Positions 1 through 64,000 of a DNA stretch of 64,000 nucleotides are shown in pieces. Every line of letters begins with the position of its first letter. Position 1 is the first letter of the stretch. The notes beneath the pieces are model-generated. The model did not search any database. It had not been told where the DNA came from and saw nothing but the letters and a program-made list of their open reading frames with translations. The translations under genes and the position numbers were made by a program. This DNA is from a phage. The stretch lies in sequence record PZ386971.1; one strand, given 5' to 3'.

Positions 1-2211
1 ATGGCGTATCAGAAGCGTGATGTAGAATACGCCCCACTCAAGACGGGGTTTAAGACAGAAGACGTCAGACTGCGTATGGACCAAACGTTCATGCGCAAGC
101 CGTCTGTGCGCGCTCCTCGTGTGGAGTTGATGCTAACAGATGAGCAGGAATCGGAGTTCGTCGAGTGCGCGATGGACGCCCATTACTTCGCCGCCAACTA
201 CTACAAGATCACGACCATCGATAAAGGCTTCATCCTCTTTGACATGCACGATTACCAGAAGCAGTTGTTCCATGACTTCCAGGACTATCGATTCAATGCG
301 GTCGTCCAGGCTCGTCAGTCTGGGAAATGTGTAAAAGGTGACACGCTTGTCACAGTTTACGATACTCTCAGCCAAGAGCAGTTGCTCCTGACCATAGGGG
401 AGCTTCACAGCCGCTTCGAGGACGTCAACCACGCTGTGCCGCTGAATACCATTGGCAACCATGACAAGTTCGTGGACAGCCGCTTCGGCAAACGTTACTT
501 TGTGCAATCCGATAGTGGTTGGGTTCCGGTTATCGCAGCGCATAAGACGAAGAAATATGCGGAATTCGTTATTGTGACTGTTACTGGGCGGCGAATTAAC
601 GTGGCCGACGAACATATATTCTTCACTCCGGAAATGAAGGAGATATTTGCCAAAGACCTGAATTCTGGGTCATACATCATGACGTCAGAAGGTCCAGAAG
701 AAATCCGTGAGATTTGGCAGACTGGTGAGACGCATCACATGTATGACCTACAGGTGAAATCTAGTGATCAGCGCTACTACACCAACGGCTTCCTCAGCCA
801 CAACACGACAGTCGTGGCAGCGTTCCTGCTCTGGTATGCGATGTTCCACTCCGACAAAGAGATCGCAGTACTGGCGAACAAAGAGAAGCAGGCGATTGAA
901 ATCCTAGATCGTATTCGCAAAGCATATCAAGATTTGCCATTCTTCCTCCAACAGGGTTGTGAGAAGTTCGGTTCCACGCTGATCGAGTTCGAAAACGGAT
1001 CAAAGATCTACGCCTATGCGACATCTTCCGACTCCATCCGTGGTCGATCCGTATCGCTCCTGTATGTGGACGAAGTGGCGTTCATTGAAAACGACTTTGA
1101 ATTCTGGGAGTCTACATTCCCGGCGATTGCATCTGCAGAGACTTCACGTTGTATTCTGACCAGTACGCCGAAAGGTCAGCGCGGGTTGTTCTACGACATC
1201 GTCACCAAGGCGAACCCAGAACACCCACAATACAACGACTTCAAACTCACCGAGGTCCCATGGTATCGTGTTCCAACGTACACCAAAGATCCAGACTGGG
1301 AATCCAAACAAAGGGCGAAGCTGGGTGATGCACGTTTCGATCAAGAATTTGGCATTAAGTTCCGTGGTTCTGTGGGATCACTGATACCTGCCAAGTGTCT
1401 GGACAAGATGACCTCGAAGCTGTATCAGGAGCCGAACGAGTTCACCAAGATTTATCACGACTACGATCCTAAGCGCATCTATATGGGTATCGCAGATACA
1501 GGCAAGGGTGTCGAAGGGGATTATTCTGTGCTGACCATTATCGACATCACAGACTATCCTCACAAGATCGCAGCCAAGTATCGAAATAACACGATACCTC
1601 CAATGATGTACGCGTACACAATCGCCGATATGGGCGAGAAGTATGGAACGTGCCCGATGCTAGTCGAGACTAACAACGACGTGGGTGGTCAGGTGATCAC
1701 AATTCTATACCAGGAAATTGAATATCCCGAGATCATCTTCACTACAACAGATACCAAGGGCACAGGCAAGAGAATCGGTGGTCGCCGCCCTGAGCCTGGT
1801 ATCAATACCAACAAGAAGGTGCGCACAAACGGCTGTGCCAACCTGAAAGCCCTGATTGAACGTGAAATGCTGGTGATAGATGACCAGGACACGATAGATG
1901 AACTCAGTACATTCGTATGGACTGGAACAAGGTATGAAGCCGATGATGGTTGTCATGATGACTGTGTAATGCCCCTCGTGTTGTATGCATGGGCGGTGAA
2001 ACAAGAATGGTTTAGTGACCTCACCAACTCCAGTATCTCAGTCGACATGAGAGGACGGTTGTCTGCGATGGAAGAATCACAGATGCTACCATTTGGAGGT
2101 ATGATGTCGACGCCAGATCCTCACTCTGTGGAGAACATCCCAGGGTTCGGTGGAATTCAGGTTTATGACGACCGCTCTGGTATGTCTATGGAAGAATGGC
2201 TGAGACGGTGA
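1..2211 (+). CDS. 17: Terminase large subunit (T4 gp17-like), intein-containing
   Basis: 736-aa ORF; Walker A reads VVQARQSGK then TTVVAAF once residues 110-268 are removed, matching T4 gp17 LSRQLGKTTVVAIF; sits directly upstream of the sheath gene as in T4. Confidence 0.9.
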   Translation: MAYQKRDVEYAPLKTGFKTEDVRLRMDQTFMRKPSVRAPRVELMLTDEQESEFVECAMDAHYFAANYYKITTIDKGFILFDMHDYQKQLFHDFQDYRFNAVVQARQSGKCVKGDTLVTVYDTLSQEQLLLTIGELHSRFEDVNHAVPLNTIGNHDKFVDSRFGKRYFVQSDSGWVPVIAAHKTKKYAEFVIVTVTGRRINVADEHIFFTPEMKEIFAKDLNSGSYIMTSEGPEEIREIWQTGETHHMYDLQVKSSDQRYYTNGFLSHNTTVVAAFLLWYAMFHSDKEIAVLANKEKQAIEILDRIRKAYQDLPFFLQQGCEKFGSTLIEFENGSKIYAYATSSDSIRGRSVSLLYVDEVAFIENDFEFWESTFPAIASAETSRCILTSTPKGQRGLFYDIVTKANPEHPQYNDFKLTEVPWYRVPTYTKDPDWESKQRAKLGDARFDQEFGIKFRGSVGSLIPAKCLDKMTSKLYQEPNEFTKIYHDYDPKRIYMGIADTGKGVEGDYSVLTIIDITDYPHKIAAKYRNNTIPPMMYAYTIADMGEKYGTCPMLVETNNDVGGQVITILYQEIEYPEIIFTTTDTKGTGKRIGGRRPEPGINTNKKVRTNGCANLKALIEREMLVIDDQDTIDELSTFVWTGTRYEADDGCHDDCVMPLVLYAWAVKQEWFSDLTNSSISVDMRGRLSAMEESQMLPFGGMMSTPDPHSVENIPGFGGIQVYDDRSGMSMEEWLRR
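328..804 (+). mobile_element. Mini-intein (159 aa) inserted in the terminase P-loop
   Basis: Starts with Cys right after SGK (CVKGDTLV, block A-like); internal TGRRINVADEHIFFT (block B-like TxxH); ends YYTNGFLSHN followed by Thr (+1 nucleophile); too short for a homing-endonuclease domain. Confidence 0.75.
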
Positions 2212-2263
2212 TCACTAAATATCTTTCAAATTGAGCGAAACTCTACAGAGAAGGAATAAGATT

Positions 2264-4159
2264 ATGGCAACTCAAAGCTTCAGCGTTGCGCCGTCCGTAC
2301 AGTGGACTGAGCGTGATGCCACGCTTCAGACGTCCCCATCCGTTGTTGTTCAGGGTGCGGCTGTCGGCAAATTCCAATGGGGTGAGGCAGAACTCCCTGT
2401 GTTGGTCACTGGTGGTGAAACTGGTCTGGTGAAGAAATTCTTCAAGCCAAACGATGCAACTGCCACCGACTTCTTAGTGATTGCTGACTTCCTGTCTTAC
2501 AGCTCTGTTGCATGGGTGACCCGTGTGGTCGGTCCGGCGGCACGCAACGCTGTAACCAAAGGTCAGACTGCAATCCTTATCCGCAACAAATTAGACTTCG
2601 AAACTGCGTCCCCATCTGCGTCTATTACCTGGACAGGCCGCTATGCTGGCTCTCTGGGTAACGACATTGCTGTGAACATCTGTGACGCTGCGCTGTTCCC
2701 GACCTGGGAATTCCGTAACAACTTCGCATATGCTCCGCAGGATGGCGAGTACCATATCGCCATCGTTGACAAAGTAGGTCGCATCACCGACTCTTCTGGC
2801 GCTGTTAGTCAGGTTGATCGTATCTCTGTATCCGGTACTGCCACCGCTGCTGGTTCCATCTCTGTTGCTGGTGAAGCCGTGGCGTACACTGACGCTGACA
2901 CCCCGGCGACTCTGGCGACAAAGATCGGAACTGCGCTGACGTCTCTGTCTGAAGTATATTCTTCTGTTGTCGTGAAGTCCAACACCGTCACCGTCACTCA
3001 CAAAGCAATCGGTCCTCAGGCTGCGACTGCGATTGTTCCAGACGCGAATGGCCTGACTGCTACCGCTGCCGTCACCACTGTTGGTGCTTCCGGTACGATC
3101 ATCGAGAAGTATGAACTGGTTCAGACCGCTCAGGGTTCTAAGAAATCTGATGGATCCAATGCATACTTCAAAGACGTGATCAACGGCACCTCAAATTGGG
3201 TGTACACCTTCGCCACTACCCTGGCTGCTGGTGTCATTGAACTCGAAGGTGGTGTAGACGATTACACTGGGAACCGTGTTGCGGCTATCCAGGCACTGAA
3301 CAACGCCGAAGCGTATGATGCCAAGCCAGTGTTCGGTTTCTGTGAAGAACTGATTGAGCAGCAGGCACTGATCGACCTGTCCACCGAGCGTAAAGACACA
3401 GTGTCCTTCGTGTCTCCTCTTCGCGATACGGTCGTCGGAAACCGTGGCCGTGAGATGGATGATGTTGTGGCCTGGCGTGAAAGTCTTGTTCGCGACTCCT
3501 CCTACTTCTTCATGGATGACAACTGGGCGTATGTGTACGACAAGTACAACGACAAAATGCGTTGGATTCCGGCTTGTGGCGGCACCGCAGGTGTTTGGGC
3601 GCGCAGCATTGAAATCGCGGGTATCTACAAATCTCCGGCGTTCCACAACCGTGGTAAATACAACAACTATAATCGAATGGCATGGTCTGCGTCTTCTGAT
3701 GAGCGTGCTGTGCTGTATCGCAACCAGATCAACAGCATTGTCACCTTCTCCAACGAAGGCATCGTGTTGTACGGCGACAAGACTGGCCTGACCCGCCCAT
3801 CTGCGTTCGACCGCATCAACGTTCGTGGTCTGTTCATTATGGCAGAGCAGAACATCGCAGCCATCGCCAAATACTACCTTGGTGAGAACAACGATGCATT
3901 CACTCGTGGGTTGTTCAGCAACGCTGTCCGCCCATATATCCGCCAGTTGGCCAACATGGGCGCGATCTATGACGGGATGGTGAAGTGTGATGAGGACAAC
4001 AACACTGCGGAAGTTATCGCTGCCAACCAGATGGTTGCTGGTATCTGGCTGAAGCCCGAGTACAGCATAAATTGGGTGTATCTCGACTTCGCCGCCGTTC
4101 GCCCGGACATGGAATTCAGTGAGATCGAATCCGGTGGTGGTATCGTAGCCGCTTCTTAA
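2264..4159 (+). CDS. 18: Tail sheath protein (T4 gp18-like)
   Basis: 631 aa from ATG 2264 with AAGGAAT SD; N-terminal AAVGKFQWGEAELPV matches T4 gp18 ALAGKFQWGPAFQI; position after terminase; track ORF begins at an upstream in-frame TTG. Confidence 0.85.
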   Translation: MATQSFSVAPSVQWTERDATLQTSPSVVVQGAAVGKFQWGEAELPVLVTGGETGLVKKFFKPNDATATDFLVIADFLSYSSVAWVTRVVGPAARNAVTKGQTAILIRNKLDFETASPSASITWTGRYAGSLGNDIAVNICDAALFPTWEFRNNFAYAPQDGEYHIAIVDKVGRITDSSGAVSQVDRISVSGTATAAGSISVAGEAVAYTDADTPATLATKIGTALTSLSEVYSSVVVKSNTVTVTHKAIGPQAATAIVPDANGLTATAAVTTVGASGTIIEKYELVQTAQGSKKSDGSNAYFKDVINGTSNWVYTFATTLAAGVIELEGGVDDYTGNRVAAIQALNNAEAYDAKPVFGFCEELIEQQALIDLSTERKDTVSFVSPLRDTVVGNRGREMDDVVAWRESLVRDSSYFFMDDNWAYVYDKYNDKMRWIPACGGTAGVWARSIEIAGIYKSPAFHNRGKYNNYNRMAWSASSDERAVLYRNQINSIVTFSNEGIVLYGDKTGLTRPSAFDRINVRGLFIMAEQNIAAIAKYYLGENNDAFTRGLFSNAVRPYIRQLANMGAIYDGMVKCDEDNNTAEVIAANQMVAGIWLKPEYSINWVYLDFAAVRPDMEFSEIESGGGIVAAS

Positions 4160-4201
4160 TTTACTCCATGCCCTCTTCGGAGGGTACATTGAGGTATTGT
4201 T

Positions 4202-4504
4202 ATGAAAAGTTTTTCTCAATTTTTAGCAGAAGCAGGCCTAAAAGGTGACCTTCAGAAAGTTAAAGACTCCGTGATTGAATGGTTGGAAGACCAAGATGTA
4301 AGGCTCAAAAAGGGTGATATCGAAAATGGAGTATTTGGAGATTTCTTCCGCATAACCATTGATGATTTTGAATATACATATAATGGCAAAGAGATCAAAG
4401 TATTCGACCTGAAGAAAGATAAACAGGTTGTTAGCAAAGCTGCTGGAACTCGAGAAGCCCCAGGTGAACTCGGTAAATTGTTTAAGAAATACAGCAAAGT
4501 GTGA
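4202..4504 (+). CDS. Hypothetical small protein (100 aa)
   Basis: ORF with GAGGT SD, followed by a terminator hairpin; lies in the sheath-tube insertion. Confidence 0.5.
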   Translation: MKSFSQFLAEAGLKGDLQKVKDSVIEWLEDQDVRLKKGDIENGVFGDFFRITIDDFEYTYNGKEIKVFDLKKDKQVVSKAAGTREAPGELGKLFKKYSKV

Positions 4505-4508
4505 CAAG

Positions 4509-4530
4509 ACCCCGCTTCGGCGGGGTTTTA
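4509..4530 (+). terminator. Rho-independent terminator (ccccgcTTCGgcgggg + T-run)
   Basis: Perfect 6-bp GC stem with TTCG loop then TTTT; same hairpin sequence recurs at 12721. Confidence 0.6.
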
Positions 4531-4559
4531 AATTTTTCTAGATTATTTTATTGAATTAC

Positions 4560-4587
4560 TTTACTTCTTCAATAACTCACGTATAAT
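4560..4587 (+). promoter_or_regulatory. Early sigma70-type promoter (-35 TTTACT, 16 bp, -10 TATAAT), cassette A copy 1
   Basis: TTTACTtcttcaataactcacgTATAAT then conserved leader cataagcag..caacttgaaa and AGGAACTATATCATG. Confidence 0.55.
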
Positions 4588-4635
4588 TCTAAACATAAGC
4601 AGTACGACACCAACTTGAAACGAAGGAACTATATC

Positions 4636-4992
4636 ATGACCAAGACCGAAATTAACGCTATCCTGAAAGAAATCGGCCTCTGCAACCTGAAACGCCGCGT
4701 CAATCCTTACCAGCCCGCAAAGCCAGTACGCGACAGCCAGGGAAAGATGATAAAAGGGATCTACTGTGCAGATGTTGGCCCAATGACTGTGACCAGTCCA
4801 CACATTGACAGATTTAACGCTATTGTTGAGGAGTTTTGTGGTAAGGTTCTGGGTGAACTAGCTAATGATTTATGCTCCCCAGATACCAAAGTTGTAGCTT
4901 TCGGGAGCCACCTCGTCACATTCCACCTCACCAGCTTCCGTGCCCACGGTGATTATCATGTGTATTATGCTCAGGTTAGCATTCGCAAATAG
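4636..4992 (+). CDS. Hypothetical protein (118 aa)
   Basis: ATG at 4636 preceded by AGGAACTATATC; the track's MKRRNYIM N-terminus is an artefact of an in-frame TTG in the leader. Confidence 0.5.
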   Translation: MTKTEINAILKEIGLCNLKRRVNPYQPAKPVRDSQGKMIKGIYCADVGPMTVTSPHIDRFNAIVEEFCGKVLGELANDLCSPDTKVVAFGSHLVTFHLTSFRAHGDYHVYYAQVSIRK

Positions 4993-4998
4993 CAGTTT

Positions 4999-5022
4999 AC
5001 CCCGCTGAGGCGGGGTTTAGTT
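4999..5022. terminator. Bidirectional terminator hairpin between convergent genes
   Basis: accccgcTGAGgcggggt flanked by T/A runs, between the + ORF ending 4992 and the - gene ending 5017. Confidence 0.5.
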
Positions 5023-6801
5023 TTCCAGTTCATACCGGATAAGACCACACCCCCAGATACGCCCCAACCCGGCTTCCACCGACAGCATATCCTCTGTTTT
5101 GCCTTCTATATCGTATCCAAGTTTAAGGAATTTCTCTTTCCTGAAATTGAATTTGTGTATACGTAAGCTATAGTCTGGTGTCACATATTTGTAATCAGGG
5201 GGAAGGATTTCCTTTTCAACAAATCCGTTATTCAGGTAAACATTTTTCAGACGACTGACAACACAACGATCACCAAAAGAATATACTGTCTCACCCCGAT
5301 GTCGAGCGATATAATATTTCAGCAAGCGTGAGAATGCGCCATGGCAATTGTTAGAAGCAAATCTCACCAATTCAATACCATGCACTCGTTTGGTAAACAA
5401 CATCACCGCCTGGATATTCCCAGTTTTGTCTACAAGGTGTATATAATCTGTCGCCACCACACCACCTTGTATATGGAATCGGTCGAGAAAGTCCTTGGAC
5501 GTCCTATAGGAGCCTTCCAAAATGGTATGTTGGCGAGCGTATGACAATGGTTTCCCTATCCCCAATTTTGCTTTTAGGAGTGATTTAACCACTTCCTGTT
5601 TGTCACGCCACTCATCTTCCCAGATATGGATTAATTGAATACCCTGGGATTCACAGTGCATAGTCTTTTCAAGATGGTAGTCTTTGTATCGATGTTTCTC
5701 CGAATGCCAATACAACCCATTAAATTCTATTGCCAACTTATGTTCTGGGCAGTATATGTCTATCTGGCGTGTGGTCGCCCTCCCGTCGAACATTTTACCT
5801 CTGAGGACGGAGAAATTACCAGATTCATAAACGACACCCAATGAATCCAGGTATGAACATATTTCTATTTCTGGCTGTGTTTGGCTTTGGCTGCTGGGGT
5901 ATGTGAAAGAGTTCCTATATTCTTCAGAAGAGAAATAGTGAGGTACGCCGTATTTTTCTTTTGAAATGATCCTGGTATTGGCCTGGCTTCTATCCCATAT
6001 AGCCTTTACCTTCAACGGATAATCAACCCCATATTTTAAGACGCATGTTTTCTTTCTCTTTTCTATAATGGAATTGAGGAACATTGGATGATCCACACCA
6101 TAGATCTTCCTCCAAGTCTCAATCACCCTTTCCCTCACTTCTGGCATTTTCATGACGTGTGATACGCCATAGCGTTCCATGACAGAAGCAGCCACTCTGT
6201 CCTTTATAACATCAGACTTCATAGGGTGGTCGACCCCATATTTCTTAAGGGCAGTTTCCCGTGACTTTTGTTTTACTTCTTCCAGTTGGAATATGTTGGC
6301 TACGCCATATTTCTCTGTTATGGCGTTTTCTAGGTTGGCCCGTTCTGAGCCTCCCACCTTCATTGATTCTCGTTGGCATTCTTCGGAACAAAACTTTTTG
6401 TATCTGGGCGGTTGGGCTTCCATTTCTAAGCCGACGTCAGCACCGCAAGTGGCACACTGCGACTTCGGAATATCGTACAGCCAAGCAGTTATCGCTTGTG
6501 GTTCTTCTAATAGGTCGTTGTGTGACACCACGTATCCAACAACATCAACCCCAGTATGGGCCGTGAGTAGGGGATGAGAGATAAGTTTGTAGTTCAACGA
6601 ACCATCTTTCTTCCTGAGTTTACTATCAACCCAAGAGCGGCATTCGGTTTCGGTCGTCGGGATGTCATCCAACAAACCCGGATTGCGTTTCATCGTTCCC
6701 AGCATGAATGATTTGCATTCGTCACTACAATACAACGCAGCCTTCCTGGTTGGGGTGAACGGTTTGTGGCAGCATAAACAATTTTTATCGGGGAATGGCA
6801 T
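5017..6801 (-). CDS. Homing-endonuclease-like protein: N-terminal Cys cluster, six tandem KYGV..HP repeats, Vsr/DUF559-like PD-(D/E)XK nuclease domain
   Basis: 594 aa from ATG 6801 (GAGGAT SD); N-terminal CLCCH..C..C; repeats KYGVANI / KYGVDHPM / RYGVSHVM / IYGVDHPM / KYGVDYPL / KYGVPHYF; IDIYCPEHKLAIEFNGLYWHSE...IHIWEDEW resembles the Vsr/DUF559 fold; antisense insertion between conserved sheath and tube genes. Confidence 0.55.
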   Translation of the reverse strand: MPFPDKNCLCCHKPFTPTRKAALYCSDECKSFMLGTMKRNPGLLDDIPTTETECRSWVDSKLRKKDGSLNYKLISHPLLTAHTGVDVVGYVVSHNDLLEEPQAITAWLYDIPKSQCATCGADVGLEMEAQPPRYKKFCSEECQRESMKVGGSERANLENAITEKYGVANIFQLEEVKQKSRETALKKYGVDHPMKSDVIKDRVAASVMERYGVSHVMKMPEVRERVIETWRKIYGVDHPMFLNSIIEKRKKTCVLKYGVDYPLKVKAIWDRSQANTRIISKEKYGVPHYFSSEEYRNSFTYPSSQSQTQPEIEICSYLDSLGVVYESGNFSVLRGKMFDGRATTRQIDIYCPEHKLAIEFNGLYWHSEKHRYKDYHLEKTMHCESQGIQLIHIWEDEWRDKQEVVKSLLKAKLGIGKPLSYARQHTILEGSYRTSKDFLDRFHIQGGVVATDYIHLVDKTGNIQAVMLFTKRVHGIELVRFASNNCHGAFSRLLKYYIARHRGETVYSFGDRCVVSRLKNVYLNNGFVEKEILPPDYKYVTPDYSLRIHKFNFRKEKFLKLGYDIEGKTEDMLSVEAGLGRIWGCGLIRYELEN

Positions 6802-6882
6802 AATAAATATCCTCACTTTGGAGTATTTTAACCCCCATTTATTTCAAAACTAAATATTTACACTATTCAGAGGAGAACGACC

Positions 6883-7416
6883 ATGGCTACAGTTAATGAA
6901 TTCAGAGCAGCTATGTCACGCGGGGGTGGCGTTCAGCGCCAACACCGCTGGCGTGTGACTGTTAACTTCCCTTCCTTCGTGGCTGGAAGCGATACCATCC
7001 GTGATGTTTCGCTGTTGGCGGTGACCACAAATACCCCAACAGGCCAGCTCGGGGAGATACTCGTCCCATGGGGTGGTCGTGAACTTCCATTCCCAGGTGA
7101 CCGTCGTTTTGAGGCTCTGCCTGTAACGTTTATCAACGTTGTGGACAACGCCCCGTACAACGCATTCGAAGTCTGGCAGCAGTACATCAACGGCAGCAAC
7201 AACAACCGTGCGTCTGCTAACCCAGATGATTATTTCCGTGATGTAATCATGGAACTGCTGGATGCGAATGACAATGTCACCAAGACCTGGACCCTTCAGG
7301 GCGCCTGGCCTCAGAACCTCGGTCAGCTGGAACTGGACATGTCTGCAATGGACTCTTATACTCAGTTCACTGTTGACCTGCGTTACTTCCAGGCCATTTC
7401 AGACAAGTCTCTCTAA
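6883..7416 (+). CDS. 19: Tail tube protein (T4 gp19-like)
   Basis: 177 aa; C-terminal TWTLQGAWPQNLGQLELDMSAMDSYTQFTVDLRYFQ parallels T4 gp19 KGLWPTNVGELQLDWDSNNEIQTFEVTLALDYWE. Confidence 0.85.
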   Translation: MATVNEFRAAMSRGGGVQRQHRWRVTVNFPSFVAGSDTIRDVSLLAVTTNTPTGQLGEILVPWGGRELPFPGDRRFEALPVTFINVVDNAPYNAFEVWQQYINGSNNNRASANPDDYFRDVIMELLDANDNVTKTWTLQGAWPQNLGQLELDMSAMDSYTQFTVDLRYFQAISDKSL

Positions 7417-7482
7417 TGTCCTCAGTGCTGGGGGATCTATATTCCCCCTCACTAATTACAAGAAAATGTTGAGGACTTAATC

Positions 7483-9177
7483 ATGGCATTCGGTAATGGT
7501 GCATTCGGAAATGGGTTCTTCGGCTTGTTCGGCAGAGGCGGCAAAGTAGAAGCGCCGATTGATACCGACAAGATGGTCACGAACCAAGAAGAGAAGTTGC
7601 TTTCAAAAGCGACTGTTGTTGCGCTGGACGATTCTCAGGATGGTTCGATCATCCTCCAGGGCGGCGCGAACACATTCAATTTCGTTGGTGTTGAGAATGA
7701 GTTGCTCAACGTCAAACAGCTGGTCGAAGAGTACCAGTCTATGGCTCAGCAGCCTGAGATTCGTAAGGCTGTGGATATCATTGTCAACGACATCGTCACC
7801 TGTGAAGAGGACGAGACTCCTGTAACCATCAACCTGGAAAAGGTAGATGGCATCACAAACGAAGTCAAAGAGAAGATCACTGAAGCATTCAAAGAGATCA
7901 TGCATCTCCTTGACTTTGACAACACGGCGTATCAGAAGATCCGCAAATGGTATATTGAAGGCCGTCAGGCATTCCACGTTGTAGTGGACCCGAAGAACAA
8001 GAAAGCGGGTATCGCCAAACTCATCATGATGGACTCACGCTGTATCCGCCCAGTGTACATCGTTCAAAAGGCGATGCGCGACGGTATCGAAGTCATCAAT
8101 GACGTAAAACTTCAATACTACTACAACCCGAACTACAACCGCAACCAATTCACTGGCCAGTCCGGTACGTCTCAGAACTTCCAACCGTCACAGCAAGAGC
8201 TGGTGTTCGACGATGAGAGCATCGTGTATCTGGACAGTGGTGAAGAGCCTCTGGCGAATGGGGTTGTACCAAGCCTGCTGAACCCAGCTATCCGTCCCCT
8301 GAACAACCTTGTTACAACTGAAGATGCAACTGTGATCTATGCGATCACACGTGCTCCTGAGAAGCGAGCGTTCTATCTCGACGTGGGTACGCTGGGTAAG
8401 AAGTCGGCCGAAGAATACATGCAAGCCATGATGGGCAAATTCAAGAACCGTCTGGCGTATGATCGCACCACTGGTAAGGTGGCTGGTAACACTCATTTGA
8501 TGGGTATCGCTGAGGACTACTGGCTGCCACGTCGTGAAGGACAGAACGCAACCGAGATCTCCAACGTAGGCGGTGGCGATCAACTGGGTCAAATGGATCA
8601 TGTGGTATACTTCCGCGAGAAGCTCTACGAGGCTCTGATGATCCCTAAGAGCCGCCTGCAAGAGGAAGGTTCCATCAACATCGGTGGTTCCAATCTTGCT
8701 GAAATCACACAGGAAGAATTGCGCTTCAACAAGTTCTGTGCGAGCCTGCGCCGTCGTTATTCTTCTGGTATCTTCCTGGAACTTCTGCGCCGTCAGCTGA
8801 TATTGAAAGGCATTACAGATCAGGCTGACTGGAATGAGAAGATCAAGCCGTTCGTCAAGTTCGAATTCACTTCTGACAGCTTCATCCGTGAACAACAAGA
8901 GAACGAAATCTTGTCACAGCGTATGGCGGCTCTCGGTCAGATCGAACCATATATCGGCACTCTCTTCTCTATCGATTTTGCTCAACGCAATTTGCTGCGT
9001 ATGTCCGATGAAGACATCAAAGACCAGCAAGAGAAGATCGCGAAAGAGAAGAAAGAAGGCAAATACCCTGAAGTGCAGGCAGATGAGTCCGGCGGCTTCG
9101 GCAGCGGGGAAGTCAGTCCACTGAAATTCAGACCTAACGTCATCCCAGCGACTAACCCTCCTGGTGGTGAAGAATAA
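7483..9177 (+). CDS. 20: Portal protein (T4 gp20-like)
   Basis: 564 aa; located between tube and prohead protease as in T4; size close to gp20. Confidence 0.8.
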   Translation: MAFGNGAFGNGFFGLFGRGGKVEAPIDTDKMVTNQEEKLLSKATVVALDDSQDGSIILQGGANTFNFVGVENELLNVKQLVEEYQSMAQQPEIRKAVDIIVNDIVTCEEDETPVTINLEKVDGITNEVKEKITEAFKEIMHLLDFDNTAYQKIRKWYIEGRQAFHVVVDPKNKKAGIAKLIMMDSRCIRPVYIVQKAMRDGIEVINDVKLQYYYNPNYNRNQFTGQSGTSQNFQPSQQELVFDDESIVYLDSGEEPLANGVVPSLLNPAIRPLNNLVTTEDATVIYAITRAPEKRAFYLDVGTLGKKSAEEYMQAMMGKFKNRLAYDRTTGKVAGNTHLMGIAEDYWLPRREGQNATEISNVGGGDQLGQMDHVVYFREKLYEALMIPKSRLQEEGSINIGGSNLAEITQEELRFNKFCASLRRRYSSGIFLELLRRQLILKGITDQADWNEKIKPFVKFEFTSDSFIREQQENEILSQRMAALGQIEPYIGTLFSIDFAQRNLLRMSDEDIKDQQEKIAKEKKEGKYPEVQADESGGFGSGEVSPLKFRPNVIPATNPPGGEE

Positions 9178-9214
9178 TTCGACTAAGTATAGAAAACATT
9201 TAGAGGATATGAAC

Positions 9215-9385
9215 ATGGCCGCTATCGATCTGGTAAAAGCAATCATCGCTGGTGATACTGATGCCGCTGCTGCTGAATGCGAAATGGAGCTGTCCACTCG
9301 CGCCCAAGAACTGGTCCAGCAGGGTACTGAATATGTCTTGAACTCCCTGAGCCAAGACATGGGTCCTTTCGGCGACGACCAGTAA
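9215..9385 (+). CDS. Small acidic protein, possible prohead core protein (gp67-like position)
   Basis: 56 aa from ATG with GAGGA SD; lies between portal and protease where T4 encodes gp67/gp68. Confidence 0.35.
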   Translation: MAAIDLVKAIIAGDTDAAAAECEMELSTRAQELVQQGTEYVLNSLSQDMGPFGDDQ

Positions 9386-9397
9386 GAGGAATGTATC

Positions 9398-9703
9398 ATG
9401 GAAATCGAAGAAGTTGCAACGTTCGCTGATTTCCTGGCTTCCCGCATGGATGAGCAGAAAGTCATTGACAAGGTGAACGCAAAAGGCAAACGCCGTCGCC
9501 GTCTGCAGTGTGCTCCTGGTTTCAAACTGTCTGCGGATGGTTCCCGTTGTGAGGTGATGGTCGCCAGTGAGCGCCGTACTCGCAAGCTGGGCAACCGCAA
9601 GGCGATCCGAGCCAAGAAACGCATGGGTATGGGATACCAGCGCAAAATCGAGCGTCGTAAGAAAAAAGCAATGAAGTTCCGTCGTATGATGGGGCTGAGT
9701 TAA
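9398..9703 (+). CDS. Highly basic small protein, possible prohead core or internal protein (gp68-like position)
   Basis: 101 aa, Arg/Lys-rich C-terminal half (KRRRRL, RRKKKAMKFRR); synteny between portal and protease. Confidence 0.4.
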   Translation: MEIEEVATFADFLASRMDEQKVIDKVNAKGKRRRRLQCAPGFKLSADGSRCEVMVASERRTRKLGNRKAIRAKKRMGMGYQRKIERRKKKAMKFRRMMGLS

Positions 9704-9710
9704 GGAGCGA

Positions 9711-10379
9711 ATGATGAAACTGTTGCGTGAGATCACTGCGATAGGGAAAGACCTTCAGATTGGTGAAGCGGCCACGGCTACTGGCGGCAAAGCCATGTAC
9801 ATCGAAGGTCCATTCGTGATGTGTAACCAGGTGAACCGTAATGGTCGCAACTACGATCTCCAAAAGGTGGGTATCCCTGCTGTCGAAGCATACGACAAAG
9901 AGTATATCCAGGATCGTCGTGCAATCGGTGAACTCAAGCATCCGGATTATCCTTTCCCCGATATCGAACACGCTGCACTCAAAACCGAATCTTTGCGCTG
10001 GGAAGGCACCAACGCTATCGGTCGAGCGCGGATCCTGAATACACCGAAAGGTCAGATCATTCGTGCTCTGGCTGAAGCAGACTTCAACCTGGCCGTGTCT
10101 ACACGTGGCCTTGGTGAGACCAAGTCAGTGAACGGCTATGATGACGTTCAACCCGGCTTTATGCTCACTGCTGTTGATGCAGTCGACCGTCCTTCTGGAC
10201 AAGTTTGTTATGTAAAGGCTGTGAGCGAATCTGTGGAATGGCAGCTTGATGAATCTTCAGGAATCTGGGTTCCTAAGGACATTAAGGGGCATGTGGTCGA
10301 TTCATTGGTGAAAACCAATATTCAGTTAGAAGACGACTTCCTGCGCCGCCTCGATATCGCATTGAAACATCTGGGCTGA
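9711..10379 (+). CDS. 21: Prohead core protease (T4 gp21-like)
   Basis: YIEGPFVMCNQVNRNGRNYD / GELKHP / STRGLGE / TAVDAV align with T4 gp21 YIEGIFLQAEVVNRNKRLYP / GELNHP / SSRGLGS / VGVDAV. Confidence 0.9.
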   Translation: MMKLLREITAIGKDLQIGEAATATGGKAMYIEGPFVMCNQVNRNGRNYDLQKVGIPAVEAYDKEYIQDRRAIGELKHPDYPFPDIEHAALKTESLRWEGTNAIGRARILNTPKGQIIRALAEADFNLAVSTRGLGETKSVNGYDDVQPGFMLTAVDAVDRPSGQVCYVKAVSESVEWQLDESSGIWVPKDIKGHVVDSLVKTNIQLEDDFLRRLDIALKHLG

Positions 10380-10388
10380 ATTCAGCCT

Positions 10389-10398
10389 CACTAAATAC
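10389..10398 (+). promoter_or_regulatory. Late-promoter-like motif CACTAAATAC
   Basis: Variant of T4 TATAAATA placed 27 nt upstream of the scaffold ATG; same motif upstream of several other late genes. Confidence 0.35.
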
Positions 10399-10424
10399 TG
10401 AAAATCGTTCAGAAGGAAACAATC

Positions 10425-11276
10425 ATGAAACCTGAATTGCAAAAACTGTTTGAGGGCGTTAACGGCCTCAGCACCGACTTCCTGGATAAAGTGTCTGGTC
10501 TGCTGGAATCTAAAGTAGAAGCCGCTCGCCTGACCGCTATTCAAGAAACCGAAAACGCTGCCAATATTGAGCGCCTGCGTCTGGTTGAAGCTCATCAGGC
10601 TGAGATTGCTCAGCTGAAAGAGTCTCACTTGATGGAAATTGCGACCAAAGTCGATGGCTTCCTGAACGCGGTTGTAGAAGAGTGGGCTAACAAGAACGCT
10701 CCTGCCATCGACGCTCAGATCAAACGTGAAGCGGCTGAAAATCTGCTGGCTGGCCTGACTGGTGTTCTGAAAGAAGCTGGTATCAACTTTGCCACCGACG
10801 AAAACGGCCAGATCGCTGCGCTGACTGCCCGCCTGACCGAAGCAGAACGACGTGCTGCGATTGCCGAAAGCGAAAACCGTCAAATCAAAGAAGCCGCGAA
10901 TGCGACTCTGCGTGACTCTGTGATCGCCCGTATCTGTGAAGGTATGGTCGACACCAAGAAAGCAACGGTTGTCAATCTGCTGGAAGCTGTGCAGTTCACC
11001 ACCGAAAGCGAATTCGCTTCCCGCGTACACACCTTCCGCAACCTGGTAGAAGGTAAGTCCGTGAAGAAAGAAGGCGATGACGATGACGATGACTTCCAAG
11101 ACAAAGTCGGCGGAAAAGACGGCGATGACGACAACAAAGATGTTAAAGCCGAAGGCAAAAAGCCTAAGAAAGAAGGCGATGAAGATGACGATGAAGATGA
11201 AACAGACAAAGAGCTGAAAGAATCTATCAAGCGTCAGTTGGCCGACTATAATCGTCGCTTCGGCATCAACGGCTAA
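10425..11276 (+). CDS. 22: Prohead scaffold protein (T4 gp22-like)
   Basis: 283 aa, alpha-helical and charge-rich with acidic tail (KEGDDDDDDFQDK...DEDDDEDE); between protease and major capsid gene. Confidence 0.7.
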   Translation: MKPELQKLFEGVNGLSTDFLDKVSGLLESKVEAARLTAIQETENAANIERLRLVEAHQAEIAQLKESHLMEIATKVDGFLNAVVEEWANKNAPAIDAQIKREAAENLLAGLTGVLKEAGINFATDENGQIAALTARLTEAERRAAIAESENRQIKEAANATLRDSVIARICEGMVDTKKATVVNLLEAVQFTTESEFASRVHTFRNLVEGKSVKKEGDDDDDDFQDKVGGKDGDDDNKDVKAEGKKPKKEGDEDDDEDETDKELKESIKRQLADYNRRFGING

Positions 11277-11367
11277 TTTTAGCAGCCACAGCCCTCGAAA
11301 GGGGGCTTGATTTTGAACTACTAAGTAATTTCAACTTAACTGAATATCAATGTAAGGAATGACCATC

Positions 11368-12693
11368 ATGGCTAAGAAACTTGTTACCGAACAAATGCGC
11401 GAGCAGTGGCTGCCAGTTCTTCAGAAAGAATCTGAAAGCATCCAGCCGCTTTCTGCCGAAAACGTTGCCGTCCGTCTGCTGCAAAACCAGGCTGAGTGGA
11501 ACGCCAAAAACCTGGGCGAATCCGACGCTCCTGGCTCCGTGAACGCCTCTGTGGGCAAATGGCAGCCAGTCCTGATCGACATGGCCAAACGTCTGGCTCC
11601 GGTCAACATCGCGATGGACTTCTTCGGCGTTCAGCCGCTGTCTGGTCCTGACGGTCAGATCTTTGCTCTGCGTGCTCGCCAGGGCATTTCAGACGGCGGA
11701 TCCAACACCCAACATTCCCGTAAAGAACTGTTCATGCAGGAAGCTGATTCTGGCTACTCTGGTGACGACACTGCTCAGGCTGGCGACCCATCTGGCTTTA
11801 CCCAGACTGAGATCGAAGGTTCCGGCGCTGCCACCACCACCATCGGTAAAGGCATGTCAACTTCCGACGCTGAACTGCTGGGCACCACCACTAACCCATG
11901 GGCACGTGTTGGTATCACCGTTCAGAAAGCAACCGTGACTGCGAAGTCTCGCGGCCTGTACGCTGACTACAGCCATGAACTGCGCCAGGACATGATGGCG
12001 ATCCACGGCGAAGACGTTGACAGCATCCTGTCCGACGTGATGGTAACTGAAATTCAGGCAGAGATGAACCGTGAGTTTATCCGCACCATGAACTTCAGCG
12101 CAGTACGCTTCAAAAAATTCGGCACCAACGGTATCGTAGATATCTCCACTGACATCTCCGGTCGTTGGGCGCTGGAAAAATGGAAGTACATGACTTTCAT
12201 GCTGGAAGTCGAAGCGAACGGCATCGGTGTTGACACCCGTCGTGGTAAAGGCAACCGTGTTCTGTGCTCCCCGAACGTAGCATCCGCTCTGGCGATGTCC
12301 GGCATGCTGGATTATGCTCCGGCGCTGCAGGAAAACACCAAGCTGGCGATTGATCCGACTGGCCAGACCTTCGCTGGTGTGCTGTCTAATGGTATGCGTG
12401 TCTACATCGACCCGTATGCAGTAGCAGAGTACATCACCCTGGCATACAAAGGCGCAACCGCGCTGGATGCTGGTATCTTCTTCGCCCCATACGTTCCGCT
12501 GGAGATGTACCGCACCCAGGGTGAAACCACCTTCGCTCCACGCATGGCGTTCAAGACCCGCTACGGGATTTGTGCCAACCCGTTCGTTCAGATCCCAGCG
12601 AACCAGGATCCACAGGTCTATGTGACTGCGGATGGTATCGCCAAGGACACCAACGTGTATTTCCGCAAAGGGTTAATTAAGGGACTTTTCTAA
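11368..12693 (+). CDS. 23: Major capsid protein (T4 gp23-like)
   Basis: GVQPLSGPDGQIFALRA vs T4 GVQPMNSPTGQVFALRA; GVLSNGMRVYIDPYA...AYKGATALDAGIFFAPYV...FKTRYGI vs T4 GVLGGKYRVYIDQYA...GYKGPNEMDAGIYYAPYV...FKTRYGI; start at ATG 11368 with AAGGAA SD. Confidence 0.95.
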   Translation: MAKKLVTEQMREQWLPVLQKESESIQPLSAENVAVRLLQNQAEWNAKNLGESDAPGSVNASVGKWQPVLIDMAKRLAPVNIAMDFFGVQPLSGPDGQIFALRARQGISDGGSNTQHSRKELFMQEADSGYSGDDTAQAGDPSGFTQTEIEGSGAATTTIGKGMSTSDAELLGTTTNPWARVGITVQKATVTAKSRGLYADYSHELRQDMMAIHGEDVDSILSDVMVTEIQAEMNREFIRTMNFSAVRFKKFGTNGIVDISTDISGRWALEKWKYMTFMLEVEANGIGVDTRRGKGNRVLCSPNVASALAMSGMLDYAPALQENTKLAIDPTGQTFAGVLSNGMRVYIDPYAVAEYITLAYKGATALDAGIFFAPYVPLEMYRTQGETTFAPRMAFKTRYGICANPFVQIPANQDPQVYVTADGIAKDTNVYFRKGLIKGLF

Positions 12694-12720
12694 TCGAATA
12701 GTTGTCCTTAACCCTGACAA

Positions 12721-12742
12721 ACCCCGCTTCGGCGGGGTTTTT
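12721..12742 (+). terminator. Rho-independent terminator after the major capsid gene
   Basis: accccgcTTCGgcggggttttt, identical stem-loop to the one at 4509. Confidence 0.65.
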
Positions 12743-12794
12743 CATTTTGGGGATTCGTTATATGATGTGCCAAACTTAACCGGAGATAACGTGT

Positions 12795-12995
12795 ATGAGC
12801 CTGAAAGAAGATTCTGTAAACACCACAGTCGCCAACTCCACTTTCCGTGAGTGGCACGACGTATTGTGCAAAGTCGCGAAAAGCCAGGGCGGTTCAGCCG
12901 CCGACGCCGACGCCTGGCGTGATGATTACGAAGCAGGCAAGACCCCTCGCCAGTCTTGGGAAGATGAATGGGGTTGGGAAGAACAAGAAGGATAA
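12795..12995 (+). CDS. Small acidic Trp-rich protein (66 aa)
   Basis: ORF with GGAGA SD; C-terminus WEDEWGWEEQEG. Confidence 0.4.
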   Translation: MSLKEDSVNTTVANSTFREWHDVLCKVAKSQGGSAADADAWRDDYEAGKTPRQSWEDEWGWEEQEG

Positions 12996-13055
12996 CAGTT
13001 TTCAATAACGGGGCGAGAGGTATTATTGCCCCGTCTACTATCCGAGGGTTGTGCC

Positions 13056-13280
13056 ATGTACCTGAAAAAGACTGTGAAGAAGCCGAAAGGCGAAGTGATC
13101 GAAGTGTGCCTTATTGAGGCTTATGTTGACTCCTGGAACAATGAGCAGCGCTACTTCATGGTCAACACATTGGTGTATGTGCCAGCCTCTCACCTGAACC
13201 GTGATTTCATCACAACCGAGAACATCGTCCGCTGGGAGATTGCAACGCAGTCCGATATCGACAAACACATCATTCTTTGA
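13056..13280 (+). CDS. Hypothetical small protein (74 aa)
   Basis: ATG with GAGGG SD; track ORF begins at an upstream TTG. Confidence 0.4.
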   Translation: MYLKKTVKKPKGEVIEVCLIEAYVDSWNNEQRYFMVNTLVYVPASHLNRDFITTENIVRWEIATQSDIDKHIIL

Positions 13281-13297
13281 AAGGAAGGAACTATATC

Positions 13298-13741
13298 ATG
13301 TCAAAAGAGAAATACATTTTTATCAGTCCAGCCACGAAGGAGTTCTTCATCTCTGACGTGAAAGACCGTGTTGAGAAGTTCCGCTACATGCGCAGCTATG
13401 GTCTGGCGTCTGGTGAGATCGATTACCAGTCCCTGGATAATGATCGCCAGGATCTGATTGATGACGGCTGGCGTTTGGTCCCATCCCCTCAGTATATCCA
13501 TATCAAGCTGTACTACATGAAGGACAGCGGGAAGTATTATTCTGAAGGTGAACTCGTCCTCAATCGTGGAGAGGCTGAAGCTGAACCTGCTAAGTCCTGG
13601 ATGGACACTATGGATAAAATCCGCTATCTTCTCGACTCAGGCAATTTGCCCGGTTTGGTTAAAGGTGCCCGGTACGAGGTCTTCGTGACCGGAGAAGGGC
13701 ATCCAGGTGGTTATCCACAACTGTTCCGCATTAACAACTGA
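13298..13741 (+). CDS. Hypothetical protein (147 aa)
   Basis: ATG preceded by AAGGAACTATATC initiation region. Confidence 0.5.
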   Translation: MSKEKYIFISPATKEFFISDVKDRVEKFRYMRSYGLASGEIDYQSLDNDRQDLIDDGWRLVPSPQYIHIKLYYMKDSGKYYSEGELVLNRGEAEAEPAKSWMDTMDKIRYLLDSGNLPGLVKGARYEVFVTGEGHPGGYPQLFRINN

Positions 13742-13749
13742 GGTCAAAC

Positions 13750-13986
13750 ATGATTATCAAAAAGATCGGCGCAAGTCCTCTCACTGGTACTATATTCCAG
13801 GGCAGGTTGAACACCAAAACCAGCATGTGGGTTGGTGAGAAGACCGACGTGACAGATGACTGCGTGGCAGCTGTAGCTGAACACTTGCGACACATCAAGA
13901 AAGACTATTGCTTCCCAACGACGGATGGTAAGTTTCTGGTGCTGAGCGCCGAGGTTCACGACACCCTTCCCGACCGCTTCAAATAA
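13750..13986 (+). CDS. Hypothetical small protein (78 aa)
   Basis: ORF with GAGGT SD immediately after the previous gene. Confidence 0.45.
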   Translation: MIIKKIGASPLTGTIFQGRLNTKTSMWVGEKTDVTDDCVAAVAEHLRHIKKDYCFPTTDGKFLVLSAEVHDTLPDRFK

Positions 13987-14011
13987 ATTTTAAATTTATT
14001 CAATATACGGG

Positions 14012-14040
14012 GTTTAATTCTTCAATAAACCCCGTATACT
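14012..14040 (+). promoter_or_regulatory. Early promoter, cassette A copy 2 (-35 GTTTAAT, -10 TATACT), -35 lies in the loop of a tacgggg..ccccgta stem
   Basis: Followed by the same conserved leader tcattccataagcagcacaaca...gaaa and AGGAAATATATCATG as at 4588 and 48392. Confidence 0.5.
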
Positions 14041-14089
14041 TCATTCCATAAGCAGCACAACATTGACTCTGAAATGAAGGAAATATATC

Positions 14090-14419
14090 ATGACTTTTAA
14101 AGGCTTTGTAGCATTCGACGCAACCAAAACCAACGTGCTGAGCAACCCGCAGCTGGAAACCATCTCTGAAATGCGCCAGTGGGTGATGGGGATCACTGGC
14201 CATCAAACCCGAAAGGATCTTGAAGCGGAGTTCTATATCGAACCTGCTGAAGTCTTCTTCAATCGCCCTGAAGATGAACCGTTCATCCGTCAAGACTTGG
14301 ATGACAATGATATCACTCTCGCGATCTTCTCTGAAGCAAAAGCGGCTATGATCGTGGACGGCCTGTGTGATGAGTCCTTCACATACGATGAATACTGCGA
14401 TCAGTGTCAGGATCTGTGA
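14090..14419 (+). CDS. Hypothetical protein (109 aa)
   Basis: ORF downstream of cassette A copy 2. Confidence 0.5.
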   Translation: MTFKGFVAFDATKTNVLSNPQLETISEMRQWVMGITGHQTRKDLEAEFYIEPAEVFFNRPEDEPFIRQDLDDNDITLAIFSEAKAAMIVDGLCDESFTYDEYCDQCQDL

Positions 14420-14488
14420 TTTGTTCTAAACCTTTGAACAGGGTATGTTAACCGCATACCCTATCCCCTACAAATAGAGGACTTTACC

Positions 14489-14833
14489 ATGGCAGCAGAC
14501 ACCAAACTGAACAAATCCGTGGAGATCCCCCACATCGTCAAATTCGAAAAGCCGAGCGAGCGTAAGCCACGCAAATCGCGTCGCCTGGTCACCAAACTGG
14601 ATATTCTGAAACAGAAGTTCGGCGACCACAGCGTGTTCACGCGCATTCGAAATGCATTAAAGGAAGGGCGAACTGAGCTGGAACTATATCGACCGAACGG
14701 TTCGACACGCGCGTATCAGACCACTGACGGCTTACTGGAACTGATCCGCCTGAGCGGGATGACGATCGAACCTCGTTCGTCAGGCACTCCTCTGTGCTCC
14801 CTGTACGTAATCGGCAATCTTGGGGCGCTGTGA
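14489..14833 (+). CDS. Hypothetical protein with basic N-terminal region (114 aa)
   Basis: ORF with GAGGA SD; KPSERKPRKSRR segment. Confidence 0.5.
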   Translation: MAADTKLNKSVEIPHIVKFEKPSERKPRKSRRLVTKLDILKQKFGDHSVFTRIRNALKEGRTELELYRPNGSTRAYQTTDGLLELIRLSGMTIEPRSSGTPLCSLYVIGNLGAL

Positions 14834-14838
14834 GTTCT

Positions 14839-15261
14839 ATGAAGAAGTATATCGTTCTCATTACGGGTTCCCGCTCAATCACCGAGCGGGATAAGGTATT
14901 CGCCAAGCTGGACGAACTCCTCGATCCTCATGAAGTCTATACGTTGATCGAGGGTGAGGCCACGGGTGTCGACACGATTTGCCGTGATTGGGCTGAAATC
15001 AATTATGTTCATATCACCCCCATGCCGATCCCTCCGAGCTATTATGAAAAGTATGGGAACGGGATGGGTAACAAACGCAATCAGGACATGTTAGACAAGG
15101 CATTGGATCTCGTCAGGCAGACCAAGCTGGAAGTGTATCCGATTGCGATGTGGGATGGTTCGTCCACTGGCACCCTGGACATGATCAACCGTTGCAAGAA
15201 AGCTGGCCTCCCTGTGGATATCACTCTAATGGGTAAGCCGAAGACCAAGCGCCTTTTGTAA
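14839..15261 (+). CDS. SLOG-superfamily (DUF2493/YspA-like) nucleotide-binding protein
   Basis: 140 aa; VLITGSRSITERD ... EGEATGVDTICRDWAE pattern typical of DprA/LOG-like Rossmann domains found in phages. Confidence 0.5.
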   Translation: MKKYIVLITGSRSITERDKVFAKLDELLDPHEVYTLIEGEATGVDTICRDWAEINYVHITPMPIPPSYYEKYGNGMGNKRNQDMLDKALDLVRQTKLEVYPIAMWDGSSTGTLDMINRCKKAGLPVDITLMGKPKTKRLL

Positions 15262-15302
15262 CATATCATAAATAATTTGAGTACACACAGCGGAGATACA
15301 TC

Positions 15303-15473
15303 ATGTTTGTCGTCATCAATCTGTTCTGCTATATCTTCACGGCGTACTTCTTGGGCGCGGTATGGATCGAGACCTACAATGACCTGAAGGATGGGGAATA
15401 CGCCAACCGAATGGTTTATGTCAAGAAGTTTGTTCGTAAGTTCTGGTCCAACTTCGTTTACAAACTACCATGA
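15303..15473 (+). CDS. Small predicted membrane protein (56 aa)
   Basis: Not in the ORF track (under 60 aa); GGAGA SD; hydrophobic helix MFVVINLFCYIFTAYFLGAVW. Confidence 0.35.
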   Translation: MFVVINLFCYIFTAYFLGAVWIETYNDLKDGEYANRMVYVKKFVRKFWSNFVYKLP

Positions 15474-15511
15474 TCCCTAAATACCCCCATCATCCATGGG
15501 GGTATTTTCTT

Positions 15512-16240
15512 ATGAACGCACAGATCTATGACGCCCTATCGCAGGGCAACGCCTTTACCAATCCTCTCCCGTCCCTCAGCAGCGCCTCACAGGGGTTAAT
15601 CACCAGTGGTAAGGCGACTACAGCGTCACTGGCTAACACCGGAAATACGCAGATTCAGGAAGCGCTGACGGCAGGTGGGTTGACTACAGCCAAACTCAAC
15701 GAATCTACGGCGATGTTCAACTCAGCAAACACCAGCATCACCACGCTGATCAACTATGGCGACCAGTCAGTGAACGAGGCATATTCCCGCATCGGTACAT
15801 CTGTGTCGTATAAGTCCGCCCTGAAGTCTATAGGTCGAGAACCGAACAACTGTGATCTGATCAATAATGCATTTGGGGTTATTCAGAACCTCGGCAAACA
15901 GTGGATCAATACCATGCAAAGTGTTCTCACAACTATCACAAACAAGATGAATGAGTTGGCTGAATTGGTAGCTCAGGGTGTCAGTGCTGGTCTTGATGCT
16001 ATTCGGGCACTGGCTGCTGAAGTTACTCAGGCCATCGACACTGCTGTCGCATCAGTAGCCTCTATTGCTCAGGACATCACGAACGGTATTGCAGCAGAGT
16101 TAGCCCATATCCAAGACATGGTTGGTAAGTGTCTTAACTTCTCTTTTGCCAACGTGATCTCAGAGTGGGCGAAAGATATCTGCGCCGGAGGTGTCATCAA
16201 CAGCATTGGTTCCGATAATCTGAAGAACGCACTGAAGTAA
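15512..16240 (+). CDS. Hypothetical alpha-helical protein (243 aa), possibly late or virion-associated
   Basis: ATG 15512 preceded by late-like motif CCTAAATAC inside a hairpin; Ala/Thr/Ser-rich helical sequence. Confidence 0.5.
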   Translation: MNAQIYDALSQGNAFTNPLPSLSSASQGLITSGKATTASLANTGNTQIQEALTAGGLTTAKLNESTAMFNSANTSITTLINYGDQSVNEAYSRIGTSVSYKSALKSIGREPNNCDLINNAFGVIQNLGKQWINTMQSVLTTITNKMNELAELVAQGVSAGLDAIRALAAEVTQAIDTAVASVASIAQDITNGIAAELAHIQDMVGKCLNFSFANVISEWAKDICAGGVINSIGSDNLKNALK

Positions 16241-16648
16241 TCAGTGCTCCCGCGCCGGAAGAACTCCCACTGGTTCGATGCCATCCAACAGCAGGGAGTT
16301 CACACCCACATTACTCAGTCTGATCAAGATCGTTCCCCCTGGGTTAACTTCAAAGATACTCATCCCATTTCCAACCGCGTCGTTGTTAACGAACACACCC
16401 TGAGTTGCGATTCGTACTGGTTTATCTGAGTCATTCATGATCTTGAACGTCACGATTATATCCGATGTTGTACCCAGTCGTCCAACCATGCGTTGCTTCA
16501 GCTTGGCATAGAATGATGGATTAAAAGTGATAATGATGCTGTTGTTCTGAGAGTAATAAATACTGGCTGAAAGGTATGGAATCTTCCCTTCATCGCCACG
16601 CCGCAGGAGAGGAATTGTGGTCTTCCAGTATGGCTTGAGGGTGCTCAT
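16241..16648 (-). CDS. Hypothetical protein (136 aa), convergent with the upstream + gene
   Basis: C-terminal 136 aa of the minus ORF read as a well-behaved beta-rich protein (MSTLKPYWKTT...); the upstream part of that ORF is W/C/R-rich antisense-like junk. Confidence 0.4.
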   Translation of the reverse strand: MSTLKPYWKTTIPLLRRGDEGKIPYLSASIYYSQNNSIIITFNPSFYAKLKQRMVGRLGTTSDIIVTFKIMNDSDKPVRIATQGVFVNNDAVGNGMSIFEVNPGGTILIRLSNVGVNSLLLDGIEPVGVLPAREH

Positions 16649-16917
16649 GTTCTCATCAAAGCAACCTAAAGGTACGAGCTTCTGGAAGGGCTGGAACTCT
16701 TGCACGATGATGTCCAGCATACCCTTGTTACAAGTGGGAACGCTGGCCGACAACATCACAGGTACGGTGCGCACTTCCGGGGTCCAGAGTTCGGAAACAG
16801 AAATTATTGGCGTGACAAAGATACGACAGCTCGTAAACAAGAGCATCGAGCATGCCAACAACAATCTACTGATCCCGCGCATCAGGGTCACAAAATATCT
16901 CCACAGCAAAGGTGCTA

Positions 16918-17420
16918 TTATGTCCAACGTACAATTCAAGAACGAAAACCCTAATTTCGCGGCGTCCGATAAGTGGCGTCTGACTATCGGAGACCTTGTA
17001 CTCCTAACCCGTAACATCCACGACTTCAGTATACCAGGGGTGTACTCCGAAGGCATCGATGGTCCGTCGCCAGGAGACGTACTGGTTTCTATTCCTTCAG
17101 AACGTTTAACCTATGATCCCGTCGTATTTACTTTCGTTATAGACGAGGACTGGAAATCATGGTTACAGATCCACCAATGGATTACCAGCAACGTCGGCAA
17201 GGATTTGCCTGTCAGCAAGGACATTACCATTGAATTGCTGGATAACCTCAACCGACCGATTGGCCTCACTCTAGTGCTGGAGGAAGCCCGCCCGACTGCT
17301 TTGGACAACGTACTGGTGGACGTAGACGCGGCTGTACCTCAGCTGGTGACGACAGTGACCTTCAAGTTCCAACAGCTGGTTCCACTATCTGGTGGGAAGG
17401 CGATTGATTCTAATCAGTGA
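16918..17420 (+). CDS. Hypothetical protein (167 aa; N-terminus may extend to about 16707)
   Basis: ATG 16918 with AAAGGTG SD; protein-like sequence to the stop at 17420. Confidence 0.5.
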
Positions 17421-17464
17421 AATGCGGTATAATTCTCTATGACATTGACAAGCTGGGATATTTT

Positions 17465-17917
17465 ATGAAAGAACAACTACAGACAATGGCTACCGAGGAC
17501 ATCATGAACGAACTGGAGCCACTGATCACAGTGGACCCAGAAGACATGAACCTTGACCAGATCTCGCTGAAAATCGGGCGCTCTTGGATGGCTGTACAGC
17601 GGCATTATCTGCGCGAGGGGCGTTATCTTGAATTCCTCAATGGGCGCTTCCGTCAGATAGATCTCTATTTGCGCCGCTACTATGCAGGGGAGTTACCCCC
17701 GAACATCTACGCAGAGCGCCCCCTGAAGGTTCGCCCCCTGAAGTCTGACCTGGATACATGGGTCAAAGCAGACGATGACTATGTGGAGTTGTCTGTTCTG
17801 TTACAAGAACAAAAAGCAAAAGTCAAGTTCATAGAGACTTGTTTGGATCGCCTGAACAAACTGGGATACGAAGTGAAAAATGCTATTGAATGGAGAAAGT
17901 ATCTCGATGGTGTATAA
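17465..17917 (+). CDS. uvsY: UvsY-like recombination mediator
   Basis: 151 aa; YYAGELP...DLDTWVKADDDYVELSVLL...LGYEVKNAIEWRKY parallels T4 UvsY YYSGRGD...VLSADKDVLKVDTSLQY...RGFAIKHIQDMR; adjacent to uvsW as in T4. Confidence 0.55.
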   Translation: MKEQLQTMATEDIMNELEPLITVDPEDMNLDQISLKIGRSWMAVQRHYLREGRYLEFLNGRFRQIDLYLRRYYAGELPPNIYAERPLKVRPLKSDLDTWVKADDDYVELSVLLQEQKAKVKFIETCLDRLNKLGYEVKNAIEWRKYLDGV

Positions 17918-17932
17918 CAAGGATCACACATA

Positions 17933-18679
17933 ATGGCATCTCTCCAGGATCTACGCAAGCTGAATGACTTCGAAAACCGCCATTACACATTCCAGCAGTA
18001 CGAACTTCCTTACAAGGAACTGGAGTGTGTGACGACGGAAAACGGTCGTCATTATGTATCGCCGACTGGCGTCAAGCTGACATCCGTCACGACTATGCTG
18101 GGGCGTACTGGTGATCATGAATGGCTTGAGGCTTGGAGGAAGAAGCTAGGTGCAGAGGCCGCCGACCTTGAGACCATGCGTTGCGCTGACCGAGGGGAGA
18201 AGCTGCACCTTGCATGCGAACTGTATTTGAAGAACCGCCCAATGAAAGAAGTGTTGGAAGCGGCTGGCGAATACATGTTCATGTTCAAGCAGCTGTTCCC
18301 CTATCTGAACAAGATGACAAAGATCTATGCTCAGGAGATCCCATTATACAGCGAGGTGCTTGGTCTTGCAGGTCGAGTGGACCTTATTGGGATTTATGAG
18401 GGTAAACCTGCTATCATCGACTTCAAGACATCGAACATCATGAAGACGCGGGGAATGATCGAGGACTACAGTATCCAGCTGTGCTTATATTCGGTCATGT
18501 TCCAGCAGATGTTCGGTGTCAAGATCACCCGCCTCATCAATGTGATCGCCAACGAGTCTTCCCCTCTACCAACCGTCATTGAGTTCAACCGTGATGACAT
18601 CCTGACAAAGATGTTTGAGCGTGTTCGTCTGTACCATCGCATGGATAAAGAACAGAACGGAGTCTGGCCAGATCACTAA
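17933..18679 (+). CDS. PD-(D/E)XK nuclease, Cas4/RecB-like
   Basis: 248 aa; GRVDLIGIYEGKPAIIDFKTS (D...D/ExK) followed by QLCLY (QxxxY motif). Confidence 0.6.
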   Translation: MASLQDLRKLNDFENRHYTFQQYELPYKELECVTTENGRHYVSPTGVKLTSVTTMLGRTGDHEWLEAWRKKLGAEAADLETMRCADRGEKLHLACELYLKNRPMKEVLEAAGEYMFMFKQLFPYLNKMTKIYAQEIPLYSEVLGLAGRVDLIGIYEGKPAIIDFKTSNIMKTRGMIEDYSIQLCLYSVMFQQMFGVKITRLINVIANESSPLPTVIEFNRDDILTKMFERVRLYHRMDKEQNGVWPDH

Positions 18680-18683
18680 ATAC
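18674..18683 (+). promoter_or_regulatory. Late-promoter-like motif CACTAAATAC upstream of uvsW
   Basis: Same motif as upstream of the scaffold gene, about 25 nt before ATG 18708. Confidence 0.3.
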
Positions 18684-18707
18684 CCCATAATTCTTGGGAG
18701 ATTTTGT

Positions 18708-20216
18708 ATGGCAGACATCCAGATTGTTAAGGTTAATGAAGTCCGCATGCGTTGCATCGCAGATCTTTCTATCAGGGAAGAACTGAATGACTACTTCAAA
18801 TTCGAAGACCCGAACTTCGTTCCCAACCCCTTCTCTAAATGGGACGGGGTTGTTCGCTTGTTCACCAAGTCATCCGGCCTGATTGATATCGGCCTACTGT
18901 TTGAGGTGTTCAAGTTCTGCAAGAACAACAACTACACCATTGAACTGGATCCGGCTCTGAAGTACATTCAGGACATCCCAGACCAAGAAATCCATGACTT
19001 CATCAACAGTCTGCATCCAAAGATCCGCACCGAAAATCACGAATATATCGATGCCGAGACTCGTGACTACCAGTACGACACCATCGCCAAGGCTATGCGT
19101 CAAACCAGATGCGTCTGTGAACTGGCTACGAGTGCCGGTAAGTCCTTTATTCTGTATGTCATGGCGCGGTACTACAGGCAGCGCAGAGAAGCTCTCGAAA
19201 GTCCTCTGAAGACGCTTATCGTGGTTCCGTCAATTCACCTGGTCACTCAGCTGTACGACAACTTTGAAGAGTACGCACACGGCAGTGATTGGAAGCCCGT
19301 TGTCAACACTCAATTGATCTTTGAGGGCGCGACAAAGGAAATCAGCAAACCAATCGTCATCAGTACATGGCAGGGTATTCAAGACCAGCCGAAGGAATGG
19401 TTCCACCAGTTCGGTGATATCGTGGTGGATGAAGTGCACACCTCCAAGTCTGAGAAACTGTCTTACATCCTAAACAACTGCATCTATGCCGACCAGCGCC
19501 TGGGGGTTACAGGTACGCTGGCGAATACCAAAGTTGCCGGGCTTCAGGTGGTGGCTCACTTCGGGGCGTACCATAAGATCATCACGGCTCGCGATCTTAT
19601 CAATCTCGGGTACGCCACTGACATCAAAGTGAAGATGATTCAGCTGAAGCACACTCCGGCGGATGCTGTTGGTCTAGACGGGGATTATTCCAAGGAAATA
19701 GAATACCTTATCACACACCAGTCCCGCAACGAACTGATCGCCAAGATGGCACTGAATCTGAAAGGAAACGTGGCCATCATGTTCGAACGTATTGATGGTC
19801 ACATGATGGTCGTGTATGATATGCTGAGCGCAGTCAAGCCCAACGTGTTTGTCATCAACGGGGAAGTGAAGATCGAAGACCGCCGCCGCATACAGAAAGC
19901 GATGGAGGATGGAGAGGACATCACCCTGTTGGCATCATACGGGACAATGCAGCAGGGAGTGTCGATCAAGAAGCTACACCACCTTGTACTGGCACACCCG
20001 AGCAAGTCATATATCCGCGTCATACAGACATTGGGTCGTCTGATGCGTCAGCACTCCTCTAAGGACGTCGCGTGGATATGGGACTTAGTGGATGATGCAT
20101 CGTACAACGCCAGCACGAACCACGCTCTTAGGCACTCTCACGAGCGTTACAAGTTTTACCTGGCAGAGCGCCACCCTGTGGAATTCATGAAGGTGGCGCT
20201 GGGTAATCACGATTAA
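18708..20216 (+). CDS. uvsW: UvsW SF2 helicase
   Basis: ELATSAGKS Walker A, DEVH box, QPKEWFHQFG and KKLHHLVLAH match T4 UvsW QPKEWFSQFG and KNLHHVVLAH. Confidence 0.9.
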   Translation: MADIQIVKVNEVRMRCIADLSIREELNDYFKFEDPNFVPNPFSKWDGVVRLFTKSSGLIDIGLLFEVFKFCKNNNYTIELDPALKYIQDIPDQEIHDFINSLHPKIRTENHEYIDAETRDYQYDTIAKAMRQTRCVCELATSAGKSFILYVMARYYRQRREALESPLKTLIVVPSIHLVTQLYDNFEEYAHGSDWKPVVNTQLIFEGATKEISKPIVISTWQGIQDQPKEWFHQFGDIVVDEVHTSKSEKLSYILNNCIYADQRLGVTGTLANTKVAGLQVVAHFGAYHKIITARDLINLGYATDIKVKMIQLKHTPADAVGLDGDYSKEIEYLITHQSRNELIAKMALNLKGNVAIMFERIDGHMMVVYDMLSAVKPNVFVINGEVKIEDRRRIQKAMEDGEDITLLASYGTMQQGVSIKKLHHLVLAHPSKSYIRVIQTLGRLMRQHSSKDVAWIWDLVDDASYNASTNHALRHSHERYKFYLAERHPVEFMKVALGNHD

Positions 20217-20584
20217 TCTTGATTCACATAGGCGGGGGTGGCCTCGCCTTCATCAGATACTACGCCGAACAATTTGTCCAGAGAAGCCAGACATTGTGAG
20301 TTCAGGTGTTCACTGATCGTATCCTTCAGCATTTGTTCGCTGCCCATTTTGAATGGTAGAACCTTCGCTTCGATGCCGTTTTCAAACGTCACAACACCGA
20401 CATACAGACCAACTTTCAGGCCTGTCATCAAGCCAAGAGGGACAAATCGCGGCTCCGATGGTAAGTTCTTGTCTGACGCCAGCTGTGCCAGATAAACTGG
20501 GGTGCCTGTGACAAATTGCCCTGCGGTGAGGATGGCGTCTGGCTTACTGCATCCGACCGCATATAATCCTACGAACTGTTTCAT
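20213..20584 (-). CDS. Hypothetical protein (123 aa)
   Basis: Clean minus-strand ORF convergent with uvsW; AT-rich promoter region upstream. Confidence 0.5.
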   Translation of the reverse strand: MKQFVGLYAVGCSKPDAILTAGQFVTGTPVYLAQLASDKNLPSEPRFVPLGLMTGLKVGLYVGVVTFENGIEAKVLPFKMGSEQMLKDTISEHLNSQCLASLDKLFGVVSDEGEATPAYVNQD

Positions 20585-20768
20585 ATATTACTCTCGTGTG
20601 TTGGTTAACCTGACATACATATTATTTCGCATGCATGTTTAGACCAAATTAAATTAATTTTGCTGTTGAATAAAAAATTGCTTTCCTGTTGAACAATGGC
20701 GTGGTATTATACGAGTTGTGAGTGTTAACGAACAACGAGTATTTGTTTTATGAGCGAAGCGAATAGGA

Positions 20769-20817
20769 TTAATAAAGATTATTATCTTTAATAAAGGTTA
20801 TTATCTTTAATAAAGTC
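20769..20817. repeat. Tandem near-palindromic repeats, 2.5 copies of AATAAAG(A/G)TTATTATCTTT
   Basis: Each unit holds the inverted repeat AAAGAT-TATT-ATCTTT; lies in a 364-bp AT-rich divergent intergenic region. Confidence 0.6.
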
Positions 20818-20838
20818 CATAAATGCCGAAGGCATTTA
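20818..20838. promoter_or_regulatory. Perfect palindrome ATAAATGCC-GAA-GGCATTTAT (hairpin or operator)
   Basis: 9-bp inverted repeat with 3-nt spacer, directly after the tandem repeats. Confidence 0.45.
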
Positions 20839-20948
20839 TTAATAACGCGTAGCGCAATTTGCCACTTGTTCTATAAACAAAACACAGCGATACTAGATTG
20901 CGTCAAACATGACTTGAACCCCCCACTATATTTTGAGGATACATACAA

Positions 20949-21617
20949 ATGCAAGAGATCACTCTCTCCGAACGTACACTTCAGTTGCTGGCCAACTTTG
21001 AGACCATCAACCCATCTATCGTCCTGACACCGGGTAAGATGCTGCGCAGCATTAACGATTCGTCTACTGTTATCGCCGTGGCACAGATCGAAGAAGACTT
21101 CCCGTTTGAGTTCCCTATCCTGGACCTGACCAAACTTCTGGCCATCCAGCGCCTGCCTTCCTTCAAAGGTGGTAAAGCCGAATTCCATCAGGACTACATC
21201 CTGTTGAAAGGCGAAAACTCTCAGCTGCAATTCTGGCGTTCTGCTAAAGAACTCACTGTTGTTCCGGCTGACACCATTGAACTGCCGTCTGTCGACTTTG
21301 AAGCGATCATCACTCCAGAGAAGATGAAAGAACTGACCCGCGCCTGTTCTACCCTCGGACACAAGACTGTGCGCCTGGTTGCTCAGGGTGGCAAAACTCG
21401 CCTGGTTGCAACCACCACTACCCTGGACAACTCCAACAACTACACTGTTGAGCTGGGCGAAACCGCGCTGCCGGACTTCGTAATGCCGCTGGATGTTGCC
21501 AACCTGAAAATGATCGAAGGCAACTACACTCTGCGTGCCTGTGCTGATCTACAGATGGTGAACTTCCAATCATCCGACGCGACGATCAATTACTTCGTCG
21601 GCGCACAGATTGAGTAA
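20949..21617 (+). CDS. 45: Sliding clamp (T4 gp45-like)
   Basis: 222 aa; LLANFETINPSIVL and NLKMIEGNYTL resemble T4 gp45 LLKNFATINSGIML and NMKMQPGNYKL. Confidence 0.85.
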   Translation: MQEITLSERTLQLLANFETINPSIVLTPGKMLRSINDSSTVIAVAQIEEDFPFEFPILDLTKLLAIQRLPSFKGGKAEFHQDYILLKGENSQLQFWRSAKELTVVPADTIELPSVDFEAIITPEKMKELTRACSTLGHKTVRLVAQGGKTRLVATTTTLDNSNNYTVELGETALPDFVMPLDVANLKMIEGNYTLRACADLQMVNFQSSDATINYFVGAQIE

Positions 21618-21646
21618 TCAATCTCCAGCCTGATGCTATAATGTGT

Positions 21647-21670
21647 GGGCGGGGCGTTCCCCGCCTATTT
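21647..21670 (+). terminator. Attenuator or terminator hairpin between gp45 and gp44 genes
   Basis: GGCGGGGcgttCCCCGCC then TATTT; T4 has an analogous hairpin between genes 45 and 44. Confidence 0.5.
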
Positions 21671-21697
21671 GAAATGATTCTTCTACACGAGGCTGAA

Positions 21698-22687
21698 ATG
21701 TCTAATATCACTATCGTTTCCGACCAGTACGCATGGGAAAACAAGTACCGCCCTGACAACCTGGACGAGATTATCATCCCTCAAGACGTCCGCGCTAAAA
21801 TCCATGGCTACATCACCAGCGGCAACGGCAACATCCCGTCTATGCTGTTCTACTCCCCTCAGCCTGGTACTGGCAAGACTACCTCCGCCCTGGCCGTGTG
21901 TAATGAAATCGGTTGTAAGCAACCACTGATGATCAACGCATCCCTGGACAACAGCATCGACGTTATCCGTGACCGCGTGATTCAGTACTCTACTGGTGTG
22001 AGCGTATTCGGTGGTCGCAAAGTCGTTATCCTCGACGAAGTAGAGCGTCTGTCTATGGCGGCACAGGAGTCGCTGAAGGGTATTGTGGAGAAGGTCTCCA
22101 AGAACTGTTCATTCATCCTGACCACCAACGCCAAGCAACGTGTGAACGAACCTCTGCGCTCTCGTTGCCGTGAAATCGACTTTATCTGGAATGAGGCTGA
22201 GGCTGATGAGGTAAAACTTCAGTTCATGCGCCGCTGTGCTGAAATCCTTCGCTGCGAAGGTGTTGAGTATGACCCTCCTGTGTTGGCTGCTATTGTCAAG
22301 CGCCATTTCCCTGATAACCGCCGCATCATGGGTGTTCTACAGGATAACGTCACCACTTACGGCAAGATCGACGAACGTGCACTGGCTGTGTTAAAATCGG
22401 CCGATATGGGCATGTTGGTGAATATGTTGAAGGATAATGACTGGGCTGGGATGAAGCAGTGGGTGACCGACAACCAGAACTATATCACTGAAGACTTCTA
22501 TTCCCGCTTCTTCCAGTTCTGTGTACCACAGGATAAAGAGAAGCAAATGTTGGTTCAGAATGAGTCTATCCCTGATCTGGTATGCGTGTGTGGTCAGTCT
22601 CAGATTGAACACCGTCAGGTCGGCGATGTCTGGCTGCATGCTGTGTATTTCCTGACCAACGTCATGCTCAACATCAAGTGGAAGTGA
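21698..22687 (+). CDS. 44: Clamp loader large subunit (T4 gp44-like AAA+)
   Basis: SPQPGTGKTT Walker A (T4 SPSPGTGKTT), LRSRCREIDF (T4 LQSRCRVITF), C-terminal NIKWK (T4 EMQWK). Confidence 0.9.
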   Translation: MSNITIVSDQYAWENKYRPDNLDEIIIPQDVRAKIHGYITSGNGNIPSMLFYSPQPGTGKTTSALAVCNEIGCKQPLMINASLDNSIDVIRDRVIQYSTGVSVFGGRKVVILDEVERLSMAAQESLKGIVEKVSKNCSFILTTNAKQRVNEPLRSRCREIDFIWNEAEADEVKLQFMRRCAEILRCEGVEYDPPVLAAIVKRHFPDNRRIMGVLQDNVTTYGKIDERALAVLKSADMGMLVNMLKDNDWAGMKQWVTDNQNYITEDFYSRFFQFCVPQDKEKQMLVQNESIPDLVCVCGQSQIEHRQVGDVWLHAVYFLTNVMLNIKWK

Positions 22688-22691
22688 TACT

Positions 22692-23114
22692 ATGGCCGCC
22701 CTTGGATTGTTCGATTACCTGTCTGCTCTGAACAGCAGCAAAGAAAACCTTCTGCGGACTGATGACCCAGAAGTGTTGAAAGGATTCGACCCGTTTATGA
22801 CGCGGCGTGGTTTAGCTCAGAGCAAAGACACTCTAGTGACCGCTCAGCAGATGAACAAACTGCATGCTGTTACTCCATGGATGCAATGGTCATATGCCTT
22901 TCACACCATTCCGGCGCGGAAACGCTACGACAAATGGTCTAAGAAAGGTCCGATTGATCCTGACGTGAAGTTACTCTCCGAGTACTTCTACATCAGCATG
23001 GAGAAGGCATCCGAGTACGTCCGTTTCTTGCCGAAGGAAGTCCTGGCCGAAATACGCGAGAAGATGAGACGCACTGAGCTGAACGCCAAAGCGAAACCGC
23101 GCAAGGCTAAGTAG
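22692..23114 (+). CDS. 62: Clamp loader small subunit (T4 gp62-like)
   Basis: 140 aa; ARKRYDKWSK resembles T4 gp62 RGKRYGKWAK; follows gp44 gene. Confidence 0.7.
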   Translation: MAALGLFDYLSALNSSKENLLRTDDPEVLKGFDPFMTRRGLAQSKDTLVTAQQMNKLHAVTPWMQWSYAFHTIPARKRYDKWSKKGPIDPDVKLLSEYFYISMEKASEYVRFLPKEVLAEIREKMRRTELNAKAKPRKAK

Positions 23115-23143
23115 TTCAAACTATTGTGAAAGGAGAATGAGTC

Positions 23144-23608
23144 ATGGCGCGCAATACGCTAGACATATTGAACATTTCAGCCGTCAACGATGAGGCCAGC
23201 ATCGTTGATTGTATGGTTGAAGTTCAATTGAACCAAGATCGGCCAGGAATATTCCTGGGGATCAAGGAAACACTGAGCCGGATTGGGGTAAACACGCGCC
23301 AAGAGCCGAATACTCTGTATCAGACTTGCCATATTCTTCATAAGTGTGGTAAGTATTATATCGTCCACTTTAAGCATCTATTCATGCTGGACGGGCATTA
23401 CAACGGATTTAACCGCGAAGATGTCCTGAGGATGAACCGCATCATCAAGCTGCTGGAGCAGTGGAACATGGTGAAGGTCATTCATCCCGAGCAGGTCACC
23501 GAAGCCGCCGATATGTCACGCATTAAAGTGGTTAAACACGATCAGGTTCCTGAATGGAAGCTGGTCCCAAAATACATTATCCGGCCTACGAAGGCCAAGA
23601 GCGAATAA
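23144..23608 (+). CDS. regA: RegA translational repressor
   Basis: LYQTCHILHKCGKYYIVHFKHLFMLDG and EWKLVPKYIIRP match T4 RegA LYQSCHILQKKGLYYIVHFKEMLRMDG and EWKLVPKYTIG. Confidence 0.85.
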   Translation: MARNTLDILNISAVNDEASIVDCMVEVQLNQDRPGIFLGIKETLSRIGVNTRQEPNTLYQTCHILHKCGKYYIVHFKHLFMLDGHYNGFNREDVLRMNRIIKLLEQWNMVKVIHPEQVTEAADMSRIKVVKHDQVPEWKLVPKYIIRPTKAKSE

Positions 23609-23624
23609 CTGGAGTCGCTAAATC

Positions 23625-24497
23625 ATGACAACTACATTTTCTAAGAACGTGAATCTGAATCTGGCTTTCGGTAATGCAAAGGGCGACGTCACATCGCCTG
23701 ACTTTGGTAAGATCCGCAATCAGGCGAAACTGGTGCTGGAAGAGACCCGCGAACTGCTGGAAGCGGTGTTCTTTGACCATGATGTGAAGGTGGAATTCAC
23801 TGCAACTCCACGAGTCCTGAAAGAACCTGCCGTTGTGGACATCAAAGGCATCATGCGCCAGATCATGGATGCCCAGGGCGACATCACAACAGTCAACGAC
23901 GGTTTGGCTCATATTGCTGGTTTCGACGGCGACGAATGCCTACAGCGCGTGTATGCGTCTAACATGAGCAAGTTCATTCGCAATGAAGGTGAAGTTGTGC
24001 CTGCACTGGATTACTACTACAACAAAGGCTTCCCACGCGAAAGTCTGCGCATCGAAGGGGAATTCCCTCAGGCGTGCATCAAAGTGGTAGACACCATCAC
24101 CGTCGACGGCAAAGAATACCCGGCTGGCAAGTTCCTGAAGAACATGGCAACCTTCAAAGAGCCTGACTTCTCTGATATGCTGACTGCCGAGCCTAAGCGC
24201 CAGATCACTGAAATCATTCTGACGGGTACGGCCATTCCAGGCCAGCTCGGCTCTAACGAACACGCTGGTGTTGCCTTCGCTCCGTTCGATTTTATTGACG
24301 AGATCATGGGATACACCAAGATGGGCTTCCAGGCGTTCTCTGGCGAAACAGTCGAGAGCTACATTCCCGTGTTTGTTTTCAATGAAGACAACTTCCCAAC
24401 TCTACCGTTGATCTGGGGTGAATGGAAAGCCAACGTCCGTATCTATGTGGCCAGCCCAGTGCAATCATCTATCACCCAACTGACCCGTATCGATTAA
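23625..24497 (+). CDS. Hypothetical protein (290 aa) with weak MazG/HisE-like all-alpha NTP-pyrophosphatase signature at N-terminus
   Basis: EETRELLEAV (EExxE) segment; the full EExxE...EExxD motif is not convincingly present. Confidence 0.45.
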   Translation: MTTTFSKNVNLNLAFGNAKGDVTSPDFGKIRNQAKLVLEETRELLEAVFFDHDVKVEFTATPRVLKEPAVVDIKGIMRQIMDAQGDITTVNDGLAHIAGFDGDECLQRVYASNMSKFIRNEGEVVPALDYYYNKGFPRESLRIEGEFPQACIKVVDTITVDGKEYPAGKFLKNMATFKEPDFSDMLTAEPKRQITEIILTGTAIPGQLGSNEHAGVAFAPFDFIDEIMGYTKMGFQAFSGETVESYIPVFVFNEDNFPTLPLIWGEWKANVRIYVASPVQSSITQLTRID

Positions 24498-24565
24498 GAT
24501 ATACGGTTATTCACTAAACAACAGAGGCTATAATGGCCTCTGTTTTCGTATTCTAAGAGGATACC

Positions 24566-25789
24566 ATGAAAGATAAACCATATGACATCCCATATTGCGG
24601 TGTCCGTGAAACCAAAATCAAATCAGCCCATCCTATGTTAAGTTCATTCCACCGTCAGCTGGCATATGAATGGATGAGGGATCGTTATGCGATACATGTC
24701 AAGAAGGACGTGCAATGCCTTCCAGCGCCATGGACGGATAATCCGGTATTACGCCAAGTCAAGTTTTGTAACGTGCGGAGAGAGCACGATAGACAGTCTC
24801 GAAATTTGATCAATAATATCATCCTCAATCAGGATCTCACGCTATCTGACAAAATGTTCAACTGTGTATTGTTCCGCATGTACAACATGTGGGAACCTAT
24901 ACAGGCTTTGGGTGGTCCATGGACGATCGAAGAATTCGGAAACATAAATCTTGAATGGTGTCGAAGTGTTCTTCAGGAATTCGAATCTAAAGGTGGCAAA
25001 GTTTTCACCAATGCGTTTAATACAGGCGGTCTGAAACAATGCCTGGCTTTCCCCGAACTAGTTGTCAACCACAAGGAGCAGCGCTTCGGTGGGATGATGG
25101 TGAATCTGATCTGTAAAGACGGTTCAACCCAGAACATGGATTACAAGGAAGCCAAGGCCATCGCTGAAGCAGAGCCGGACTTCTACACCATCGAAGGTTG
25201 GGAACCGTACATGCCAATGCGTGTCATCCGCTCCCTGAAGGCATTCGTCAACAAACACCCTCATTACTTTGATCGCCTCAGGGAATTTAGCCGTCCCGAC
25301 TCTGTTTACCAGGCGATGTATGACGACATTGAGGGGCTTGGACCATTCTTGGCATACCAGATTTGGGTTGATTTTACATACATCGATGAATATCCATTCA
25401 GTGAAAACCACTTCACTATCGCTGGTCCAGGTTGCCGTGCTGGTATCGATCTGTTATTTTTGGACAAGGACGGCATGACGCATGAAGAATGCATATTCTG
25501 GGTTCGTGATCATCAAGATCAATTGTTCGCTCAGTATGGGTATAAACGTAATGAATTTTGGTCGGCAGAAGAACCGGAAGATCGTTGCATGAATGTTATG
25601 CAGCTGGAGAACATGTTCTGTGAACTTCAGAAATATACCCGCTGTGTTGAGGCAGTGATGCGCGGGGAGAAACCTCGAGGAAAGGTGGGGTATGACGGGA
25701 ATGGTAGTGCGTATAAGCAACGTTGTGATGAAGTCGTGCTCAAACGTGGTTCCGTCAATTTGCTGGACCGTTTGAAGAAACCTGAATAA
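24566..25789 (+). CDS. Hypothetical protein (407 aa), orphan enzyme-like
   Basis: Long clean ORF with RBS; no recognisable P-loop, methyltransferase or ligase motif. Confidence 0.55.
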   Translation: MKDKPYDIPYCGVRETKIKSAHPMLSSFHRQLAYEWMRDRYAIHVKKDVQCLPAPWTDNPVLRQVKFCNVRREHDRQSRNLINNIILNQDLTLSDKMFNCVLFRMYNMWEPIQALGGPWTIEEFGNINLEWCRSVLQEFESKGGKVFTNAFNTGGLKQCLAFPELVVNHKEQRFGGMMVNLICKDGSTQNMDYKEAKAIAEAEPDFYTIEGWEPYMPMRVIRSLKAFVNKHPHYFDRLREFSRPDSVYQAMYDDIEGLGPFLAYQIWVDFTYIDEYPFSENHFTIAGPGCRAGIDLLFLDKDGMTHEECIFWVRDHQDQLFAQYGYKRNEFWSAEEPEDRCMNVMQLENMFCELQKYTRCVEAVMRGEKPRGKVGYDGNGSAYKQRCDEVVLKRGSVNLLDRLKKPE

Positions 25790-25903
25790 AGATTCCCTTT
25801 ACTTCGTTCTTCAATAACTCAATCCAGCGTATATTAACCTCACTTAAACGAAGCGCCCTGGCAAACGGGGCGCACATTTGAACTGAAACAGGAAGATTAC
25901 ATC

Positions 25904-27922
25904 ATGTCAGATTTTAAGCCCTTCGCAGTAGCTGTCAACAATAACGTGCTGGCCATGTCAGCAACTGGTCTGTTCATGACCAACATCGATAAAGATGCTC
26001 TGTGGGATCTGTATCTGTCTTCTTTCCCTGCTGGCACTAACCCGCTTTATCGTGAGCGTACCGAGCACGACTGCACCTGCTGTAAACAATTCATCCGTAA
26101 TATCGGCGGTGTGGTCACCATCGACTCCGACCTGAACGTGATCTCTATCTGGGATAACATTCAGCTGGGTAACGAATACGACGTTGTCGCTGCGGCGCTG
26201 TCAGCATATGTTAAGCAGCACGCAATCGTCGACGTGTACTTCAACGACACCAAGAAAGTTGGTGTTGAGTCGAATCACGAAATGAAAGACGGTATTGCCC
26301 GCACCTACAACCACTTCCACACCGACCTGCTGGGTAGCTATGTTCTGCGGGCAGATACCATCGCTTCTAAGAAGGGCGAAATCCGCCAGGCGATTGAAGT
26401 GTTTGAGCGCGGTCTGCGCGAACTGTCTCTGGAATCGGCTGAAATCGTTCTGGAATTGATTGACCAGAATTCTCTGTATCGCGGTGAAGAGCACAAAGCG
26501 GCAGTGCAGGCGTTCGTGGTGAACAAGACCCTGTACGAACAAACTGCAGAAGAGAAACGCGCTCTGTGGGCTTGGCGCACTGGCTACCGTGCAAACGGTC
26601 ATACCCCTCACGGCATTCGTAATACCGTGATTGGCTCTCTGCTGGTAGACCTCAATGAAGGCCGGGATTTGGAAACCGCCGTGAAGTCCTTTGAAGCCAA
26701 AGTCGCCCCGACGAACTACAAGCGCCCAACCGCGCTGGTCACGAAGTCGATGATTGAAAACGCGCAGAAAGAAGTCGAAGCGCTGGGTCTGACTGATTCA
26801 CTGGGTCGCCGTTATGCCGTGTATGACGATCTGACCATCAACAACGTTCTGTTCGCCGATCTGGCAGCTCAGAAGAAGATGGACCCGTTTGCTCAGCTGG
26901 CGTCTGAAGTGAAGACTCCGACCAAGTCCCTGGACAAGGTTGAAGAGATCACGATCGACGACTTCCTGGCCAACGTGTTGCCAAAGGCGCATTCCCTGGA
27001 AGTGCTGGTCGAAAACTCTCACATTGGCAACCTGATGTCCCTGATCGCTCCGGCTACCGCAGGCGCTCCTAACCTGTTCAAATGGAACAACGGTTTCAGC
27101 TGGTCATACAACGGTGAAGTGGCCGACTCCATCAAAGAGCGCGTGAAGACAGCAGGCGGCAACGTTGACAGCTTCCTCCGGGTGTCACTGGCTTGGCATA
27201 ACAACGACGACCTGGATCTGAGCATGAACGATCCTCTTCACAACCACGTATATTTTCGCAACCGTCGTTCGACAACTGGCGCAACTCTGGACATCGACAT
27301 GAACGGTATGGACGGCATTGACCCAAATCGCCGTCCGGTGGAGAACATCTTCTTCAGCGATGAACGCAAGCTACGTGACGGGAATTATGAGTTCTATGTC
27401 ACCAACTTCAACAAGCGTGAAACCTGTGACGTTGGTTTCGAAATCGAAGTCGAATACAAAGGCCAGACCAAGCGCTTCTCACACCCTGGCCTGGGTAACA
27501 AAGATCGCACGTTGGCTGTTGTGGTTCAGGTTCGCGCTGGTCAGGTGGTTGACATCAGTTCTACCCTGAAAGACGACGCTCGCTCTCAGGAAATCTGGGG
27601 CATCAAGACCTCCGTCTTCCAGAAGGTACAGCTGGTTCTGAACTCACCAAACCATTGGGACGGCGAGCAGACGGGCAACAAGCACGTGTTCTTCATCCTG
27701 GAAGGTTGTGCTAACCCTGTCGGCACCCGTGGTTTCTATAACGAATATCTGAAGCCGGAACTTGATAAACACCGCAAGGTTTTTGAAATGTTAGGTGGTA
27801 AGATTAAAGTACAGCCAAGCAATGAGCAGCTGTCCGGTCTGGGCTTCTCTACCACCCAACGCAACCACGTGTTCGTGAAGGTGAGCGGTTCGTTCAACCG
27901 CACTGTGAAAGTTGTGTTCTAA
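25904..27922 (+). CDS. Hypothetical large protein (672 aa)
   Basis: Clean ORF preceded by AGGAAGATTACATCATG; Cys cluster HDCTCCKQF near N-terminus; no recognisable catalytic motif. Confidence 0.6.
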   Translation: MSDFKPFAVAVNNNVLAMSATGLFMTNIDKDALWDLYLSSFPAGTNPLYRERTEHDCTCCKQFIRNIGGVVTIDSDLNVISIWDNIQLGNEYDVVAAALSAYVKQHAIVDVYFNDTKKVGVESNHEMKDGIARTYNHFHTDLLGSYVLRADTIASKKGEIRQAIEVFERGLRELSLESAEIVLELIDQNSLYRGEEHKAAVQAFVVNKTLYEQTAEEKRALWAWRTGYRANGHTPHGIRNTVIGSLLVDLNEGRDLETAVKSFEAKVAPTNYKRPTALVTKSMIENAQKEVEALGLTDSLGRRYAVYDDLTINNVLFADLAAQKKMDPFAQLASEVKTPTKSLDKVEEITIDDFLANVLPKAHSLEVLVENSHIGNLMSLIAPATAGAPNLFKWNNGFSWSYNGEVADSIKERVKTAGGNVDSFLRVSLAWHNNDDLDLSMNDPLHNHVYFRNRRSTTGATLDIDMNGMDGIDPNRRPVENIFFSDERKLRDGNYEFYVTNFNKRETCDVGFEIEVEYKGQTKRFSHPGLGNKDRTLAVVVQVRAGQVVDISSTLKDDARSQEIWGIKTSVFQKVQLVLNSPNHWDGEQTGNKHVFFILEGCANPVGTRGFYNEYLKPELDKHRKVFEMLGGKIKVQPSNEQLSGLGFSTTQRNHVFVKVSGSFNRTVKVVF

Positions 27923-27966
27923 ACCTGATTTGAAATTGTAACCCATTCATCATTGAGGATAGTAAA

Positions 27967-28338
27967 ATGTTTGATAAAGCAACCCGTATGAAACTGCGCT
28001 TCGAGTCTAACAAAGGCCTGTTGTCTGTTGAGCAGGTCTGGGACCTGAGCCTGACTGCCCTGAACGAAATGGCGAAAGGTCTGAGCCGTCAGGTGAAAGC
28101 AGCAGAAACCGATGAAGAAGATTTCATTGGTACCAAAAGCAACGTTGACTCCGAACTGCAGCTGCGCTTCGACGTTGTCAAGCACATCATCGGCGTTAAG
28201 CTGAAAGAACGTGACGACAGCAGAGACGCGGCAGAGCGTAAGGCGAACAACCAGATTATCCTGGAGCTGATCCAGCGTAAGAAACAGCAAGAGCTGGAAA
28301 GCAAATCTGTTGAAGAACTGGAAGCACTCCTGAAATAA
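27967..28338 (+). CDS. Hypothetical charged helical protein (123 aa)
   Basis: ORF with GAGGAT SD; followed by a terminator hairpin. Confidence 0.5.
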   Translation: MFDKATRMKLRFESNKGLLSVEQVWDLSLTALNEMAKGLSRQVKAAETDEEDFIGTKSNVDSELQLRFDVVKHIIGVKLKERDDSRDAAERKANNQIILELIQRKKQQELESKSVEELEALLK

Positions 28339-28361
28339 TCTGTCTGACCTCAGCCTGAGCA

Positions 28362-28388
28362 ACCCCGCCATGTGCGGGGTTTCTTTTG
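28362..28388 (+). terminator. Rho-independent terminator
   Basis: ccccgcCATGTgcgggg then TTTCTTTT. Confidence 0.55.
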
Positions 28389-28398
28389 GACAAAGAAT

Positions 28399-28773
28399 AT
28401 GAAACCTGTTATATGCGATTACTGTGGCCTCCCAGCCGAATTCGTCGGTGGTGATGTTCTCTACCCTCATCACCCTGACCTCCGCAATCTGAAGTTCTGG
28501 GTGTGCACTCCATGTGATGCCCGTGTCGGTTGCCATGCCCATGGCGACGGCAGACAACCTTTGGGAAGGATGGCGAATGCCGCTCTCCGTGCTGCTAAGC
28601 AAAAAGCCCATAGATCGTTTGACCCATTATGGAAAAGCGGAGAGAGGAGCAGGAGCGACGCTTACAGTTGGCTGGCGCATAAGCTGGGGATTAAGAAGCG
28701 CGATTGCCATATCGGCTTGTTCGATATCGACATGTGCCGTAAAGTAGTGGAGGTCTGTAAACAAATATCATAG
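28399..28773 (+). CDS. Zinc-ribbon protein (125 aa)
   Basis: CDYC...(n)...CTPCDARVGCHAH Cys/His cluster. Confidence 0.5.
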   Translation: MKPVICDYCGLPAEFVGGDVLYPHHPDLRNLKFWVCTPCDARVGCHAHGDGRQPLGRMANAALRAAKQKAHRSFDPLWKSGERSRSDAYSWLAHKLGIKKRDCHIGLFDIDMCRKVVEVCKQIS

Positions 28774-28781
28774 GAGAACAC

Positions 28782-29654
28782 ATGACAACTCGCACTGGCA
28801 TCAAACTCACTCCTGAAGTCCTGAAGTCACATATCGCTGAGGTGATTTACGAAGACCGCGAAGTCGGCGGTCACCGGGCTATCACTTGTCATTTCAAGAT
28901 GGATAACGGCTTCGTCGTTCACGGCACCAAGCCCAGCACATCCATAGACCCGGCCAACTTCGATGAAGCCCTGGGCAAAGAGATTTCCTACAATAACACC
29001 TTCGACCAGCTGTGGCAGCTGGAGGCGTACCGGGCGCTTGTTGAACAAGATCTGTTGGCCAAAGCCACGGAAACGGCAGAGATCCGGATCGATCAATACG
29101 CTGTTGAACGTAGCGCCCTCTGTCCGGCCTATCACCTCGGCTTCAATGTGATGATTCAGGAAGTGATGTTCAGAGCGGAAAATGGCGAGCGCTTCTTGGC
29201 GTCTTTCATTTGTGGGCCGGATGACATGGAACTTGTTGTTGAATCTCACAACGCCAAATCTCGTAAGGCTGTTAGTGATTTCCTGCGCGCCAACTCCAAA
29301 CTCGATCTCACTTGTTCGCCATTGGTTCTGCGCATCGCCAAGATTTGTCATGAAGCCAACCGCGCATACTGCAAGTCTATTGGTGACGACTCTCAACTGC
29401 CTTGGGAACAATCTCCGGCCTGGCAGCGTGAGAGCGCTTGCAAAGGTGTTATCTTCCATCTCACTGGTGATCGTAAGCCCAGCGAATCGCATGAGAGATG
29501 GATGGCGGAGAAGGAGTCTGAGGGATGGGTATATGGCCCAGTCAAAGACCCTCAGACCAAGCAACACCCTTGCATAGTTCCGTATGGAGAACTCCCGGTA
29601 CAACAACGCTCCAAAGATTATATTTTCAAATCCATTGTAGACTCCTTTAAATAA
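28782..29654 (+). CDS. Gp49-like N-terminal domain fused to a C-terminal RyR-domain
   Basis: N-terminus HRAITCHFKMDNGFVVHGT...DPANFDEALGKEISYNNTFDQLWQLEAYRAL; C-terminus HERWMAEKESEGWVYGPVKDPQTKQHPCIVPYGELP resembles the RyR repeat. Confidence 0.5.
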   Translation: MTTRTGIKLTPEVLKSHIAEVIYEDREVGGHRAITCHFKMDNGFVVHGTKPSTSIDPANFDEALGKEISYNNTFDQLWQLEAYRALVEQDLLAKATETAEIRIDQYAVERSALCPAYHLGFNVMIQEVMFRAENGERFLASFICGPDDMELVVESHNAKSRKAVSDFLRANSKLDLTCSPLVLRIAKICHEANRAYCKSIGDDSQLPWEQSPAWQRESACKGVIFHLTGDRKPSESHERWMAEKESEGWVYGPVKDPQTKQHPCIVPYGELPVQQRSKDYIFKSIVDSFK

Positions 29655-29690
29655 GCTCTGAATAATATTTCAACCTGTCAATAATATAAT

Positions 29691-29719
29691 GCCCGGTTAT
29701 ATTCAATCGGGCATTTTTA
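29691..29719 (+). terminator. Terminator-like hairpin after the RyR-domain gene
   Basis: gcccg-(12 nt loop)-cgggc followed by ATTTTTA. Confidence 0.4.
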
Positions 29720-29728
29720 TTATATTAA

Positions 29729-29759
29729 TTGGCATCAATACCGCCTGTCGTAATATAAT
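29729..29759 (+). promoter_or_regulatory. Sigma70-like promoter (TTGGCA ... TATAAT) upstream of the vWA gene
   Basis: TTGGCA at 29729 and TAATATAAT at about 29751-29759 (16-19 bp spacer depending on hexamer choice). Confidence 0.4.
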
Positions 29760-29804
29760 AGTCCCATGTTAAAATAGTTAGGAAATATAACTCACGAGAG
29801 CCTG

Positions 29805-29981
29805 ATGACCGACAACAAATTAAAACGTGTCGGACTTGATTGTCTTGACAATTCATTCCGCCCCAGTGATGTTCTGGTCGCCCAAATGGAAAACAACCGG
29901 GATTTCATTGAAACTATGCTGGAGAACGCCGACGCGAACTCCAAACACTCCAAAGCCCAAAAAGGTCAAAACGATGATTGA
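29805..29981 (+). CDS. Possible small ORF (58 aa) overlapping the vWA start
   Basis: Not in the track (under 60 aa); ATG with GAGAG upstream; reads MTDNKLKRVGLDCLDNSFRP...; hand-indexed coordinates. Confidence 0.25.
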   Translation: MTDNKLKRVGLDCLDNSFRPSDVLVAQMENNRDFIETMLENADANSKHSKAQKGQNDD

Positions 29982-32175
29982 ATCATTAACATTTAAGAAT
30001 GCGGTTGCGACCGTTGCGCCGTCTAACCATGTAATCGTTGTGGATATCTCCGGTTCCATGTATCGTTCACTTCCAGAAGTCCGTAAGCATCTGAAGGAGA
30101 ACCTGCCTTCCCTGGTGAAACCCGAAGATACTGTGAGCATCCTTTACTTTTCATCTCGCGGTGATTTCGGAACGGTATTTGCCGGACGCCAGATCGGTGT
30201 CGCATCTGACCTGAGCGAGCTGAATAAGCTGATCGATCGCTTCCTGCAACCGTCCGGATGTACTGGCTTTGTTGAGCCGTTGAAACTGGCGATGGACACT
30301 GCTCGTAGCCTGAAGAAGCCTGGCTATGTCAACAACCTGGCGTTCATGACTGACGGGTATGACAACTGCTGGCGTACCAACGAAATCTTACTGGTTGCTG
30401 AGACCCTGCCATTTGCTTTCGATAACATTACTTTCATCGAATACGGCTGGCACTGTAACCGCGAACTGCTGGCGCAGATGGCCGAACGCTCCGGTGCGAC
30501 CCACGTGTTTGCCGAAGGTCAGACCGAATACCAGACCGAACTAGAAAACGTGCTGAAGTCATCAGTGCCGAAGGTGAAAGTTGATGTCCCAGTCATCTAC
30601 ACCCATGCCATCTACGTCGAAAACGGTGTGGCAACAGTACTGGCGGTGCAGGACGATGACTCTCACCCGGTCGGCTATGTGAGCATCCCTGAGAGCGTCA
30701 CCAAGCTGTGGGTTGTAAACCCTAACATGATCGACCAGCTTGATGCGCTGGCGGACATCCAGGCGGCATACGTGCTGGCGTTCTACGGCGTACACATCAT
30801 GGACGCAGACCTGGTATGGGCTGCGCTGAAGAAGACGGGCGACGTTCGCTTCATCAAACAGTACAGCAACTGCTTTACCAAGCAGGACTACTCCAACATC
30901 AAGAACGATCTGGTACAGGCGATTGTTGACGACCAGCTGCGCGGCGTTGACGGTATTGACTATGACCTGGTTCCGGCTGAAGATGCGACGACCGTCGTTG
31001 ACGTGCTGACGTATCTGGCTGAAGCTGGCGTGTCTGTTGCCACCAAACATCCTATGTTCTCCTACAAGAGCATTGGTCGCGGTACTGTGCAGAAAGCGGA
31101 CGATACCGAAGACAAACTGGCAGAACAGATCGCGAATGCTCAGTCCAAAGAAGAGCGTAAAGCCCTGGCTCTCAAGCTGGCTGAGCACGAAGAATGGACG
31201 CCGTCGTTTGAACCTGCCAACGATCTGGGCGTTATCTCAATCAGCGATCTGGTCTACAACTCTGAGCGCCCGAACATCAGTGTGCGCACTATTCAGCATG
31301 GTACTGTGACTGTCCCTGAGTTCGCACAGAAGAAGTTTGGTCTGCCTGAAGAACTGGATACTTTCCAGTGGCGCAACTACACCATCGTCAAAGATGGTAT
31401 CATCAACGTGAAGACCCTGCCGTTCAAGGCTGATATCGAAGTTGTACAGAAGCTGATCGAAATGGGCGTCCACGTGTTTGGTGGACCGGAAGTGTTTGTC
31501 CTGAACCTGGAAAGCGTACCGCTGGTCAACCGCGCCATGGTCAAGAACATCAGTGCTGCTCAGTTCTTTGCGGATAATGTCCGTTTGGAAGCCCTGAAAG
31601 GCAAGCAGAAGGTGCTGAAGTTCTATCGAGACGCCCTGGTTGGTAAAGGTAACGCCAAAGGCCTGGCAGTACAGTACGGCGCTGAGGCGGCCGAGTTCCT
31701 GTCCTCCTACGGCATCCGCGATTACGGCTTCTCACCGAAGACTGAGACCAAAGAGTCTACCGACTTCTACATGAGCCGGGAGCTGAACGTGAAGATCGCT
31801 GGCGCTTCATCTCTACCGTCTATCGCAGCGGTACAGAAGAAGATTGCCGAGAACAAGAAACTCAATGCTGGTGACTTGTTCATCGCCAATGCTCTGAAAG
31901 AGTACGAAGCATTCGTGAAGTCTCCTATGATCACTGCCGTGCCTGAAGCCTTACAGAAACAGCTGATCGAAAACTGGATCGACGCTGCTGCCAAGGCGAC
32001 CATCACCGAAGTCCGTGCCCTGAACAAGACACTGTCTAAAGTGGTGTATGGTATCGTTGCTGGCCACGGCTGGTTCACCGACCTCGACCTGGAAGAGTCC
32101 ACCATGGAAGTTGAAGTGGATGGCGTGAAGTACAAGGTCACTGCCGAACTGACAGAGAAAGAAATCAAAATCTAA
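29974..32175 (+). CDS. von Willebrand factor A (vWA) domain protein, 733 aa
   Basis: VIVVDISGSM (MIDAS DxSxS), later FMTDGYDN; N-terminal 49 aa of the track ORF are low-complexity and likely untranslated, start ATG 29974 with AAAGG SD. Confidence 0.7.
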   Translation: MIESLTFKNAVATVAPSNHVIVVDISGSMYRSLPEVRKHLKENLPSLVKPEDTVSILYFSSRGDFGTVFAGRQIGVASDLSELNKLIDRFLQPSGCTGFVEPLKLAMDTARSLKKPGYVNNLAFMTDGYDNCWRTNEILLVAETLPFAFDNITFIEYGWHCNRELLAQMAERSGATHVFAEGQTEYQTELENVLKSSVPKVKVDVPVIYTHAIYVENGVATVLAVQDDDSHPVGYVSIPESVTKLWVVNPNMIDQLDALADIQAAYVLAFYGVHIMDADLVWAALKKTGDVRFIKQYSNCFTKQDYSNIKNDLVQAIVDDQLRGVDGIDYDLVPAEDATTVVDVLTYLAEAGVSVATKHPMFSYKSIGRGTVQKADDTEDKLAEQIANAQSKEERKALALKLAEHEEWTPSFEPANDLGVISISDLVYNSERPNISVRTIQHGTVTVPEFAQKKFGLPEELDTFQWRNYTIVKDGIINVKTLPFKADIEVVQKLIEMGVHVFGGPEVFVLNLESVPLVNRAMVKNISAAQFFADNVRLEALKGKQKVLKFYRDALVGKGNAKGLAVQYGAEAAEFLSSYGIRDYGFSPKTETKESTDFYMSRELNVKIAGASSLPSIAAVQKKIAENKKLNAGDLFIANALKEYEAFVKSPMITAVPEALQKQLIENWIDAAAKATITEVRALNKTLSKVVYGIVAGHGWFTDLDLEESTMEVEVDGVKYKVTAELTEKEIKI

Positions 32176-32181
32176 TCCAAC

Positions 32182-32205
32182 GGGCGGGGCAACCCGCCTT
32201 TCTTT
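32182..32205 (+). terminator. Rho-independent terminator with GNRA loop
   Basis: ggcgggGCAAcccgcc then TTTCTTT. Confidence 0.55.
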
Positions 32206-32217
32206 GGGAGAAGTAGC

Positions 32218-32541
32218 ATGAGCAGTAAACCAACATATGTTGAAGTCATGCGTCATCTGGCTCAGTACGCCACTGACAATCTGAACTTGGATCTGTGGCG
32301 TGACGATGACAAGCGCAAATTGCTGGACGACGTGGCATCTCAGAACGAGGACGCCCTAGACAAGCTGGCTGGCCTCCGCACCAAGAAAGACCTCGGCGGT
32401 GATGAACTGGACGCTATCGAAATTGTAATGGACCTCGAAGAAGAGTTTCAGGTCGAAATCGACGATGGTTGGCTGGGCAGTAAAGGTGATGACCCGACCA
32501 TGGGTGAACTCGCTGAACTCGTGGTTGCCCTGCGCAAATAA
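32218..32541 (+). CDS. Acyl carrier protein homolog with Ser-to-Glu at the phosphopantetheine site
   Basis: DLGGDELDAIEIVMDLEEEFQVEIDD aligns with E. coli ACP [26 protein letters not shown]; the conserved DSL Ser is Glu (DEL). Confidence 0.7.
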   Translation: MSSKPTYVEVMRHLAQYATDNLNLDLWRDDDKRKLLDDVASQNEDALDKLAGLRTKKDLGGDELDAIEIVMDLEEEFQVEIDDGWLGSKGDDPTMGELAELVVALRK

Positions 32542-32547
32542 CAGAAG

Positions 32548-32572
32548 TCCCCAACAAACGTTGGGGATTTTT
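32548..32572 (+). terminator. Terminator hairpin tccccaacAAAgttgggga + T-run (copy 1)
   Basis: Identical 26-bp element recurs at 32904. Confidence 0.55.
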
Positions 32573-32583
32573 ACTTTTAGGGG

Positions 32584-32612
32584 TTTACTTCTATAATGTA
32601 AATGCGTATTAT
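32584..32612 (+). promoter_or_regulatory. Early promoter (-35 TTTACT, 17 bp, -10 TATTAT)
   Basis: gggGTTTACTtctataatgtaaatgcgTATTAT; same -35 family as cassette A. Confidence 0.45.
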
Positions 32613-32661
32613 TGAATTCATAGAGCGGGGCGTTCCTGTTCATTGAAAGAAGGTATACATT

Positions 32662-32886
32662 ATGTCTGCTATATCATGTGTTGTTGATCTCACCCCATTT
32701 TGCCTGAACAATATTGCTAACCCTAAATTGGTCTTGTTTAAGGATCCCTCTAATTTCTGCTGGCTGGCAAGTTGTGATACCAACAACGGGCGTCGTGCTG
32801 TTTGGGAGTTTCCCGCAACTGATGAAGGCAGAATTTCTGCTATAAGAAAATTAGAACTAGAAAATTCAAGCCGAGAAATTAAATAG
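32662..32886 (+). CDS. Hypothetical small protein (74 aa)
   Basis: ORF flanked on both sides by duplicated terminator-promoter cassettes. Confidence 0.4.
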   Translation: MSAISCVVDLTPFCLNNIANPKLVLFKDPSNFCWLASCDTNNGRRAVWEFPATDEGRISAIRKLELENSSREIK

Positions 32887-32903
32887 GCATAACTTTTATT
32901 AAA

Positions 32904-32928
32904 TCCCCAACAAACGTTGGGGATTTTT
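32904..32928 (+). terminator. Terminator hairpin tccccaacAAAgttgggga + T-run (copy 2)
   Basis: Exact repeat of the element at 32548. Confidence 0.55.
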
Positions 32929-32940
32929 AACTTTTAGGGG

Positions 32941-32969
32941 TTTACTTCCTTTAAGGAATGTCCTATTAT
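32941..32969 (+). promoter_or_regulatory. Early promoter (-35 TTTACT, 17 bp, -10 TATTAT)
   Basis: GTTTACTtcctttaaggaatgtccTATTAT. Confidence 0.45.
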
Positions 32970-33020
32970 TCAATAACTGGCGAACGATGGGTTCACCGGG
33001 TTGAAAGGTAAGATTATATC

Positions 33021-33260
33021 ATGAAGAACAAAATGGTCGAAACTTCAGTAGAGATTGATCGCAATTGGGGATTGCTCCGCGCTAAAGGGTTCCGTCGTGT
33101 GTATGCGACCAAAGAAGTCTACGCACAGCGCCGTGACGTTATCATCAGCAAGAAAGGCAAAGAGTGGGTTGCTGAAGAAGTTGATGTCGAGACAGGCATC
33201 GTAGGAAAGGTAAAGGCCAAGGCCGTGATCCTCTTCGCTCTTCTGAAGCACATCAGTTAA
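33021..33260 (+). CDS. Hypothetical small protein (79 aa)
   Basis: ATG preceded by AGGTAAGATTATATC. Confidence 0.4.
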   Translation: MKNKMVETSVEIDRNWGLLRAKGFRRVYATKEVYAQRRDVIISKKGKEWVAEEVDVETGIVGKVKAKAVILFALLKHIS

Positions 33261-33273
33261 TTCTATAACTTTG

Positions 33274-33300
33274 GGCGGGGTATGATTACCCCGTCTATTT
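33274..33300 (+). terminator. GC hairpin GGCGGGGTATGATTACCCCGTC + TATTTG (type B, copy 1)
   Basis: 31-bp element identical to the one at 33833. Confidence 0.5.
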
Positions 33301-33319
33301 GAAATGCAGGAACTATACC

Positions 33320-33826
33320 ATGACCGATCAACAAATTCAAGATTTATTTTACCTCGTCCATGATAAGTCCCACATCATGCGCCCCGGTACTGTTTCCCCT
33401 GCCGTCCGTGATCTGGTGCAAGAATTGCGCGAACCACAGACGACCACACTTTATCGCGGGTTGCCTAAAGAGGACGTTGCGCGTTTAGAGATGATGTTTG
33501 AACGAGGCGACATGTTCCAGACATGGGATTCTTGCCTTAGCTTCAGTGAACTGAAGCATGTGGCCAAAAAATTTTCTAAATCGTACGGAACCCAAGCTGT
33601 TGCCCGCATTTGTTACAAACATCGAAACAGACTCCCGGAGGGGCTTAATGTCTATGGTTCTCTAGAAAAATTTGTGAACAAAGGCGATGAATCAGAAATG
33701 GATATGCTGGACTTGGCGTCCATGGAGAAAGAATGGATATTCTGCCAGCCTCGCGTCATACCAGTTTCAAGAAAAATGGCAACAGACGGCACGATGGTTT
33801 TTACCGTATCACTTGTTACCCTATAA
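33320..33826 (+). CDS. Hypothetical protein (168 aa)
   Basis: ATG preceded by CAGGAACTATACC. Confidence 0.5.
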   Translation: MTDQQIQDLFYLVHDKSHIMRPGTVSPAVRDLVQELREPQTTTLYRGLPKEDVARLEMMFERGDMFQTWDSCLSFSELKHVAKKFSKSYGTQAVARICYKHRNRLPEGLNVYGSLEKFVNKGDESEMDMLDLASMEKEWIFCQPRVIPVSRKMATDGTMVFTVSLVTL

Positions 33827-33832
33827 ACCCAC

Positions 33833-33859
33833 GGCGGGGTATGATTACCCCGTCTATTT
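33833..33859 (+). terminator. GC hairpin GGCGGGGTATGATTACCCCGTC + TATTTG (type B, copy 2)
   Basis: Exact repeat of 33274 element. Confidence 0.5.
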
Positions 33860-33878
33860 GAAACCAAGAGACTATATC

Positions 33879-34256
33879 ATGAAAAAGTTAATCCTCGCTG
33901 TTGCCCTGCTGGGCGCTTCCTTTGCTGCTGTTTCCGCCCCTCCTGTCATCACCGGAGTGTCTACCAACGGTGTTTATGCTTTCAAGGCGTATGGCCAAGA
34001 CCTCGTTCTGTATAAGAACGGGAAGATGATTGAGCGCTGCGTATCAGACGACGTGAATCGTGGGATCGACAATCAGGGTAGCCCATACGTCCTGGACATC
34101 TATTCCTGCTCCAACGGGACGAAGTCCTTTGGCGTCAAGACCTTTGGCAACGTCGCCGACGGTGGCTGGGGCTTCATGTTCGAAACCCGCAACCACCACC
34201 CGGTCAAGACCATGCAAGAAGAGTTCTTGATCTCTGTCGGGGGTGGAACATTATGA
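33879..34256 (+). CDS. Secreted small protein with signal peptide (125 aa)
   Basis: MKKLILAVALLGASFAAVSA signal-peptide-like N-terminus; two Cys. Confidence 0.5.
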   Translation: MKKLILAVALLGASFAAVSAPPVITGVSTNGVYAFKAYGQDLVLYKNGKMIERCVSDDVNRGIDNQGSPYVLDIYSCSNGTKSFGVKTFGNVADGGWGFMFETRNHHPVKTMQEEFLISVGGGTL

Positions 34257-34540
34257 CGCCTGAACAACGCCGTTCCGTGAAAGTCATGGTGAAAGGTAAG
34301 ACTCAGCTGAGTTATGTCCAGTCTGCCAATGTTGTCCGCCTGATGGAAGTCAAGAACGACATCGACAACTCCCGATTCCAATCGGCACTCTACGGGCTTC
34401 TCGAGTTCGTTCTTCGCCAGGCTGATCTTGGTCCTGTCTATACTCTTGATGATCTGACCAAGCTGTTGAACACGGGCGGGGAAGGTTTCGACACTGCTCG
34501 TATCCTGATTGACGGTGGACCTAAAGAAGACGAGGTATAA
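34253..34540 (+). CDS. Hypothetical protein (95 aa)
   Basis: ORF overlapping the upstream stop (ATGA). Confidence 0.45.
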   Translation: MTPEQRRSVKVMVKGKTQLSYVQSANVVRLMEVKNDIDNSRFQSALYGLLEFVLRQADLGPVYTLDDLTKLLNTGGEGFDTARILIDGGPKEDEV

Positions 34541-34732
34541 TTTGGATAAAGAATTGGTTTGGGAAATTGTGAAGGGTGTCCTAGTAATAATCGCGGTGGT
34601 TTTCATCTTGGGTGGAAACTTCTTCTATTGGTTATTCCGATCCGACCAGAAACGTCGCGAACGCAAGGAGAAAGAGAGAAAGGATCGATGGATGCGCTAA
34701 CTAAGGGATAACCCTATATCCCGAGGTGTGTC

Positions 34733-35182
34733 ATGTTCCTTACATCCTTTATTGACTGGTTGAACATCATTAACGGCCTGAGGATCCCTGTTGGGAACCT
34801 CGGGCTTTCTCGTTCTTCTATGCCGCAAATCGATGCCGACAAACAAGAAGATTTTCACAAATATCTTGAAGACAACGGCGTGTCCATAGATGCTGTGCAA
34901 GTGCCCATCAAAATGCTTCGTCTCACCCAGAACGAAATCAACAAGATGAAGGTCTGGAAGATCATGAAGCAGATCAGAAATAAGAAACCTATGGGTCGAG
35001 TTTGGGTGTCTTCTGACAATTACGTTGTTGACGGTTCTCACCGATTTGTCGCTGCGTTGAACATGGACGGCAAACAGCGCATGAAGGTCTACAAAGTTGA
35101 TTTGCCAGCGATGGAATTTGTTAAACTCGCTAAACAGTTTCAGGGTGTGCGATACAGAACGGTCAGCGATACCCGTTTCTGA
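34733..35182 (+). CDS. ParB/Srx-like nuclease-domain protein
   Basis: 149 aa; LRLTQNEI ... VVDGSHRFVAA resembles the ParB N-terminal domain (LxxTQ ... DGxHR). Confidence 0.5.
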   Translation: MFLTSFIDWLNIINGLRIPVGNLGLSRSSMPQIDADKQEDFHKYLEDNGVSIDAVQVPIKMLRLTQNEINKMKVWKIMKQIRNKKPMGRVWVSSDNYVVDGSHRFVAALNMDGKQRMKVYKVDLPAMEFVKLAKQFQGVRYRTVSDTRF

Positions 35183-35261
35183 ATACGATAGTTTATTGAA
35201 ACCCTTTACTCATCATGGTGAGCCGCCTATCATTTCATCCAATGAAATAAGGAGAATCACC

Positions 35262-35948
35262 ATGAAACGTTTAATCCTCGGGGTCGTGCTGTCTGGTCTG
35301 GCATTACCCGCCGCTGCTAAGCTGAACTCCACAGGTGATAAACTGTGGTCCGACCTTTCCTATTGTGCTGGGTTCTCCCAGGCGGTTGCCATCGACAAGT
35401 CTGGTTCCATAGAGAACTTCGCTGAACTCTGGAACACAGGCAACGTCTCCACTGCTGTCGTCAATGCCGGAATTGAGTTCAACCGTTACAAACAGGGAGC
35501 CTATAACCTCAAGGGCTACCTCAATGACGACGAATTTAACCGTGGAGGCATGGAGGCTGGCGATTTGATCATGACTGGGCGTATGGGCACCCAAGGCCGA
35601 ATGACCGTAAGACAGTGCCGTTCGCTCCCTTCTCCGGCATTACAGAAGGGTGTGCAGGTTGGTCGCCGCCACCTGAACCTCATCAACGATGGCAACCAGT
35701 GCGTCAAAGTATTCGAATACAGCGCTACGCAGACCTCTGATCGCGTCCTGAAGAAGGAATGGCGCACCCGCGCTCTTGGTCTCAGAGCCTGGCTGGTTGA
35801 GAACGATTATTACTTTGAAGACAGGGTTCAGAACGGTCTGAAAGACCTGGCCACGAATCTGAGCGTGAACCTTGATGATCCTCGCATGTCGCGCGAACTC
35901 CAGCAGACTCGTGTTGACTGCGACAATATGATGAAGGAGAACGAGTGA
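35262..35948 (+). CDS. Secreted or periplasmic protein with signal peptide (228 aa)
   Basis: MKRLILGVVLSGLALPAAA signal-peptide-like N-terminus; several Cys. Confidence 0.5.
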   Translation: MKRLILGVVLSGLALPAAAKLNSTGDKLWSDLSYCAGFSQAVAIDKSGSIENFAELWNTGNVSTAVVNAGIEFNRYKQGAYNLKGYLNDDEFNRGGMEAGDLIMTGRMGTQGRMTVRQCRSLPSPALQKGVQVGRRHLNLINDGNQCVKVFEYSATQTSDRVLKKEWRTRALGLRAWLVENDYYFEDRVQNGLKDLATNLSVNLDDPRMSRELQQTRVDCDNMMKENE

Positions 35949-36274
35949 TGAAATGTAAAATCTTGCTCTTGTTGGTACTGATAGCCGGATGTGTAAACGC
36001 CGCGCCACCGTCCAAACTGAACACATGTGTGGCATGGATGGAGACGTATCAGCAGTTCCACCCAGATGACAAAGACACATCTATCCTCCTGTCTGACTTT
36101 GAGGGAGAGCTGAAGCGCCTTGATCTGTTCAGTGTTGATCAGATAGAGAATGCGCTGGATCTTCCCATGATGCTGACTGCGGCTGATAACAGTCCACAAA
36201 CGAAAAAAGACCTGATGTATTGTCGGGGGATTGCCCAGGACTTTGTCGGATTTCAAAATAAAGTTTCGGGTTAA
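35945..36274 (+). CDS. Putative lipoprotein (109 aa)
   Basis: MMKCKILLLLVLIAGC: signal peptide with lipobox-like LIAGC. Confidence 0.5.
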   Translation: MMKCKILLLLVLIAGCVNAAPPSKLNTCVAWMETYQQFHPDDKDTSILLSDFEGELKRLDLFSVDQIENALDLPMMLTAADNSPQTKKDLMYCRGIAQDFVGFQNKVSG

Positions 36275-36313
36275 AATTTAGCCCTACATTGTGAACTGAA
36301 GGAATACACTGTG

Positions 36314-37180
36314 ATGCTCCTGACCAAAACAATCGCTGCGGCGATTATCGAAAAGAATAAGGCTTTTGCCCCCAACGCAGCCAAAGTTATGTTGGTACAC
36401 GAAGACGCTCGCGTGATCTTCGCCGAGAAGTTCGAGATGGGCGCGAAGTTCTGGTATGCCGACAACTTACGTGAGAGCAAACTTCAGGGTATCATCCACA
36501 AACTGACTCTGGTCGCCAAGCGTAATGACCAGGGTGACTGGGTCGGCGTTTCTGACTTCAGTACGAAGATCACCCCAAAGGCTCCGCTTTCTCGTCAAGA
36601 GCGCATTCTGGAAGCCCAGGAAAAGCTGCGTGCGGCTCGGAGTACCACAAAGGCGAAGCCAGATGCAAGCCCTGTCATCAAGCCAGCGGTTGTTCCTAAG
36701 TCCAAATACCTCCCGCCCGTGAGTCAAAAGTCTGTGGAGCAATTGGTTGAGAAGCGCAAGGGTGACGTTGTGATGAAGTCTGACTCTTCAGTGGAGTCGT
36801 TCAAGCCGGATCCAGCAGAAGTACAGGCGCTGGCAGAAAAGGTAAAGAATTCACAATTCATTTCCCTGCGCGAACTTGAACCGCCTACTCGCCGTCGTAT
36901 CGCCAACGAGCTGTTTGTGTCGTTCAGGTCGGATGGCAAGATCGTCCTGTGCAAAGCCCTGCGCGATGCAATCCCTTGGACAACTCTGAACATGATGGTC
37001 ACTCGCGACTTCAAGCGTTTTGGTATCATGCAAGGCAAGGACTACAACGTCAACCAGAGCGGGACTTATGTTAATCGCGCCATGTGTGACAAACTGACCT
37101 TCCCAGAAGACACCGGAACGATCCGTGTCGTTCTGAATTGGGATGACAAGCTGAACATGTATGTTGGCGATTTCCAATAA
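36314..37180 (+). CDS. Hypothetical protein (288 aa)
   Basis: ATG 36314 with AAGGAA SD; track start is the GTG 3 nt upstream. Confidence 0.5.
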   Translation: MLLTKTIAAAIIEKNKAFAPNAAKVMLVHEDARVIFAEKFEMGAKFWYADNLRESKLQGIIHKLTLVAKRNDQGDWVGVSDFSTKITPKAPLSRQERILEAQEKLRAARSTTKAKPDASPVIKPAVVPKSKYLPPVSQKSVEQLVEKRKGDVVMKSDSSVESFKPDPAEVQALAEKVKNSQFISLRELEPPTRRRIANELFVSFRSDGKIVLCKALRDAIPWTTLNMMVTRDFKRFGIMQGKDYNVNQSGTYVNRAMCDKLTFPEDTGTIRVVLNWDDKLNMYVGDFQ

Positions 37181-37236
37181 TCAATAACCTCGGGCGGCTT
37201 ATCATAAAGCTGCCCTTTCATTTGAGAGACTATATC

Positions 37237-37899
37237 ATGGAAAAACTTTATTCTATTATCGTCGGTCCTGATCCTGACGGATTATTCTTCGCCTCGTTGT
37301 CTTATATTGCCCACGCCCGTATCGGTAGCTATTACGCATATTGCACACGTGGCCACGACGGTTCCAATATCCTCCATTATAGCCGCCTGAACGATTTCCT
37401 GGCACTTCAACCAGAAGATGTTGTGCTGGCGCGTCGCGTGTTCATCGACTTCAACGCGATGCACAACAACGAAATCGACGCTCGCTACCATGCCATGCGT
37501 TCTATGGACGGGGGAGATTGCATTTATCGTATCGACCATTTTAGTGAGTTTACCGAATGTATTGATTGGTTTATCTCTGATAAAGTGATGGGTGAAAGAA
37601 TCGTCACAACTCCGTGGGCACATGCGGAACAACTTCGTGTGTCTACCGATGCGTACAAAGAAGTCGACAATCTGTGCAACAAGTTCCGCATCTCGGTGAC
37701 CTGTAATCAAGACCTGGGCGAAGAGATACAATGGACAGCTGAGTCTCCTCATTTCAGTGGCCTGGTGATGACGGCCGAAACCCGTTCCCGTGCTGTTGTC
37801 CAGTTAGTACTCTGGGCGTTCTACCAGCGCACCCCGTTCTCGTACATGGGGCAGAAAGAGATTGATGAACTCCTGAAGTCTCACGCGGTGGAGGTGTAA
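37237..37899 (+). CDS. Hypothetical protein (220 aa)
   Basis: ATG preceded by GAGAGACTATATC. Confidence 0.5.
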   Translation: MEKLYSIIVGPDPDGLFFASLSYIAHARIGSYYAYCTRGHDGSNILHYSRLNDFLALQPEDVVLARRVFIDFNAMHNNEIDARYHAMRSMDGGDCIYRIDHFSEFTECIDWFISDKVMGERIVTTPWAHAEQLRVSTDAYKEVDNLCNKFRISVTCNQDLGEEIQWTAESPHFSGLVMTAETRSRAVVQLVLWAFYQRTPFSYMGQKEIDELLKSHAVEV

Positions 37900-37900
37900 T

Positions 37901-38179
37901 ATGGCTGGCGTATGGTGTGATGTCTTGCTGGTTCGTTACAGCGTAAATGGGTGTGTCCAAGTGCGTTCCGCCTTCTATCCAGTACCGTTCTCTTCCGGTG
38001 GCCTGACGGTTCAGCGAGTTCTCGATATTGAGGCAGAACTGAACAAAAAGTCTTTTGGTGTACAAGTCCTGGGGTACGATCTTCTGAATGAAATGATGGT
38101 TGAAGAAGACAAAGTTGAGACTGTCATTGGTCGTCAGGAGATGGAATCGTTAATCTCCAAATCGGAGGTCAAATCATGA
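37901..38179 (+). CDS. Hypothetical small protein (92 aa)
   Basis: ORF with GGAGGTG SD. Confidence 0.4.
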   Translation: MAGVWCDVLLVRYSVNGCVQVRSAFYPVPFSSGGLTVQRVLDIEAELNKKSFGVQVLGYDLLNEMMVEEDKVETVIGRQEMESLISKSEVKS

Positions 38180-38427
38180 GTCCCAACATGGCAATAATCT
38201 GGGTTGGTGAATCGTCAATGCGTTGTCCTCACAAGACGATCACCTTCTTGGACGATGAGCGCCTGGCCGAACAACGGGTTGAAGTCCGCGAAATGCAGGT
38301 TTCTTCAAAGGTGGTGAACGTTCCTGTGACTAATATTCAGACTTTTAAGCCTTGCGTCAGAGTGATTTGTGAACGCTGTGGATGTTATGGCACGATGACG
38401 ACTGAAGACGTGGCGAAAGGCTATTAA
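38176..38427 (+). CDS. Hypothetical small Cys-containing protein (83 aa)
   Basis: ORF overlapping the upstream stop; C..C pairs. Confidence 0.4.
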   Translation: MSPNMAIIWVGESSMRCPHKTITFLDDERLAEQRVEVREMQVSSKVVNVPVTNIQTFKPCVRVICERCGCYGTMTTEDVAKGY

Positions 38428-38517
38428 TTCCGCTTTATTCAATAAAATTTGTTAGTTAAACTGTAGTCCTCTTGTAGTGAACATGAAAGTAAACATTAAC
38501 CCAACGGAGAAATCCAG

Positions 38518-38796
38518 ATGAATCGTACTGAATTTGTTGCCCACATTGCTTCGACCCAGAACATCACCAAAGGCGAAGCGGAGAAAGTAGTGGCATCCTT
38601 TATCAACGGTGTTAAGACTGCAGTTGCTGCAGGCGCATCTGTACAGCTGGTCGGCTTCGGTGCGTTCGAAGTGAAACACCAAGAAGCGCGTGAAGGCCGC
38701 AACCCTCTGGACGGCCAGACCATTCAGATCGCGGCGAAAAACGTTGTGAAATTCAAAGTGGGCGAAGGTCTGAAGAACGCTGCCAACGGCAAGTAA
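38518..38796 (+). CDS. HU/IHF-family histone-like DNA-binding protein
   Basis: 92 aa; GFGAFEVKHQEAREGRNPLDGQTIQIAAKNVVKFKVGEGLK matches the HU signature arm. Confidence 0.85.
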   Translation: MNRTEFVAHIASTQNITKGEAEKVVASFINGVKTAVAAGASVQLVGFGAFEVKHQEAREGRNPLDGQTIQIAAKNVVKFKVGEGLKNAANGK

Positions 38797-38848
38797 TTCT
38801 ATCTGACGCGCGGCCAGGCTCTGCAATACAGGGCATGGCAAAGAGAAA

Positions 38849-38875
38849 GCCGGAGCATTGTACTCCGGCTTTTTC
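38849..38875 (+). terminator. Rho-independent terminator after the HU gene
   Basis: gccggagCATTGTActccggc then TTTTT. Confidence 0.6.
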
Positions 38876-38924
38876 GTTCTTGGGGATCGGGTAAACTATA
38901 GGCGAATCCCATAGGAGGAAGAAA

Positions 38925-40643
38925 GTGACAGCATTCAACCAATATACCAAGGCGCTTGACGGCGTCGGACCAGTCAGCATAGACCGCATCAAGTCTCTTG
39001 CCACTGAGTTCTTCCCGTATGACACCGCCAACCCCGGCCAGATGGAATGCATCGTTGAAGCCATTGATGCCCTTGTGAATAAGAAATTCAAACACGTGAT
39101 CATCGAGGCTCCGACTGGTGTAGGTAAATCCCTCATCGGCACTACCATCCATAATGTGCTTCGCCATTTGGTTCTTGAGCACAACCCGTATGGTCAGTTC
39201 CGCACGTCTATCACGACGCCGACCAAAGGTTTACAGGATCAGTATGCAGCAGAGAAAGCCGTGGCGATAGACATCCTGAAGGGCAAGAAGAACTACCGTT
39301 GCCACATCAGTCCCGACCTATACTACAACGCCATTCAGTGCCGTATGGCATGCCGTGATGGCCACTGTAGTAAGAATCGTTGCCCATATGTTCAGGCGCG
39401 TCGACAGTGGACCGACGTCTCCTCCCTGCGCTGCACCAACGCCGCCATGATGGTGGAGATGTGTACGACGATTTGTATGAAGCCGGAAAACCGTGCCGAT
39501 ATGCTGATCCTTGACGAGTGTCATAAGATGCCCTCTACGCTCCTAGAGCATACTATCATGGAATACAACATAAAGGCTGTGGAAGGGTTGCTTACGATCC
39601 CCGAGGGAGTGCCTATCGTGGAGACCATCAAGGATATCATCATCCGCACAGAGAACTATGAATTGGGCAAGCTGTATTCCCTGTCTGGTGAGATGCATGC
39701 GATATTTGATGAACTACACGGCAAGGTTGAAGCCCTGTTGGAAACTCTTGAAGAACTGGTAGAGGATGAGCGCCTGACTGAAGCCCAGGTGATGAAGCTG
39801 TCTGATATTATTGATAATCTTCACAACCTCAGTGACTACTGCGGTATCATGGGGCAGACCAACGCCAGCACTTTCATCGTACAGGAGAAGGACAAGGGTA
39901 TGATTCAGTTCAAGCCTGTCATCGCCTCTGATGTATCCCAGTTCGGTCTGTTCCGCAAGGGTGACTACCACGTTCACATGTCGGCGACCATCTGCGGGAT
40001 TGACTCGTACGCCCGGTCACTGGGTATCCGCGAGGGTGAGTACCACAAGATACAGATCGGCAACCCTATCCCGATTGAGAACCGGAAAGTCAACTACATG
40101 CCCATCATGAAGATGACAGCGAACATGGGTGACTACGAGATGAAGAAGCTGGCTGAATACGTGGATGAAATTATCGCGTTCCACCCTGGGCAGTCTGGCA
40201 TCATTCACACAGTCAGTTATGACCGCGCCCTGGCTCTACAAAAGTTCAGTAAGTACCGGAATATGATTCACGTTCCTCGTACTCGTAAGGCTCTGATGGA
40301 CATCATGGAAAACGCGTTCAGGACGAAGACGCCTTGTGTCATCGCCAGTCCGGCCATGGAAGAGGGGTATGACTTCAAAGGCGATTATAGTCGATTTCAG
40401 ATCTTGATCAAAGTGCCATACGATTACCTTGGTGATCCTCTGGTGGCCCACGTCAACAGTGTGGACCCATCGGCGTACTTCAGGATGGCGGTACTGCGTA
40501 TCGTTCAGATGTGTGGGCGTTCGGTCAGGGGCGTGAATGACTGGGCTGCGACGTACATCCTTGATTCTTCTTTTGAATCACTGATGATGCGCAACCCAGA
40601 GTTCTTCCCCGCTTGGTTCACTGATGCCGTGTTTGAGGTTTAG
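38925..40643 (+). CDS. DinG/XPD-like Fe-S SF2 helicase
   Basis: 572 aa; APTGVGKS Walker A; four-Cys cluster CHISPDLYYNAIQCRMACRDGHCSKNRC; DECH box. Confidence 0.75.
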   Translation: MTAFNQYTKALDGVGPVSIDRIKSLATEFFPYDTANPGQMECIVEAIDALVNKKFKHVIIEAPTGVGKSLIGTTIHNVLRHLVLEHNPYGQFRTSITTPTKGLQDQYAAEKAVAIDILKGKKNYRCHISPDLYYNAIQCRMACRDGHCSKNRCPYVQARRQWTDVSSLRCTNAAMMVEMCTTICMKPENRADMLILDECHKMPSTLLEHTIMEYNIKAVEGLLTIPEGVPIVETIKDIIIRTENYELGKLYSLSGEMHAIFDELHGKVEALLETLEELVEDERLTEAQVMKLSDIIDNLHNLSDYCGIMGQTNASTFIVQEKDKGMIQFKPVIASDVSQFGLFRKGDYHVHMSATICGIDSYARSLGIREGEYHKIQIGNPIPIENRKVNYMPIMKMTANMGDYEMKKLAEYVDEIIAFHPGQSGIIHTVSYDRALALQKFSKYRNMIHVPRTRKALMDIMENAFRTKTPCVIASPAMEEGYDFKGDYSRFQILIKVPYDYLGDPLVAHVNSVDPSAYFRMAVLRIVQMCGRSVRGVNDWAATYILDSSFESLMMRNPEFFPAWFTDAVFEV

Positions 40644-41407
40644 TAACCCGCAACGAAGGACAGATGGCACTTGACATTCGGTTCCAACGACGTCACAGAA
40701 ACCGTCATATTGTCCGTATCTTGGCTGAAGTCAATGGTGGCGAGAGGTTTGGTCTGAATATGGTTGTAAACACTGTAGATCAGATCCTCGCCACGATACC
40801 CTACCTTCCCGTCGGTGTCTTGCCAATGACCCAGTGTTTCATCGTAGACATGCACTCTGAACTCGATCATATGGAAGAGTGCCTTGGGGATGTCCTTGAG
40901 TACGCTGGTGCCAACCACGGGAATCTCTATGCTGGAATCATTGGAGTTCCCTTCATAGACCGAAGCCCATGCAAAGGTAGGATCACCCCCAGCAACAGGG
41001 GTTCGCTTCCAGTATTGGAATTCTGGGTTGCCTGAAGCGTTCTTCTGAAGTAGAATGACCTCACCACCTTTGAAGTTCGAGGTATCGATGTCGCCTCGCT
41101 GAAGTTCATCTGCTGGAGATCCAATAAATTTCCAACCTTCGCGATCCAGTAAAGACTTATAATAGTCGGTGAACACGTTGCTGTCTTCTGCATCGTTGAT
41201 GGCATCTTTGAGACCTTGGCCTGTCACCATCTCGTTGAGCTTCAACCACATGTTCTTGACAGCAGACGCTGCTGCGACTTGTCCAGCAGTCCCACCTGCA
41301 GCATAATCATAGATGATATCTTCTGACTTGATAGCATCATAGATAGAGAGGAGCAATTGCTCAATCTGCGGGGCGGTGAGACTGAAACGATATGCGCGGG
41401 GTGCCAT
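40640..41407 (-). CDS. Hypothetical protein (255 aa)
   Basis: Minus-strand ORF from ATG with GAGGAA SD; the track's upstream extension (52 aa) looks like junk. Confidence 0.5.
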   Translation of the reverse strand: MAPRAYRFSLTAPQIEQLLLSIYDAIKSEDIIYDYAAGGTAGQVAAASAVKNMWLKLNEMVTGQGLKDAINDAEDSNVFTDYYKSLLDREGWKFIGSPADELQRGDIDTSNFKGGEVILLQKNASGNPEFQYWKRTPVAGGDPTFAWASVYEGNSNDSSIEIPVVGTSVLKDIPKALFHMIEFRVHVYDETLGHWQDTDGKVGYRGEDLIYSVYNHIQTKPLATIDFSQDTDNMTVSVTSLEPNVKCHLSFVAGY

Positions 41408-41452
41408 AGTTTCATTCCTCTTTCTATAAAACCAGTTTGGGATATTTATATC

Positions 41453-41980
41453 ATGATAGAAATTTATTCTGACGGGGGTTCTAACCCGAAGACCAACCAG
41501 GCCGCAGGCTGGGCATTTGTCATCAGGCCAATAACGGGTATGCAATGGAAGGTGTTCTTCGGTCATCTACCTCCCCCGTCCACTAACAATATCGCCGAGT
41601 TGTTGGGTGTGACCAACGCATTGAAGCTACTGTGGGCATTCTCAGGAAAGGGTGAGCGCAGAATACCAAAGGCAACAATTTGGTCTGACAGCCAATATGC
41701 CATCAAGAGTGTCACCGAATGGCGAGCGAAGTGGGAGTATCAGGGTTTCCCAGAAAAGAACGTTGAACTCATCAAAGATCTGTTCAGAATCTATGATCTC
41801 GTTTGTTCAATTTGTGATGTTGAACTAAAATGGGTTAAGGGTCATGCGGGGCACGAAGGCAACGAACTTGCCGATGACTGGGCCACAGCAGCCAAAAACG
41901 ACAGCAACTTCCTGATTGAGAATGACAAGATCTCAGTGAAGAAGGTTGTTGGATCTTTTGATGAATTTATCGGTATCTGA
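41453..41980 (+). CDS. rnhA: Ribonuclease HI
   Basis: YSDGGS...GWAFVI, TNNIAELLGV, WSDSQYAI, VKGHAGHEGNELADDWA match the RNase H type 1 catalytic motifs. Confidence 0.85.
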   Translation: MIEIYSDGGSNPKTNQAAGWAFVIRPITGMQWKVFFGHLPPPSTNNIAELLGVTNALKLLWAFSGKGERRIPKATIWSDSQYAIKSVTEWRAKWEYQGFPEKNVELIKDLFRIYDLVCSICDVELKWVKGHAGHEGNELADDWATAAKNDSNFLIENDKISVKKVVGSFDEFIGI

Positions 41981-41991
41981 GGGCTTTCATA

Positions 41992-42783
41992 ATGGGAATG
42001 AACTTCGTGGACAGAGGGGAGAATGTCGTCAAATATTTCACGGACGAAGACAACGAGCGTGTCATTAGTATCCTTCGTGATTGGATCCCCGCCCGCAAGA
42101 AAGCACTTGCTGAGGGCACCAGGCTTCCAAAGATCCCCAACTATGTTGCTCTGCAGGTCCAGCGCATCATCACCAAGATGAGTACCCGCTACAACTATCG
42201 CGACTATCCCTTCCGTGAAGACATGGTCTCTGAAGCAATAGTCAACATCCTGCGCTACCTCCACACCTTTGACGTCGAACACATTGGAAAGAAAGGGAAG
42301 ATCAACTTCTTCTCTTGGGTGACCATGTGCGCTGATCGATCATTCGCTCGTAAACTGAATATCGAAGAAGAACACACGTACATCAAATTGCGCTCATTTG
42401 AAGAGGCGGGTGGGTTCGCAGGCCTGGCAGACGATCCCGACTTCCAACAAGAGATCTTTGTTGACGCGACAGGGATTGGTATGGACTTCCGTGAGCGTAT
42501 CGGTAACTTTGAGAACAAAAAGGACGCTCAAAGGCAGAAGGAGCGAGAGAAGGTGGAGGCGGCTCGTCTCGCAGAATCGAATAAAAAGATTGCGAAAGGC
42601 ATACTTCAATACATGGCGCAGGCTAAGAATACGGTAACAGCGCAGGCCGAAGACAATTCAGATCAGGACTTTGGCAAAACCCAATTCAATCTGGAAGATG
42701 ATATCTGTGCGATGGAACCAGATTGGGAAGCCCTCAAACAAAGATTAGAAGAACGGGAGAAAAAGAATAATGGCGATTGCTAA
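41992..42783 (+). CDS. 55: Late sigma factor (T4 gp55-like)
   Basis: NFFSWVTMCADRSFARKLNIEEEH resembles T4 gp55 [24 protein letters not shown]; lies upstream of gp47/gp46 as in T4. Confidence 0.6.
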   Translation: MGMNFVDRGENVVKYFTDEDNERVISILRDWIPARKKALAEGTRLPKIPNYVALQVQRIITKMSTRYNYRDYPFREDMVSEAIVNILRYLHTFDVEHIGKKGKINFFSWVTMCADRSFARKLNIEEEHTYIKLRSFEEAGGFAGLADDPDFQQEIFVDATGIGMDFRERIGNFENKKDAQRQKEREKVEAARLAESNKKIAKGILQYMAQAKNTVTAQAEDNSDQDFGKTQFNLEDDICAMEPDWEALKQRLEEREKKNNGDC

Positions 42784-43885
42784 AATCGGCGATCTGCATA
42801 TCGGGAGCCGTAATGGTTCCCGATACGTTCGCGACTTCATCAAGAACTACCTCATCAATTATTTCATCCCTGAACTTGTCGCCTCCGACATCCATGAGGT
42901 CTGGCAGTTTGGTGACACATTTGACGTCCGCAAATTCATGTACGGGCGTGACAAGGACTGGTTGAAAGATGAGCTGACTCCGGCGCTGAAAGCTGCTGGG
43001 ATCAAGTGGAATGGTATTGTTGGCAACCACGACATCACCCTGGAAGAGTCTAACCGCATCAACTGGCCATCCTACCTGAACGAACTCGACCCAGATGTAT
43101 ACTGCTATTATAGCGAACCGACCGAAGTGATGATCGAGGGTGTCAAGACTCTGCTCCTACCGTGGATCAACAAGGAGAACTATGATGCGTCTATTAAGGC
43201 GTTACAAGATACAGACGCCGAGTACTGTTTTGCGCATCTGGAGTTGGCAGGGTTCAAAATGTACCAGTCCTCTACTTGTGATCACGGTCAGATCGACGTT
43301 GCGTTGCTTTCCAAGTTTACCAGGGTCGACACGGGGCATTTCCATACCCGTTCGATGGAAGGTAACATTCAGTATCTTGGGACTCCGTATCACCTGAACT
43401 GGGAAGACTACAAAGATGGCACCAACCGTGGCTTCTATGTGGACGACATGCGCGGCGGTGAGGTATTCATTCCCAACAGCGAGCACCAGACGTTGTTCCG
43501 CTATGTGGAATATGATTACACCAAGTTGTCCTCAGACGATGAGGGTAACTGGATCGACCCGGAATGGTTGAACACAGGCTTGGGTATTGAAGGGCAAATC
43601 GTTAAGGTTATTGTACAGAATCGCGACAATGCTAAGCATTATGAAAAGTTCTGTGATGCAATGAAGCGATGCAAGTGTATTGACTACAACTTCATCGACC
43701 GGACTATTACCGTAGCGGCTGAGAAGGTTGAGGTCACCGAAGAGATGGTGGCAACCGACGCAGTGGAAGTCCTAAAGAAGGATATCCGCGCCGGGAACAA
43801 CATCCAGCGCCCTGAAAACGTCTGCAAGCTAGCAGAGCACTTCTACAACGCTGCCCAACAACGCCTGAATACACTGGATGCATAA
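42770..43885 (+). CDS. 47: Recombination nuclease subunit (T4 gp47, Mre11-like)
   Basis: Calcineurin-like phosphoesterase motifs GDLHIG, GNHD, GHFH; followed by the gp46 gene. Confidence 0.85.
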   Translation: MAIAKIGDLHIGSRNGSRYVRDFIKNYLINYFIPELVASDIHEVWQFGDTFDVRKFMYGRDKDWLKDELTPALKAAGIKWNGIVGNHDITLEESNRINWPSYLNELDPDVYCYYSEPTEVMIEGVKTLLLPWINKENYDASIKALQDTDAEYCFAHLELAGFKMYQSSTCDHGQIDVALLSKFTRVDTGHFHTRSMEGNIQYLGTPYHLNWEDYKDGTNRGFYVDDMRGGEVFIPNSEHQTLFRYVEYDYTKLSSDDEGNWIDPEWLNTGLGIEGQIVKVIVQNRDNAKHYEKFCDAMKRCKCIDYNFIDRTITVAAEKVEVTEEMVATDAVEVLKKDIRAGNNIQRPENVCKLAEHFYNAAQQRLNTLDA

Positions 43886-43886
43886 C

Positions 43887-46223
43887 ATGACTCAAAGTAC
43901 AGATATCCTGGCCAAATTTGGCAATCTTTTGAAGGAAGCTGACACCCCGGTAGAGGTGGAAGTCCCATTTGAAGTGCGTGATAACGTTACGCACAAACTG
44001 ACTTTCCGCAAAGGTCGCGCCAAGAACTTCCGCTCCATCGGCAATCAGTTCATGGAGATTGATTATCAGCGCAACCCAGCCACCCTTGTCACGTCTGATG
44101 ACAACGGCGCGGGTAAATCCACGATGTTGGTATGGCTGCTGTTCTTCGTACTGTACAACACCACGTACAGTAAGAAGGAGAAGAAGGCAGGCCTGGTTAA
44201 CTCACAAAGCCGCAAGGAATGTGTGGGTGAGGTAGAGTTTGCCTGTCGTGGTAGTGAATGGAAAGTTCGCCGGGGTATCAAGCCCGACTTTGTTGAAGTC
44301 TACCAGATGGTGGACGGTAAGTGGTTGCAGATCGATAACGAAGCAGCCAAGGCCGACATGAACAAGTACATCGTGAACCTCATCGGTGTAGACCAGAAGA
44401 TGTTTGAGAACTCTCTGGTGCTGGGTAAAGAGAAGTTCATTCCGTTTACGGAGATGTACACTGCCGACCGTCGCGCCATGGTGGAGACAATTTGGGACTT
44501 GGGCTTCTTCAGCCTGATGAACGAAGATGTCAAGGCCGCCATCAAAAAGGCAAATACAACTCTGGACTCCATATCTAACGAATGCGCACTGAAGGTTATT
44601 GACCACACCAACAAGAAGACGCAGCTTCAGCAGATCGAGCAATCCAACGCCCTGATCCAACAGCAGTCGGCCGATATCCTTGTACAGCAACAGGAAGCCC
44701 TGAATTCCCTGGATGCTGACATCGCTTCCCAGAACGAAGAGCGCAGCCGCCTCACTGCGGTTGAGTTCGAAGCCACCCAGGAAATGAAGACGGTAGAAAA
44801 CCGCCTGAATGATGAATCCATGGTGGAGATCGAGGCTATCAAGAAAGACTTTGATGCCAAGATCCAGGCGGTGAAGGATGCCGCTCAGGAAAAGGCCGAT
44901 GATTATGAGCGCATCGAAGTGTCTACTGCGGAGCATGAACTTCAGGTCTTGCGTGACCGTGCCTTTACAGTGGCCGAAAGCAAGAACACCCTGCTCACCG
45001 AGCGCAACACAAACCTGGACGCCCTGAACGCTGCTATTCAGCGCCGCCAGCAGGGTGAGAACTTCCGCATCAAGTTCCAGACCGAAATGGACGGACATCA
45101 GTCGGCCATCAAGCGCTTCCACGACATGGGGACTTGCCCTACCTGTACCCAACTGGTGTCTGATGACACCAAGGCGCGGATTGAGAGTGAGTACAATCCT
45201 CAGATCCAGGAACTGCAGTCGAAGTTAGATCAACTAGACAAAGTTACCGCCGATATCAATGTCCTGATCGATGATCACAAGGCTCAGGACGATAAGTTGG
45301 TTGCTGACATTGCTGTGTTGGACACTGAACTGGATGCAATGCGCAAGCAGGCTGACGAAATCGTTGACAACATCAAGCAGCTGCGCCGTGATATTCAAGG
45401 TTTTCATGATGCTGCCACGATTGAGTGTAATTCACTGAACCGTGAATGTCAACAGAAGATCCTTGACATCCGTAAGGCACTGAACGTTCGTTTTGAAGAC
45501 ATCACTGCGTCACTACAACAAACTCGAGAGAATGCCGTCAGCGGGATTAAAGCCGTCGATGATAAGATCGCCGAGCTGAAAGCCCGTCGTGCTCCTCTCG
45601 TGGCGTCTATTGCCGATCTGGAGCGTAAACTGGCTGTACAACCAACGCCTACCGCCGAACTAGAGAACTCTATCGCTGTGTTGGAAGGTGAACTGGAGGA
45701 TCTATACCAGCGCCGCGAGGATGCCGATCAGGAACTCCAGGACTTACAGCACCTCCTGTTCTTCCTGAAGGATGACCAGACCAAGGCGCGTATCATCGCC
45801 CTGTATCTGCCATTCCTCAATAGCAAGATCAACGAGTATCTTGAAGCCCTCAACATGTTCTTGGACATCGTTGTTGACGATACCTTTGAGATCACCATGA
45901 GTGCAGCAGGCCGCAAGGGGCAGAGTATCTTCTCCCTGTCTACTGGCCAGCGGAGCCGCCTGAACCTGGCGGTGACATTAGCTCTGCGTGACGTGGCTAA
46001 CCTCAAGGCATCAGTGCAATGTAACCTGTTTGTCCTGGATGAAATCCTTGAGAACATGAGCGAGCGCGGGGTGCAGGAATCGGTTGAGATGCTGAAGCAT
46101 AAGTTCGGCGGGAACAACCTGTTTGTCATCAGCCAGCGTGAGCAGGAGTTCCAGGAATACTTCCAACACAACATTCGCTACGGCCTACGAAACGGCCTGA
46201 CCGAAGTTATCAAGAAGGATTGA
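43887..46223 (+). CDS. 46: Recombination ATPase subunit (T4 gp46, Rad50-like)
   Basis: N-terminal P-loop DDNGAGKST, long coiled-coil, CPTC zinc hook; start could be ATG 43878 instead. Confidence 0.85.
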   Translation: MTQSTDILAKFGNLLKEADTPVEVEVPFEVRDNVTHKLTFRKGRAKNFRSIGNQFMEIDYQRNPATLVTSDDNGAGKSTMLVWLLFFVLYNTTYSKKEKKAGLVNSQSRKECVGEVEFACRGSEWKVRRGIKPDFVEVYQMVDGKWLQIDNEAAKADMNKYIVNLIGVDQKMFENSLVLGKEKFIPFTEMYTADRRAMVETIWDLGFFSLMNEDVKAAIKKANTTLDSISNECALKVIDHTNKKTQLQQIEQSNALIQQQSADILVQQQEALNSLDADIASQNEERSRLTAVEFEATQEMKTVENRLNDESMVEIEAIKKDFDAKIQAVKDAAQEKADDYERIEVSTAEHELQVLRDRAFTVAESKNTLLTERNTNLDALNAAIQRRQQGENFRIKFQTEMDGHQSAIKRFHDMGTCPTCTQLVSDDTKARIESEYNPQIQELQSKLDQLDKVTADINVLIDDHKAQDDKLVADIAVLDTELDAMRKQADEIVDNIKQLRRDIQGFHDAATIECNSLNRECQQKILDIRKALNVRFEDITASLQQTRENAVSGIKAVDDKIAELKARRAPLVASIADLERKLAVQPTPTAELENSIAVLEGELEDLYQRREDADQELQDLQHLLFFLKDDQTKARIIALYLPFLNSKINEYLEALNMFLDIVVDDTFEITMSAAGRKGQSIFSLSTGQRSRLNLAVTLALRDVANLKASVQCNLFVLDEILENMSERGVQESVEMLKHKFGGNNLFVISQREQEFQEYFQHNIRYGLRNGLTEVIKKD

Positions 46224-46225
46224 TC

Positions 46226-46390
46226 ATGAACTACGAACAAATTAAACTCGCAATCCTGGTCTTTGCATGCATCATTGATATCGTTGCGTTTTCTCGTGAA
46301 GTCGAAAGGAAAAACTACCTGAAAGCACTGGGGTATCTCGGGTTCTCTGTCTGGTTCTGTTATCTACTTGCAGGTCAAATCCTGAAATGA
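46226..46390 (+). CDS. Small predicted membrane protein (54 aa)
   Basis: Not in the track (under 60 aa); hydrophobic segments ILVFACIIDIVAF and LGFSVWFCYLLAG; stop overlaps next ATG. Confidence 0.3.
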   Translation: MNYEQIKLAILVFACIIDIVAFSREVERKNYLKALGYLGFSVWFCYLLAGQILK

Positions 46391-46716
46391 AAGTCGTCCA
46401 CTTCAAGAAGGAGCCATATGATGTCTACATTGGTCGGCCTGGTAAATGGGGGAACCCGTTTGAGGTCAAAGACCATGGACGAGGCGTCTGTATCGAACTG
46501 TTTGAGGACGACCTGTATGTGCGCCTGATTGAAGGGGATATCACTGAGGATGAACTCCTTGATCTTGACGGGAAGGTATTGGGGTGCTGGTGTAAGCCGC
46601 GCCCCTGCCACGGAGATGTTTACGTCAAAGTCGTCGGGCGTATTAAACTATTCCGCAAGCTGGGCAAATCCTTTACTGAACATCTGAGACAAACGTATGT
46701 CAGAAAACAAAGATGA
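46387..46716 (+). CDS. DUF4326-like protein
   Basis: YDVYIGRPGKWGNPF and LGCWCKPRPCHGDV recalled as hallmarks of DUF4326. Confidence 0.45.
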   Translation: MKVVHFKKEPYDVYIGRPGKWGNPFEVKDHGRGVCIELFEDDLYVRLIEGDITEDELLDLDGKVLGCWCKPRPCHGDVYVKVVGRIKLFRKLGKSFTEHLRQTYVRKQR

Positions 46717-46981
46717 AATTCAGGAATCCTGTGACATTGCTGTGGAGATATGGAATCGCAGGAATCCTCATTACCAAGTGACCGTCACTCCGAATCGTTA
46801 TCTTGAGCAGGGCGGCCTGATTGTGGTTGATGCTGTACTCGCTTTCAACAAGTACCAAGATATGCAGATCCTGGACGGCAACTTTACCGTCGCGACCAAT
46901 ACGGCATGGGATGACCCTCTACAGTTCGTCTATGGCTGGCTGGAGTGTATCGAGGAATCCTACCACCTCATCTACGAATGA
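46697..46981 (+). CDS. Hypothetical protein (94 aa)
   Basis: ORF overlapping the upstream gene end. Confidence 0.45.
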   Translation: MSENKDEIQESCDIAVEIWNRRNPHYQVTVTPNRYLEQGGLIVVDAVLAFNKYQDMQILDGNFTVATNTAWDDPLQFVYGWLECIEESYHLIYE

Positions 46982-46991
46982 GGCTGAAGGG

Positions 46992-47001
46992 CACTAAATA
47001 C
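46992..47001 (+). promoter_or_regulatory. Late-promoter-like motif CACTAAATAC in a hairpin loop
   Basis: gggcac-TAAATACCAC-gtgccc; same motif class as at 10389 and 18674. Confidence 0.3.
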
Positions 47002-47080
47002 CACGTGCCCTTTATCTTTTAACCCCTGTCAGGAGGCTCAAGCGAGCTGCAAGTCGACAAACCACATAAGGAACGCCATC

Positions 47081-47695
47081 ATGACGATGACAACGTTGAA
47101 GGCCATGGCCTTGTCCGTGACCTTTACCATTGCCAGCGGGAATGTGCACGCTTCCCAAAATACAAGTCAATGTGTTTATGATTTCTCTGAGCAACAACTT
47201 AATACGATGGCAACCGCCTATCACGTAGGCAAGACACAAGATCTTGGCTACACTCTGGCCGCCATATCTTGGCGAGAGAGCCGCGCTGGTGAAGATGTAG
47301 TGTCAATGCGATACGGCCTCAAGGCGGCCAACATGGGAGCCTTCCAGAACAAGGTGAAGACAGTTGGTGATCGCGAAGGTTGTAAGAATCGCAAGTGCTA
47401 TGCCAATGTCGCCATAAAGTTGCTGACCGACCAAGAATATGCCGCGCAAGCCGCCCTCGATGAGATACAGTTCTGGCTGACCTATCACAATCAGAATATC
47501 CGCAAATCCCTCTCCTCTTACAATGCTGGCTTCGCCCGTAATCCCGCATCGAACGCTTATGCTGCTGACGTCGTGAAGAAAGCTAAATATCTTCAGAAAT
47601 GTGTGTCTTTCGAAGGCCGGACCATCTCCGAGGTAGATCCTCAGGTGATCGCCATGAACAAGCACACAATAGAGAAACTGAAGAGGACAAGATAA
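47081..47695 (+). CDS. Secreted protein with lytic-transglycosylase-like motif
   Basis: Signal-peptide-like N-terminus MTMTTLKAMALSVTFTIASGNVHA; ISWRESRAG...GAFQ weakly resembles the SLT ES/GLMQ motifs. Confidence 0.4.
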   Translation: MTMTTLKAMALSVTFTIASGNVHASQNTSQCVYDFSEQQLNTMATAYHVGKTQDLGYTLAAISWRESRAGEDVVSMRYGLKAANMGAFQNKVKTVGDREGCKNRKCYANVAIKLLTDQEYAAQAALDEIQFWLTYHNQNIRKSLSSYNAGFARNPASNAYAADVVKKAKYLQKCVSFEGRTISEVDPQVIAMNKHTIEKLKRTR

Positions 47696-48333
47696 TGAAC
47701 ATCACTCCATCTCAGGCCGGATATGAACATATCTTGGTCTTCATTGCTCTACAGGGTGCGAAGGAAGGCATCATCGTATCCGAGTACTCAGGCACGGTTC
47801 GCCTTGCCGATTATGTCGCACCAGAGGCATTTATCAAGAAGTGTATTGACGCATGGTGCCTCTATGCCCTCGGCACGTATCCTGCTCCTCCTGATGGCGA
47901 GCTGTTGTTTACTGTGCCGACTCCGGCTGCTGGCGATACGGACGCGATCTTTGCCGATATGCTGGCCAAGGGGTATCTGGTGTATGACATCACCCACGAT
48001 GTCTACTCCTTTACTTCGCTGAACACCGTGTTTGGATTCACCATCACATCTGAAGCCAACATCCCTGACTGGGGTATCTTGGCATGGGGTGTTGACGGCC
48101 TGGGTGCAACCTACGCATCGTCTGACGTCGGTGCAGTTCTGATTGATGAGGGTGTCACCATGGAGCAGTACCTTGCCCAGTTCCCTCAGCACAATATCAC
48201 AGGCAGCGACATCATTTTGGTCCAGCCTGGCGCTATCGCTCTCCCCCGTTTGGTGGATGGATGGAATCCTCGGCTGAAGGACATCATCGCAGGTATTCGA
48301 TCCCACATTCCGATTGTGAATCCGACGCCGTAA
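47695..48333 (+). CDS. Hypothetical protein (212 aa)
   Basis: ATG overlapping the upstream stop (TAATG); the track's N-terminal extension is low-complexity. Confidence 0.5.
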   Translation: MNITPSQAGYEHILVFIALQGAKEGIIVSEYSGTVRLADYVAPEAFIKKCIDAWCLYALGTYPAPPDGELLFTVPTPAAGDTDAIFADMLAKGYLVYDITHDVYSFTSLNTVFGFTITSEANIPDWGILAWGVDGLGATYASSDVGAVLIDEGVTMEQYLAQFPQHNITGSDIILVQPGAIALPRLVDGWNPRLKDIIAGIRSHIPIVNPTP

Positions 48334-48362
48334 AATAATTCAATAAAAGGGGCTTTTGCCCC

Positions 48363-48391
48363 TTTACTTCTTCAATATCCTTCCCTATACT
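48363..48391 (+). promoter_or_regulatory. Early promoter, cassette A copy 3 (-35 TTTACT, 17 bp, -10 TATACT)
   Basis: Preceded by hairpin aggggcTTTTgcccct and followed by leader tcattccataagcaacacaacaccaacttgaaa and AGGAACTACACCATG. Confidence 0.5.
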
Positions 48392-48439
48392 TCATTCCAT
48401 AAGCAACACAACACCAACTTGAAAAGCAGGAACTACACC

Positions 48440-48715
48440 ATGAAAATTATCCTCGACGCATATATCCGCCACGGTCAGAAATACCTGATGGCCAAGGTTT
48501 ACGACGGCGAAGAATTGATCCACGCCCAGACCGCCCCAGCTGCCCAGCTGCGAGAAATCATGTCACGCGACTTCCCTGGTGTTGAAATGGTAGAGCCTAC
48601 CAACCAGGCCGAAGTAGACAAAGAGTGGGAGCGCGAATGGAGTCCAGCGGCTATCGCTCGGGCTGAAAAGAATTGGTCTAACCGCGAAAACGCAAACCGC
48701 CCTTTCCGCCGTTAA
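48440..48715 (+). CDS. Hypothetical small protein (91 aa)
   Basis: ORF downstream of cassette A copy 3. Confidence 0.45.
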   Translation: MKIILDAYIRHGQKYLMAKVYDGEELIHAQTAPAAQLREIMSRDFPGVEMVEPTNQAEVDKEWEREWSPAAIARAEKNWSNRENANRPFRR

Positions 48716-48737
48716 TTTGAACCGAAGGAACTATATC

Positions 48738-49073
48738 ATGACACAACTCAAGAACTTCACCGCCGATGACATGTTTGCCTTCCAGGGTGCTGAGCACTTT
48801 GCTGACGGCTCCGTACCTCGCATCTACTACTTCTCCGACGAAGAAATGGAAGATTTCTTCGCCCTGATGGAAAAGGACTACGAACCAGACGACTTCGTTT
48901 ATATCATCCATCACGCCGAAGGACTGACATTGGGCTGGACGGCCAACAATGAACCAGAAGAAGTAAACTTCCCTGAAGGTATCATGTCAGAGCGCGTCGA
49001 ATATCTACTGGAAGCCCTGGACCCCCACACCCTCCCGCTCTGGGCGATGTCTGTAGCCCAAGTTCAAAAATAA
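48738..49073 (+). CDS. Small strongly acidic protein (111 aa)
   Basis: ATG preceded by AAGGAACTATATC; Asp/Glu-rich. Confidence 0.45.
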   Translation: MTQLKNFTADDMFAFQGAEHFADGSVPRIYYFSDEEMEDFFALMEKDYEPDDFVYIIHHAEGLTLGWTANNEPEEVNFPEGIMSERVEYLLEALDPHTLPLWAMSVAQVQK

Positions 49074-49148
49074 GATAAGGGGGCTGACGCTCCCTTTTGG
49101 TTTCGCTAATTAGAAGAAACCGCCGTTAATTCAATCAGGAGATATAAA

Positions 49149-52133
49149 ATGTCAAAGCCAAGTTTCCTCCAGTTCATGCAGGAAAGAGATCAGTTGGACG
49201 AAGCGTTCAACTCCGCTCCGTATGAGCTGACCATGGGTAAGAAGAACGCAGGCGATGTGTTCTTCACCTTCGTCGACGAAGATGATAAGGAATACCGCAT
49301 TCAGTTCTATACTCCTCAGGGACTGGGCAAGAGCGTTCGTCAGGTTTTCATCGGCCAGAAGCGCGGCTCCGTCTATCCTGACGCCATCGCTCGCTTCAAG
49401 AACCCAATGCGCGTTATTGCTTCCATGATCGAAGCGACCAAACAATTCATGGCGACTCCTCTGGGCAAAACTATCGATGGCTATGCTGTCAACTTCTCGA
49501 AGAAAGCGCTGGATCGCGGTATGACCCTGATTCCTAAGATCATCCGCCAGTCCGGTCTGAAGCAGAAACTGAATGTCATGGACCTGACCTACGCGCCTGT
49601 CCCTGACCGTGGTTATGTGTGGCTAGTTCGTAAGGGCAAAGATCCGGCTCAGGTATTCGACGGTCCGAAGATGCAGGGTATCACCTGGGATGATCCAGAC
49701 AAGGTCGGTGACGTTCCGGTTCAGAACAATACTCCGGATGTGGGTGTGTCATCTTCTGTTGATAATTCCAACGGATGGAAATTAACTTCAAACGGGGATC
49801 AGCCCATGTTGATATGGGCTGGTAAGGAGAGAGGCCGCACGAATACGGCAAATATCGCTCCCCACTACAATGAGCCGGGCGTGTATGTTGGCGCATACAT
49901 GAATGAGAAACCTGTGCGTGGGCAAAGTGCTGATTTCATTGCTCGTCAGTTGAAATTACCACAAGTCCCTATCAGTATCCTGAATGATTTCACCACGGCG
50001 TCCACAAAATTTTGGAAAGGTTCTCAACAGAAATCTGCGCCTGTTGTGCCGGCAGGTTCGGACAGAAATAACCCAGCCAACATTATCGGTTCTGGAACTG
50101 CTGTTATTGATGCCAAACGGCTTGGTGCTCAGGAAGTAAACGTGGAACGATTCAAAAACGGCGTTCGCATGCGTTCTCGAAACGGTGACGTCGACATCAG
50201 TATTTCTGACCCAGACTTTTCAAATGCAGCAAGTGCGGCTGATGCTGCCACAGCCTCTGTTGTGGTCAAGAACGGGCGTTACGAAGGTGCCATCAATTCA
50301 AAGCGCAAGATTGCCCGCACCTCGAACGAGCAGGGTACTGAATGGGATATTATCGGCGTCAACGGGGAAATCCTTGTCTCTATCAAGTTGAACAAAGTGT
50401 CTAAATCCACATCAGATTCGACCGAGGGTGCAACCAGTGTTGATCAATTACGTGACAGCGGTTTCATCGCTCGTGTTCTGGGTATCATTGATACCAACGT
50501 TGGGCTGGACACTTCTATTCTTCCTGGTGAAAACATCCGTCGCGTGGGCGCTGGTCGTTACACGACGACAGGCGGGTTGGTTATCGTTGTCAACTTCACA
50601 AACGTCCTCGCTGGTTTCGTTCAATACTCAGTTTTCAGCGAAATTGCTGAAGAGGAGAACGTGGCCAAAGGTAGCGCCCGTGACGTCGCCAAGGCGGTAA
50701 TTGCGTCCATCTTTGAGGTTGCTAAGACCCAGTACACTGGCAAATGGGAAATTAGCGCAGTGCCAACAAGCGCTCCATATCCTATCAAAGCCATTCGCCG
50801 TTCTCGGGGCTGGGGTTATGTGGAAACCGCAAACTGGACTCTGACAGTGTCCGACGCTGTCCTGAATCGTGTGAAGCCAGGGAACACTGCTCTGCTGGAA
50901 CTCATCAAAGAGCCTCCGCGTGGCAAGCACCTGCTGGAAATCATCCCAGAGAAGGGCGACAAGACCCTGATGCTGAAAGATCGTATTACCGGGGCCATCT
51001 ATGGTTCTATCGACCTGAATGCCCAAGGCGCTGATCTGGTCAACTCTGGAACCCTGAAGATACCAAGCAACGCCATGGTGTTTGGTGAGACTGTCAACGG
51101 TATGTCCATTCGGTGGGATGTCAATTTCCCCGAAACGGGAAAATACGCCGGTACTTCTATGATAACCAACGTGACCTATTACTACGACAAAGGTAAAGTT
51201 GCATTCACCCCAATTGTCTCTCAGAAAGGGCGTACCCTGAACAATCCGAAGACATATGAACTTCCTTTAAACAAAGATATGGTCCAGAGTGTGATTGATG
51301 AGATTTCATCAAAAATGGTATATCTTTCCAGAAACCTCCAACAGTTGAAAAGTCAGTCATACAACCCAAACCAGGTGTTCTTGAACGATATAACCATCAC
51401 GGATAAAGGTGAAGTGATTTGGAATGATTACAACTTGTCTGACGGCAAAGTTACACAAATTATGCTGTCCATGATAAGCGCAGAAAATAAACGCCTGGAG
51501 AAAGTAGCAAACACGCCGGATATCAATATCACATTGCCCAAGAAACAAGCTGAAGTGGTAGAATTTATAAACCGGATGATCGACATCGATCTCACCCCTT
51601 ATGTGAGAACCCCCAAAAAACGTGATGTGGTATTATTTGACTCTTCTGAATTGTCGATAAACCAACTCAACAACATAGAACGCCTGGGAAGAGAAACAGG
51701 AAAATGGTCTCTTCAGCCAAACGGTGGTATGGGTCATGCACTACTTCTGAAAAGCACGTCGCACAATCCGAAGGACGACCTTGCGGCATACGCCGACTCC
51801 ATTCGCGACAACGCACCAAAAGGTCGCGACCTGGATTGGCAGATCTATGCAAGCCGTGATGGTCAGACTCTGAACGTGGACTGGGATATCACCTTCCGCC
51901 GCAACACAACTGAAGGGGCATATCGCGAGTTCAAAGCTCAGATTGACCGCGCCAACCAGTACCTGCAGACACTGTACCGGGATGCGAAGTCCAAGGGTTA
52001 CAACCCGACTGAACCAAACCTGATGACTCTGGCTCGCGCCCAGCAGTCTGACCAGTGGTCACAAGACAACGGGGAAAGCGCATACAGCGAGTACGAGCAG
52101 TCCCTGGGTGGCAACATGCAGATTAAGATCTGA
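49149..52133 (+). CDS. Large hypothetical protein (994 aa)
   Basis: Long uninterrupted ORF with GGAGA SD; Asn/Gly/Ser/Thr-rich; no polymerase or ATPase motifs found. Confidence 0.6.
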   Translation: MSKPSFLQFMQERDQLDEAFNSAPYELTMGKKNAGDVFFTFVDEDDKEYRIQFYTPQGLGKSVRQVFIGQKRGSVYPDAIARFKNPMRVIASMIEATKQFMATPLGKTIDGYAVNFSKKALDRGMTLIPKIIRQSGLKQKLNVMDLTYAPVPDRGYVWLVRKGKDPAQVFDGPKMQGITWDDPDKVGDVPVQNNTPDVGVSSSVDNSNGWKLTSNGDQPMLIWAGKERGRTNTANIAPHYNEPGVYVGAYMNEKPVRGQSADFIARQLKLPQVPISILNDFTTASTKFWKGSQQKSAPVVPAGSDRNNPANIIGSGTAVIDAKRLGAQEVNVERFKNGVRMRSRNGDVDISISDPDFSNAASAADAATASVVVKNGRYEGAINSKRKIARTSNEQGTEWDIIGVNGEILVSIKLNKVSKSTSDSTEGATSVDQLRDSGFIARVLGIIDTNVGLDTSILPGENIRRVGAGRYTTTGGLVIVVNFTNVLAGFVQYSVFSEIAEEENVAKGSARDVAKAVIASIFEVAKTQYTGKWEISAVPTSAPYPIKAIRRSRGWGYVETANWTLTVSDAVLNRVKPGNTALLELIKEPPRGKHLLEIIPEKGDKTLMLKDRITGAIYGSIDLNAQGADLVNSGTLKIPSNAMVFGETVNGMSIRWDVNFPETGKYAGTSMITNVTYYYDKGKVAFTPIVSQKGRTLNNPKTYELPLNKDMVQSVIDEISSKMVYLSRNLQQLKSQSYNPNQVFLNDITITDKGEVIWNDYNLSDGKVTQIMLSMISAENKRLEKVANTPDINITLPKKQAEVVEFINRMIDIDLTPYVRTPKKRDVVLFDSSELSINQLNNIERLGRETGKWSLQPNGGMGHALLLKSTSHNPKDDLAAYADSIRDNAPKGRDLDWQIYASRDGQTLNVDWDITFRRNTTEGAYREFKAQIDRANQYLQTLYRDAKSKGYNPTEPNLMTLARAQQSDQWSQDNGESAYSEYEQSLGGNMQIKI

Positions 52134-52189
52134 TCATTGAAAGCCCCTTCGGGGGCTTATAAATAACTGAAATCCCCGAGGAGATTAAG

Positions 52190-52759
52190 ATGAAACCGTT
52201 TATCGAATATTTTAAAGAACAAGCCGCTAAACCTCAGACCCATGCTGGTGTCCAGGGTAAGACCGTATCCATCACCAAGCAAGCTGACGGCACCCAGTGG
52301 TGTTCCGGCGCTACCGTGACCCAGATCACCCCTGACAATCAGGCGGATGTCTACAACCTGGAGTTAACCAACGGCAACACTATCAAGGTGAAGCTGACTC
52401 CGGATCAGACCCATGGCATTACCCAAGGCCAGGAAGTTGTTGCTGTCCATGACGGTTTCGAATTCTTCTTTGGCAAGTCTGCCGACAAAGGCCAGGTGAC
52501 CGAATCCTATGCTCAGGAACTGGCGAACATGGACAAGATGATCGGTAAAGCACTGGGTGCTGGCAAGTCTCGCAAGAGTGGTCGTACTGAGTTTGAATAC
52601 TCTGGCATCCCTGGCATCGGCAAGGCGATCACCGTGAACTTCGGTGGTGAAGATGACCCGTATGTGATCGTCACCTGCAACGGCAAGGAGCATGATATCA
52701 GCAAGGGTAAAAACCTGGCTGCTGACATTGCCAAGTTCCTCGGTGTTAAGCCTGTCTAG
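52190..52759 (+). CDS. Hypothetical protein (189 aa)
   Basis: ORF with GAGGAG SD. Confidence 0.5.
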   Translation: MKPFIEYFKEQAAKPQTHAGVQGKTVSITKQADGTQWCSGATVTQITPDNQADVYNLELTNGNTIKVKLTPDQTHGITQGQEVVAVHDGFEFFFGKSADKGQVTESYAQELANMDKMIGKALGAGKSRKSGRTEFEYSGIPGIGKAITVNFGGEDDPYVIVTCNGKEHDISKGKNLAADIAKFLGVKPV

Positions 52760-52852
52760 AAGGTTGCACTAGACGACGCCACGGCGAAAGAACTTGGTCT
52801 GTAACTGGATCCCCCTAAATACAGGGGGATTTCTTTTTCTGAGGACAACATC

Positions 52853-53206
52853 ATGGTCAACGCTAGTATTTTCATCAACCGTGGATTGCTTGCTATAGCC
52901 CACTCTCATGCCTTACACTTCGTTACAACGTCCTATGCCAAGCACAAGGCACTCGGGGAGTTCTACGGGGAACTGGAGGACTTACTAGACACGTTTACCG
53001 AAGCATACATCGGCGCGGGTGGTCAGTATGTTCCATCATTCGAGAATATCAAATTGTACAATCCTGATCCGATATCGTATATCAACAGCGTAATCATCGA
53101 CGTCAATGGGATCTACAATCAATGTGACAGCCATTTACAAAACACGCTTGACGAAATCAAAACTCTGTGCTATCAAACGATTTACAAACTGAAGCAACTG
53201 GCGTAG
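52853..53206 (+). CDS. Hypothetical protein (117 aa)
   Basis: Preceded by ccccc-TAAATACA-ggggg hairpin carrying the late-like motif. Confidence 0.45.
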   Translation: MVNASIFINRGLLAIAHSHALHFVTTSYAKHKALGEFYGELEDLLDTFTEAYIGAGGQYVPSFENIKLYNPDPISYINSVIIDVNGIYNQCDSHLQNTLDEIKTLCYQTIYKLKQLA

Positions 53207-53267
53207 TCTATAGATCTATCTGATAATATAATTGCCCATTATTTGTCAATCATAGATAAGGATAAAG

Positions 53268-53876
53268 ATGGGCAAGATCTTCGTTCCAACACATTTAGAA
53301 GGCTGTCAAATTGCAGCCAAATATCTTCACAAGCAGATGAATTGCGGTGCCGTATTTATCGAACCGAATCCTCACACCAATTCTGAATCCCCTGATGCAA
53401 TCGGGTTTCGCCCCGATGGGTGCAGTATTTTGATCGAGGTCAAAATCAGCCGGGATGATTTCCGAGCAGATGCTAAGAAACCTCATCGCATCAATCCTGA
53501 GCAGGGGATGGGCAGCTATCGTTTTTATGCATGTCCTGAGGGAGTCATCCGCATTGAAGATCTACCACCAAAGTGGGGGTTGTTCTACTTCACGCCTCGA
53601 AAATCATTGAAGGCGATCCATGTCCCCGACATGAAGATATCTTCCCTGTATTCCCCTCAGCACTATCTGAATATGATAGCCTGCCGAGGCCAGAATGGCA
53701 AGATGCCTCCTTATCTCCTCCATTACCAAAAGATGGTGGAAGACTTCGGCCATGTCGTAAAGAACACCGTCGCTGAACACAATGTCCTCTATGGGGCTTG
53801 GCGTCAGCTCTGTATTGCTCAAACCCGTGGTGTGGCATATACTGTCAATGAGGTATTCCAGAGGCCCGCGATTTAA
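53268..53876 (+). CDS. Putative PD-(D/E)XK-fold nuclease (202 aa)
   Basis: ESPDAIGFRPDGCSILIEVKISRDD contains a PD...(E)xK arrangement. Confidence 0.4.
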   Translation: MGKIFVPTHLEGCQIAAKYLHKQMNCGAVFIEPNPHTNSESPDAIGFRPDGCSILIEVKISRDDFRADAKKPHRINPEQGMGSYRFYACPEGVIRIEDLPPKWGLFYFTPRKSLKAIHVPDMKISSLYSPQHYLNMIACRGQNGKMPPYLLHYQKMVEDFGHVVKNTVAEHNVLYGAWRQLCIAQTRGVAYTVNEVFQRPAI

Positions 53877-53886
53877 GAGGTGTACT

Positions 53887-54171
53887 ATGTCATTAGCAGC
53901 ATACAACAAAGAATTTTCAGAAATAAATTATGACTTCTTGTTTGCGAGTGAGCGCCGATTTGTACAGGCGAATGAATATTTGGAAAACCACGGTATGGAA
54001 TCCAGATATGAAAATATATTGAACATGCAAGCGGCCATGGCGACGACTGAACTTGGGGCTGACAGTTATGAAGCCAAAGCATATTCTCGTCTTACCCATT
54101 ATGATCAGACCATGGTAGAAAAATATAAATCTATCCTTTCTCAGAACGGGTGGGTAAATGAAATTTCTTGA
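53887..54171 (+). CDS. Hypothetical small protein (94 aa)
   Basis: ATG 53887 with AGAGGTG SD; track ORF begins upstream. Confidence 0.4.
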   Translation: MSLAAYNKEFSEINYDFLFASERRFVQANEYLENHGMESRYENILNMQAAMATTELGADSYEAKAYSRLTHYDQTMVEKYKSILSQNGWVNEIS

Positions 54172-55219
54172 CGAACAATTCATAAATTACGTTGCTCCCA
54201 GACTCGATAAATTCAAGTGGGAACGTGTTGGGTCTGTCGCAAATTTTAGATGCCCACTTTGTGGAGATTCTCTCAAAAGTGCTAACAAGCGACGCGGTTA
54301 TTTTTTCTTCGATCGAGATAATGATTGCTTTCGGTTTAAATGTCATAATTGCCATAACATGAGTGGCTGGGCGTTTGAGTTCTGGTTGAAGAAGTTTGAT
54401 GAACGCTTGTCCACCGAGTACAACATGGAGAAGTTCCGTCTGCTGGGTGATTCATCTTCCAAGCCGCTCCCGGCGCTGAAGCCTTTGCCAAAGCTGACAC
54501 AGTCAGCCCGTATCGGTTCAATGGAGGCTAAACGCGACGAGAGCCTCCTCGGCAATATGCTCCGACTTGATCTGCTACCGCCCAACCATAAGGCTCGGCA
54601 GTACGTACAGGGCAGGGGAATGCCGGAGAGCACGTTGCCCCTCCTGTATTACACCCAACACTTCCGCCAGGATCTACTCCAGTTCGAAACGAACCCCGAG
54701 AAGCAGCTGAAAATCCCCGATGACGAACGGCTGGTGATTCCATTCTGGACGCAAGACGGGCGTATGAAGATCGTCCAGGGGCGTGCATTTGAAGTGCGTG
54801 ATGGGATACTGCGGTACTCTACTGTCAAGCCGCGCGATGAAGACACTAAGGTCTATGGTGAAGACCGGGTGAACATTCACAAGACCAAGCTGGTTGTGGA
54901 AGGTCCGATTGACAGCCTATTCCTACCCAACTGTCTTGCATCGGCCGACGCTGATCTACTGAGTGTGAAGGGCGACATCTATATCCCCGACAACCAGTAC
55001 CGGAACCCGCAGGTGTGTGACGGTATCCAGAAGATGATAGATAAAGGTGTCAAGGTTGTACTGTTCCCACCAGACGTTCCTTGGAAGGATATCAACGACA
55101 TGGTCATGCCATCAAAGGGCAACATGTCCATACAAGACCTCCTGAAGCTGATCGCCAAGAACGTTTACCAGGGTATGGCCGCATCATTACAATTCGCAGA
55201 ACTGAGGAAAGTACGATGA
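54158..55219 (+). CDS. 61: DNA primase (T4 gp61-like, zinc ribbon + TOPRIM)
   Basis: FRCPLCGDS...FKCHNCH zinc-binding region; VVEGPIDSLF TOPRIM acidic motif. Confidence 0.7.
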   Translation: MKFLDEQFINYVAPRLDKFKWERVGSVANFRCPLCGDSLKSANKRRGYFFFDRDNDCFRFKCHNCHNMSGWAFEFWLKKFDERLSTEYNMEKFRLLGDSSSKPLPALKPLPKLTQSARIGSMEAKRDESLLGNMLRLDLLPPNHKARQYVQGRGMPESTLPLLYYTQHFRQDLLQFETNPEKQLKIPDDERLVIPFWTQDGRMKIVQGRAFEVRDGILRYSTVKPRDEDTKVYGEDRVNIHKTKLVVEGPIDSLFLPNCLASADADLLSVKGDIYIPDNQYRNPQVCDGIQKMIDKGVKVVLFPPDVPWKDINDMVMPSKGNMSIQDLLKLIAKNVYQGMAASLQFAELRKVR

Positions 55220-55422
55220 CGTTAGAAGAACTGAACAAACTGGACGACGGAGAGATCTTGCGGGGGTACTTGAAATCTCGTGAGGGATATGTCCTATCTG
55301 GGGAAGAGTCTCCGAGTTTCATCCACGGCTGGAAGAATGGTCAGGCGGACTTCCATGGGGTTCCCATCAGTGATGAGCAGGCCGAATTGGCTCGCGAGTT
55401 TGTAAGATTTCGCCCGAACTAA
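55216..55422 (+). CDS. Hypothetical small protein (68 aa)
   Basis: ATG overlapping the primase stop. Confidence 0.4.
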   Translation: MTLEELNKLDDGEILRGYLKSREGYVLSGEESPSFIHGWKNGQADFHGVPISDEQAELAREFVRFRPN

Positions 55423-55450
55423 AACTTTTTAATTCACATTACTTCCCTCC

Positions 55451-55476
55451 AGGCCTCATTCGACGAGGCCTTTTAA
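55451..55476 (+). terminator. Rho-independent terminator
   Basis: aggcctcATTCGACgaggcct then TTTT. Confidence 0.6.
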
Positions 55477-55516
55477 AATACTTCAAAAATAATTTTAAAA
55501 AATTATTGAAAAAGAC

Positions 55517-55548
55517 TTTACTCTTCAATAATAGCGCACTATTATAAT
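55517..55548 (+). promoter_or_regulatory. Strong early promoter with AT-rich upstream element (-35 TTTACT, 17 bp, -10 TATTATAAT)
   Basis: aaaataattttaaaaaattattgaaaaagaCTTTACTcttcaataatagcgcacTATTATAAT. Confidence 0.5.
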
Positions 55549-55617
55549 CACATAGGGCGGCAACACACCGCCGAATGAAAAGTGAAACGAACCAACTACA
55601 TTATGAGGAATTACATC

Positions 55618-56106
55618 ATGGCTACTACCAAAACTCTGATCACCAACGGCACCATCTCTTTCGAACTGAACACCGAAGTTGCTAAAGTTGAAATGTTCCG
55701 CATCGCTCAAGCAGCTGGCTTCACTGGTGGCAAAACTTCCTTCATGAACCTGCTGAACGGTAAAGTGAAAGCGACTAACGGCTTCACCCTGGTAGAGCAG
55801 GTTGTGGTTGATAAAGCTGTGGTTGCTAAGACTGCCGACAAAGTTGGTATGCTGAAAAACCTGGGCCACGACATTCACATTGTCGAAGCGAAGACCGAAA
55901 CTTACGGCACCATCGTAGTCGGTAAAGGTCGCATCCAGCTGAACCCACTGAACAACGGTTCCTTCTCTGTGATGGTCTTCCCTAAGAAGGGATACGACAA
56001 CACCGACATCGTGAAAGCTGCTGGCGGCGAAGCAAAAGCTCAGTACGTCAAAATGGGTAAACTGAGCGCCGACGCAGTTGAAGATCTGGTGAGCAAACTG
56101 GCCTAA
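55618..56106 (+). CDS. Hypothetical protein (162 aa), probably abundant
   Basis: Strong promoter and UP element upstream; codon choice looks biased toward abundant codons; Gly/Lys/Thr-rich. Confidence 0.55.
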   Translation: MATTKTLITNGTISFELNTEVAKVEMFRIAQAAGFTGGKTSFMNLLNGKVKATNGFTLVEQVVVDKAVVAKTADKVGMLKNLGHDIHIVEAKTETYGTIVVGKGRIQLNPLNNGSFSVMVFPKKGYDNTDIVKAAGGEAKAQYVKMGKLSADAVEDLVSKLA

Positions 56107-56252
56107 TCCAGACGTGTAACATAGGGGAGGCAACTCCCCCTATCAGGTCTTGGGAGGAGATCACAGTCATTCAATCCTCTTTGGTGCTCTCTGGGTTGCT
56201 GACACATCCAGAACAAAGTCTCCCCCAGCTCCTCGAGTAGTTCACTTTCACT

Positions 56253-56262
56253 TTAAATACCT
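56253..56262 (+). promoter_or_regulatory. Late-promoter-like motif CTTTAAATAC upstream of endolysin
   Basis: About 27 nt upstream of ATG 56289; the SD GGAGGT lies in a possible hairpin acctcTGCATTCATTGTGgaggt. Confidence 0.3.
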
Positions 56263-56288
56263 CTGCATTCATTGTGGAGGTATTTCTT

Positions 56289-57083
56289 ATGGCCATTCTA
56301 AAACTTGGCAACCGTGGCACTGAAGTGAAGGCACTTCAGGATAGCCTCAACAAAATCGGCTTCACCCTCGTCGCTGATGGTATCTTTGGCAAGGCAACAG
56401 AGAACGCCGTCAAGACTGTTCAGGCGGGTGCGGGGCTTGTCATCGATGGTATCGTGGGTCCAAAGACCTCCTATGCTATTCGCAACGCCGGAGACGCCCA
56501 TCAGGATCATCTAACTGAGTCAGACCTGATTGATGCTGCTAACGATCTGGGTGTTGACCTCGCCTCTGTCAAGGCGGTGAATCAGGTTGAGTCGCGCGGC
56601 ACGGGCTTCACCAAGTCAGGTAAGATCAAGACATTATTTGAGCGCCACATCATGTATAAGAAGCTGATGGCGAAGTTCGGACAGGCTCGGGCGAATGCCA
56701 TGGGACATATGTACCCGACGTTGGTCAGTCCTTCCGCAGGCGGGTACACGGGAGGCGACGCGGAGTTGGATCGACTTCATGCGGCCATCAACATCGATGA
56801 GGATTGTGCGTACGAGAGCGCCTCTTACGGTCTCTTCCAGATCATGGGATTCAACTGCCAGGTCTGTGGATACGCCAACGCCAAGGAGATGTTCAACGAC
56901 TTCCTGACAGGAGAACGTGCTCATTTGATGGCATTCGTGAAGTTCATCAAGGCTGACGCCAAGCTCTGGCAGGCTCTGAAGGACAAGAACTGGTCTGAAT
57001 TTGCACGGCGCTATAATGGTCCGGCGTATGCCAAGAACCAGTACGACAAGAAGCTCGCAGCAGCATACAAGAGTTTCAGTTAA
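56289..57083 (+). CDS. Endolysin: peptidoglycan-binding domain + DUF3380-type muramidase domain
   Basis: N-terminus LKLGNRGTEVKALQDSLNKIGF...DGIFGKATENAVKTVQ (PG_binding_1-like); C-terminus ESRGTGF...SYGLFQIMGFN...WSEFARRYNGP. Confidence 0.8.
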   Translation: MAILKLGNRGTEVKALQDSLNKIGFTLVADGIFGKATENAVKTVQAGAGLVIDGIVGPKTSYAIRNAGDAHQDHLTESDLIDAANDLGVDLASVKAVNQVESRGTGFTKSGKIKTLFERHIMYKKLMAKFGQARANAMGHMYPTLVSPSAGGYTGGDAELDRLHAAINIDEDCAYESASYGLFQIMGFNCQVCGYANAKEMFNDFLTGERAHLMAFVKFIKADAKLWQALKDKNWSEFARRYNGPAYAKNQYDKKLAAAYKSFS

Positions 57084-57088
57084 CTCAA

Positions 57089-57111
57089 AGGCCGGAAACG
57101 GCCTTTTCTTT
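57089..57111 (+). terminator. Rho-independent terminator after endolysin
   Basis: aggccgGAAAcggcct then TTTCTTT. Confidence 0.6.
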
Positions 57112-57185
57112 ATCCAATCCTCAGGTATGCTGGGGTTGTCACCTTAATTAGAGGTGATGACACCCTGAGATATAGGAAGGTTCCC

Positions 57186-58028
57186 ATGCAATCTGCCACC
57201 AAAGTTGTAAGTAAGAAGCCAGCGGGTAAGACCAAGTCAGCACGTAAGAAAGAGACAATTCAGAAAGAAGATGACTGGATGAAGTTCTCTAAAGGTGACT
57301 TCAGAATCGCTCCATTCAATGGCCTCTCAGAAAATCAGAACCTCGCGTATCAATCTGCTCTTGAAGAAAACCTCACCATCGCAATCGGTCCGGCAGGCAC
57401 AGGTAAATCGTATTGTGGTGCCTCAGCCGCCGCCAAGCTCCTGATCGATAAAGTGGTCAGCAAGATCGTCATCACGCGCTCTCCGCTGCCAACAGGCCAG
57501 ACTGCAGGCTTCCGCCCTGGCGACACATACGAAAAACTGATGCCATATCTGATGCCCCTGATTCAGACGCTGAAGAAGGTGCTGAAGACTGACACAGGTA
57601 GCGACGGTTTCTTCAACTATCTGTGGGAGAAGCGGATCATTGAGATCCAGGATCTGGAGACCATCAAGGGGATGACCTTCGACGACACCTTCCTGATCAT
57701 TGAAGAAGCGCAGGAATGTGATATGGAGCAGCTGAAGAACCTACTGACCCGCGCATCCGACTCGACTTATATCTTTGTCAACGGTGACATCAAACAGTCC
57801 AACAAGCGCCTGCGCGACAGCGCCCTTGAAAAGTACGTCAGTTCCTTCCGCGACTTCAACGCCAAGCTGGAGGCCGGAACCCTGAAGATCGATGGTATTG
57901 ACGTCGGTGATGAGTACCCTGAATGGGTTCAGCCGTTCAGTATCATCGAGTTCGACAAGTCTGACCGCAACGGGCGCGGCGACTTCACCCGCCTGATGCT
58001 GGAAGTCAACGATCTGTACGACATTTAA
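57186..58028 (+). CDS. phoH: PhoH-like ATPase
   Basis: GPAGTGKS Walker A and IIEEAQE Walker B-like segment in a 280-aa protein, as in PhoH family. Confidence 0.8.
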   Translation: MQSATKVVSKKPAGKTKSARKKETIQKEDDWMKFSKGDFRIAPFNGLSENQNLAYQSALEENLTIAIGPAGTGKSYCGASAAAKLLIDKVVSKIVITRSPLPTGQTAGFRPGDTYEKLMPYLMPLIQTLKKVLKTDTGSDGFFNYLWEKRIIEIQDLETIKGMTFDDTFLIIEEAQECDMEQLKNLLTRASDSTYIFVNGDIKQSNKRLRDSALEKYVSSFRDFNAKLEAGTLKIDGIDVGDEYPEWVQPFSIIEFDKSDRNGRGDFTRLMLEVNDLYDI

Positions 58029-58111
58029 GTAACTCGCCAACCCTCCCCGCCGCCTTCAATCTACGAGGGCGGCGTATAATAAAACCTGCGTAAACAAACC
58101 CGAGGAACACC

Positions 58112-60394
58112 ATGATTAACGTTATAAAACGTGACGGATCTTCTGTCCCATTTGATATTGAGAAACTACACGCAGTCGTAGACCGCGCATGTGATGGCCT
58201 GTCTGGTGTGTCAATGTCAGAGGTGATCGCTGCATCGAAGATTCAGTTCACCGACAACATGAGAACAGATCGCATTCAGGATATCCTCATCCAGGCTGCG
58301 GCTTCACTGATCTCTGTAGAGAAACCCAACTACCAGTATGTGGCCGCTCGCCTGAAGTCATATGATCTGCGCAAGGCTGTCTATGGCCAGTACAAGCCGC
58401 CTCACCTGCTGGACATCTTCGTCAAGAACATCAAACAGCGCGTGTATGATCGTGAGTTCCTTGATCTCTACACGACCGAAGAGTTCAACGAGCTGAACGA
58501 TGTTATTAACCACAAACGTGACAAGAACTTCACGTGGGCGGCCATGGGCCAGCTGACAGAGAAGTATCTGCTGCGCGACCGTTCCAAGAAAGACAGCAAG
58601 ATCTTCTATGAAACTCCACAGGTCATGTACATGGGCATCGCCATGGCGTTGTTCTCCAACTGGGACAAAGCCAGCCGCCTGGAGATGGTGAAAAAGTTCT
58701 ATGAATATGCCAGCACAGGCAAGTTCAGTCTTCCCACCCCGATTATGGCAGGTGTTCGTACTCCTACCCGTCAGTTCAGTTCCTGTGTGTTAATCAAGAC
58801 GGATGACACCCTGAACTCTATCAACGCAACAGCCAAGACCATCGTTGACTATGTGTCCAAACGTGCGGGTATCGGCTTCGATGTCGGGGCAATCCGTGGG
58901 ATTGGTAGTCCTATTCGCGGCGGAGAGATGGTTCACACAGGCCTGATCCCGTTCATCAAGTATCTCACTGGGGCACTCAAATCGTGCTCTCAGGGCGGCA
59001 TTCGTGGTGGTGCAGCAACAGCGTACATCCCTCTGTGGCATTACCAGTTCGATGACGTCGTTGTTCTGAAGAACAACCGTGGTACTGAAGAAAACCGCGA
59101 ACGCCGTATCGACTATGGCATTCAGATCAACCGCGTGATGTTTGAGCGCCTGGTTGCCAAGCAGCCTCTGTATCTGTTCGACCCGAAAGACAACCGCGAA
59201 ATGTATGAAGCATACTTCGCTGACGTTGACAAGTTCCGTACTCTGTATGAGAACATGATCAAGGCCGCTGATGCTGGTTTGGTTCGTGCTAAAAAGTTGC
59301 AGGCAGAAGAGGTGTTCCAGATGCTGTTAGACCAGCGTTCAGACACAGGCCGCATCTACATCGCATTTGTCGATCACATGAATGAATACAGTCCATTCAA
59401 CCTAGACACGATTTATTCTTCAAATCTTTGTTTAGAAATCGCCCTGCCGACCCGTGAGTTTGAGCAGTACAACGATGAAAACGGGCGCGTGGCTCTGTGC
59501 ACCCTGGCTTCCTTCAACCTGACAGCGTTCGAAGATCCTACGGAAATGGAAGACGTGGCGTTCGTGTTGGTGTCTGCGCTGGACATGCTGTTGGAATATC
59601 AGGACTATCCAGCGATTCAGGCTCGCAAGGCTGTTGAAGACTATCGTCCTCTGGGTGTTGGTATCGTGAACGTGGCTCACTTCCTGGCCAAGAACTTCAC
59701 GGGCTATGGCTCACCAGCTGGTCTTGAAATGCTGGATGCGTGGATGGCACACCTGCACTTCTATCTGGTCAAGGCGTCCAACCGTCTGGCCATGAAGTTC
59801 GGGGCGTGTAAACGCAGAACCATCCACAATAATGGGCAGGTCACCGCCGACCTTCAGCCGCTTCCACTTGATATCCTACCAAATGGCAAGAAGCCAGAAG
59901 GGATGGCATACGGGCTGGATTGGGATGAGTTGAAGGATAATCTGAAGACCTATGGTATCCGCAACGCCACTCTGCTGGCAGTAGCCCCTACCGAAAGCTC
60001 CTCACAGGTCCTCAACGCAACGAACGGCATTGAGCCACCGAAGGGCTTGGTGAGCATCAAGGGTAGCAAGGACGGCACTTATAAGCAGGTCGTCCCGGAC
60101 GTTGAGACCCTTGGACCGATGTATGACCTCAAGTGGGACCTGGACTGTATTGAGTACCTGAAGACCGCTGCTGTCATCCAGCGCTGGGTTGACCAGTCCA
60201 TCAGTACCAACACGTGGTATGACCCAGAGAAGTACCCTGACAGCAAGATCCCTCGCGCCAAGATGATGCAGGATATCCTGTCGTTCTATATGTGGGGTGG
60301 CAAGACTCTGTATTACAACACAAACAAGGACGCCAAGGAAGACGAAGAGCTGAAGCAGGCTGAGGAAACTCAGTGCGATAGCTGTGTTGTATAA
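58112..60394 (+). CDS. nrdA: Ribonucleotide reductase class Ia alpha subunit
   Basis: 760 aa; N-terminal ATP-cone (VIKRDGSSVPFDIEKL); C-terminal redox Cys pair CDSCVV; size equals T4 NrdA. Confidence 0.95.
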   Translation: MINVIKRDGSSVPFDIEKLHAVVDRACDGLSGVSMSEVIAASKIQFTDNMRTDRIQDILIQAAASLISVEKPNYQYVAARLKSYDLRKAVYGQYKPPHLLDIFVKNIKQRVYDREFLDLYTTEEFNELNDVINHKRDKNFTWAAMGQLTEKYLLRDRSKKDSKIFYETPQVMYMGIAMALFSNWDKASRLEMVKKFYEYASTGKFSLPTPIMAGVRTPTRQFSSCVLIKTDDTLNSINATAKTIVDYVSKRAGIGFDVGAIRGIGSPIRGGEMVHTGLIPFIKYLTGALKSCSQGGIRGGAATAYIPLWHYQFDDVVVLKNNRGTEENRERRIDYGIQINRVMFERLVAKQPLYLFDPKDNREMYEAYFADVDKFRTLYENMIKAADAGLVRAKKLQAEEVFQMLLDQRSDTGRIYIAFVDHMNEYSPFNLDTIYSSNLCLEIALPTREFEQYNDENGRVALCTLASFNLTAFEDPTEMEDVAFVLVSALDMLLEYQDYPAIQARKAVEDYRPLGVGIVNVAHFLAKNFTGYGSPAGLEMLDAWMAHLHFYLVKASNRLAMKFGACKRRTIHNNGQVTADLQPLPLDILPNGKKPEGMAYGLDWDELKDNLKTYGIRNATLLAVAPTESSSQVLNATNGIEPPKGLVSIKGSKDGTYKQVVPDVETLGPMYDLKWDLDCIEYLKTAAVIQRWVDQSISTNTWYDPEKYPDSKIPRAKMMQDILSFYMWGGKTLYYNTNKDAKEDEELKQAEETQCDSCVV

Positions 60395-60463
60395 ATTGGT
60401 CTAAACCTACTACCGTTATATCATCAGGGGTGAGAGATCACCCCTATTCATCAGGAGTTCTAT

Positions 60464-60757
60464 ATGTTCCAAACGTTATTGTTAGTCCCTGGCCAACCAG
60501 GTATCTTGCTCGAACACAACAGCAAAATGGAAGCGGAGAATGTTCTGCGCAACGTGAAGGTGGCCACTGCTTGGCACAACGGCGGCGAAGTCACGGCTAT
60601 CCCGTTGAACTACACGGATCCAATGGATACTGTGAACCGTACTCACATCCTTCTAGACCTCAGCAAATTACCTGCAGACAAACGCCGGGATTTTGTTGTT
60701 AACATCAAGAATTACATTACCACCGAACAGATCAAACTCCACGAAGGCAAGGCATAA
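60464..60757 (+). CDS. Hypothetical small protein (97 aa) between nrdA and nrdB
   Basis: ORF with AGGAG SD. Confidence 0.4.
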   Translation: MFQTLLLVPGQPGILLEHNSKMEAENVLRNVKVATAWHNGGEVTAIPLNYTDPMDTVNRTHILLDLSKLPADKRRDFVVNIKNYITTEQIKLHEGKA

Positions 60758-60758
60758 C

Positions 60759-61862
60759 ATGAGCGAACAGAAACAATTCTCCGTATTCGACCCAAGCTCC
60801 GATAACACTGGTCTGCCGTTCTTCGGTGACCCAGTGAGCATTCAGCGTTACGATGTCGTGGCCTGGCCATTCGTACAGAAGTGGTATGAGAAAGGTCTCA
60901 GTCAATTCTGGCGTCCTGAAGAGGTGGACATCACCAAGGACAAGGCAGACTTCGCTACTCTGAACGAAGCAGAGAAACATGTCTACTTCAGCAACCTGAA
61001 GCGCCAGACCATGCTGGACTCTATCCAGGGTGCGGCTCCGTTCGAGGCGTTTGGTCCATGGGCGTCTACCCCTGAAATGCAGTTTGCTGTCCTTGAATGG
61101 ACGCGCCAGGAAGCCATTCACTCTTTATCTTACACCCACATTTTGCGCAATACTGTGAACGATCCAGGTATTGTGTTTGACCACGTACTGGATGTTGTGG
61201 AGATCGTGGACTGTGCTCACCAGATCAGTGTGTACTACGATGACATGGTACAGTACAGTGGCATGCGTATGGCCGGACGCATCTTCACCCGAGAAGATCT
61301 GATGAATGCCAAACGCGCATTCTGGCGTGCTCTGTTTGCTGCCAACACACTGGAAGGCATCCGCTTCTACGTGTCCTTTGCATGCTCTTGGGCATTCACA
61401 CAGTTCCAGAAGAAGATGGAAGGCAATGCCAAAATCATTCGACAGATCGCCCGTGATGAGCAGGATCACCTGATCCTGACCCAGACGCTGCTAAACCGCC
61501 TGCCTGGTATGGACCCTGACTTTGCAATCATCCGTGAGGAACTGCGTGGTGAGATGACCCAGATGTTCCTGGACGTGGTTCATCAAGAGAAGGAGTGGGC
61601 GAACTACCTATTCAAAGACGGTTCCATCCTGGGGCTGAACGCCAAGATCCTTCATCAGATGGTAGACTGGCTGGCAACCCACCGAATGGGCGCTATCGGG
61701 CATCCATATCCCGGTGAACCTCGCAAGGAGAACCCAGTCCCATGGATTAATGACTGGCTAGATAATAAGGCAATGCAGTACGCGTTGCAGGAAGCGGAAG
61801 CTCCTGATTATCTGATGGGTGTACTGACTGGTTCGGTATCCGATGGCCTCAAATTCGCTTAA
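60759..61862 (+). CDS. nrdB: Ribonucleotide reductase beta subunit
   Basis: 367 aa; di-iron ligand region EAIHSLSYTH and EGIRFYVSFA; no intron interruption. Confidence 0.9.
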   Translation: MSEQKQFSVFDPSSDNTGLPFFGDPVSIQRYDVVAWPFVQKWYEKGLSQFWRPEEVDITKDKADFATLNEAEKHVYFSNLKRQTMLDSIQGAAPFEAFGPWASTPEMQFAVLEWTRQEAIHSLSYTHILRNTVNDPGIVFDHVLDVVEIVDCAHQISVYYDDMVQYSGMRMAGRIFTREDLMNAKRAFWRALFAANTLEGIRFYVSFACSWAFTQFQKKMEGNAKIIRQIARDEQDHLILTQTLLNRLPGMDPDFAIIREELRGEMTQMFLDVVHQEKEWANYLFKDGSILGLNAKILHQMVDWLATHRMGAIGHPYPGEPRKENPVPWINDWLDNKAMQYALQEAEAPDYLMGVLTGSVSDGLKFA

Positions 61863-61871
61863 AGGTGAGAA

Positions 61872-62096
61872 ATGATTACTATCTATTCCAAACAAGGTTG
61901 CGCTCAGTGTGTAACAGCCGAAAATCTGTGCAAAATGAAAGGGCTGGAACACAAGATCCTCAAGCTGGACAAAGATTACCGGCTGGAAGAACTTCAGCAG
62001 TTGACGGGTAAGCCGCGCGTGTCGATGCCTGTAATCGTCCTCGCTGACCAGACCGTGACCGACGTTAATGGACTCGCCGCCAGCCTTAAACGCTGA
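61872..62096 (+). CDS. Glutaredoxin/NrdH-like small redoxin
   Basis: 74 aa; MITIYSKQGCAQCV CxxC active site; directly downstream of nrdB. Confidence 0.7.
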   Translation: MITIYSKQGCAQCVTAENLCKMKGLEHKILKLDKDYRLEELQQLTGKPRVSMPVIVLADQTVTDVNGLAASLKR

Positions 62097-62122
62097 CAAG
62101 CCAAAGCCCCTCATTGAGGGGC

Positions 62123-62151
62123 TTTACTTCTATAATCCCTGCGCTTATACT
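62123..62151 (+). promoter_or_regulatory. Early promoter (-35 TTTACT, 17 bp, -10 TATACT)
   Basis: Hairpin agcccctCATTGaggggct then TTTACTtctataatccctgcgctTATACT; AGGAACTATATCATG at the ORF start. Confidence 0.45.
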
Positions 62152-62202
62152 TCCCAGTAATTCATTGGCATTCGCCACAAATTGAACAGCAGGAACTATA
62201 TC

Positions 62203-62442
62203 ATGACCGACTCTGAAGTCTACGACACCTCAATGAAATACCACGCCATGACAGCCAAACGCGGCTGTGCTGCTAACAAGGCATATTGGATAGGTGAACT
62301 CAGAACCCTCCGCGCCGTGGTCAACCACGAAATCATTATGAATCACGACAACAACGGTCAAGGTAAAGACCGAGAAGAATTGAAGGTTGCTCGTGAACGT
62401 CTTCGCTTTGGTCTGACCAAAGCCCTTGAATATGTGAAATAA
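62203..62442 (+). CDS. Hypothetical small protein (79 aa)
   Basis: ATG preceded by CAGGAACTATATC. Confidence 0.45.
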   Translation: MTDSEVYDTSMKYHAMTAKRGCAANKAYWIGELRTLRAVVNHEIIMNHDNNGQGKDREELKVARERLRFGLTKALEYVK

Positions 62443-62453
62443 GGAACTATATC

Positions 62454-62915
62454 ATGACAAACAAAGTACTCACCAACCCACTGCACAACTTCGGTTACAT
62501 TCAACTCCCTCTGGTGATCGACACCCTGTACGCCGACGACAAAGAAGAGATCTGCTGGTCACCCACCGCACTGATTGAACGCGAAATCTTCAAGTCTGTT
62601 GTTGATGTCATGTTCCGTATCGGTCGCAATGGACCTCTGGTCTACCTCGGCAAGGTGACTGAGTTGAAGACAAGCCACAACGAACGCTTCCTTCGTATCG
62701 ATACAACGGGGTGCTCTCATCAGGACTTCAACACATTGCGCAATTATGTTCTGGTCAACCGCCCGGTCAGTCAACACCGCCCGTATCTGACGTCAATGCA
62801 CATCGACAATTTCATCACCGACGTACACCTCCGCGCCGAAACCCTCCATGAAGAGGAAACAGGCCGAGCTATCGACACAGTCTTAAATATGGTTGTGATC
62901 ACCCTGGCGGAGTAG
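62454..62915 (+). CDS. Hypothetical protein (153 aa)
   Basis: ATG preceded by AAGGAACTATATC. Confidence 0.5.
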   Translation: MTNKVLTNPLHNFGYIQLPLVIDTLYADDKEEICWSPTALIEREIFKSVVDVMFRIGRNGPLVYLGKVTELKTSHNERFLRIDTTGCSHQDFNTLRNYVLVNRPVSQHRPYLTSMHIDNFITDVHLRAETLHEEETGRAIDTVLNMVVITLAE

Positions 62916-62920
62916 TCCTC

Positions 62921-63271
62921 ATGCAAGATTACAAAGAGTTGAGAATGCAGCTGGCAGTCCCCATACCAGACAAAGGTTTATACCAGAACCTGCATCATCT
63001 GATGTCTGAAGGGCATATGCTGCCCTTGCGGTCTGAGGATGGATCTCAGATCGGTTATGCCACCAGTTGCGTGGTCTACGACAAACCAGGAGACGAAGAG
63101 CGCGGAAAGGTCAGTGTGGGTTCCAGATTTGTGTTGAACAAGAAGCTGGAGGGATCAGTGGTTGACGTCAGGCCGATGATTATCCTCTACCAATTCAACG
63201 GCAAAGAAATGTTCAGGTTATTGAGCCACTTCATGTTAGTCGTGGCTCCGGCATTCAGGACGAAATTCTAA
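62921..63271 (+). CDS. Hypothetical protein (116 aa)
   Basis: ORF immediately after the previous gene. Confidence 0.45.
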   Translation: MQDYKELRMQLAVPIPDKGLYQNLHHLMSEGHMLPLRSEDGSQIGYATSCVVYDKPGDEERGKVSVGSRFVLNKKLEGSVVDVRPMIILYQFNGKEMFRLLSHFMLVVAPAFRTKF

Positions 63272-63648
63272 TTCGTCCTTTTCAACCACACGGTGTCTGT
63301 TATTGGATCTGGATTGTTGACCACATAGAATGTGATGGTCACGCCCAGAGAGTGGTAATCCTCTGACAGACTCACCGTGACTTCTTCTACCTCTGCTCTG
63401 GGTTCATACAGGGCGATGGCGTCCTCTACTTTGTTCTTCACATCTACCTGGATAGTCGGTGTCGTGTTTTCACCCAGCAGCCCATAAAGTCCCGCGCCGA
63501 TCCCAGGATAAGTGGGCCAGTCCCCGACTGAAGACATGACGATATTCCGCACGGATTGTAAGACAGCATACACACCTGATTTCATGGTGACATCTTTGGT
63601 CACCGGATGCATGCCGAACTTCAGATCGACATCTTTATACTCTTTCAT
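63268..63648 (-). CDS. 25: Baseplate wedge protein (T4 gp25-like)
   Basis: ALYEPRAEVEEVTVSLSEDYHSLGVTITFYVVNNPD aligns with T4 gp25 RNYEPRIDKLAVNVIPVYDDYTLIVEIRFSVIDNPD. Confidence 0.8.
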   Translation of the reverse strand: MKEYKDVDLKFGMHPVTKDVTMKSGVYAVLQSVRNIVMSSVGDWPTYPGIGAGLYGLLGENTTPTIQVDVKNKVEDAIALYEPRAEVEEVTVSLSEDYHSLGVTITFYVVNNPDPITDTVWLKRTN

Positions 63649-63721
63649 TTCGCGATCCTCTCAGGATGCCTATAAGGAGCAGAGAGACGTGCTGTCCCTC
63701 TGCCACTAAACTTATACCAAC

Positions 63722-64000
63722 TTACTCTTTGGTGCCGAAATTACCACCATTGTCTTTTAATTCTGCCTTGATGTCAATCTCACCCGGACCCGTAGGGGAT
63801 GCAGGGGTTGCACCTGACAGAGAAGAAGCGCGACCAGCACCTTCGGCATATATGATGTTACCATTGATCGTCTGAGCGACAGTCAGTTTGTCAGCGATTA
63901 TCTCAGTCGTTAGAATCTTAGGAACCTTCAATGTCCCACCGACCTCCAGAGTCTCGCAGATAATGCGCAGAATATTCTGCGCTTGCATTTCCGCTAGGTC
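63722..64000 (-). CDS. Partial gene upstream of gp25 (3-prime part only), possibly baseplate-associated
   Basis: Minus-strand reading frame runs to the window edge; Gly/Thr/Ala-rich C-terminus. Confidence 0.3.
   Translation of the reverse strand, partial: DLAEMQAQNILRIICETLEVGGTLKVPKILTTEIIADKLTVAQTINGNIIYAEGAGRASSLSGATPASPTGPGEIDIKAELKDNGGNFGTKE

Follow-up and report, generated by a model that had tools for sequence, protein, structure and literature searches.

Within a stretch of phage DNA of 64,000 nucleotides (sequence record PZ386971.1; hereafter the window), the first gene poses a mechanistic puzzle. It is an uninterrupted open reading frame on the plus strand that opens the window and encodes a 736-aa protein in which the two halves of a Walker A motif are held apart by 159 residues. 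How can a terminase package DNA when its ATP-binding loop is split, and what is the element that splits it? By its domain content the product is a large terminase (TerL) of the T4 gp17 type; Pfam locates Terminase_6N at residues 269–461 and Terminase_6C, the RNaseH-like domain, at residues 498–655. In megablast the gene is 98.5% identical to those of the Escherichia phages vB_EcoM-RPN242 and LHE287 and 97.7% identical to that of AV101 from the Aglimvirinae, and the window derives from an Agtrevirus-like member of the Ackermannviridae with an Aglimvirinae extein background. The G+C content of the insert (49.1%) is in line with that of the remainder of the gene (49.7%). No tRNA genes were found in the window.

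A preliminary description of the locus proposed that a mini-intein interrupts the P-loop and that the removal of residues 110–268 restores a canonical Walker A motif. Alignment bears this out, as the shortened protein reads ...VVQARQSGK-TTVVAAFLLW... (the hyphen here and below marks the insertion point) and is collinear with intein-free TerL proteins. The TerL of Vibrio phage YC (Ackermannviridae, Campanilevirus; 583 aa, exteins ~55% identical) reads CRQSGK-TTVVAAFLLW without an insert, and T4 gp17 reads SRQLGK-TTVVAIFL with zero residues between the Lys and the Thr. Uninterrupted homologues from uncultured relatives are also present in a large protein collection (P0015, 576 aa, 85% identity; P0016, 581 aa, 78%; and P0017–P0019). 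The five are 73–85% identical to the window's TerL exteins, all read RQSGK-TTVVAAFLLWYA, and their genes reside in a syntenic neighbourhood (gp13–gp14–gp15–TerS–TerL–sheath–tube–portal); in the DNA of their genomes the two flanks of the insert directly adjoin. Because the intein-free TerLs are collinear and the flanks abut, the 159 residues constitute an insertion between the Walker A Lys and Thr rather than an integral terminase domain. The comparison with intein-free terL genes that had been put forward as a check thus yields GK-TT without an insert in YC, in T4 and in P0015–P0019, and the objection that the same 159 residues might be an integral part of related terminases does not hold for YC or for the uncultured relatives with their extein identities of at most 85%. 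The K-T position in the P-loop is regarded as a 'classic' intein insertion site (PMC5050341).

The identity of the insert was approached with sequence profiles, structure prediction and a family alignment. Comparison with intein profiles, likewise suggested at the outset, gave mixed scores: the isolated insert scores above the cut-off of TIGR01445 (intein_Nterm; 25.2 bits, cut-off 24.5), lies 0.1 bit below the gathering score of Pfam PF14890 Intein_splicing (35.7 versus 35.8 bits, E 9.3e-9) and matches the C-terminal profile TIGR01443 weakly, below its cut-off (11.9 versus 15.6 bits). A phmmer search of the PDB retrieved inteins only, the best match being CatC, followed by a CDC21 intein, gp41-1, VidaL and Mxe GyrA. 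AlphaFold2, run on the family alignment, predicts a single domain that is rich in beta-structure and includes two short helices (mean pLDDT 94.8, pTM 0.87). When this model was compared with the PDB using Foldseek, 69 matches were obtained at E<=1e-3; the top 50 are all inteins or BIL (Hint-fold) domains and the best is the VidaL intein (E 1.5e-10, TM 0.83 on the target). Judged from these searches and the predicted fold, the intein identity of the insert is far beyond chance. The earlier remark that the element leaves no room for an endonuclease agrees with the profile searches, which found no endonuclease family (Pfam, NCBIfam), and with the model, which consists of one compact HINT domain.

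For the family alignment, 20 further TerL inteins inserted at the same site (150–181 aa; 35–97% identical to the window's intein) were collected in a homologue search, giving 21 sequences together with that of the window. Invariant throughout are C1, A93-D94-x-H96, D140 and S157-H158-N159. The resulting anatomy of the precursor is given in Table 1.

Table 1. Features of the intein-containing TerL gene; positions are nucleotides of the window
Feature	Position	Strand	Basis
N-extein, TerL residues 1–109, ending ...ARQSGK (first half of Walker A)	1..327	+	ORF; alignment with intein-free TerLs stops at GK
Predicted class 1 mini-intein, 159 aa, 18.3 kDa, TerL residues 110–268, Cys1...His158-Asn159	328..804	+	Profiles, AF2 fold, intein-free homologues, MH688040 annotation
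Block A, C-V-K-G-D-T	328..345	+	In 21 TerL inteins of this site, C1 is invariant and V2 and T6 reach 90% conservation or more
Cys1, putative nucleophile (TerL Cys110, tgt)	328-330	+	Invariant in 21 homologues
Hypervariable linker, intein residues ~30–46, 17 residues	415..465	+	Alignment gaps cluster; lowest-pLDDT block (87)
Block B, GRRINVADEHIFF, invariant A93-D94-x-H96	586..624	+	Alignment of 21 inteins
Block B core, A93-D94-E95-H96 (V-A-D-E-H = intein residues 92–96)	604-615	+	Alignment
Putative catalytic His96 of block B	613-615	+	Invariant in 21 family members
Block F, HHMYDLQV, invariant Asp140	733..756	+	Alignment; Cat and gp41-1 inteins share the YDL motif
Block G, RYYTNGFLSHN, penultimate His158, terminal Asn159	772..804	+	S157/H158/N159 invariant; weak TIGR01443 match at residues 139–159
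His-Asn, TerL residues 267–268	799-804	+	Translation
Thr+1 (Thr269), start of C-extein; putative splice nucleophile and Walker A Thr	805-807	+	Alignment
C-extein, TerL residues 269–736 and stop; rest of ATPase and RNaseH-like nuclease domain	805..2211	+	Pfam, alignment

The boundaries and the length given in the preliminary description proved exact (residue 110 is Cys and residues 267–269 are His-Asn-Thr), and the N-terminal Cys, the terminal His-Asn and the Thr that follows are all present in the translation. Thr+1 does not count as independent evidence for an intein, since the Walker A motif would conserve a Thr at this position anyway. Cys1 is the only Cys among the 159 residues. The presence of Cys1 and of the block F Asp, and the absence of the class 3 WCT triplet, indicate a class 1 mini-intein, and such an element between the Lys and the Thr of the TerL Walker A motif is supported by both the sequence comparisons and the model. 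A class 3 intein was rejected: block F carries Asp140 and not Cys, the sole Cys is Cys1 and block G ends in S-H-N. A BIL domain and an intron were likewise considered and rejected, on the catalytic residues and the uninterrupted reading frame.

One detail of the preliminary description has to be corrected. A search of the 159 residues for the T..H pattern of the 'TxxH block' that it named returned no match, and block B reads A-D-E-H. The block B Thr, which in other inteins aids the first acyl shift, is common but not universal. All 21 aligned family members have Ala at position 93 in place of the usual Thr, and His96 is invariant; PDB sequence alignments place a Ser at the equivalent position of the gp41-1 and Cat inteins. 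Being invariant across the sampled TerL P-loop inteins, including split members, Ala93 is a trait of the family and not a sign of decay. Decay is nevertheless what a block B without Thr might suggest in combination with a Pfam score marginally below the gathering threshold and a 159-aa length that is uniform across the enterobacterial members. On that view the HINT domain would have degenerated and lost the ability to splice; as an inactive intein or a BIL-like element it would be retained as a tolerated loop or be capable of self-cleavage only. We consider this highly improbable, as the residues for all four splicing steps are invariant in the 21 inteins down to 35% identity, a Walker A motif with its GK-T split is incompatible with ATP binding, and an essential gene present in a single copy would be inactivated if its product were cleaved and not religated. 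Naturally split relatives (the Cat/AceL-TerL type and VidaL) are moreover reported to be active (PMC11766414).

The reading that we favour, with a probability of about 0.9, is that the insert is an endonuclease-free, class 1, cis-splicing mini-intein whose excision would restore the P-loop of TerL. On the basis of the conserved residues, a precursor of 84.5 kDa would be translated as a single, inactive chain. An N–S acyl shift at Cys1 would be followed by trans-esterification onto the hydroxyl of Thr+1; cyclisation of Asn159 would free the intein, and an O–N shift would join GK to TTVVAAF. The predicted product is a TerL of 66.2 kDa with an intact ATP-binding loop and the junction ...ARQSGKTTVVAAF..., and DNA packaging would be driven by this spliced form only. 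That splicing occurs we infer from more than 250 phage isolates that are viable although the insert interrupts the one TerL gene they possess. The same viability, together with the inability of a P-loop to bind ATP when 159 residues separate its halves, makes a dependence of packaging on splicing a sound assumption. The searchable literature yielded no experimental demonstration of splicing for any Ackermannviridae TerL intein. Several mycobacteriophage TerL inteins have been experimentally proven to splice, and in these phages splicing has been argued to be needed both to form the active site of TerL and to assemble its pentamer (PMC5050341).

How widespread is the element? Of the 254 related phage records retrieved by megablast, 251 retain the insert (a single alignment spans 80% or more of the 2,211-nt query), and all 251 represent plaque-forming isolates that have one TerL gene each. 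With the intein alone as the query, tblastn identified 285 records in which at least 80% of the intein is covered; their hosts are Salmonella, Klebsiella, Escherichia, Dickeya, Serratia, Shigella and Enterobacter. A protein search with the intein alone returned two proteins and a search of IMG/VR loci five near-identical ones, and the distribution was taken from the full-length TerL query. Nearly all cultured enterobacterial Ackermannviridae carry a TerL intein, and its length of 159 aa is identical in all enterobacterial members. Vibrio phage VAP7 (Vapseptimavirus) has a homologue of 179 aa inserted at this site, with 31–36% identity depending on the alignment, and related elements are also found in Campylobacter phages and in the jumbo Agrobacterium phage Atu_ph07. 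Within the window the intein is the only one of its kind; an HMM built from the 21 family members matched TerL and no second copy.

The TerL intein is not new. It has been published or annotated in close relatives since 2013, and the reading offered in the preliminary description is correct but ordinary. The papers on the Salmonella phages Maynard (2013) and Mooltan (2019) report it, as does that on Klebsiella phage Magnus (2019; PMC6763660). In the GenBank record of Mooltan (MH688040) the gene is annotated as 'intein-containing terminase large subunit precursor', with a mat_peptide 'intein' at 2001–2477 in a CDS that starts at 1674; relative to the CDS this corresponds to 328–804, identical to the window. 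NCBI nr lists 'intein [Salmonella phage Maynard/Marshall]', an entry of 159 aa that shares 76% identity with the intein of the window. The TerL inteins of Maynard and Marshall (both 2013), Mooltan and Magnus share with the latter the gene, the insertion point, the length and the catalytic residues, and compared to the annotated Ackermannviridae TerL inteins it differs in allele only, at 76% (Mooltan/Maynard) to 96% (maane) amino acid identity. The current understanding of these elements is left unchanged, and the exchange of alleles and the link to split TerL inteins discussed below are modest additions to a known element. For annotation, the product name used in Mooltan, together with mat_peptide features, is the best choice for this gene.

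The inteins and the exteins of these phages have different histories. The amino acid identity of the exteins to those of the window follows taxonomy (Aglimvirinae 95–100%, Kuttervirus ~88%, Taipeivirus 87%, Miltonvirus 79%), but the intein identities depart from it. The intein of the Kuttervirus maane is 96% identical to that of the window, whereas the inteins of Agtrevirus and Limestonevirus phages (Ag3, EspM4VN, P46FS4 and phiD3) are 72–75% and that of the Kuttervirus Mooltan 76% identical; the window carries a 'maane-type' allele in an Aglimvirinae extein, and most Aglimvirinae carry another allele, with 72–77% amino acid identity. At the nucleotide level the window and maane are 86% identical in the N-extein, 93% in the intein (97–100% over nucleotides 301–500) and 76% in the C-extein, and the corresponding dS values are 1.39, 0.31 and 2.67. 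The comparison with Ag3, a member of the same subfamily, gives the opposite pattern, with 87% identity in the N-extein, 77% in the intein and 90% in the C-extein. The likeness extends to synonymous sites, and the resemblance between the window and maane therefore points to a recent shared ancestry of the intein segment (approximately nucleotides 290–700) and not to protein-level selection. In Salmonella phage LPST94 the intein is a chimera whose N-terminal half is of the maane type and whose C-terminal half is of the Mooltan type. These comparisons, which covered 12 genomes, show that intein alleles have been exchanged between genera of the Ackermannviridae.

The dN/dS ratio of the intein ranges from 0.05 to 0.20, and that of the exteins, calculated within and between closely related genera, from 0.006 to 0.04. 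These ratios indicate that the intein is under purifying selection, albeit much weaker than that on the exteins, which is consistent with a protein that 'must fold and splice'. We envisage the intein as a selfish remnant that would be kept under purifying selection for splicing competence, with alleles moving among co-infecting phages via homologous recombination across the highly conserved flanks. Its fixation in the enterobacterial Ackermannviridae would follow from the fact that only a precise deletion could remove it. The exchange may have involved plain recombination or the help of a free-standing endonuclease, the intein itself being endonuclease-free. In Limestonevirus, a gene for a NUMOD3 endonuclease is located upstream of TerL. 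An intein without an endonuclease that nonetheless shows allele exchange between genera and intragenic chimeras is of minor biological interest, and the Ackermannviridae, a large and well-sampled family, offer a convenient natural data set on the persistence and movement of mini-inteins. A practical consequence is that a fast-evolving, horizontally exchanged intein, if left in, would distort TerL phylogenies and protein clustering of this family.

Could the intein have been retained to regulate packaging? Two forms of this idea were considered. The first combines the block B Ala with the swapping of alleles and holds that splicing is slow or conditional, so that the maturation of TerL would time packaging or serve as its checkpoint, or mature TerL would appear late; we regard this as unlikely. 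The second, which we rate as quite unlikely, is that the intein is kept as a regulator and that conditional splicing, responsive to redox state, temperature, metal ions or a phage or host factor, gates the onset of packaging. The essentially universal presence of the intein in cultured enterobacterial Ackermannviridae speaks in favour of the latter, yet fixation is equally expected of an endonuclease-free intein that can be lost only by precise deletion within an essential motif. Purifying selection on the intein can be cited as well, but the non-catalytic residues evolve 5–10 times faster than the exteins, which fits a need to fold and splice but no further function. A possible part of P-loop inteins as sensors is discussed by Kelley et al. 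(PMC5050341), and the atypical Ala of block B could slow the first step. On the other hand, an intein with one Cys cannot form an internal disulphide trap, and the intein-free relatives, with exteins 73–85% identical and the same gene order, demonstrate that it is dispensable for this type of terminase. For the 'potential conditional control point' of the preliminary description we found no supporting evidence; apart from the single Cys, the sequence bears no other regulatory sign.

The endonuclease-free, cis-splicing intein that we favour has its best PDB matches among split inteins. A HMMER scan of 1.84 billion representative proteins produced 699 matches at E<=1e-3, 312 of them at E<=1e-10. 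Many of the matching proteins, including hundreds of metagenomic C-terminal halves of TerL, begin with a segment equivalent to approximately intein residues 46–159 and continue into the TerL C-extein; these C-terminal TerL halves start with M..LS..V.RKFI.....V.D.E..TD.GW.. and their intein portion ends in ..YYTNGILSHN-TT... In Atu_ph07, TerL is encoded by two adjacent CDSs, a first of 123 aa that ends in GRQLGK-SVHKST... and contains an IntN of ~45 aa with Ser1, and a second of 602 aa that comprises the IntC and the C-extein. The same architecture characterises AceL-TerL and GOS-TerL, naturally and atypically split TerL inteins with an IntN of 25–37 aa (PMC11766414), and these two, together with their consensus Cat (PDB 6DSL) and VidaL (PDB 6VGV), occupy the same P-loop site as the window's intein. 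CatC is its best sequence match in the PDB, with YDL...YYTNG..SHN aligned, and VidaL is the best match to its fold. In contrast to the AceL-TerL/GOS-TerL type, which involves two genes and trans-splicing, the window's intein is not naturally split, since it lies in one uninterrupted ORF, and it has a short linker at their split site. By sequence it is a contiguous, presumably cis-splicing member of a TerL P-loop family that includes split inteins with a short IntN. As a contiguous relative of the AceL-TerL and VidaL split inteins it could interest protein engineers.

The mycobacteriophage TerL1-a P-loop inteins described by Kelley et al. (2016; PMC5050341) follow class 1 chemistry, as predicted for the window's intein, but their host protein is a Terminase_1, whereas that of the window belongs to Terminase_6 (T4 gp17-like). 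The Terminase_6 inteins of mycobacteriophages occupy the C-motif instead of the P-loop, and several mycobacteriophage TerL inteins bear active endonucleases, unlike that of the window.

The hypervariable linker is the place where members of the family differ in length, where the naturally split TerL inteins are divided and where metagenomic relatives contain nested endonuclease ORFs. Some of these relatives had the appearance of 'large inteins' of 443–447 aa (P0054, P0063). An in-frame endonuclease was rejected for them, as Pfam gave no match and the in-frame translation is of low complexity; their endonuclease-like ORFs lie in a different frame. A group I intron within these genes was also rejected, there being no Rfam match. 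In a 'fractured gene', reportedly described by Dassa et al. in 2009, split intein halves are said to flank a free-standing homing endonuclease gene. Two metagenomic loci (L025 and L026), which have an HNH-NUMOD3 or other endonuclease-like ORF at the linker position, resemble this arrangement, whereas the window has no endonuclease ORF at this point and carries the 17-residue linker instead.

The intein alleles of TerL, the large terminase, do not follow the phylogeny of the exteins and of the phage genera when positions 290-700 of the window are compared with the corresponding loci of maane, Ag3, Mooltan and LPST94. The allele of Kuttervirus maane is 93% identical in nucleotide sequence to that of the window (dS 0.31), and the flanks in the same comparison are 76-86% identical (dS 1.4-2.7). 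In LPST94 two alleles are combined in a single chimeric intein. Together, the discordant alleles and the chimera indicate that this endonuclease-free intein has been exchanged between genera by recombination.

Dickeya phage phiD3 (Limestonevirus) carries an endonuclease gene immediately upstream of its intein-bearing TerL (see table), and no NUMOD3 endonuclease gene is present between the small terminase gene and TerL in AV101, maane, Mooltan and Ag3. The phiD3 endonuclease could drive gene conversion of the adjoining intein region.

Coordinates of features in TerL loci and proteins related to the window
Feature	Locus or protein	Position	Strand	Remarks
Free-standing homing endonuclease gene, NUMOD3 motif	L017, Dickeya phage phiD3	809-1687		Between TerS and TerL
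Nested ORF	L025, metagenomic	1763-2689	+	Inside TerL gene (P0054/P0063 pair)
Nested ORF	L026, metagenomic	1865-2749	+	Inside TerL gene (P0054/P0063 pair)
Split TerL	L008, Agrobacterium phage Atu_ph07	1983-4174		Two genes
GIY-YIG domain	P0059, Vibrio phage VP-1 TerL	Residues 506-589		Pfam match

In two metagenomic TerLs (P0054 and P0063) the intein at the same site has an apparent length of 443-447 aa, the additional ~290 residues in the TerL frame being of low complexity. The nested ORFs lie in another frame of the same strand, encoding an HNH+NUMOD3 endonuclease in L025 and, in L026, 294 aa with an '...EYNGDFWHANP...' motif; both frames are open across ~900 nt. Judged from these frames, the arrangement resembles the insertion of a homing endonuclease gene into the intein linker or split site.

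In Atu_ph07, and likewise for P0045, P0086, P0111 and P0124, TerL is encoded by two genes, the break falling inside the P-loop intein; the IntN is short, with Ser1 as its first residue in Atu_ph07, and the IntC is long. All of them belong with AceL-TerL and GOS-TerL among the inteins of TerL that are naturally and atypically split, and C-halves of split TerLs number in the hundreds in the representative protein library. The TerL of Vibrio phage VP-1 combines a P-loop intein of 179 aa with a GIY-YIG match where the nuclease-domain region is expected, a combination suggestive of either a gene fusion or a second inserted mobile element.

The TerL ATG coincides exactly with position 1 of the window, and the small terminase gene therefore falls outside it; in relatives this gene and the start of TerL overlap by ~20 nt. 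Several GenBank relatives have their TerL starts annotated 39-59 nt farther downstream.

Follow-up and report, generated by a model that had tools for sequence, protein, structure and literature searches.

Introduction

In the "intronless homing" of the T4 seg and mob genes, an intergenic endonuclease gene adjoins an essential gene and flanking markers are co-converted (Edgell et al. 2010, PMC2988022). segD lies antisense between the late genes 23 and 24 with terminators on its flanks, segG carries embedded gene 32 promoters that favour its retention, and T4 provides a precedent for cleavage at a distance (PMC2988022). "HEG islands" are a similar case, in which an endonuclease gene by structural genes marks a block exchanged between more divergent phages (Barth et al. 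2023, PMC10448857). Hef-type enzymes belong to the EDxHD/Vsr-like family (PMC3239194), and a Hef-like free-standing endonuclease, F-LimVIII, was described between the sheath and tube genes of Dickeya phage LIMEstone1 (Adriaenssens et al. 2012, PMC3296691).

Here we analyse a stretch of 64,000 nucleotides of phage DNA (sequence record PZ386971.1; hereafter the window), to which all coordinates refer. It comes from an Ackermannviridae/Aglimvirinae coliphage that is ~98% identical to vB_EcoM-ZQ1 (ZQ1); the genome is ViI-like, not strictly T4-like as the initial annotation had assumed. At the position of F-LimVIII, the window likewise carries an antisense gene with the same right end, including the TAAATATTTA palindrome. 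In LIMEstone1, however, the cassette stands alone directly 3' of the sheath terminator, and between it and the tube gene lie hairpin A, a GIY-YIG remnant and the ancestral leader of that gene, whereas in the window two further genes, ORF1 and ORF2, precede the cassette, which is fused directly to the tube start codon. The locus represents no new kind of system, with a T4 precedent for every mechanistic element. The T4 seg/mob nucleases differ in being GIY-YIG and HNH enzymes, while that of the window is Vsr-like; compared with segG, the putative promoter lies in the non-coding end of the cassette, not in the ORF, and two unrelated cargo ORFs are stacked beside it. HEG islands differ in their endonucleases (T5orf172 and IPA-HNH) and in the phage groups concerned, and we did not find the sheath-tube site of Ackermannviridae described in that paper (PMC10448857). 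The explanation we favour, with good confidence, is that the spacer is an endonuclease hotspot holding a nested stack of three separately acquired units, spread by homing.

Organization of the sheath-tube spacer

The tail-sheath ORF (+ strand; Pfam Phage_sheath_1C, phrog_23) ends with a TAA at 4157-4159 and the tail-tube ORF (+ strand; Pfam Phage_T4_gp19, phrog_45) starts with an ATG at 6883, leaving a spacer of 2,723 nt. The sheath stop, the tube start, the two + strand ORFs, the terminator with a promoter and the antisense endonuclease gene listed in the initial annotation were all recovered to within a few bases. The GC content is 43.1% in the spacer, 37.6% in ORF1, 53.4% in the sheath gene and 52.8% in the tube gene. 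Terminator-like sites are more frequent than in shuffled sequences (10 observed vs 3.5 ± 1.8), while the generic promoter count (10 vs 6.8 ± 2.2) is not significant alone. ORF1, ORF2 and the endonuclease gene have no paralogues elsewhere in the window.

Searches of the spacer against Rfam, even at E <= 1, identified no group I intron family or other structured RNA, and no tRNA was found; the only Rfam matches were sub-threshold and all fell on terminator hairpins. Insertion of a group I intron or an intein was rejected, since the sheath and tube genes are complete separate ORFs that are adjacent in phage Ag3, and no Rfam intron was detected. An intein is present elsewhere, in the terminase gene.

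The spacer varies among related phages

Across 31 related loci, which are phylogenetically non-independent, we distinguished ~11 spacer architectures measuring from 77-78 nt (empty) up to 2,725 nt. They run from the empty site (Ag3, P46FS4 and Bue1) via one or two GIY-YIG endonucleases to the three-unit stack, and endonuclease genes occupy the site in 28 of the 31 loci, two of them with a decayed Hef gene. The commonest occupants are GIY-YIG free-standing (Seg-like) endonucleases. None of the three window ORFs has a GIY-YIG match in Pfam or PHROG, and tblastn with four GIY-YIG proteins of relatives gave matches in other loci and none in ZQ1, which shares the window's arrangement. The window, ZQ1, A221 and the LIMEstone and Mutine groups carry the Hef-like gene, which is absent from RPN242, Ag3 and most Kuttervirus and Taipeivirus phages. 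Relatives that are ~98% identical to the window differ module by module: A221 is without ORF1, LHE287 and the IMG/VR locus L013 have a deleted or decayed endonuclease gene, and RPN242 carries a plus-strand GIY-YIG gene in place of the Hef-like gene.

These comparisons agree with the earlier suggestion of a plastic site filled with mobile DNA and show that relatives do not all share the same insertion. The spacer is, however, not one insertion, as had been proposed, but at least three stacked and nested units, each with its own history. An ancient fixed gene order, in which the 2.7 kb are old and vertically inherited in the structural module of the whole lineage, would fit the identical arrangement in ZQ1 at 97% identity and the identical position of the Hef-like gene in Dickeya, Salmonella and Escherichia phages. 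This reading has next to no chance of being right and is refuted by the synteny results: some spacers are empty, the architectures are many, close relatives differ in single modules, the GC content is 43% in the spacer vs 53% in the flanks, and ORF1 is 97% identical to a Klebsiella phage copy whose sheath end is only ~83% identical. In Ackermannviridae, the sheath-tube spacer is instead probably a landing site for free-standing homing endonuclease genes; we regard it as a real but ordinary selfish-DNA hotspot because related phages fill it with many different endonuclease genes.

The antisense gene is predicted to encode a Hef-like homing endonuclease

On the - strand, an ORF was listed at 5017-6816 from a GTG; the conserved start is ATG 6801, which gives a gene at 5017-6801 encoding 594 aa. 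The protein bears two Cys-rich motifs at its N terminus and further contains six "KYGV" repeats of ~23 aa (DUF7487), a nuclease core spanning roughly aa 305-410 and, at the C terminus, a conserved domain. It matches phrog_3339 "homing endonuclease" over its full length (E = 2e-191) and Pfam DUF7487 (1e-25, above the gathering score), with sub-threshold matches only to Pfam DUF559 and MTES_1575 and to NCBIfam Vsr. The family is very large, with more than 3,000 database matches at E <= 1e-5. The homologues include F-LimIII, F-LimVII and F-LimX, and F-LimVIII is the orthologue (89% nt and 90% aa identity).

The nuclease core aligns to I-Bth0305I (PDB 3r3p; PMC3239194; E = 0.0035), which likewise belongs to a phage mobile element and has a Vsr-like core with an E...D...N...H pattern. 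The EDxHD motif residues compared were E170, D196, N208, H213 and D222 of I-Bth0305I. Across 32 homologues of the window protein, E311, D348, E359, H366, H376, K379, E395 and D396 are invariant and N361 is conserved in at least 90%. At the fifth EDxHD position the window protein has D374, a residue that the family as a whole does not conserve, and the invariant E395/D396 may stand in for it. I-Bth0305I differs in being intron-encoded, in its length of 266 aa, in its NUMOD/HTH DNA-binding modules and in cutting beside its insertion site, whereas the window protein is free-standing and has the DUF7487 repeats, the Cys-rich motifs and the extra C-terminal domain. Hef of the T4-related phage U5 belongs to the same EDxHD/Vsr-like family by description (PMC3239194), not by direct sequence comparison. 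Together, these features identify the product as a predicted Hef-like (Vsr-like, EDxHD-type) free-standing homing endonuclease, which could be inactive.

The ORF is intact in five lineages (the window, ZQ1, A221, LIMEstone1 and Mutine). In LHE287, a 1.46-kb internal deletion at an AGTT microhomology and a stop codon have destroyed it, which we interpret as the decay stage of a homing cycle.

ORF1 and ORF2

ORF1 (4202-4504, + strand) encodes 100 aa and ORF2 (4636-4992, + strand) 118 aa. ORF1 has a GAGG ribosome-binding site 42 nt past the sheath stop and no promoter of its own here, and is therefore probably co-transcribed with the sheath gene. It gave no match in Pfam, PHROG, NCBIfam or PADLOC and was found in only 5 phage genomes, with a conserved reading frame across the homologues. 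The Klebsiella phage Magnus carries it at the same site with 97% aa identity, vs only ~83% identity for the end of its sheath gene, while in SKML-39 and CAU_YEP3 the homologues (76% aa) lie directly after the major capsid gene.

ORF2 was listed from TTG 4615; the conserved start is ATG 4636, as indicated by the annotation in relatives and by the match to phrog_13016 (positions 1-118, E = 1e-42). Of 50,697 phage records, 42 contain it; ZQ1, A221, PC3, PH4, LHE287, Mutine, maane and KE31 have it at the same site. The Taipeivirus homologue (55% aa) lies directly after the major capsid terminator, the same cassette directly after the major capsid gene in Magnus, and distant copies exist in T4-like phages. 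Homologues of ORF1 and ORF2 stand directly 3' of the major capsid terminator in SKML-39, CAU_YEP3 and Magnus.

Upstream of ORF2, a putative sigma70-type promoter, a conserved leader and a translation-initiation region occupy 4551-4635 (+ strand). The promoter, TTTACT-16-TATAAT at 4560-4587 (-35 at 4560-4565, -10 at 4582-4587), matches 10 of 12 consensus positions and is one of four copies, dispersed in the window, of a conserved family, CTTTACTTCTTCAATA-N7-8-TATA(A/C)T. Klebsiella phage Magnus and Salmonella phage Mutine keep it nearly unchanged next to coding DNA of only ~72% identity. With this promoter (4560-4587), terminator B, hairpin C, a patchy distribution and alternative locations, ORF2 has the features of a moron-like cassette.

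AlphaFold models of ORF1 (pLDDT 73) and ORF2 (pLDDT 69), both of moderate confidence, gave fold matches to uncharacterised viral proteins in BFVD only, none of them informative for ORF2, and large-database homology searches with the two small ORFs returned only 5 and 4 relatives, none with a name. An assignment of either to defence or anti-defence was rejected, with no match in PADLOC, NCBIfam or Pfam. Both are real, mobile genes.

Hairpins and separation of transcription units

Hairpin A (4169-4186, + strand; UGCCCUC-UUCG-GAGGGUA without a T-run) has a fold energy of -13.5 kcal/mol (z = -2.7). It also lies 3' of the sheath stop in Ag3, with its empty site, and in RPN242, Magnus, ZQ1 and LHE287, and is the ancestral post-sheath hairpin. 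Terminator B, an intrinsic terminator on the + strand (AAGACCCCGCTTCGGCGGGGTTTT plus T-run; stem 4506-4529, T-run to 4539; -17.3 kcal/mol, z = -4.0), closes the ORF1 unit on its 3' side and bounds the ORF2 unit on its 5' side. Its positions 4509-4529 are identical over 21/21 nt to the terminator 3' of the major capsid gene (12721-12741), and its hairpin stands directly 3' of the sheath stop in A221, Mutine, LIMEstone1 and Det7. Hairpin C (4999-5016, both strands; -13.3 and -13.8 kcal/mol) lies where ORF2 and the endonuclease gene converge; on the + strand it resembles a terminator, with a TTTAGTTTT tail, and on the - strand it has no T-run.

The initial annotation had argued that an antisense gene and early-type promoters in a late operon call for some regulation of transcriptional collision. 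The arrangement suggests that this conflict is handled structurally, by the layout of terminators, a buffer unit and promoter restart. The late transcript of the sheath gene and ORF1 would end at terminator B; ORF2 would be an early unit read by the host RNA polymerase, acting as a buffer between two convergent late units; and hairpin C would separate ORF2 from the endonuclease gene. Since hairpins B and C have no minus-strand T-runs, transcription of the endonuclease gene may continue antisense through ORF2 and ORF1 into the sheath gene. Terminator B precedes antisense or promoter-bearing units in all 16 such loci. A rule by which hairpin A precedes + genes and terminator B all others is not universal, since terminator B also precedes small plus-strand GIY-YIG genes in 6 loci. 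Neither a transcriptome nor a promoter map of Ackermannviridae turned up in our literature searches.

The cassette right end and the tube leader

The right end of the endonuclease cassette (6802-6882, both strands) contains the ribosome-binding sites of the endonuclease gene (6810-6816, - strand) and of the tube gene (GAGGAG, 6870-6875) and, between them, the palindrome TAAATATTTA (6851-6860), which holds CTAAATA (6850-6856, + strand) and TAAATA (- strand). The LIMEstone1 authors annotated the palindrome as late promoters (PMC3296691), and both TAAATA copies are marked as putative late promoters in the LIMEstone1 record. CTAAATA occurs eight times on the + strand of the window and never on the - strand, and CACTAAATA four times vs 0.12 expected; the minus-strand promoter candidate reads GTAAATA, unlike the CTAAATA/CACTAAATA upstream of structural genes. 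CTAAATA lies between a minus-strand endonuclease gene and the next + gene in 12/12 such loci vs 5/19 plus-only loci, a contrast that amounts to about 5 independent architectures. This motif may restart tube transcription, with the mirror-image TAAATA serving the endonuclease gene.

In the window, ZQ1, A221, LHE287 and Mutine, the tube ATG directly follows the cassette end ...CTAAATATTTACACTATTCAGAGGAGAACGACC. The ancestral tube leader has been replaced by cassette sequence with a late-promoter-like motif and a ribosome-binding site.

Such a replacement also fits a domesticated element, kept mainly for tube expression from its right end or for a marker-exclusion advantage in mixed infections and not purely selfish. 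LHE287 and L013 keep 6802-6882 despite a destroyed endonuclease ORF, and the gene 32 promoters inside T4 segG follow a similar retention logic (PMC2988022). Yet the right-end promoter is only putative, tube expression in RPN242-type relatives uses the ancestral leader, and domestication is compatible with selfish homing and not exclusive of it; as the main explanation we consider it improbable.

A tube 5' tract linked to the Hef-like cassette

The first ~165 nt of the tube gene (6883-7047, + strand) form an allele linked to the cassette. In every locus with a Hef gene or a remnant of one, across three genera, tube nt 1-165 match the window at 95-99% identity; RPN242 apart, all 21 loci without Hef match it at 73-82%. 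Past nt 165, LIMEstone1 and Mutine drop to 83-86%, and Mutine reverts to Kuttervirus-like sequence. RPN242, which is of the same species and without the Hef-like gene, carries the "Hef-linked" allele (98.8%); the allele does not discriminate within this species. We interpret tube nt 1-165 as a co-conversion tract that travels with the Hef-like cassette.

Passive accretion without homing, by illegitimate or terminator-mediated recombination in a permissive site with the endonuclease as an inert passenger, is unlikely, though less so than domestication. Near-identical terminators and short junction homologies (CCATG at 4166-4170 and again at 6881-6885, AGTT at the LHE287 deletion) are what it would leave, and ORF1 and ORF2 have clearly moved between two sites, each 3' of a terminator. 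However, five lineages retain an intact endonuclease ORF in which the catalytic-type residues are invariant, endonuclease genes recur at the site in nearly all loci surveyed, and the tube 5' tract is sharply bounded and mostly synonymous across three genera, as break-induced gene conversion produces.

Discussion

We propose a model of spread by homing for the three units. The first is the antisense Hef-like cassette, whose enzyme would, during mixed infection, cut the allele that lacks the endonuclease gene, within the 5' part of the tube gene or close to it; repair from the endonuclease-carrying genome would copy the cassette along with tube nt 1 to ~165. The second is the self-contained sigma70-promoter cassette with ORF2, and the third is ORF1, which would ride on the sheath late transcript. 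ORF1 and ORF2 probably moved by recombination via the near-identical terminator hairpins and then hitch-hiked in the endonuclease-driven conversion tract.

It is tempting to go further and speculate that the near-identical terminators act as portable homology for ORF1 and ORF2 to hop between post-capsid and post-sheath sites, that endonuclease breaks pump this cargo across genera, and that the hotspot is an exchange platform for small, possibly host-takeover or anti-defence genes. In this extension, which is tentative and may well be wrong, the cassette has taken over transcription and translation initiation of the tube gene and therefore cannot be cleanly lost.

The region offers a clean natural example of the life cycle of a homing endonuclease in an essential late operon, with close relatives displaying what would be invasion, cargo carried along by hitch-hiking, capture of the promoter and ribosome-binding site of the downstream gene, and decay. 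It is a ready target for mapping the specificity of Hef-like (DUF7487 + Vsr-like) endonucleases, and a site where Ackermannviridae phages for therapy or biocontrol tolerate foreign DNA inserts of 0-2.7 kb.

The 3' end of the sheath gene carries a window-specific patch. An exact 47-nt scan of IMG/VR for its donor was empty, and the best database matches reach ~90%. The patch was rejected as a discriminator of the Hef target, since the Hef-bearing ZQ1 and A221 carry there the allele of Ag3, in which the site is empty.

Organization and diversity of the sheath-tube spacer

Our results indicate that the spacer between the tail-sheath and tail-tube genes is a hotspot for free-standing homing endonucleases, a well-known class of site, and that it holds an orthologue of a described enzyme and two hitch-hiking accessory cassettes. 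We add a detailed anatomy with three nested mobile units, a co-conversion tract at the start of the tube gene that is shared between genera, the replacement of the tube leader and putative promoter by the endonuclease cassette, and a suggested terminator-mediated link to a post-capsid site. No new mechanism is needed for any of these features.

The first 10 kb of the window match Ackermannviridae (ViI-like) phages. Escherichia phages vB_EcoM-ZQ1, A221, PC3/PH4, LHE287, RPN242 and AV101 (Aglimvirinae) align over 73-100% of the query at ~98% identity; for Shigella phage Ag3 and the Dickeya LIMEstone group the identity is 86-88%, and for Kuttervirus and Taipeivirus phages 81-83%. The terminase large subunit (1-2211) and sheath (2264-4159) genes lie to the left of the spacer, and the tube (6883-7416) and portal (7483-9177) genes to its right; the GC content of the 2,723-nt spacer is 43.1%, compared with ~53% in the genes on either side. 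All features named for 4160-6882 in the initial annotation are found in the sequence. From left to right, the spacer contains hairpin A (4169-4186, without a T-run), ORF1 (4202-4504), the strong intrinsic terminator B with a T-run (4506-4529; -17.3 kcal/mol, z = -4.0), a promoter TTTACT-16-TATAAT (4560-4587), ORF2 (conserved start ATG at 4636, end at 4992), hairpin C (4999-5016) and the antisense Hef-like ORF of 594 aa (5017-6801, minus strand), whose conserved start ATG at 6801 follows GTGAGGA.

We surveyed this spacer in 31 loci from GenBank phage records and IMG/VR. It is empty in Ag3, P46FS4 and Bue1 (77-78 nt). GIY-YIG genes fill it in several ways: a single small plus-strand gene in many Kuttervirus and Taipeivirus phages (~545-558 nt), a single larger one in RPN242, barely and Menlow (~784-816 nt), a single minus-strand one in L030 (900 nt), two plus-strand ones in L015, L020, L028 and L033 (~1,230-1,261 nt), one on each strand in the Det7 type (1,372 nt), and a small one together with ORF1 in Magnus (899 nt). 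The Hef-like gene is accompanied by a GIY-YIG remnant in the LIMEstone group (2,107 nt), by ORF2 in Mutine, maane and A221 (~2,380 nt), and by both ORFs in the window and ZQ1 (2,723-2,725 nt); LHE287 and L013 carry both ORFs and a decayed Hef-like gene (1,250-1,254 nt). The same length classes recur in a sample of 60 out of 394 matching records.

The description of the spacer as hyperplastic was thus right. If an ancient gene order had been fixed, all relatives would share the same insertion, but spacers range from empty to 2,725 nt and the window differs module by module even from ~98%-identical genomes, which refutes this explanation. The initial annotation's proposal of a mobile insertion holds in that the site is variable and filled with mobile DNA; it was not a single insertion, since the stacked units of the spacer each have a history of their own.

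The Hef-like endonuclease gene

The Hef-like protein is covered along its full length by phrog_3339 ('homing endonuclease'; E = 2e-191). It also contains Pfam DUF7487 (1e-25), while DUF559, MTES_1575 and Vsr score below threshold. Among proteins of solved structure, sequence comparison gives a single relative, I-Bth0305I (3r3p, E = 0.0035). This enzyme typifies the Vsr-like 'EDxHD' family of homing endonucleases, to which Taylor et al. add phage Hef-type enzymes (PMC3239194). In an alignment of 32 homologues with identity down to 26%, E311, D348, E359, H366, H376, K379, E395 and D396 are invariant and N361 is kept in at least 90%; the D-N-H spacing equals that of I-Bth0305I D196-N208-H213, and the fifth residue of the EDxHD motif shows no conservation among these homologues. 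Other parts of the protein are a pair of Cys-rich motifs, six repeats of the 'KYGV' type and a C-terminal domain that is likewise conserved. The family is very large (>3,300 proteins at E <= 1e-5 among the candidates scored) and includes F-LimIII, F-LimVII and F-LimX of Dickeya phage LIMEstone1. With F-LimVIII of that phage the gene shares 89% DNA identity, and it is the orthologue of this enzyme. Adriaenssens et al. (2012; PMC3296691) had listed F-LimVIII among the free-standing homing endonucleases as Hef-like, placed it here on the opposite strand and named the tube gene as the 'downstream gene'. Later Dickeya-phage papers describe such endonucleases as variably present, deleted or frameshifted.

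Probable homing footprints and decay

In every locus with a Hef-like gene or remnant, tube nt 1-165 are 95-99% identical to the window; these loci include that of LIMEstone1 (Limestonevirus) and, from another subfamily, those of Mutine/maane (Kuttervirus). Loci lacking the gene, RPN242 excepted, are only 73-82% identical there, with mostly synonymous differences. Past nt 165, LIMEstone1 and Mutine fall to 83-86% against the window, and Mutine again resembles its Kuttervirus relatives (88-93% to Det7). No such tract was found on the sheath side. Double-strand-break repair with co-conversion, a process established for the T4 seg and mob genes (PMC2988022), leaves tracts that are asymmetric and sharply bounded in this way, and for this reason the enzyme likely cleaves within the 5' part of the tube gene or close to it. 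The linkage is not absolute, because RPN242, which belongs to the same species, carries the window's tube 5' allele with a GIY-YIG gene instead of the Hef-like gene.

LHE287 shows the decay stage of the homing cycle. Its Hef-like gene (4994-5409 of that locus) has lost 1.46 kb internally (window 5130-6591) at an AGTT microhomology and carries a premature stop. A second decayed copy lies in L013 (IMG/VR UViG_3300045988_107072), and in both loci the putative promoter and ribosome-binding-site end of the cassette is intact.

Tube nt 166-534 (7048-7416) are 91-94% identical to Taipeivirus (Klebsiella) phages and only 82-87% to Ag3, so the tube gene is mosaic beyond its Hef-linked 5' tract. At the sheath 3' end, a 142-nt patch (3989-4130) has 24 differences (21 synonymous) from ZQ1, A221 and LHE287 against a background of 98-99% identity, and is partly like the alleles of RPN242 and LIMEstone1. 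The phage database offers no donor above ~90%, and scanning IMG/VR for exact matches yielded none. Gene conversion next to the endonuclease hotspot is its probable origin, perhaps tied to a GIY-YIG target site.

Cassette junctions and promoter-like motifs

The ancestral spacer of Ag3 runs from the sheath stop through hairpin A and CTAATTAGAATTGTGTAACTCTTTTTGGAGAATCTATA to the tube ATG. It has no late-promoter-like motif, so sheath and tube presumably share a transcript that starts at the CACTAAATA site (2213-2221). The ancestral leader is missing in the window, ZQ1, A221, LHE287 and Mutine, where the cassette end ...AAAACTAAATATTTACACTATTCAGAGGAGAACGACC adjoins the tube ATG. In LIMEstone1, the same cassette end continues into ATG, hairpin A, what is left of a GIY-YIG gene and then the ancestral leader. 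This order marks the end of the cassette and shows that the window-type junction arose through further deletion. The LIMEstone1 segment between cassette and tube (6000-6210 of that locus) still has hairpin A, and ~35 aa of a GIY-YIG gene of the RPN242 type survive there, evidence that different endonuclease families occupied the site in succession.

The window contains eight copies of CTAAATA, all of them on the coding strand and as a rule 30-60 nt ahead of a structural gene; its extended form CACTAAATA occurs four times against 0.12 expected. In the LIMEstone1 record, the palindrome TAAATATTTA has TAAATA annotated on each strand as the putative late -10 element. Among the 31 loci, CTAAATA lies between a minus-strand endonuclease and the next plus-strand gene in 12/12 cases (~5 independent architectures), but in only 5/19 plus-only architectures. 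Where the first post-sheath unit is antisense or promoter-bearing, it is T-run terminator B, not hairpin A, that is present (16/16 loci).

The early-type block CTTTACTTCTTCAATA-N7-8-TATA(A/C)T recurs in the window near 14.04, 48.39 and 62.13 kb, usually directly after a GC-rich hairpin, and is nearly identical in Magnus and Mutine, where the adjoining coding sequence is only ~72% identical. Given this recurrence and constancy, the putative ORF2 promoter (4560-4587) is more than a chance consensus match. Nine genes (ATGs at 4636, 13298, 14090, 33320, 33879, 48440, 48738, 62203 and 62454) have a common ~25-nt translation-initiation region, TTGAAAnnAAGGAACTATATCATGAC, with or without an early-type promoter; through it, these genes could be subject to shared translational control or processing. 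A 55-nt direct repeat (32563-32617 and 32920-32974, 76% identical) contains GGGGTTTACTTCTATAAT-like promoter sequence and is a further copy pair of a promoter-type element.

ORF1 and ORF2

The frames and many residues of ORF1 and ORF2 are kept among homologues of 53-82% identity, and both are real genes. Both are also mobile. ORF1 (37.6% GC) is found in only five sequenced phage genomes. At the same site in Klebsiella phage Magnus it is 97% identical, next to a sheath end of ~83%, and in SKML-39 and CAU_YEP3 a 76%-identical homologue directly follows the major capsid gene. ORF2 (phrog_13016) occupies the sheath-tube site in coliphages and the Mutine group; Taipeivirus phages have the same terminator-promoter-leader-ORF-terminator cassette directly after the major capsid gene, and T4-like phages hold distant relatives. 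Terminator B is exactly identical over 21 nt (ACCCCGCTTCGGCGGGGTTTT; 4509-4529) to the terminator after the window's own major capsid gene (12721-12741), and homologues of both ORFs in other Ackermannviridae directly follow the capsid-gene terminator. This identity suggests that terminator-to-terminator recombination is the route between the post-sheath and post-capsid sites. Searches of Pfam, NCBIfam and PADLOC, and fold searches with moderate-confidence models, assigned no function to either ORF.

Proposed expression of the spacer

We then propose a likely programme of four transcription units. The late sheath-ORF1 transcript would stop at terminator B; ORF2 would be transcribed early from its sigma70-type promoter, as far as hairpin C; the Hef-like endonuclease would be transcribed late and leftward from the palindrome; and tube and portal would be transcribed late and rightward from 6850-6856. 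Transcriptional collision would then be largely pre-empted by terminators, by timing and by the position of ORF2, whose unit separates the two late ones that converge. The hairpins on the minus strand have no T-runs, so antisense read-through is possible. T4 offers precedents (PMC2988022): segD lies antisense between genes 23 and 24 with terminators on either side, and segG has gene 32 promoters embedded inside it, an arrangement that favours keeping the endonuclease.

Two more antisense ORFs, 16241-17056 and 40640-41566 (minus strand; phrog_3832 and phrog_3833), interrupt the otherwise plus-strand window and are not endonuclease-like. In the terminase large-subunit gene, a 159-aa mini-intein at 328-804 (CVKGDT...FLSHN|T, aa 110-268) interrupts the ATPase domain. 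Its Pfam Intein_splicing match is slightly under the cut-off. The intein is also annotated in the Magnus record, and in all relatives the gene has kept its length of 2,211 nt.

Follow-up and report, generated by a model that had tools for sequence, protein, structure and literature searches.

A probable Hef-like homing endonuclease gene between the tail sheath and tail tube genes of a phage

Described relatives and the reading of the gene

Hef-type enzymes were assigned in 2011 to the Vsr-like EDxHD family of homing endonucleases (Taylor et al., PMC3239194), and U5 hef was reported to cleave nrdB (PMC2988022). Another member, F-LimVIII of Dickeya phage vB_DsoM_LIMEstone1 (LIMEstone1), was listed as a Hef-like free-standing endonuclease adjoining the tail tube gene (Adriaenssens et al. 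2012, PMC3296691). The gene described here lies between the sheath and tube genes of a 64,000-nucleotide stretch of phage DNA (PZ386971.1), called the window in this text, and its product was 90% identical to F-LimVIII at the amino acid level. Identity was 95-96% to the annotated homing endonucleases of PC3, PH4 and ZQ1, which are Ackermannviridae of E. coli, and 80% to the Kuttervirus orthologues of Salmonella phages Mutine, maane and KE31. The copy in A221 was as similar as those of the E. coli phages, yet it is annotated as a hypothetical protein. The protein also matched PHROG 3339, "homing endonuclease", over its full length (E 2.2e-191). BLASTP against Acj9p227, a "putative Hef-like homing endonuclease" whose gene in Acj9 lies between nrdA and nrdB, gave an E of 7e-38 with 28% identity. 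With high probability, the gene encodes a free-standing homing endonuclease belonging to the Hef-like clade within the Vsr-like EDxHD family and is an orthologue of F-LimVIII. Its architecture is already known, as an orthologue has been published as a Hef-like homing endonuclease, and it does not represent a new kind of system.

The features of the locus are shown in Table 1. The minus-strand open reading frame was uninterrupted from 5017 to 6816 when a GTG start is included (599 aa). However, a GAGGA motif lies 8 nt upstream of the ATG at 6801, and the GTG at 6816 falls within that ribosome-binding site. The ATG is thus the likely start, which agrees with the 5' end proposed in an earlier, model-made reading of the sequence (the preliminary description). 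The gene is intact and under purifying selection, with an overall dN/dS of 0.13-0.29 and values of 0.10-0.52 for all the domains in all pairs compared. It had been called the only long minus-strand gene in the structural module. It is indeed the longest on that strand, but it is not the sole credible one in the window, since the genes at 16244-17056 and 40643-41566, both on the minus strand, matched PHROG families with E values of 2e-94 and 8e-160. No paralogues were detected when the protein was searched with tblastn across the entire window. Three or four paralogues are found at other sites in LIMEstone1-type genomes.

Table 1. Coordinates of the endonuclease gene, its encoded domains and the neighbouring features in the window
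Feature	Coordinates	Strand	Remarks
Insert, low in G+C, relative to the AG3-type empty sheath-tube junction	4160..6882	.	Two small plus-strand ORFs and the endonuclease gene
Small ORFs of the insert	4202-4504; 4615/4636-4992	+	Hairpin after each
G+C-rich hairpin	5000..5015	.	CCCCGC-TGAG-GCGGGG; common to the convergent small ORF (stop 4990-4992) and the endonuclease gene
Probable Hef-like (EDxHD-family) free-standing homing endonuclease CDS	5017..6801	-	594 aa; ATG at 6801, stop TAA 5017-5019
Predicted C-terminal GNAT-fold domain (aa 412-594)	5020..5568	-	Basic (+8.4); invariant R423, H443, Q445, R480, G488, Y522
Vsr-like nuclease domain (aa 305-411)	5569..5889	-	E311, D348, E359, N361, H366, H376, K379
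Six tandem 23-aa repeats, Pfam DUF7487	5911..6348	-	Long helix, KYGV-x-HP loop, short helix; basic (+8)
Second zinc-ribbon motif, FCS/YacG-like	6376..6456	-	C116, C119 ... C138, C142; CATCG...FCSEEC
First zinc-ribbon-like motif	6715..6780	-	C8, C11 ... C25, C29; CLCCH...YCSDEC
81-bp putative divergent control region of the endonuclease and tube genes	6802..6882	.	Both ribosome-binding sites and palindrome CTAAATATTTAC (6850-6861)
First ~200 nt of the tube gene, cassette-linked allele (co-conversion tract)	6883..7082	+	Differences all synonymous

Domains of the protein

Cysteine motifs are present near the N terminus, as had been noted, but they form two separate CxxC-Xn-C(S)xxC motifs rather than one cluster. 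The first contained beta-hairpins in the AF2 model and gave weak Pfam matches to DUF2256, NinG and treble-clef families; it was not conserved in the wider family. Each of the four cysteines of the second was at least 90% conserved among 118 homologues, and the weak Pfam matches were to zf-FLZ, zf-MYND and YacG.

The count of six tandem repeats given in the preliminary description was correct, with YGV motifs at aa 165, 188, 211, 234, 257 and 284. However, their period is 23 aa and not approximately 33, and they span approximately nt 5911-6348 and not 5830-6320. When the protein sequence was shuffled 10,000 times, three or more YGV motifs arose in just 3 cases. One interval, the fifth, measures 27 aa. 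Among the 118 homologues, 398 of 408 intervals had the 23-aa spacing, copy number ranged from 1 to 11, and the family median charge of the repeats was +10.6. HMM searches, a check suggested for both the repeats and the nuclease, recovered the former as Pfam DUF7487 (aa 151-300; E 4e-27; 96 bits, cut-off 27) and the latter as DUF559, as described below. Tandem Repeats Finder detected no DNA-level repeats between 5000 and 6850, and the repeats therefore exist at the protein level only. It is plausible that the array recognizes DNA, as had been proposed. This idea was weakened because the Mutine gene occupies the same locus even though its repeats 3-6 are replaced by a very divergent array, and because minimal family members carry the nuclease and GNAT-fold domain only and have no repeats. 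A TALE-like arrangement, in which the repeats would serve as a specificity code, was considered and is weakened by the same two findings.

Sequence comparisons supported the Vsr-like nuclease domain recognized earlier and its placement in the EDxHD family. The two stretches that had drawn attention, IEFNGLYWH (aa 358-366) and IHIWEDEW (aa 391-398), map to nt 5608-5730, within the range first given. A profile built from 21 nuclease domains of the family matched the catalytic domain of I-Bth0305I (PDB 3r3p) with an E of 2.9e-9 and 40 bits over profile positions 6-97 of 100, compared to an E of 0.0035 for the single sequence. With the isolated domain, Pfam gave matches to DUF559 (23.4 bits, cut-off 20.6), Vsr (E 0.006) and MTES_1575. 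The protein had been described as atypical of GIY-YIG, HNH or LAGLIDADG endonucleases, and no Pfam or NCBIfam model for these domains matched the whole protein or any of its four parts at E values up to 10. PHROG names containing "HNH" (phrog_559) matched the Vsr-like and GNAT-fold region only.

The putative active site was examined in two alignments. In the profile alignment to 3r3p, D348, E359, N361 and H366 fell on D196, E206, N208 and H213, respectively. An hhalign comparison to E. coli Vsr paired E311 with E25, D348 with D51, N361 with H64 and H366 with H69; the Vsr query, which was not a database record, fits all eight residue numbers quoted in PMC3239194. E311, D348 and H366 correspond to the Glu, Asp and His of the motif (E170, D196 and H213 in I-Bth0305I; E25, D51 and H69 in Vsr), and E359 is the acidic residue at the position of Vsr F62 (I-Bth0305I E206). 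E359 and H366 were found in all 118 homologues, D348 in 117, E311 in 115 and N361 in 109, so the catalytic residues survive a proper alignment. At the position of the final Asp of the motif, no Asp was conserved in the Hef-like clade. The profile alignment placed the invariant H376 at I-Bth0305I D222 (Vsr D97) and the invariant K379 at K225. Alternatively, hhalign to Vsr aligned YHLEKT with FWLEKI, which puts H376 on Vsr W86 and deletes the Vsr segment bearing Asp97. An ungapped register would put E378, which is N, D or E in the family, at the final Asp position. The published definition of the EDxHD family includes Hef-type proteins all the same (PMC3239194). The nuclease domain is acidic, unlike the basic repeats and GNAT-fold domain.

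The further C-terminal domain of approximately 180 aa mentioned in the preliminary description is real, and structure prediction along with a faint profile signal points to a GNAT fold. Its sequence similarity to the GNAT superfamily, including Mom, was near noise (best E 0.013). The isolated domain had no Pfam match even at an E of 10. The Gly-rich beta4-alpha3 loop was in the right place, with the consensus V-x-G-G-A-S-K-L, in which G488 is invariant and S491 is at least 90% conserved. The family median charge of the domain was +11.2, and 20,431 protein cluster representatives carry it. This GNAT-like terminal domain is the sole little-described feature of the gene, and no mention of a Hef-like GNAT-fold domain was found in the literature searched. 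The invariant polar residues R423, H443, Q445, R480 and Y522 suggest a defined pocket more than they do a generic surface for DNA binding.

We prefer to read the GNAT-fold domain as a non-catalytic module for DNA binding or target recognition. Another explanation is that it is catalytic or binds a cofactor (acyl-CoA or similar), in which case the enzyme would be bifunctional and would couple DNA cleavage to acyl-transfer, DNA modification or metabolite sensing. Phage Mu Mom, a GNAT-fold enzyme that modifies DNA, provides a comparison. This explanation is unlikely, since the Q/R of acyl-CoA motif A (Q/R-x-x-G-x-G/A) is absent, no Pfam acetyltransferase model detects the domain, and the unusually basic charge (+11) fits nucleic-acid binding. 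Also, non-catalytic GNAT folds are known (e.g., 3zj0), and the minimal family members need a DNA-binding module, for which the GNAT-fold domain is the only candidate. It is similarly doubtful that the domain is a Mom-like module, active or ligand-binding, that modifies or reads DNA beyond the role of a clamp. Catalysis would be a surprise. If this Mom-like reading were true, a very large Hef-like clade would consist of nuclease-acyltransferase hybrids, whose cleavage would depend on a cofactor or on the modification state of the DNA, such as hypermodified thymidines. Hypermodified thymidines have been reported in the Ackermannviridae.

The insert and its flanks in related phages

The gene had been described as an insertion, and comparison of the junction in related phages agreed with this. 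The AG3 junction was inspected directly and is empty, with a length of 78 bp, and the record span of P46FS4 is equal to that of AG3 (1856 bp). The insert has a G+C content of 43.1%, compared to 53.1% and 52.8% for the neighbouring sheath and tube genes, respectively. RPN242 aligned with the window up to 4184 and resumed at 6883, with flanks that were 96-98% identical. The junction is occupied by GIY-YIG genes in ViI and RPN242, and other endonuclease genes are also found there in Klebsiella phages. The gene was present in 26 of the 284 related records with these flanks, in two subfamilies, and was therefore absent from approximately 90% of them. LHE287 carries a decayed copy, in which an internal deletion of 1.46 kb, located at an AGTT microhomology, has removed the equivalent of window positions 5131-6590 and a premature stop is found at codon 6 of the remnant. 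This polymorphism of presence, absence and decay at one locus is strong evidence for mobility. A nuclease without catalytic residues, or a gene universal at this position, would have spoken against the preliminary description; since the residues are present and insert-free junctions exist, neither objection holds, and its interpretation of the gene as homing-endonuclease-like is supported. The sheath-tube junction of the Ackermannviridae provides a natural series, from empty to GIY-YIG-occupied, Hef-like-occupied, doubly invaded and decayed, in otherwise near-identical phages.

It could be argued that the gene, although of homing-endonuclease ancestry, is now kept for the benefit of the phage and not by selfish spread, for example to exclude competitors or satellites or to degrade foreign DNA. 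The purifying selection on all four domains and the retention of the gene in all 20-21 Dickeya phage records found are consistent with such domestication, and phage nucleases that derive from homing endonucleases and act in defence or regulation have been described, as far as the reference list of PMC10448857 indicates. We regard domestication as improbable, because the gene is missing from most relatives with the same flanks, is replaced by an unrelated endonuclease gene in a relative as close as RPN242 and has decayed in LHE287. A cycle of invasion, decay and loss fits selfish elements and not useful genes.

On either side of the gene are two short intergenic features. The hairpin at its 3' end is likely a bidirectional terminator; a hairpin of the same type lies at the corresponding end in LIMEstone1 and Mutine, where it carries a terminator annotation. 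The 81-bp spacer at the other end may have promoter function, since the LIMEstone1 spacer is 95% identical and late-promoter -10 signals are annotated there on both strands at the palindrome. The head-to-head arrangement with the tube gene across this common control region, and the double role of some homing endonucleases as repressors (I-TevI), would suit a catalytically dead DNA-binding protein that regulates, for example, the divergent tube-gene promoter, but this is very improbable with catalytic residues intact in 115-118 of the 118 homologues (109 for N361) and the tube gene expressed in relatives without the endonuclease.

The start of the tube gene was found to travel with the cassette. 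Over tube nt 1-200, identity to the window was 95% for LIMEstone1 and 93% for Mutine, compared to 85% and 84% over nt 201-534, and the endonuclease-free ViI and AG3 were 79% identical to the window over nt 1-200. After approximately nt 210, the Mutine tube gene was identical to that of ViI at 59-60 of 60 positions. ORF2, the endonuclease gene, the spacer and tube nt 1-200 of Mutine, a Kuttervirus, were 91-95% identical to the window in a ViI-like background, and the neighbouring portal gene was just 73% identical. The gene and its flanking DNA have thus been transferred as a block between phage genera, with Mutine as a recipient. No shared tract was found on the left side, where the window was compared with LIMEstone1 and Mutine over the final 200 nt of the sheath gene. 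The tube 5' allele was also considered as proof of the target site, and this was rejected. The allele is also present in RPN242, where a GIY-YIG gene takes the place of the Hef-like one, and a remnant of that GIY-YIG gene persists in LIMEstone1; therefore, a GIY-YIG enzyme may have made the co-conversion tract. The tract proves block transfer and not cutting by the protein of the window.

Proposed mode of action and comparison with known systems

As a homing endonuclease, the protein would act in mixed infections with a related phage that lacks the gene, where it would bind a long target in the DNA of that phage. This target may lie within or close to either the sheath-tube junction or the beginning of the tube gene, and the protein would contact it through its basic modules, namely the zinc ribbons, the six helical repeats and the GNAT-fold domain. 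Cutting would then fall to the acidic Vsr-like domain, which by analogy to I-Bth0305I is probably dimeric, with a metal-dependent active site composed of E311, D348, E359, N361 and H366. Repair of the cut genome by recombination, with the carrier genome as template, would introduce the gene along with flanking DNA. The allele of the carrier itself presumably escapes cleavage. Transcription of the gene would begin in the divergent spacer, run antisense to the late structural genes and stop at the shared hairpin. No cleavage, binding or homing experiments on this gene or its close orthologues were found in the literature searched. The Hef-like clade, with more than 20,000 cluster representatives, is biochemically uncharacterised beyond U5 Hef. 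Its 23-aa repeat array of variable copy number and basic GNAT-fold domain are undescribed and could be of interest as DNA-recognition parts.

The orthologues in LIMEstone1, the E. coli phages and Kuttervirus are the same as the gene of the window in length, minus-strand orientation, sheath-tube locus, 3' hairpin and 5' spacer. They differ in the extra small ORFs between the sheath gene and the endonuclease gene, with two in the window and ZQ1, one in Mutine and none in LIMEstone1. In LIMEstone1, unlike the window, a GIY-YIG remnant separates the cassette from the tube gene.

Further relatives are Hef (homing endonuclease-like function) of the T4-related phage U5 and the Hef-like genes found in Acj9, 133 and Campylobacter phages (PMC2988022; PMC2993671). 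The Acj9 protein is homologous to that of the window over the repeats, nuclease and GNAT-fold domain, and both genes are free-standing and sit in intergenic slots that are also used by other classes of endonuclease. In contrast to these genes, the window's gene has a tail-gene locus and presumed target instead of nrdB, and its product has a longer N terminus with an extra zinc ribbon and helical region.

I-Bth0305I, the EDxHD prototype and the sole enzyme of that family to have been studied structurally, has a homologous nuclease with the equivalent Glu, Asp, Glu, Asn and His, and its DNA-binding region is likewise N-terminal to the nuclease. However, it is an intron-encoded protein of 266 aa that ends with the nuclease domain and has no GNAT-fold domain, and it has two NUMOD/HTH motifs where the protein of the window has zinc ribbons and 23-aa repeats. 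Its Asp222 aligns with the invariant His (H376) of the Hef-like clade. Vsr and the DUF559/MTES_1575 proteins share the nuclease fold family and the active-site layout. Vsr differs in its substrate, T:G mismatches, at which it makes nicks, and in the presence of intercalating Trp residues and its own zinc site, and a region of approximately 11 Vsr residues that includes Asp97 is shortened in the protein of the window. Compared to the GNAT superfamily, including phage Mu Mom (PDB 8bv8), the predicted GNAT-fold domain differs in its strongly basic charge and its fusion to a nuclease.

The endonuclease gene and its surroundings

A minus-strand gene at 5017-6801 had been reported between the tail sheath and tail tube genes, and it held up as a single open reading frame. 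The ATG at 6801 appears to be a better start than the GTG at 6816, as GAGGA lies 8 nt upstream of the ATG, GTG 6816 is part of that ribosome-binding site, and the equivalent ATG is the annotated start in all orthologues. G+C content is 43.1% in the interval between the two structural genes (4160-6882), compared to 53.1% in the sheath gene and 52.8% in the tube gene. In Dickeya phage LIMEstone1, the annotation of the sequence homologous to the spacer palindrome marks late-promoter -10 signals on each strand. Identity to Escherichia phage vB_EcoM-ZQ1, and also to A221, PC3 and PH4 (Ackermannviridae, Aglimvirinae), is 97% across the region, and the flanks are 81-88% identical to Ackermannviridae of Dickeya, Salmonella, Klebsiella and Shigella.

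Features of the sheath-tube junction, and domains and residues of the endonuclease protein (aa), with equivalents in I-Bth0305I and E. coli Vsr and conservation among homologues
Feature	Position	Strand	Remarks
Tail sheath gene	2231-4159		Flanks endonuclease gene
Two small ORFs	4202-4504; 4615/4636-4992 (small ORF 2)	+	Between sheath gene and 3' end of endonuclease gene
G+C-rich hairpin	5000-5015		Exactly between stops of small ORF 2 and endonuclease gene
Endonuclease ORF	6816 (GTG) or 6801 (ATG) to stop 5017-5019	-	Single open reading frame
Palindrome CTAAATATTTAC	6850-6861		Within 81-bp spacer to tube gene
Tail tube gene	6883-7416		Flanks endonuclease gene
LHE287 remnant of endonuclease gene	L001 2995-3410		Equivalent to window 5017-6882; absent from record's annotation
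Zinc-ribbon-like motif 1	C8/C11...C25/C29		
Zinc-ribbon-like motif 2	C116/C119...C138/C142		At least 90% conserved in 118 homologues
Six repeats	YGV at aa 165, 188, 211, 234, 257, 284		
Vsr-like nuclease domain	aa 305-411		
Nuclease residue	E311		I-Bth0305I E170; Vsr E25; 115/118
Nuclease residue	D348		I-Bth0305I D196; Vsr D51; 117/118
Nuclease residue	E359		I-Bth0305I E206; Vsr F62 position; 118/118
Nuclease residue	N361		I-Bth0305I N208; Vsr H64; 109/118
Nuclease residue	H366		I-Bth0305I H213; Vsr H69; 118/118
C-terminal domain	aa 412-594		

Both small ORFs are low in G+C (37.6% for 4202-4504), and a CCCCGC...GCGGGG hairpin comes after each. No Pfam or PHROG match was found for the first. 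Small ORF 2 belongs to PHROG 13016 (E 1e-42), a family without assigned function, and travels with the endonuclease gene in Salmonella phage Mutine (92% identity). Neither ORF is present in LIMEstone1, RPN242 or AG3.

Two more credible minus-strand genes, both of unassigned function, occur in this mostly plus-strand module: 16244-17056 (PHROG 3832, E 2e-94) and 40643-41566 (PHROG 3833, E 8e-160). The ORF at 27922-28611 (-) had no match in PHROG. The terminase large subunit gene (1-2211, +) appears to contain a 159-aa mini-intein (328-804, +; aa 110-268; C...SHN/T) in its Walker A loop (ARQSGK/intein/TTVV). This putative intein matched Pfam Intein_splicing at E 7.5e-7 and 29.5 bits, under the 35.8 cut-off, the Terminase_6N match resumes directly after it at aa 269, and no endonuclease domain was visible in it. 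The terminase gene is annotated at 2211 nt in Escherichia phage LHE287 and RPN242 and at 2208 nt in ZQ1.

Domains of the endonuclease protein

The preliminary description called the nuclease Vsr-like, and this was borne out by a profile of 21 diverse nuclease domains from the family, which matched 3r3p, the sequence of the crystallised I-Bth0305I catalytic domain, over the whole domain (E 2.9e-9). An hhalign comparison with E. coli Vsr, using a Vsr sequence that reproduces the published residue numbers, gave the same residue pairs. The domain does not lack catalytic residues, since these are aligned and conserved (I-Bth0305I numbering per PMC3239194). At the final Asp of EDxHD, the profile alignment places the invariant H376, with the invariant K379 three residues further, while the Vsr alignment deletes the corresponding segment instead. 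Based on the alignment, the Hef-like clade may use His where I-Bth0305I has Asp222.

The second zinc-ribbon-like motif showed weak matches to FCS-type, YacG and MYND fingers. The repeats had been put at about 33 aa, but the measured period is 23 aa; among homologues, 398 of 408 spacings are 23 aa and copy number ranged from 1 to 11. Three or more YGV arose in just 3 of 10,000 shuffles of the protein. The repeat region is Pfam DUF7487 (96 bits vs a cut-off of 27), and each unit is predicted by the AlphaFold model (pLDDT 92.5) to form a 15-residue helix, a KYGV-x-HP loop and a short helix. No DNA-level repeat was found under the array, and DUF7487 was mentioned nowhere in the literature searched. 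In I-Bth0305I, the nuclease dimer gives most of the specificity and the contacts of the N-terminal region are largely non-specific (PMC3239194).

The C-terminal domain was not recognised by Pfam. It was confidently modelled as a GNAT fold (pLDDT 91.2, pTM 0.82), the top Foldseek matches of the full model were exclusively GNATs, and its profile gave three hits in total against all PDB sequences, all of them GNATs in register with motifs A and B. It is carried by 20,431 cluster representatives, nearly always C-terminally in proteins of 450-650 aa, and minimal family members, such as those of Campylobacter phages (10-12 copies per genome), are made up of the nuclease and GNAT-fold domains alone. 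A few proteins have two GNAT-fold copies. Family median charges of +10.6 for the repeats and +11.2 for the GNAT-fold domain make both strongly basic, and the nuclease domain is acidic. We favour a DNA-binding or recognition role for the GNAT-fold domain because it is very basic and is the sole non-nuclease part of the minimal members. Against this role, the invariant R423, H443, Q445, R480, G488 and Y522, together with an LY..LGF motif that has been kept, would allow for a genuine ligand pocket. The protein is unlikely to be a bifunctional enzyme whose GNAT-fold domain is active, a reading that would overlap with a homing role. One GenBank record names a homologue 'putative nuclease/acetyltransferase'. 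The literature searched nowhere mentioned a GNAT domain in Vsr-like homing endonucleases.

Junction states and mosaicism

The gene had been proposed to be an insertion at the 18-19 junction, and the suggested comparison across relatives revealed empty, GIY-YIG, Hef-like and decayed states. The AG3 junction is empty, with 78 bp comprising a terminator hairpin and the tube-gene leader, and the record span of P46FS4 equals that of AG3. ViI carries a 459-bp GIY-YIG gene and RPN242 one of 714 bp, between flanks 96-98% identical to the window. The endonuclease gene occurs alone in LIMEstone1, with one small ORF in Mutine, and with two in the window and ZQ1. LHE287 has both small ORFs and a remnant of the gene, in which codon 6 is a stop and 1.46 kb (window 5131-6590) is deleted internally at an AGTT microhomology. 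The gene is not universal at this position, as an orthologue was found in only 26 of the 284 records with these flanks. These carriers span two subfamilies, Aglimvirinae (Limestonevirus and E. coli phages) and Cvivirinae (Kuttervirus Mutine, maane and KE31). There is thus evidence that the gene is mobile now or was recently, and a domesticated nuclease is decidedly improbable.

Mutine is close to the window across small ORF 2 (92%), the endonuclease gene (91%), the spacer (95%) and tube nt 1-200 (93%), but identity is only 84% over tube nt 201-534 and 73% for the portal gene. Past about tube nt 210, Mutine matches ViI at 59-60/60 positions. The differences within the Mutine tract are all synonymous, and block transfer is visible here; LIMEstone1 shows the same step, from 95% to 85%. 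The stretch between the LIMEstone1 orthologue, F-LimVIII, and the tube gene (L005 2778-3067) holds a copy of the 81-bp spacer together with a sheath terminator hairpin of the AG3 type and both ends (5' and 3') of a GIY-YIG gene of the RPN242 type (translation ...TTGWQLIRIV, then stop). This fossil attests to a previous invasion of the slot. These three elements, along with RPN242, which also has the tube 5' allele, indicate that the slot has seen repeated invasions. The GIY-YIG enzyme, rather than the Hef-like one, could have left the tube tract as its footprint. The LIMEstone1 cassette, the gene with its adjoining DNA, lies upstream of the AG3-type hairpin and a few nt at most from the stop codon of the sheath gene. 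Another locally divergent tract lies beside the junction at the sheath 3' end (window 3960-4159, +; last ~150-200 nt): window and RPN242 sheath genes are identical at 59-60/60 positions, but at 50-52/60 in the last ~150 nt. One of the two cassettes may have left it behind as a co-conversion footprint.

Pairwise dN/dS among the window, ZQ1, LIMEstone1 and Mutine was 0.13-0.29 overall, at most 0.52 in any domain, and 0.10-0.30 in the GNAT-fold domain. That the protein is an inactive regulator, with its catalytic residues conserved, is scarcely credible. The gene itself is mosaic. The window and LIMEstone1 are near-identical in the repeat region (dS 0.055), with dS of ~0.7 in the N-terminal region and GNAT-fold domain. 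The Mutine orthologue (L006 1483-3258) has a very divergent array in place of repeats 3-6 (window 5911-6200, -; dN 0.45, dS 1.7), with dS of 0.2-0.7 elsewhere and the locus unchanged. This pattern argues for module exchange, and the replacement at the same locus argues against the repeats as the sole determinant of the target site.

Proposed mechanism and known relatives

The preliminary observation was confirmed with corrections such as the repeat period, and its interpretation is supported: this is very probably a homing endonuclease gene. The zinc ribbons, repeats and GNAT-fold domain, all basic, would grip a long stretch of DNA, and the Vsr-like domain would cleave the non-carrier allele near the sheath-tube junction, the putative target. 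Repair of the cut genome by recombination would then bring in a copy of the cassette with its flanks.

The gene is already known, both as a kind and as a gene. PHROG 3339 'homing endonuclease' matched at full length (E 2.2e-191), and F-LimVIII, with 90% identity, has been described in print as a free-standing Hef-like homing endonuclease that adjoins the tail tube gene and runs antisense to the structural genes (PMC3296691). Taylor et al. (2011) expressly counted 'bacteriophage Hef type homing endonucleases' among the Vsr-like EDxHD enzymes (PMC3239194), and phage U5 hef is reported to cleave nrdB (PMC2988022). The family is very large, with at least 3339 homologues among 8000 candidates scored and a match to the protein in 429 phage records. 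Bacillus phage AR9 has one minimal nuclease plus GNAT-fold member under an RNA polymerase beta subunit gene, and relatives with DUF7487 or a zinc ribbon occur in giant viruses (Klosneuvirus, Marseillevirus, iridoviruses). The interest left lies in the accessory domains and in junction states that form an unusually complete natural series. The Hef-like protein of Acj9 aligns with the repeats and everything C-terminal to them in the endonuclease protein (E 7e-38), but is encoded between nrdA and nrdB, whereas the endonuclease gene lies at the sheath-tube junction.
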